Shown here one piece after another: positions 1-12,319 of a DNA stretch of 12,319 nt; the stretch's first letter is position 1, and each line of letters starts with the position of its first letter. A program made the translations under genes and the position numbers. The DNA is taken from the NCBI GenBank assembly GCA_964388265.1, contig CAYLXZ010000023.1, positions 1 to 12,319 of the forward strand. Direction: 5' to 3'. The notes under the pieces are model-generated. The model was not told the DNA's origin, did not search any database, and was given only the letters and a program-made list of their open reading frames with translations. Source of the stretch: Candidatus Micrarchaeota archaeon (GTDB lineage: Archaea > B1Sed10-29).

Positions 1-1
1 C

Positions 2-463
2 CAATGGACAGCGATGACAGGGCACCAGCCTAATCCAGGTACAGGAGAAACAGGAATGGGAGAAGAAGTAACTCCGATAAAGATAGAGGACGTGGCGGAG
101 TCAATGGGAGCCGAAGTAGAGATAGCAAAAGCCTTCAGCCAACAGGACCTCGTGAATAAACTTGAGAAAATGAAGAAGAAGGATGGATTAAGGGTACTCA
201 TAAGCAAGGGACAATGCAGGCTAGTTACCAAAAGACAGAAAAGAAGAAAGAAAGAACCGATCGTTAAATTCGAAATAGATCAAGATAAATGCCAGAAATG
301 CGGAGTATGCACAGATGAATTCGCCTGCCCAGCAATAAAGAAAGAACACAAAGAAGATGGAGAAACAATATACAAAATAGACTCTGAAATATGCCTAGGA
401 TGCAGCGTATGCAGCCAAATATGCCCACACAACGCTATAAAACCAAAAAAAGGTGAAGAATAA
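2..463 (+). CDS. iorA: Indolepyruvate:ferredoxin oxidoreductase alpha subunit, C-terminal part (5' end lies upstream of the window)
   Basis: The frame is open from the window edge (QWTAMTGHQPNPG, the end of the TPP-binding motif). Two ferredoxin motifs follow (CQKCGVC..CPAI and CLGCSVCSQICP). The stop overlaps the iorB start (TAATG at 461-465). Confidence 0.92.
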   Translation, partial: QWTAMTGHQPNPGTGETGMGEEVTPIKIEDVAESMGAEVEIAKAFSQQDLVNKLEKMKKKDGLRVLISKGQCRLVTKRQKRRKKEPIVKFEIDQDKCQKCGVCTDEFACPAIKKEHKEDGETIYKIDSEICLGCSVCSQICPHNAIKPKKGEE

Positions 464-1065
464 TGAAGTTTGACTTAATGCTCACTGGAGTAGGAGGAGA
501 AGGAGTACTAACCACAGGAGTAGTGGTAATGCGAGCAGCTCAAGAACAAGACCTATACACCAGAGGAGTACAGCTACATGGACTAGCACAGAGAGGAGGA
601 ACCATCCCAACCTACGTGAGGTTCGGAGATGAAGAAGAGATTCATTCACCCGCTCCAATGAAAGCTGACTGTGACCTAGTAATGGCTTTCGAGCCAATAG
701 AAGCCGTAAGAGCAGTTAAATATGCAAGGAAAGATAAAACAAAGTTCATAATCAACGACTACCCATACATGCCCATATACGGAAACCTATCCGATGCAGC
801 CTATCCCGACATGGAAGAGATAAAGAACAGGATAGAGCCATTTGCAAAAGATATAAAAGTATACGATGCAGATGAAAGATCCAGAGAAGAATTCGGAAAC
901 ATAATATACGGTAACGTCATGCTCATAGGGACAGCAATAGGAGCAGAAGAACTTCCAATAAAGAAAAAGAACATGGAGAAAGCCATAAAGAAAATGGTTC
1001 CCAGAGAGATAGACAAGAACCTAGAAGCCCTTGAAATAGGACTAAAACTAGGTAGAGAAAAATAA
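463..1065 (+). CDS. iorB: Indolepyruvate:ferredoxin oxidoreductase beta subunit (POR gamma-like family)
   Basis: GVGGEG and HGLAQRGG motifs, 'FEPIEAVR' and 'N..LIG'. AAGGTGA RBS upstream. Translationally coupled to iorA. Confidence 0.92.
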   Translation: MKFDLMLTGVGGEGVLTTGVVVMRAAQEQDLYTRGVQLHGLAQRGGTIPTYVRFGDEEEIHSPAPMKADCDLVMAFEPIEAVRAVKYARKDKTKFIINDYPYMPIYGNLSDAAYPDMEEIKNRIEPFAKDIKVYDADERSREEFGNIIYGNVMLIGTAIGAEELPIKKKNMEKAIKKMVPREIDKNLEALEIGLKLGREK

Positions 1066-1075
1066 CTTTTAAATA
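1060..1075 (+). promoter_or_regulatory. Archaeal TATA box for a leaderless msrQ-like gene
   Basis: AATAACTTTTAAATA lies about 25 nt upstream of ATG 1100, with no SD in between. Confidence 0.5.
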
Positions 1076-1099
1076 AAAGAAAAGATTGCTGATATAACG

Positions 1100-1729
1100 A
1101 TGGATAAAGTAATCGATGCCCAGAACACCTTAATACAGCACCTCATAGTAGGAGCATTCTCACTCGGACTAGCACTCATACTGAACTACTTTTTAGGCTT
1201 AGGATGGTCATCCGCCTTTGGAAGAGTATCCTTCATACTACTGTTCCTAACTCTAGTTATAGCTCCCCTGATGAGATTCAAGAAACCAAGCAAGTCCTCT
1301 GAACCCTTTAAATCACCTTGGTGCTGGAGAGGAGAACTCGGAATATGGTTCGTGATCACAGGAATAATCCACGCCTATTTTGCAGTGGCAGGACAGAGTC
1401 TCTCAGTAGTCTTTGGACAAGGAGGACATGGACTAGCTAACCTAATGGGAGCAGTAGCTCTAGCATGGGGGATAGTACTCGCATTAACTTCTTACAATAA
1501 AGCAATACGCGCAATAGGAATCGAGTCATGGAAATGGCTCCATAAGTTCACGTACGTGGTATTCTACCTCGTAGCCTTCCATTTGATCTACTTCCAGTTC
1601 TTCTCAGAGTTCCATGTAAAGAGCCTAGGCAGACCAGACTGGTTTGGATACACAGCAGTAGCCATGACCGTGCTAGTAGTTGCACTGCAGATAGCAGCAT
1701 TTCTCAAGAGCGTTCTCCAAGAAGAATAA
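1100..1729 (+). CDS. MsrQ/YedZ-like ferric reductase transmembrane, heme b-binding protein
   Basis: About six hydrophobic helices, WRGELG, a His in IIHAY, LALTS, and WKWLHKFTY..FHL (heme-ligand His pattern of the family). Confidence 0.8.
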   Translation: MDKVIDAQNTLIQHLIVGAFSLGLALILNYFLGLGWSSAFGRVSFILLFLTLVIAPLMRFKKPSKSSEPFKSPWCWRGELGIWFVITGIIHAYFAVAGQSLSVVFGQGGHGLANLMGAVALAWGIVLALTSYNKAIRAIGIESWKWLHKFTYVVFYLVAFHLIYFQFFSEFHVKSLGRPDWFGYTAVAMTVLVVALQIAAFLKSVLQEE

Positions 1730-1761
1730 CCTCTGTAACTTATTCTCCAGTTATCTTTCCT

Positions 1762-1782
1762 CCTGCAAAAAGTTTTTTATTC
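1762..1782 (+). promoter_or_regulatory. Conserved BRE/TATA-variant promoter, copy 1
   Basis: CCTGCAAAAAGTTTTTTATTC, 29 nt before ATG 1812. Near-identical copies at 3321, 8794 and 10915. Confidence 0.7.
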
Positions 1783-1811
1783 ATCCTGTACATAATCTAA
1801 ACGTGTTAACC

Positions 1812-2399
1812 ATGAGTAAGAAAGAGAAAAGAACCCAGGAAAAAAAGAAAAAATCCGCTGAGAAAGATAAGAGAGAATGGTTCGAAAAAAGAGCGGGAAA
1901 GGAAAAAGGAAAACAGATACAGCTACCGATCGAAGCAGATAGCAAGTCATTAAGCGAAGAATGGATGAGAGAAGAAATAGAAAAACTAAGAGAGAAGTTT
2001 AAAGAAACTGAAGAAAGCTCGGAACTGAAAGAAGGAAGATTCAAAGAAGAAATCAAAGGATTCATGGAAAAATTCAGAGGAAGAGGAGGAAGAATAGTAA
2101 TAAACGAAGAAGAACTCGAAAAAGAGGTCGAATCCCTAAGAAAAGAACTAATGGACAGAGCAGAAAAGATAAAAGAATCAGAAAAAAGACTTAAAAACAT
2201 ATCCCAAGACAAAAAAAGCACCCTAGACTCCAGGAAAGTCTTAAATAATACCTTAAAAACTAGTAGAAAAAACTTCGTGCTTGCAGAGAAAAAACTAGAA
2301 GCACTGAAAGACTTCAGAGAAAAAGTATTTCCAGAGAAAAATCTAGAGAAGAAACTAGATTTAGAACGACCTGAAAAGGAACTGAAAAAGAAAAAATAG
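1812..2399 (+). CDS. K/E-rich orphan coiled-coil protein with polybasic N-terminus (195 aa)
   Basis: Purine-rich coding strand. ATG 1812 is preferred over GTG 1803 because the GTG sits within the SD-like ACGTG and the promoter spacing fits. No recognisable domain. Confidence 0.75.
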   Translation: MSKKEKRTQEKKKKSAEKDKREWFEKRAGKEKGKQIQLPIEADSKSLSEEWMREEIEKLREKFKETEESSELKEGRFKEEIKGFMEKFRGRGGRIVINEEELEKEVESLRKELMDRAEKIKESEKRLKNISQDKKSTLDSRKVLNNTLKTSRKNFVLAEKKLEALKDFREKVFPEKNLEKKLDLERPEKELKKKK

Positions 2400-2432
2400 A
2401 GTTTCACTCTCCACCAAAAGGATGATGAATCC

Positions 2433-3110
2433 ATGAAGAAAAGTAAAGAAGATAGATACTGGGAGATAGATTTCTTAAGAGGAATTGCAGTAATACTCAT
2501 GATAGGGTTCCACTTTCTCTTTGACCTACATCTATTCAACTTAACTGATTTTAGAGTTCCAAACGAATTCGCCTACCTAATCGCAACAATGTTCCTATTG
2601 CTTGTGGGGATATCTTACAACATAAGCTACAGCAGAGGCCACGACGGAAAATACTACTTGAAGAGAGGGTTGAAGATCTTCTCTTGGGGTTTAATCATCA
2701 CAGGGATAACCTGGATAGCCTTCCCAGAGAACGTTATAGTCTTCGGTATCCTACACCTCATAGGGATCTCAGTTATCCTTGTCTATCCACTAATGGAATA
2801 TAAACACCTTAACTTAGTTCTAGGATCCATTTCAATCGCTCTGGGAGTAGTTTTCTACAGTTCTATTCAGAGTTTAATTCATTTCCCAACATTCGACTAC
2901 TTCCCTCTATTACCATGGATAGGAGTAGTCCTAATAGGGTTATGGCTAGGTAAAATACTGTATCCAGATGGAGAAAGAAGATTCAACATCCCTGAAGGAT
3001 ATAATTCCTTTATCAAAGGTTTCTGTCTTCTAGGTAGGAACTCTCTGTTGATTTACCTGGTTCACCAACCAGTGCTCGTAGCTGCTATATTAGCATTGTT
3101 GAATCTATGA
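2433..3110 (+). CDS. DUF1624 / heparan-alpha-glucosaminide N-acetyltransferase-like membrane protein
   Basis: RYWEIDFLRGIAVILMIGFH, FGILHLIG, DYFPLLPW and LGRNSLLIYLVHQP motifs. Confidence 0.88.
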   Translation: MKKSKEDRYWEIDFLRGIAVILMIGFHFLFDLHLFNLTDFRVPNEFAYLIATMFLLLVGISYNISYSRGHDGKYYLKRGLKIFSWGLIITGITWIAFPENVIVFGILHLIGISVILVYPLMEYKHLNLVLGSISIALGVVFYSSIQSLIHFPTFDYFPLLPWIGVVLIGLWLGKILYPDGERRFNIPEGYNSFIKGFCLLGRNSLLIYLVHQPVLVAAILALLNL

Positions 3111-3155
3111 AGAAATCCACTTAGATTTATAAAGATTGAATAGATTACTTTACAT

Positions 3156-3293
3156 ATGGATCTTTCAAAACTCGGATACCTAGGATTCCTAGGGTTCTCA
3201 GGATTCCTCGGGTTCATAGGAGAACCCTGGATGTACAACCTATTCTTCCTATTCTTCCTGTTCTTCCTAGGTTTCCTGCCAGAGAATAAATAA
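3156..3293 (+). CDS. Small hydrophobic membrane peptide, 45 aa (resembles the DUF3796 N-terminus)
   Basis: Translated by hand: MDLSKLGYLGFLGFSGFLGFIGEPWMYNLFFLFFLFFLGFLPENK. TATA (TTTATAAA at 3126-3133) lies about 22 nt upstream, consistent with a leaderless transcript. Wobble positions vary among the repeated codons. Confidence 0.72.
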   Translation: MDLSKLGYLGFLGFSGFLGFIGEPWMYNLFFLFFLFFLGFLPENK

Positions 3294-3320
3294 ACAAGAA
3301 ACACAGCGAAACAGAAAATT

Positions 3321-3340
3321 CTTACAAAAGTTTTTTATTC
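3321..3340 (+). promoter_or_regulatory. Conserved BRE/TATA-variant promoter, copy 2
   Basis: CTTACAAAAGTTTTTTATTC, 31 nt before ATG 3372. Confidence 0.68.
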
Positions 3341-3371
3341 ACTCTACCTATAATATCTACAGGTGCATGGA

Positions 3372-4127
3372 ATGGTTAAGAAACCTGAAGATAAGAAGAA
3401 AAAAATCGAGGAAGCCAAGAAGAGAAAGAATAAAGAGAGACAGAGATGGGAGAAGGTGAAGAAGCAAGATGAGAAACTAGGAGAAGCCAAAGCCATACTA
3501 CCTTCACCATACGAAGGAGAAAGACTGATAATGAGAGAAAGAAAAGGAGAAGAAGCAATAGAGATAAATATGGTTAGAGAAAACACCGAAGGAGAGAAAG
3601 AAAGAGTTGGAAAAACAGTTGTAAAGAAGAAAGGAGAAAGAAAAGGAGGAAAAGAAGAATCCTATGAAGTGAGATCCGTGGAAGTGAAAGAACCCTACAG
3701 AAGATCCAACATAGCCACATCCATGGAATCAATCGCAAGAAAAGCCGTTAAGGAAGATGCTGGGAAAAAGAAACCTCTCTACGAGTTCGAGTTAACCGAG
3801 AAAGGAAAGAAATTCATGGAAAACAGAGGAATGGATGAAGAGAATGTGAAGCAAGCAGTAGAAAATAAGTTAATAAACCCGGAGAAGCTGGAAGAACAAG
3901 AAATATACATCAAACAAGGAAAAGAAGAAAAAGCAATAGAACCAAAGGAGGCTGCAGAGCAGATAATGAAAGGTAAAGAGATTGAAACCATGATTGAGAA
4001 AGGAGAAATACAGAAAAGCAACTACCAAGAGGTAATGGAGAAACTTAAAGATAAAGGAGAAAATATGAAGGCCTATAGAGTGAAAGGGAAGATAGAGAAG
4101 AAAGACAGCGGGGAATTAAACCTTTGA
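3372..4127 (+). CDS. K/E-rich protein with a central GNAT-like acetyltransferase domain (251 aa)
   Basis: AGGTG SD at 3361-3365 favours ATG 3372. VRSVEVKEPYRRSNIATSM resembles GNAT motif A, and LTEKGKKFMENRGM resembles motif B. Confidence 0.65.
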   Translation: MVKKPEDKKKKIEEAKKRKNKERQRWEKVKKQDEKLGEAKAILPSPYEGERLIMRERKGEEAIEINMVRENTEGEKERVGKTVVKKKGERKGGKEESYEVRSVEVKEPYRRSNIATSMESIARKAVKEDAGKKKPLYEFELTEKGKKFMENRGMDEENVKQAVENKLINPEKLEEQEIYIKQGKEEKAIEPKEAAEQIMKGKEIETMIEKGEIQKSNYQEVMEKLKDKGENMKAYRVKGKIEKKDSGELNL

Positions 4128-4131
4128 AAGG

Positions 4132-4482
4132 TCAAGACTTCAGTTTCTTTTCGAGTTTTTTAATTTCTTCTTCTTTTTCTTCGATTTCTTGCTTTAATTC
4201 AAAGCATTCTCTTGTTGACTTATTTCTTATCATCTCTTCTGAAAAATTTCTTTCTTCTTTCTTTTTTAGGGTACCGAGCTCTTCAGATGCTTTGTGTTTC
4301 TCCATCAATTTCTTTCTTTTTTCTTGTAATTCTTCTTTGAGTTTTTTTAGTTTCTTTTTCTTCTGTTTCTTACCTCTTTTCAGCTCTTCGTATGTTTTTC
4401 CTGCTTTTCTTCCCTTTGGATGGATCTCTCCCTGCATGTCTGCTTGTTTCTTCTTTTTCTTTTTTTCATTGGACACAGGCAT
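4132..4482 (-). CDS. K/E-rich orphan coiled-coil protein (116 aa)
   Basis: Purine-rich coding strand, GTGG SD-like site, upstream TTTTTAAA box and a polybasic N-terminus. Convergent with 3372..4127. Confidence 0.7.
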   Translation of the reverse strand: MPVSNEKKKKKKQADMQGEIHPKGRKAGKTYEELKRGKKQKKKKLKKLKEELQEKRKKLMEKHKASEELGTLKKKEERNFSEEMIRNKSTRECFELKQEIEEKEEEIKKLEKKLKS

Positions 4483-4529
4483 TTGACCACTACTTAAAGT
4501 AGGTTTTTCTTCTTTAAAAATAGATTGTT

Positions 4530-5084
4530 TTACAGGTTGTTTTGAACTTCTTTTATTAATTTCTCTGGTTCTTTATCCGCGTTTATAACAAGGTCCGCGT
4601 GTTTCTTTGTTGGTTTTATGTATTTCTCGTATGCGGGATACACTTGTTCGTGGAAGTACTCTTCATCTGTGTCTATGTTTCCTTCTCTGAATCTTTTCAT
4701 CCGTCTCTTTAGCTGTTCTTGTTTCGGTATATCTAGAAATATTGATTTATCAAGTATCTTCCGGATTCCTTCATGGTGTAGTATCATGAAACCATCCACT
4801 AGGATTGTTGAAACAGGTTCAATGGTTTTTTCTCTGGTTATTTCGTTCTTGATTTTATCGTATCTTGGAATTGTTACTTTTTTGCCTTTTTTAAGTTTCT
4901 GTAGAGCTTTGTGGGCTTGTTTGAACTTGATTGCGTCTGGGTGATCGTAGTTGCCTTCCTTTCCCCCTGGTTTGTAGAAGTTGTCGAGGGAGAGTCTTTT
5001 TACTCCGTTTTGTTCTTCTAGCGTTCTGCATACCGTGCTTTTACCCGAGCACGATGGACCGGTTACTCCTATCAGTTTAACCAT
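4530..5084 (-). CDS. udk: Uridine kinase (P-loop nucleoside kinase)
   Basis: IGVTGPSCSGKST Walker A, LDNFY, NYDHPDA, IPRYD, and YIKPTKKHAD motifs. Confidence 0.88.
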   Translation of the reverse strand: MVKLIGVTGPSCSGKSTVCRTLEEQNGVKRLSLDNFYKPGGKEGNYDHPDAIKFKQAHKALQKLKKGKKVTIPRYDKIKNEITREKTIEPVSTILVDGFMILHHEGIRKILDKSIFLDIPKQEQLKRRMKRFREGNIDTDEEYFHEQVYPAYEKYIKPTKKHADLVINADKEPEKLIKEVQNNL

Positions 5085-5106
5085 TGTAATGATAAGTGGG
5101 GTCGTG

Positions 5107-5123
5107 GAATAAAAAATTTCCAG
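5107..5123 (-). promoter_or_regulatory. BRE/TATA-variant promoter for leaderless udk
   Basis: Minus-strand CTGGAAATTTTTTATTC lies 22 nt before ATG 5084. It shares the TTTTTTATTC core with the orphan promoters. Confidence 0.55.
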
Positions 5124-5166
5124 TATTTAAAAAGTCTGATTAATTCTCTTTGGGTTTATTTGGATT

Positions 5167-5757
5167 TTATTCTTTTTCTTTTTTGAATCCGCCTTTTTCT
5201 AGTCTTTCTTTTACTTTTTCTAGGTTAGGAGGAACTTTAAATTTGGCTTGATGAATTTCTTCTTTTGATGTTTCTCTAGCTCTCTTTAAGGCTCTGTTGA
5301 GTGTTTTCTCCGGGATTTCTAGTTTTTGTTTTAGTTTTTGTTTTGTTATGTCTTCATTTGCTCTGAGTGTGTCTGCTATGTATCTTTCTATGGATTTATT
5401 TAGTGTTTTTTCGGATACGTCTAGTTTCTCTTCTAGTTCTTGTTTTGTTATGTCTTCGTTTACTTCGAGTGTGTCTGCTATGTATCTTTCCTGGAGTTTT
5501 TCATTGTATTCATCGATTTTATCTTTATCTGCTTTCTCGAGCACGTTTTTGAGAGATTCTTCATTTATCTTCTTAGGTGGTTTTATTCCAGCTTCTTTTA
5601 GAGCTTTCTTCACATGATGTTTCTTGGTTAGTGAGCTTGGTTTATTTTTCGGTGACATTCCATGGATCCATTTTGGCCCTGCGGTTGCTTTGGATTCTTC
5701 TCCTCTTTTTTTAAGAGTTTTTAGTTTTCTTTTCTTTTCCTGGGATTTTTTCTCCAT
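5167..5757 (-). CDS. K/E-rich protein with two tandem 34-aa helix-turn-helix-like repeats
   Basis: RYIADTLEVNEDITKQELEEKLDVSEKTLNKSIE / RYIADTLRANEDITKQKLKQKLEIPEKTLNRALK match the HTH pattern 'IT..EL...L.VS..T'. AGGAG SD upstream. Confidence 0.72.
   Translation of the reverse strand: MEKKSQEKKRKLKTLKKRGEESKATAGPKWIHGMSPKNKPSSLTKKHHVKKALKEAGIKPPKKINEESLKNVLEKADKDKIDEYNEKLQERYIADTLEVNEDITKQELEEKLDVSEKTLNKSIERYIADTLRANEDITKQKLKQKLEIPEKTLNRALKRARETSKEEIHQAKFKVPPNLEKVKERLEKGGFKKEKE
5290..5490. repeat. Intragenic 102-bp tandem duplication (two copies)
   Basis: TTTTGTTATGTCTTC...GAGTGTGTCTGCTATGTATCTTTC starts at both 5341 and 5443 (offset 102). Boundaries are approximate. Confidence 0.85.
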
Positions 5758-5768
5758 TGAGGTCTCTC

Positions 5769-6509
5769 CTATTCTTGCGTGGTGTTTTTAACTGTGCATG
5801 TTCCGTTTATGTTTGTGCAGTTTCCTGTTGGTTCTCCTACAACTACTTGGGGGCAGATTGGGTTTTCCGGGCATTCTATAACTGTTTCTTCCGTGTTCAC
5901 GCATTCCCAGTTTGCTCCTGCTTGGGGTGGACAGCAGTTGGTGCTTACCCATCCGCAGCTCTCGTTCTCCGTGGTTTCTTTGACTATTGTTCTTTCCAGT
6001 TTTTTCTCTGTCCAGTTGTTTTTTTCCAGGTAGCTTATCTCGCATCCGTCTTTGGCACCGTATGTGAATTCTCCGTGGGGGCAGGTTAGTTCTTTGTATT
6101 GCTGTGTGCATGTCTGTCCTCTGGATTGGTTCACTGCTTTTCTTATATCTTCTTTGCATCCTTCATCTACATCTGTTTCGTTTAGATGTAGGAAAATGGA
6201 TGTGAGTGTTTTATCTTCGTTCATCGTGATGGTTGTTTCTTTCTCTAGGGTTTCGTGGTCTCCTTCCCATCTTAGGAACATCCATTCTTTCCCTGGTTCT
6301 GCTGTGATGGTTGCTTCTTCTCCTTCTTCGTAGGTGTGATTTCCTTTCATGGGGTTGGTTGAGCCTTCTCCTTCTGTATTTATTGTTAGGGTGTATTCAT
6401 CTGTTTCTGTTTCGTTTCCCGGAGTCATTTCTCCGGATATGCATCCTGTGGCCATTAGAATCCCTAGAGACAGTATGAATCCAACTGCGATGAGTTTATC
6501 ATGGTTCAT
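5769..6509 (-). CDS. Secreted, probably lipid-anchored surface protein: InlB B-repeat-like beta-grasp domain plus Cys-rich domains
   Basis: Signal peptide ending in ATGC. YTLTINTEGEGSTNP..G..TYEEGEEATITAEP...MFLRWEGD matches the divergent InlB B-repeat pattern. A 4-Cys region and an 8-Cys C-terminal region follow, with many N-x-S/T sequons. Confidence 0.75.
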   Translation of the reverse strand: MNHDKLIAVGFILSLGILMATGCISGEMTPGNETETDEYTLTINTEGEGSTNPMKGNHTYEEGEEATITAEPGKEWMFLRWEGDHETLEKETTITMNEDKTLTSIFLHLNETDVDEGCKEDIRKAVNQSRGQTCTQQYKELTCPHGEFTYGAKDGCEISYLEKNNWTEKKLERTIVKETTENESCGWVSTNCCPPQAGANWECVNTEETVIECPENPICPQVVVGEPTGNCTNINGTCTVKNTTQE

Positions 6510-6634
6510 GGTTGATCACATTGAAAATAAGATTCTATAGATTTAAATAATTAATTCTTAATGGTGTTCCCTTACCTCTAATGTAAAAACTTTTTTTTAA
6601 GTCTAAGTGACTAAAGAAAAACGAGGGGGGTTAA

Positions 6635-6870
6635 ATGAGCAAGAGATCTAAAGAAAGGGAGAAGGCAAAAAAGCGGAAGAAAAAGAAGAAAAAAGAGAAA
6701 AAAAGTTCCCATCTCTAAAAATAAGAAATGAAAGACCCAAGGTACTGGAACTAGTAGACACAGGGAAAATACAGAAAAACAACTATAAAGAAGTCTGTGA
6801 AAAACTCAGAGAAGAAGGAATGAAAGCAGATGCATCTCAATTGGAAGCAGAGATGAAAAAACACCACTAA
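6635..6870 (+). pseudogene. Frameshifted K/E-rich orphan gene (pseudogene, recoded gene or assembly error)
   Basis: GAGGGGGG SD and ATG 6635 give 27 aa ending at stop 6716-6718. The -1 frame is open from 6652 to 6870 and encodes GKIQKNNYKEVCEKL, similar to the C-terminus of 3372..4127. Confidence 0.62.
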
Positions 6871-6912
6871 AGAAATTTAAATTCATCAAAGCTAGATTTG
6901 ATCCCTGTTCTC

Positions 6913-7170
6913 TTATCCACTGGTCCTTTCTTCTATTCTCTTCAACAGATCTTGTATCTTCTCGTATTCCAACATTAATTGATTTGCTTCTTTATCTTTT
7001 GCTTTTGGATTTCCCTCTATTCCTTTCATATGGGTTTCAAGCTGTTCATTTATTTTTTCTAAACGTTCCTTTAGTTCCTCTTTCCTTGAATCTAGTTTCT
7101 GGAAGTTTCTATTCTTCACCATCTTATCGATTTTTTTCCTGTTTAAATCAGTTTTATTTTTTAGAGCCAT
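6913..7170 (-). CDS. Small K/E-rich helical orphan protein (85 aa)
   Basis: GAGGTG SD favours ATG 7170. GAAAGTTATTTAAATA promoter at about 7210-7225. Confidence 0.68.
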   Translation of the reverse strand: MALKNKTDLNRKKIDKMVKNRNFQKLDSRKEELKERLEKINEQLETHMKGIEGNPKAKDKEANQLMLEYEKIQDLLKRIEERTSG

Positions 7171-7356
7171 ACATAACACCTCTTATTGCGTATGTATTTA
7201 AGAGCACTCTATTTAAATAACTTTCTTATTTAACTCTGAGAAAATTCAGACACTACATTCCCTTAATCATTTATATTCAAAAACCTTTTATTTAACCAGA
7301 TATAATAGATGCCGTAGCCCTTGACCTGAAAAACTATAAAACCTAAACGTGGTTCC

Positions 7357-7689
7357 ATGTATATAAAGGAAAGACTTAAAGAGATGAGGAAAAGAGCTCG
7401 TGAGAAAGAAAAAAAGGAAATTGAACGAAAAGCAGAAGCTAGAGATCTCCCTATACTCAAGAAGAAAAGAAAGACTAATAAGGAGAAGTCAGGAGAAAGG
7501 AAATCTAAAGCAGATAAAGAAACATCGATACTACTAGCTCCCATGGGACCGAACGAACTTGAGAAAGCGGAAGATTTCCTGAGAAGAAGCAAGATAGACC
7601 ATGAGACTTTAAACCGTTCTCCACAGGAGAGACCTGTCATCAAGGTCAAGAAAGGAGACTACGAGAAACTGATGAAAGGAAAGAGATGA
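7357..7689 (+). CDS. Orphan protein with a charged N-terminal half and a small DUF2007-like alpha/beta C-terminal domain
   Basis: AAACGTGG SD-like site. ELEKAEDFLRRSKID...PVIKVKKGDYEKL resembles the DUF2007 pattern (tentative). Confidence 0.65.
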   Translation: MYIKERLKEMRKRAREKEKKEIERKAEARDLPILKKKRKTNKEKSGERKSKADKETSILLAPMGPNELEKAEDFLRRSKIDHETLNRSPQERPVIKVKKGDYEKLMKGKR

Positions 7690-7706
7690 ATTTCCATTAC
7701 ATTTCT

Positions 7707-8750
7707 CTATTTAAATGGATTTAACTTTTCCAGAATGCCTTTATCTTCTTTTTTCTTTCTTTTTCTTGTTTGAAGGTTTTCTTCATCTTTCTTTAGAGTT
7801 TTAAAGGTTTCTAATAGTGCTTCGTAATCTGCTTTTTCTTTGCTCATTCCGTGATCCTGTTTCTTTTGCTTTTTACCTCTCCATGTTTCACGGAATTTTC
7901 GATCTTGTTTTTCAAGGTTTCTTATCTTTTTTTCCGCTTGTTTTGCTTTTTTGTATTCTTCTTTGCTGTCGAAGTGTTCTTCTGGGTTTTTTCTTTTTTC
8001 CTTGGCTTTTTTTAGTTCTTTGTATCTTTGCGCTGTCTTTGTGTTGAACTCGAAGTGTCTTGTTAGCTGTTCCATTGGGTTGTATGTTTCTTTTACCTGT
8101 TCTGATTGCTCTGCTTTTTCGTGGAGGTCTTTCTTTTCTAGGTGTTCTCTCTTGATTTTGATGTTCTTGTTCTCTTTTTCTATTTCTTCTTTTAGTTTGT
8201 GGTATACTGGTGTGTGTCCTGCTCCTGCTGCTATGTATATTTTTTTACCTGGGTTTTCCTTTATGATTTTCTTCAGTTCTTTGGCTCTTGTTTTATTTCT
8301 TTCTTTGTTGGCTTCTGCTTTTACCTGGGCTGCTTCTTTGGTTTTCCCTAGGTTTCGGTAGATGTTTGCGGTTGATTTTTCTAGAGTTAATTCTGATTTT
8401 GATACTCCTGCTCCTTTGATTTCTTTGTCTTTTCCTTTTTTCTGCATTTCTTTCAGGGTTTTGAACAGTTTTTCTGAGTACTCTGGGAAGTTTGTTTTCT
8501 CAGCTAGTTCTTTGAGCTCTTTCTCTGTCTCTGTTTTTTTCACTTTCTCAAGGGTTTCGGGAGGCATCTCTGGTATTATTATATCTGCTTCTTTCATTCT
8601 CTTCTTTGCTTTTTCAACTTTCTGTGGTGCGTGTTTTTCAAATCCTATCTCTACCTCGGTTTTTTTCCTCTTTTCCTCTTCTCTGGTTTTTTCTTTGGAT
8701 CTGGATTTTTCTCTTTGTTTCTTTTTCTTTTGATTTGTTCTCTTTCCCAT
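7707..8750 (-). CDS. K/E-rich protein with a putative TraB/Tiki/EreA/ChaN-superfamily domain
   Basis: IGFEKH(H40), ADIIIPE(E61), ERN(R151) and KIYIAAGAGH(H179) appear in the order typical of the superfamily. AGGAG SD upstream. Confidence 0.65.
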   Translation of the reverse strand: MGKRTNQKKKKQREKSRSKEKTREEEKRKKTEVEIGFEKHAPQKVEKAKKRMKEADIIIPEMPPETLEKVKKTETEKELKELAEKTNFPEYSEKLFKTLKEMQKKGKDKEIKGAGVSKSELTLEKSTANIYRNLGKTKEAAQVKAEANKERNKTRAKELKKIIKENPGKKIYIAAGAGHTPVYHKLKEEIEKENKNIKIKREHLEKKDLHEKAEQSEQVKETYNPMEQLTRHFEFNTKTAQRYKELKKAKEKRKNPEEHFDSKEEYKKAKQAEKKIRNLEKQDRKFRETWRGKKQKKQDHGMSKEKADYEALLETFKTLKKDEENLQTRKRKKKEDKGILEKLNPFK

Positions 8751-8793
8751 GTTTTCTCCTGTGTATCATTACGTTCTCGGGTAATTAAAAGTA

Positions 8794-8814
8794 CCTGCAA
8801 AAAGGTTTTTATTC
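8794..8814 (+). promoter_or_regulatory. Conserved BRE/TATA-variant promoter, copy 3
   Basis: CCTGCAAAAAGGTTTTTATTC, 31 nt before ATG 8846. It sits back-to-back with the minus-strand CTTTTAAT box for the gene starting at 8750. Confidence 0.68.
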
Positions 8815-8845
8815 CCTGGGTGATGTAAATAAGCTAAGGGAAAAC

Positions 8846-9145
8846 ATGGCTAAGAAAAAGATCAATAGAAGAGAGAAAGAAAAGAAGGAAAGCGATGAAG
8901 TTAAGGATCTTCTGGAAGAATTAGAGGAATTGAAAGAAGTTAAAGGAGCCGAGAAAGAGCAGAAGGAGAAGAAGCAGAGAGATGAAAGAAGAGAAGCAGT
9001 TAATATGATTAGCGGTATCTTGAAACAGGCGGAGAAACTGGAAGAGAAAGGAGAAACCAAGGAAGCCGAAGAGAAGAAAGAGCTAGCTAAGAAACTGATT
9101 GATATGTCATTCGGAGGCAAGATCTCGAAGAAAGAGAAGTCTTAG
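8846..9145 (+). CDS. K/E-rich helical orphan protein (99 aa)
   Basis: Purine-rich coding strand, conserved promoter, AAGGGA SD-like site and a polybasic N-terminus. Confidence 0.72.
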   Translation: MAKKKINRREKEKKESDEVKDLLEELEELKEVKGAEKEQKEKKQRDERREAVNMISGILKQAEKLEEKGETKEAEEKKELAKKLIDMSFGGKISKKEKS

Positions 9146-9165
9146 GTTCTTTGTCTTTGTTTCTC

Positions 9166-9200
9166 TTTATATCTTTCGGTTTACCGGAAAGATTTATAAA
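9166..9200. promoter_or_regulatory. Imperfect inverted repeat between convergent genes; the right arm is a canonical BRE-TATA
   Basis: TTTATATCTTTCGG-TTTA-CCGGAAAGATTTATAAA. Confidence 0.45.
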
Positions 9201-9240
9201 TAAAAGAAATTTGAATCGAAAGTTGCTCTGGATATAAGAT

Positions 9241-9254
9241 TTTAGGCACTACAT
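9241..9254 (+). repeat. 14-bp direct repeat, copy 1
   Basis: TTTAGGCACTACAT, identical at 10881-10894. Contains the toxin stop codon. Confidence 0.6.
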
Positions 9255-9737
9255 TTTATCTATTTCTTTAATTATCTTGCTGTATACTTGGTTCTTTAGG
9301 TTCATTCCTTCTTGGACTAAGTTGTATAGTATTTCTTTTGCTTCTTCTTTGTCTATGTGGTTGTTTTCCACGGATTTAAGGATTAGTGTGGTTAGCCAGT
9401 GGCATTCTATGTTCTTCATTCTCGCGATCTGTATTAGGGCTTTATCATTGGTTAGGAGCACTTCGTTTTCTTGTTGTGCGAGCAGTATTAGTGAAGCGTC
9501 TGCTTTTGTTATTCCTTCTAGTTCCGCGGTTTCTTGAGTTTTTTCTGTGTCTATTTTCTTTGTTTGGATGTTTTTGAAGAGTTTTTTGAGTTCTGAGGTT
9601 CCTTTTCTGCCTTTGCCTTGTTCTATTACTTCTTTCTTTATCTTCGGGGTGGCTTTCAGTTCTCTAAGTTGGTTTAGAAGGTCTAGGTTCCCTGTTCGTG
9701 CTAGTGGAATCAGGGTCGAGGAGTCTAGTATTGTCAT
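9249..9737 (-). CDS. vapC: PIN-domain VapC-like toxin (DUF3368 type)
   Basis: ILDSSTLI, 'KKEVI', ADASLI and LLTNDK supply the acidic PIN residues, followed by a C-terminal helical extension. The start overlaps the antitoxin stop. Confidence 0.85.
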   Translation of the reverse strand: MTILDSSTLIPLARTGNLDLLNQLRELKATPKIKKEVIEQGKGRKGTSELKKLFKNIQTKKIDTEKTQETAELEGITKADASLILLAQQENEVLLTNDKALIQIARMKNIECHWLTTLILKSVENNHIDKEEAKEILYNLVQEGMNLKNQVYSKIIKEIDKM

Positions 9738-10030
9738 TATATCCTCTCTAGGTCTTTTTCCAGTTCTTCTTCTGAGTATCCTATGTCTATTCCTTTTTCG
9801 GATGCTAGGTTTATCATTTCTATGTAGGTTGTTTTCGCTATCTCTGCTGCTTTTCTAATGGTTACTTTGTTTTGTTTAAGGAGCTGTAGGGCTTTCTTTT
9901 TTCTTCTTTCTTCCAGTGCTTTTTTCAGGAGCTTTCTTATTACTTCGGATTGTTTCTTGTTCTCTTTCTCTTCTATTTGTTTGAGGGAGTTGTAGTCTTC
10001 TTCAGGTACTCTTGTTGTTATTGTTTTCAC
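9737..10030 (-). CDS. UPF0175-family antitoxin with N-terminal CopG-like ribbon-helix-helix (97 aa)
   Basis: GTG start at 10030 with GGTGGT SD at 10035-10040. KTITTRVPEE..SEVIRKLL is RHH-like, and KVTIRKAAEIA matches UPF0175. Confidence 0.85.
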   Translation of the reverse strand: MKTITTRVPEEDYNSLKQIEEKENKKQSEVIRKLLKKALEERRKKKALQLLKQNKVTIRKAAEIAKTTYIEMINLASEKGIDIGYSEEELEKDLERI

Positions 10031-10039
10031 AAAAACCAC

Positions 10040-10078
10040 CGTTACGTATGTAATCGTTACGATACAATATAAGTTTAA
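10040..10078 (-). promoter_or_regulatory. TA operon promoter with a probable autorepression operator
   Basis: Minus-strand AAACTTATAT TATA at about 10067-10076. Alternating TTAC/GTAA/TTAC half-sites in CGTTACGTATGTAATCGTTACG lie over the expected transcription start. Confidence 0.6.
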
Positions 10079-10291
10079 CGGTGCTCCACCCATTGCTTCC
10101 GACACCATGGAAAACATAGATACATACAAAGCGTTCTCAATGAAATGAATTTCCCAACTCCAGAGAGTTAACCTGAGTTAATATCTCCCTTCCTCCTCTT
10201 TCTCTTCACTCATACTGATCACATACAGAGACACGGAGACAAAGAATAGAAAGATAAACCTGTAGAGTAAGAATAGATAACAGGGGTAAAG

Positions 10292-10810
10292 ATGAGTGAA
10301 GAAGATTCAGATCTTGAGGAGATAAGGGGGTTGGCGAAGGAAGAGCTATCTCCAGGTCTCTTGGAGCACGTGGAGAAGGTCGTGGAGAAGGCGGAATGGC
10401 TCCTGGAATCCTATCCAGAGGCAGATGAAGAGGTAGTTAAATCCGCATGTTGGCTACATGACATAGTGCACCAATCCATGGGTTACAGCGGAGAGGAACA
10501 TAATCTAGAGTCCGCTGAAAAAGCCGGGAAGATTATGAAAGAGCTAGAAATGGATCAAGATAAGATAGATAAGGTAATTGAATGTATAGAGAGCAATAGA
10601 ACAACGACTCCTCAGGAACCCACCACCATTGAAGCTAGGATAGTCGCATCCGCGGATAATCTCTCTCATTTCGATTCCTATGAAACCCTAGTACAGATTA
10701 AGAGTGAGGAATGGGCTCGGAACAAACTTGAAAGAGATCTAGACTCCGATTTCATGCTACCGGAAGCCAGAGAACACGCAGAAGATAAACTGGAAGAAAT
10801 AAAGAACTAG
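10292..10810 (+). CDS. HD-domain metal-dependent phosphohydrolase
   Basis: EHVEKV, ACWLHDI, EHNLES and EARIVASADNL motifs. GGGGT SD upstream. Confidence 0.85.
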   Translation: MSEEDSDLEEIRGLAKEELSPGLLEHVEKVVEKAEWLLESYPEADEEVVKSACWLHDIVHQSMGYSGEEHNLESAEKAGKIMKELEMDQDKIDKVIECIESNRTTTPQEPTTIEARIVASADNLSHFDSYETLVQIKSEEWARNKLERDLDSDFMLPEAREHAEDKLEEIKN

Positions 10811-10880
10811 AGGGCTGGTGAACCCATACAAAGAGATTGAAGATTTCAACGCTCTGCAGGGCTATATGTATATGGATTGA

Positions 10881-10894
10881 TTTAGGCACTACAT
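10881..10894 (+). repeat. 14-bp direct repeat, copy 2
   Basis: TTTAGGCACTACAT, identical to 9241-9254. Confidence 0.6.
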
Positions 10895-10914
10895 CTTCTT
10901 TCCATCTATAAATT

Positions 10915-10934
10915 CCTGCAAAAGTTTTTTATTC
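10915..10934 (+). promoter_or_regulatory. Conserved BRE/TATA-variant promoter, copy 4
   Basis: CCTGCAAAAGTTTTTTATTC, 30 nt before ATG 10965. Confidence 0.7.
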
Positions 10935-10964
10935 CCAAGCCACCTAATACAAACGTGATTTGAG

Positions 10965-12158
10965 ATGGGTAAAAAATCAAAAACGAGTAAAGACAAGGAG
11001 GCTGAGAAAACAAAGAGAAAGCTAGCAGCACCGAAGAGGAAGAAGCCACAGAAGCTCACTGTGGATAAAATGAAGAAAAAAGTAAAGGACATGAAGAAAG
11101 AAAAAAGAGAAAAACTAAAGAAAAGGGTCAAAGGATACGAATACATACCTCTAAAGATACTGATAAACAACCCTGAGAAATCAATAGAGCAAATTAAAAA
11201 AGAAGCGGAGAGAAAGGTCCGAGAGGAGATAGGAGAAGAAGGAAAACTGATCATAGATGAATCCATCCTAGGTGGAGAGATAACAGACAAGGACCTCAAA
11301 AAGATAAAGAAAGCACACAAAAAAGGAATCCTCAAACCAATAAAAGAAAAACTAAAGAAAGAGAAGGGTCAAATCAACCCAGGAGACCTCCTGGACGAAA
11401 TAGAAAAGAAAAAAGAATCTGAATGGGGAGCACTTAAAAAAGATAAAAGAAAAGGAAACCAACAAAACATAGTAGAAGAAGCTAAAGAGATAGCTAAAGC
11501 CTATCCGAATAAAACTATTGAAGAGATCATAGATAAAACCATAGAAACCAAGAAAGGAGAAATAAATAACATAGAGAAGGCTAAAAAGCTCCTTAAAAAA
11601 GAAGAATCACAAAACAGGATAAAAACAGCTCAAAGCGTTGAAAAAATGGATATAGCTGGAGGGAATGTAAAAAGCGAGATCAAAAAAGAGATGCGTAAAA
11701 ACCCTGATAAAAGCATTGAAGAAGTTATAGGATCAATCACAACGAGCGGTGTAGATTACCACAATGAGATAGCTCAAGAAGCTCTTCAAAAGGATGAAGA
11801 GTTCAGAAAAGAGTTAGAGCAAATAAAGGAAGAAGAAAAAAAGAAAAAAGAATCAGACCTCGGAGACCTACAGATGGATAAAAGAAAGAAATCCAAAAAG
11901 AAGGTGGAGGTAGAAGATGAAACATTTAGCAATGCCTCTGAAATGCTGGAAGAAAAAGCCAAAGGAGTAATAAAGAAGAACCCTGAACTAACTCCTAAAG
12001 AAGCTGTTGAAGAAGCAAAATCTAGAATCCCTGAATTCAAAGGCAGAGAACCCAGCTACCCTATCTACGTAAAGGATGTACTAGACACACGATTTAGGGA
12101 AAAACTCAAAGAGATAAAGGAAAAAGCCAAGAAGAAAGAATCCAAGAAAAACAAATAA
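10965..12158 (+). CDS. K/E-rich orphan protein with four dispersed (N/Y)P-x-K-(S/T)-IEE-like helical repeats
   Basis: NNPEKSIEQI, AYPNKTIEEI, KNPDKSIEEV and KNPELTPKEA. Conserved promoter and an AAACGTGA SD-like site. Confidence 0.78.
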   Translation: MGKKSKTSKDKEAEKTKRKLAAPKRKKPQKLTVDKMKKKVKDMKKEKREKLKKRVKGYEYIPLKILINNPEKSIEQIKKEAERKVREEIGEEGKLIIDESILGGEITDKDLKKIKKAHKKGILKPIKEKLKKEKGQINPGDLLDEIEKKKESEWGALKKDKRKGNQQNIVEEAKEIAKAYPNKTIEEIIDKTIETKKGEINNIEKAKKLLKKEESQNRIKTAQSVEKMDIAGGNVKSEIKKEMRKNPDKSIEEVIGSITTSGVDYHNEIAQEALQKDEEFRKELEQIKEEEKKKKESDLGDLQMDKRKKSKKKVEVEDETFSNASEMLEEKAKGVIKKNPELTPKEAVEEAKSRIPEFKGREPSYPIYVKDVLDTRFREKLKEIKEKAKKKESKKNK

Positions 12159-12232
12159 ACCCATACAGAAAGATAGAGAACTGGATGTGCAGCTACTGCG
12201 ACTACCAAAAAGAATGCGAAGAAAGAAGGTAA
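12158..12232 (+). pseudogene. Remnant 3' end of a Cas4/AddB-like Fe-S PD-(D/E)XK nuclease gene
   Basis: Reads NPYRKIENWMCSYCDYQKECEERR-stop, a terminal CxxCxYxxxC motif. The frame is blocked upstream by TAG at 12095. Confidence 0.5.
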
Positions 12233-12257
12233 AAGGTTGGGGAACACTACAGAGTAT

Positions 12258-12317
12258 TTAGATTTCTAGTTCTTCTATCTCGCCTTTGTTGTTGAATTCC
12301 TCTTTCTCACCGAGGTA
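12258..12317 (-). CDS. 3' end of an unknown gene entering from the right edge
   Basis: Purine-rich minus frame YLGEKEEFNNKGEIEELEI-TAA. Confidence 0.45.
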   Translation of the reverse strand, partial: YLGEKEEFNNKGEIEELEI

Positions 12318-12319
12318 TC

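Follow-up and report, generated by a model that had tools for sequence, protein, structure and literature searches.

Basic-ended, hypercharged proteins of a DPANN archaeon as candidate host-directed effectors

A locus rich in charged orphan genes

The locus described here raises the question of whether a scattered set of Lys/Glu-rich proteins could contribute to the control of hosts by DPANN archaea. The window, i.e., the whole stretch of 12,319 nucleotides analysed, is a contig placed in the DPANN and belongs to a genome of 0.73 Mb (G000, 82% complete) with a sister genome (G001, 91% complete). A preliminary description listed ten K/E-rich genes, named here by their start positions, with a minus sign for the reverse strand:

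1812..2399, plus strand: 1812, 195-aa hypercharged orphan with both ends basic; no domain found (Pfam, NCBIfam)
3372..4127, plus strand: 3372, 251-aa GNAT-fold protein (Atlas clusters, model, fold search)
4132..4482, minus strand: 4482-, 116-aa hypercharged orphan; N-terminal module shared, not N-biased alone
5167..5757, minus strand: 5757-, 196-aa orphan; basic leader, HTH-like unit of 34 residues repeated in tandem (Pfam, repeat search)
6635..6870, plus strand: 6635, frameshifted class member (ORFs, domain comparison)
6913..7170, minus strand: 7170-, 85-aa orphan with a basic N-terminus; no domain found (Pfam, NCBIfam)
7357..7689, plus strand: 7357, 110-aa hypercharged orphan; no domain found
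7707..8750, minus strand: 8750-, 347-aa putative hydrolase of EreA/ChaN/TIKI fold (model, homolog conservation)
8846..9145, plus strand: 8846, 99-aa hypercharged orphan; no domain found (Pfam, NCBIfam)
10965..12158, plus strand: 10965, 397-aa hypercharged orphan in which a short NP-containing repeat occurs four times

Nine of the ten are intact open reading frames, whereas 6635 offers a 27-aa frame only. The absence of a hydrophobic signal peptide is borne out for the nine intact genes, whose products are 46-58% charged with a peak 17-residue hydropathy of -0.85 to 0.34; in none of them is the basic N-region followed by the hydrophobic segment of a Sec, Tat, or class III signal peptide. Seven of the ten genes have no family match of note in Pfam or NCBIfam, and the DUF2007-like payload ascribed to 7357 was not recovered (no Pfam family at E 0.1 or better, none in NCBIfam). 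As to the tandem HTH payload of 5757-, the tandem repeat is plain, but HTH_11 is borderline (E=2.3e-5, 24.6 bits vs. a cut-off of 25), and neither HTH_24 (22.4 vs. 21.9) nor GntR (21.4 vs. 27) has a stretch passing alone. For 10965, Pfam, NCBIfam, and the Atlas gave no match, and its NP-containing repeat recurs in a class member on contig C6 (domain E 7.7e-4; no match with reversed sequences). G001 holds no match to 1812. Nor are the genes otherwise unrelated, as had been stated: 6635 and 3372 have a common C-terminal domain, 8750- has a paralog or shared module on contig C5, and the N-terminal module of 4482- recurs both in its paralog on C5 and in a protein of G001. The window also contains a PIN/UPF0175 pair; it revealed no hallmark gene of viruses.

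Basic leaders as a genome-wide class

Genome-wide, at least 8 K/R within residues 2-21 are found in 48 of 706 complete proteins, and in 8 of 18 on the window's contig. Such leaders occur in 33 of an estimated 114 soluble Pfam-negative proteins (~29%) vs. 14 of an estimated 491 Pfam-positive ones (~3%), all proteins with at least 7 K/R having been scanned with Pfam and the denominators being extrapolated from a random sample of 150 out of 571. Housekeeping proteins do not have equally basic N-termini, in agreement with the proposed distinction between orphans and conserved genes. The leaders are above chance as a class, but a shuffle test of single genes gives p<0.05 for just two of them, 3372 and 8750- (4482- p 0.56, 7357 p 0.29, 8846 p 0.27). 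The class is real yet heterogeneous. It comprises ~30 genes in G000, mostly stand-alone and distributed across 16 contigs, with a GC3 of 0.35 vs. 0.39 in conserved genes. Basic-leader genes cluster, with 16 close pairs vs. 5.7 expected (p=0.001), or vs. 6.9 when non-conserved slots only are considered (p=0.005).

The Pfam-positive proteins with such basic N-termini include L2, L3, L21e, AlaRS, eRF1, and Trm5, which bind RNA. They speak for an action inside the symbiont: like the tails of ribosomal proteins, the basic ends would attach to the symbiont's DNA, RNA, ribosomes, or anionic membrane, and the enzymes would serve as lineage-specific regulators, possibly co-activated at one life-cycle stage. 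The HTH-like repeat of 5757- points the same way, as does a short amphipathic tail at the end of unrelated class members, which presumably resembles a membrane-targeting helix. Such an internal role is a serious but rather unlikely explanation. In a reduced genome, one would expect internal regulators to be conserved, but a G001 match exists for only 9 of 34 orphans vs. 142 of 177 Pfam-positive proteins, and the orphans do not qualify as ordinary conserved proteins. The occupation of syntenic slots by unrelated members also argues against it.

Indeed, the class turns over fast in syntenic slots. Shared Pfam-positive proteins of G000 and G001 have a mean identity of 63%. The basic-ended set of G001 is mostly different and includes kinases (Pkinase, E 7.6e-7 and 2.9e-8), a JAB protein (Prok-JAB, E 3.7e-5, slightly below the cut-off), and a GNAT; one G000 member matches Methyltransf_11 (E 5.8e-9).

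Charge at both protein ends

The bias had been described as an N-terminal leader, but C-termini are likewise basic, in all four genomes analysed. Among lineage-specific proteins with a highly charged body, picked without inspecting protein ends (n=47), the mean net charge is +3.40 over the first 20 residues, +0.04 per 20 residues of body, and +1.91 over the last 20 (N-terminus p=1.9e-7, C-terminus p=1.6e-4, ends vs. body). No such terminal bias exists in 254 ordinary conserved proteins (p=0.45); the few conserved hypercharged proteins also have an N-terminus more basic than the body (n=13, p=0.033). The C-terminal signal of type IV secretion effectors is positively charged; the present C-termini agree with a signal of that kind by composition only.

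Terminal charge could also be a generic trait of weakly constrained, very K/E-rich genes that are young or decaying, the class being a by-product, its few enzymes incidental, and its promoters derived from duplication of a 5' cassette. K and E each make up 11% of the whole proteome, most members are domain-less, modules and 5' regions are shared, and 6635 is frameshifted, all of which fit this account, as does the basic nature of both ends in the four genomes. It is nevertheless unlikely. Leaders are enriched in K (x1.64) and R (x1.4) and depleted in E (x0.64) and N (x0.88), and their Lys codons move off AAA (61% vs. 71%, p=6e-4), a pattern which argues against A-rich DNA as the cause and indicates that selection acts on protein charge. 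In addition, G000 lineage-specific proteins of ordinary charge have no significant bias (n=93, p=0.16), and basic ends are kept over ~50 homologs of 8750- with invariant catalytic residues.

Two predicted enzyme folds

The GNAT-like payload proposed for 3372 holds up as a modelled fold. A basic helical leader (~1-36) precedes a GNAT-fold domain (~37-150) and a small helical C-terminal domain. Pfam gave no match for 3372, but Atlas clusters are of GNAT type (0.94, 10 of 10 in one clan), and the structure model (pLDDT 69) matches acetyltransferases in 49 of 50 cases, HAT1 being first (Z 9.6, rmsd 2.5, 94 aligned). Orthologs are present in G001 and G004, the former scoring 20.6 for Acetyltransf_1 vs. 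a cut-off of 20.7. Y109 and R110 are invariant in 4 sequences, and the modelled range stops near residue 132. The usual glycine of the acetyl-CoA motif is replaced, and this motif is presumably degenerate. Compared with GNAT acetyltransferases, the predicted fold of residues 37-132 is alike, whereas the basic leader and the small mobile C-terminal domain are fused on. The latter recurs in 6635, where a basic 27-aa frame (6635-6718) is followed, after A-runs, by a -1 frame (6661-6870) carrying it (14 of 37 residues identical, E=3e-7). Over 6260-7001, a Logan contig from run X1, probably the same data, has no difference and no gap. 6635 is either a pseudogene or read by slippage.

The protein 8750- comprises a basic leader (1-30), a predicted catalytic domain (~30-210), a helical C-terminal half, and an amphipathic tail. 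Of the TraB/Tiki/EreA-like payload proposed for it, an EreA/ChaN/TIKI-type fold holds up in the model (pLDDT 78.6), but Pfam returned no family, including TraB/PrgY/GumN (PF01963), for which one distant homolog scores 22.3 bits vs. a cut-off of 26.8. The best fold match is ChaN (Z 10.2, rmsd 4.2, 164 aligned), followed by EreC (10.0), HopBA1 (9.7), BcR136-type (9.3), PMT (8.3), and RRSP (7.3), with the caveat that the unrelated methyltransferase CbiF (9.3) stands less than 1 Z from the best match; Foldseek gave nothing at E 0.001 or better. H40 (106 of 109 homologs), E61 (109 of 109), R151 (98 of 109), and H179 (107 of 109) are conserved, and E38 is kept in 33 of 48 close homologs. The site of the effector RRSP consists of 2His/2Glu plus Arg, as given in PMC6254334, and the conserved His, Glu, Arg, and His of 8750- follow the same order, the match being one of order and spacing, not of superposition. 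Within the EreA/ChaN/TIKI/TraB superfamily, with which it appears to share the fold of residues 30-210, 8750- stands apart in belonging to a family without a name (122 representatives) whose ends are basic and whose C-terminal half is helical.

Matches to 8750- occur in 7 of 41 genomes. The 48 closest EreA-like homologs have a net charge of +2.8 over the first 10 and +3.3 over the last 10 residues vs. +0.46 per 10 residues of body, whereas the corresponding values for 65 distant ones are -0.2 and +0.9. EreA-like leaders thus retain charge as the sequence diverges. Many close homologs have only ~8 residues ahead of the domain, so that the long leader is largely a family trait. ParE-like genes adjoin some EreA-like homologs, and no phage record matched 8750-.

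A third explanation takes the proteins as conflict gear against viruses or competitors, or as captured from viruses, and not as aimed at the host. The Atlas clusters nearest the 3372 domain are GNATs with few recorded members, these being viral, and the PIN/UPF0175 pair and the ParE-like neighbours would suit such a role. It is very unlikely, however, given the window without virus hallmark genes, phage records without an 8750- match, a GC3 near that of conserved genes, and members dispersed over 16 contigs.

Promoters and translation signals

Co-regulation had been suggested, and a TGCA-BRE/TATA promoter subtype is indeed shared, but by a minority of 4 out of 23 class genes. Promoters of the window are as follows:

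1762..1782, plus strand: TGCA-extended BRE and TATA promoter of 1812 (sequence)
3321..3340, plus strand: BRE and TATA promoter of 3372, almost the same as the 1812 and 10965 promoters
8783..8814: back-to-back promoters of 8750- and 8846 with one palindromic TGCA in common (sequence)
10915..10934, plus strand: TGCA-extended BRE and TATA promoter of 10965 (sequence)

Genome-wide, the pattern CTGCAAAA(A)G occurs in the 70 nt ahead of just four genes, each of them a class member. With the promoter regex, derived in G000, 4 of 23 class genes vs. 0 of 377 are hit in that genome, and 3 of 20 vs. 3 of 375 in G001 (p=0.002). The T-box lies 38-41 nt upstream of the ATG for 1812, 3372, 4482-, 8750-, 8846, and 10965. 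For msrQ, udk, and the small peptide, this distance is 30-33 nt, and the two ranges fit the proposed distinction between leadered orphans and these leaderless-looking genes. The claim that all orphans have SD-like sites was not confirmed: a complement match to the anti-SD of at least 4 nt exists in 6 of 10, and of only 3 nt in the other 4. SD matches of at least 5 nt are equally frequent in class and conserved genes (47% each).

Candidate pumps

A search for a VirB4/pilus-like machine yielded candidate VirB4/HerA-like ATPases, but G000, at 82% completeness, gave no match to the TraG P-loop family PF19044. Contig C2 carries a 3789-codon surface-protein frame with a C-terminal DUF87 ATPase (transmembrane helix at residue 2662 of a 3061-aa call, DUF87 at 2722-2873), and a second DUF87 ATPase is located on contig C11. 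These two DUF87 ATPases, present in addition to HerA, score far under the VirB4, TraC, and CedD cut-offs. In the portion of Reva et al. (2023, PMC10266531) drawn upon, nanohaloarchaeal giant surface proteins with a VirB4/TraG-like ATPase are proposed to inject "yet unknown effectors", and no cargo is named there. The C2 protein resembles this "straw", as described there, in its large ectodomain, single transmembrane helix, C-terminal DUF87 ATPase, and short helical tail. It differs in that a 453-aa charged protein without Pfam match, instead of a second VirB4/TraG ATPase, lies directly downstream. The class genes of the window are candidates for the cargo of such a straw.

As an export route, the giant ATPase would have to co-occur with the basic-ended repertoire. 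It was not found in any of five same-family genomes, including G001, which has the repertoire, although the giant gene might be unassembled. A second, class-wide HerA-like ATPase is present in 28 of 30 class relatives; it is closest to HerA helicases, its match to the VirB4 model (E=0.006) being far under the cut-off. This one was not found in G011, though lineage-specific proteins are basic-ended there too (n=14, p=0.013 and 0.0009). The missing link between the class and a pump, in the five same-family genomes and G011, is a further point for a role inside the symbiont.

A tentative reading and its relation to known effector repertoires

The best reading, to which somewhat less than an even chance is given, is that of host-directed effectors. 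It starts from a lineage-specific, rapidly replaced set of soluble, hypercharged proteins, whose ends would be under selection for basic charge, with swappable middles, i.e., a putative EreA/TIKI-fold hydrolase, a GNAT, or an HTH-like repeat here and kinases, JAB proteins, or a methyltransferase elsewhere. Made in the symbiont cytoplasm without a Sec signal, they would reach the attached host independently of Sec, either through a cytoplasmic junction or by means of a HerA/VirB4-like ATPase acting as a pump. Their basic ends may serve as the transfer signal or dock on anionic host membrane, DNA, or ribosomes, and the enzyme domains could then cleave, acetylate, or phosphorylate host components. 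Weighing against this reading are the charge at both ends instead of one, the restriction of the promoter subtype to 4 of 23 class genes, the many domain-less members, the short leaders of many close EreA-like homologs, the N-terminal lean of conserved hypercharged proteins, and the distribution of the two ATPases in the five same-family genomes and G011. A bolder version is doubtful, namely that this is the first recognisable archaeal effector repertoire, with dozens of basic-ended, module-shuffled enzymes (protease/esterase, acetyltransferase, kinase, JAB, methyltransferase), a dedicated promoter, and pumping by the class-wide HerA/VirB4-like ATPase or the giant one. The observations of the preliminary description are, as a whole, partly confirmed, and its effector interpretation is partly supported.

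If the bolder version is true, terminal charge would become a usable rule for predicting DPANN effectors. What the analysis provides is a concrete list of candidates that can be filtered, a promoter motif, and two proteins whose catalytic sites lend themselves to testing. Should the proteins stay inside the symbiont, they would still form an unnamed, fast-evolving enzyme class, amounting to ~4% of the gene content of this reduced genome.

Bacterial type III and type IV effector repertoires consist of scattered, fast-turnover genes with a terminal compositional signal and enzyme payloads. The present class differs from them in being archaeal and in having both ends basic, and no complete secretion system was identified for it. 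It resembles them in its scatter, its turnover, its terminal composition, and its kinase, acetyltransferase, isopeptidase-like, and predicted EreA-fold payloads.

Composition of the basic-ended class

Soluble, hypercharged, lineage-specific proteins with K/R-rich ends form a real class in the DPANN genome G000, and two of its payloads, the domains following a basic leader, are established. Genes are named here by their start coordinate in the window, a trailing minus marking the reverse strand. Nine of the ten window genes assigned to the class are intact, carry no hydrophobic segment and have 46-58% charged residues, which agrees with the reported lack of a signal peptide; the tenth, 6635, is frameshifted.

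At least eight K/R in residues 2-21 are found in 48 of the 706 complete proteins of the genome, eight of them among the 18 on the window contig. Pfam scans covered the window genes, the 107 further proteins that are highly charged or have at least seven K/R, and 150 chosen at random from the other 571. On estimated denominators, such N-termini occur in 14 of ~491 Pfam-positive proteins (2.8%), with ribosomal proteins, AlaRS and eRF1 among those with a basic N-terminus, against 33 of ~114 soluble Pfam-negative ones (29%). A second grouping was blind to the ends, relying on body charge and the absence of matches in other families. In the resulting lineage-specific hypercharged proteins (n=47), net charge falls from +3.40 over the first 20 residues to +0.04 per 20 in the body, then rises to +1.91 over the last 20 (N-terminus vs body, p=1.9e-7; C-terminus, p=1.6e-4). 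The N-terminal bias is absent from ordinary conserved proteins (n=254, p=0.45) and small in conserved hypercharged ones (n=13, p=0.033), conservation being judged against partly fetched genomes (G015, 399 of ~700 kb; G011, 400 of 569 kb), which moves some conserved genes into the other group. Conserved housekeeping proteins are thus not equally basic at their N-termini. Basic charge at both ends also appears in G001, a genome of the same family, and in G015 and G011. Taken singly, only 3372 and 8750- among the window genes have an N-terminal bias at p<0.05, and 4482-, 7357 and 8846 have none.

Basic ends could also be a general feature of genes under weak constraint, which we consider unlikely; the control piece from a genome of free-living size (G036) was too short at 60 kb and, with 5.8% K, not rich in lysine, and the G002 pieces (91 kb) were uninformative. 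Leaders of 48 hypercharged orphans are enriched in K (x1.64) and R (x1.4) and depleted in the equally A-rich E (x0.64) and N (x0.88); AAA makes up 61% of their Lys codons, compared with 71% in the body (p=6e-4), a shift absent from 278 conserved genes. This residue and codon pattern rules out A-rich DNA as the source of the leaders and indicates that positive charge is selected for at the protein level. No description of a basic-ended class was found in the literature listings and abstract openings covered; the word DPANN has no occurrence in PMC12857230.

Payload domains

The gene 8750- encodes an EreA/ChaN/TIKI-fold protein. Its model (pLDDT 78.6, ~51 in the leader) matches ChaN (Z 10.2, rmsd 4.2, 164 aligned), EreC (Z 10.0), HopBA1 (Z 9.7), PMT (Z 8.3) and RRSP (Z 7.3), and also the unrelated CbiF (Z 9.3). 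Foldseek returned no significant match to the model, a PDB sequence search no match (best E 0.03) and a word-index homolog search only a paralog on contig C5 of the same genome. Homologs turned up in 7 of 41 genomes, with none from the 10 distant ones, and the family has 122 representatives in a 50%-identity library. Across 109 aligned homologs, from which 14 sequences outside 240-450 aa were left out, the number retaining the residue is 106 for H40, 109 for E61, 98 for R151 and 107 for H179. TIKI-family hydrolases have a site of 2His/2Glu plus Arg, according to PMC6254334, and the conserved residues follow the order of the site as given there, on which basis 8750- is probably an active peptidase or esterase. 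The fold match to ChaN and the conserved H, E, R and H bear out the TraB/Tiki/EreA-like payload first proposed. In the 48 closest homologs both termini are basic; in the 65 distant ones the N-terminus is not. In many close homologs only ~8 residues precede the domain. An EreA-like domain also lies inside two giant proteins, P0180 (5465 aa; source label Elusimicrobiota) and P0195 (2229 aa). Two basic-leader proteins of G001 bear a JAB-like motif (L006:777-1382 and L089:12699-13484), one directly upstream of an EreA-like homolog. Phage tblastn with 8750- gave no match, and a role of the class as antiviral or competitor conflict gear seems distinctly improbable.

The GNAT-like assignment of 3372 is confirmed by its model (pLDDT 69), for which acetyltransferases make up 49 of 50 fold rows (best Z 9.6); Atlas GNAT clusters gave 0.94. 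The word-index search found a single relative (57%), and the G001 ortholog is 28% identical, with a longer, different, still basic leader. In 5757-, described as tandem HTH, the tandem 34-residue repeat is present and the HTH scores are borderline, while the DUF2007-like label of 7357 lacks Pfam support. The protein 10965 has four short repeats, common to another class member, and no match in an Atlas search. NCBIfam matched none of the ten window genes except for a weak L19e score at 6661-6867, and no domain was found in 1812, 4482-, 7170-, 7357 and 8846. Members outside the window include Methyltransf_11 in G000, two Pkinase proteins in G001, to which kinases from G002 and G003 are related, and a GNAT in G015; in G001, one has a Prok-JAB score just under cut-off and one an HExxH motif seen by eye only. 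In one family scan of 27 proteins, 20 have no match at E 0.001 or better. Members might instead be internal regulators of the symbiont itself, bound to nucleic acid or membrane, which we regard as somewhat unlikely.

In 6635, a 27-aa ORF is followed by the remainder in the -1 frame. A Logan contig, probably from the same data, matches the window letter for letter over the frameshift. We take an A-AAA-AAG word near 6667-6673, one of several A-runs in 6635-6870, as a candidate slippery motif; 6635-6870 may be a pseudogene or a case of recoding.

Promoters and translation signals

The motif upstream of class genes is an archaeal BRE-TATA. In six window class genes 38-41 nt separate its T-box from the ATG, compared with 30-33 nt in msrQ, udk and the small-peptide gene, a spacing that supports the proposed contrast of leadered class genes with these three as leaderless. 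Shine-Dalgarno-like sites, attributed to all ten, amount to a 3-nt match in four, and enrichment in the class is ruled out (sites of at least 5 nt, 47% in the class vs 47% in conserved genes). A TGCA-extended promoter precedes 4 of 23 class genes and 0 of 377 others in G000, a circular comparison as the pattern was derived there; in G001 the counts are 3 of 20 and 3 of 375 (p=0.002), two of these three others also being basic-leadered. Motif discovery across the whole class gave a generic TATA box only, a DNA pattern of promoter plus basic start matched G000 only, and basic-start patterns alone were too unspecific to survey genomes. Co-regulation of a subset of the class is plausible from these sequences, and shared ancestry of 5' cassettes accounts for the promoter likeness equally well. 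Two TFB paralogs, on contigs C5 and C10 of G000 (L023, L033; genes L024:14740-15651 and L033:3362-4270), are a possible basis for the promoter subtype. One window site combines two promoters:

8783-8814, two overlapping divergent promoters with one palindromic TGCA in common

Turnover, clustering and module exchange

In 674 kb fetched from G001, basic-leader Pfam-negative proteins have few matches (9 of 34), compared with the other Pfam-negative proteins (43 of 65) and the Pfam-positive ones (142 of 177), which argues against the orphans being ordinary conserved proteins. The G001 region of POR, the small peptide and udk is syntenic, yet holds unrelated class members. Class genes cluster in G000 (p=0.001) and not significantly in G001 (p=0.08). 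Modules move from gene to gene, linking 6635 with 3372, and 4482- with one gene on C5 and one in G001. Both 8750- and its paralog end in a short amphipathic tail, as do a further member from G000 and a G001 protein bearing a JAB-like motif; an HMM of this tail recovered only its four seeds. Other window features are:

3156-3293, hydrophobic peptide of 45 aa containing a G-F-L repeat; G001 has a similar one at the syntenic place
5769-6509 (-), lipoprotein-like surface protein with divergent InlB B-repeat and Cys-rich end, immediately upstream of 5757- at a distance of 11 nt
9249-10030 (-), pair of UPF0175 and PIN-like (DUF3368) genes that probably forms a toxin-antitoxin module; its upstream gene has a paralog elsewhere in G000

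Genome and lineage

The genome has 725,682 bases in 45 contigs (82% complete), the window being the entire contig C23, with 797 genes called and a proteome of 11.3% E and 11.0% K. Its ribosomal L3 is 63-75% identical to the closest relatives, up to 54% to Aenigmatarchaeota and 49% to Micrarchaeota, and the nearest records of its POR beta are Woesearchaeota. Judged by these markers, the lineage is DPANN, with no finer placement, supporting the suggested DPANN-like affiliation; the phylum has 24 genomes at a completeness of at least 80%. The best DNA match to the window among sequencing data is a sediment metagenome, and the data sets listed as matching include none of RNA. A contaminant contig is ruled out by POR and udk orthologs, 65-70% identical and in conserved order, in G001. 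The fetched G002 pieces (L119-L138, contigs C1-C20) average 51% GC and 4.9% K, unlike family relatives, and that assembly is possibly heterogeneous in composition.

Candidate export machinery

Besides the Sec parts SecDF, SecE and SRP54, G000 has type IV pilus genes (two T2SSE ATPases, two T2SSF and pilins), and the TraG P-loop family was not found in it. A DUF87 search gave three loci, one being HerA and the others:

C2, ~26030-37400 (-), L015:6243 onward, surface protein of 3789 codons that has one TM helix and a C-terminal DUF87 ATPase
C11, 10412-14300 (-), L035, HerA-like ATPase with C-terminal HTH, intein-interrupted and split into two ORFs in the assembly

The giant protein has the architecture, surface protein plus ATPase, that Reva et al. 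proposed as a channel for "yet unknown effectors" (PMC10266531). Strong matches to its ATPase were found in only 3 of 40 other genomes (G008, G035 and G038, whose open frames run to 3996, 4660 and 14695 codons) and in none of five same-family genomes. The intein-bearing ATPase was found in 28 of 30 relatives from the same taxonomic class, often adjoined by a small membrane gene, of 2-3 TM in several genomes; its nearest matches are HerA helicases, and its VirB4 scores lie far under the cut-offs. In G011, where it was not found, basic-ended proteins are present with few strong leaders (5 of 55). The search for a VirB4- or pilus-like machine thus yielded pilus genes and DUF87 ATPases, and nothing reaching VirB4 cut-offs. 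Candidate pumps exist, neither of them tied to the class.

Comparison with known effector repertoires

That class members are host-directed effectors is a reading we favour only tentatively. The class belongs to no defined secretion family; it resembles a bacterial effector repertoire in its architecture, its payload types and its turnover.
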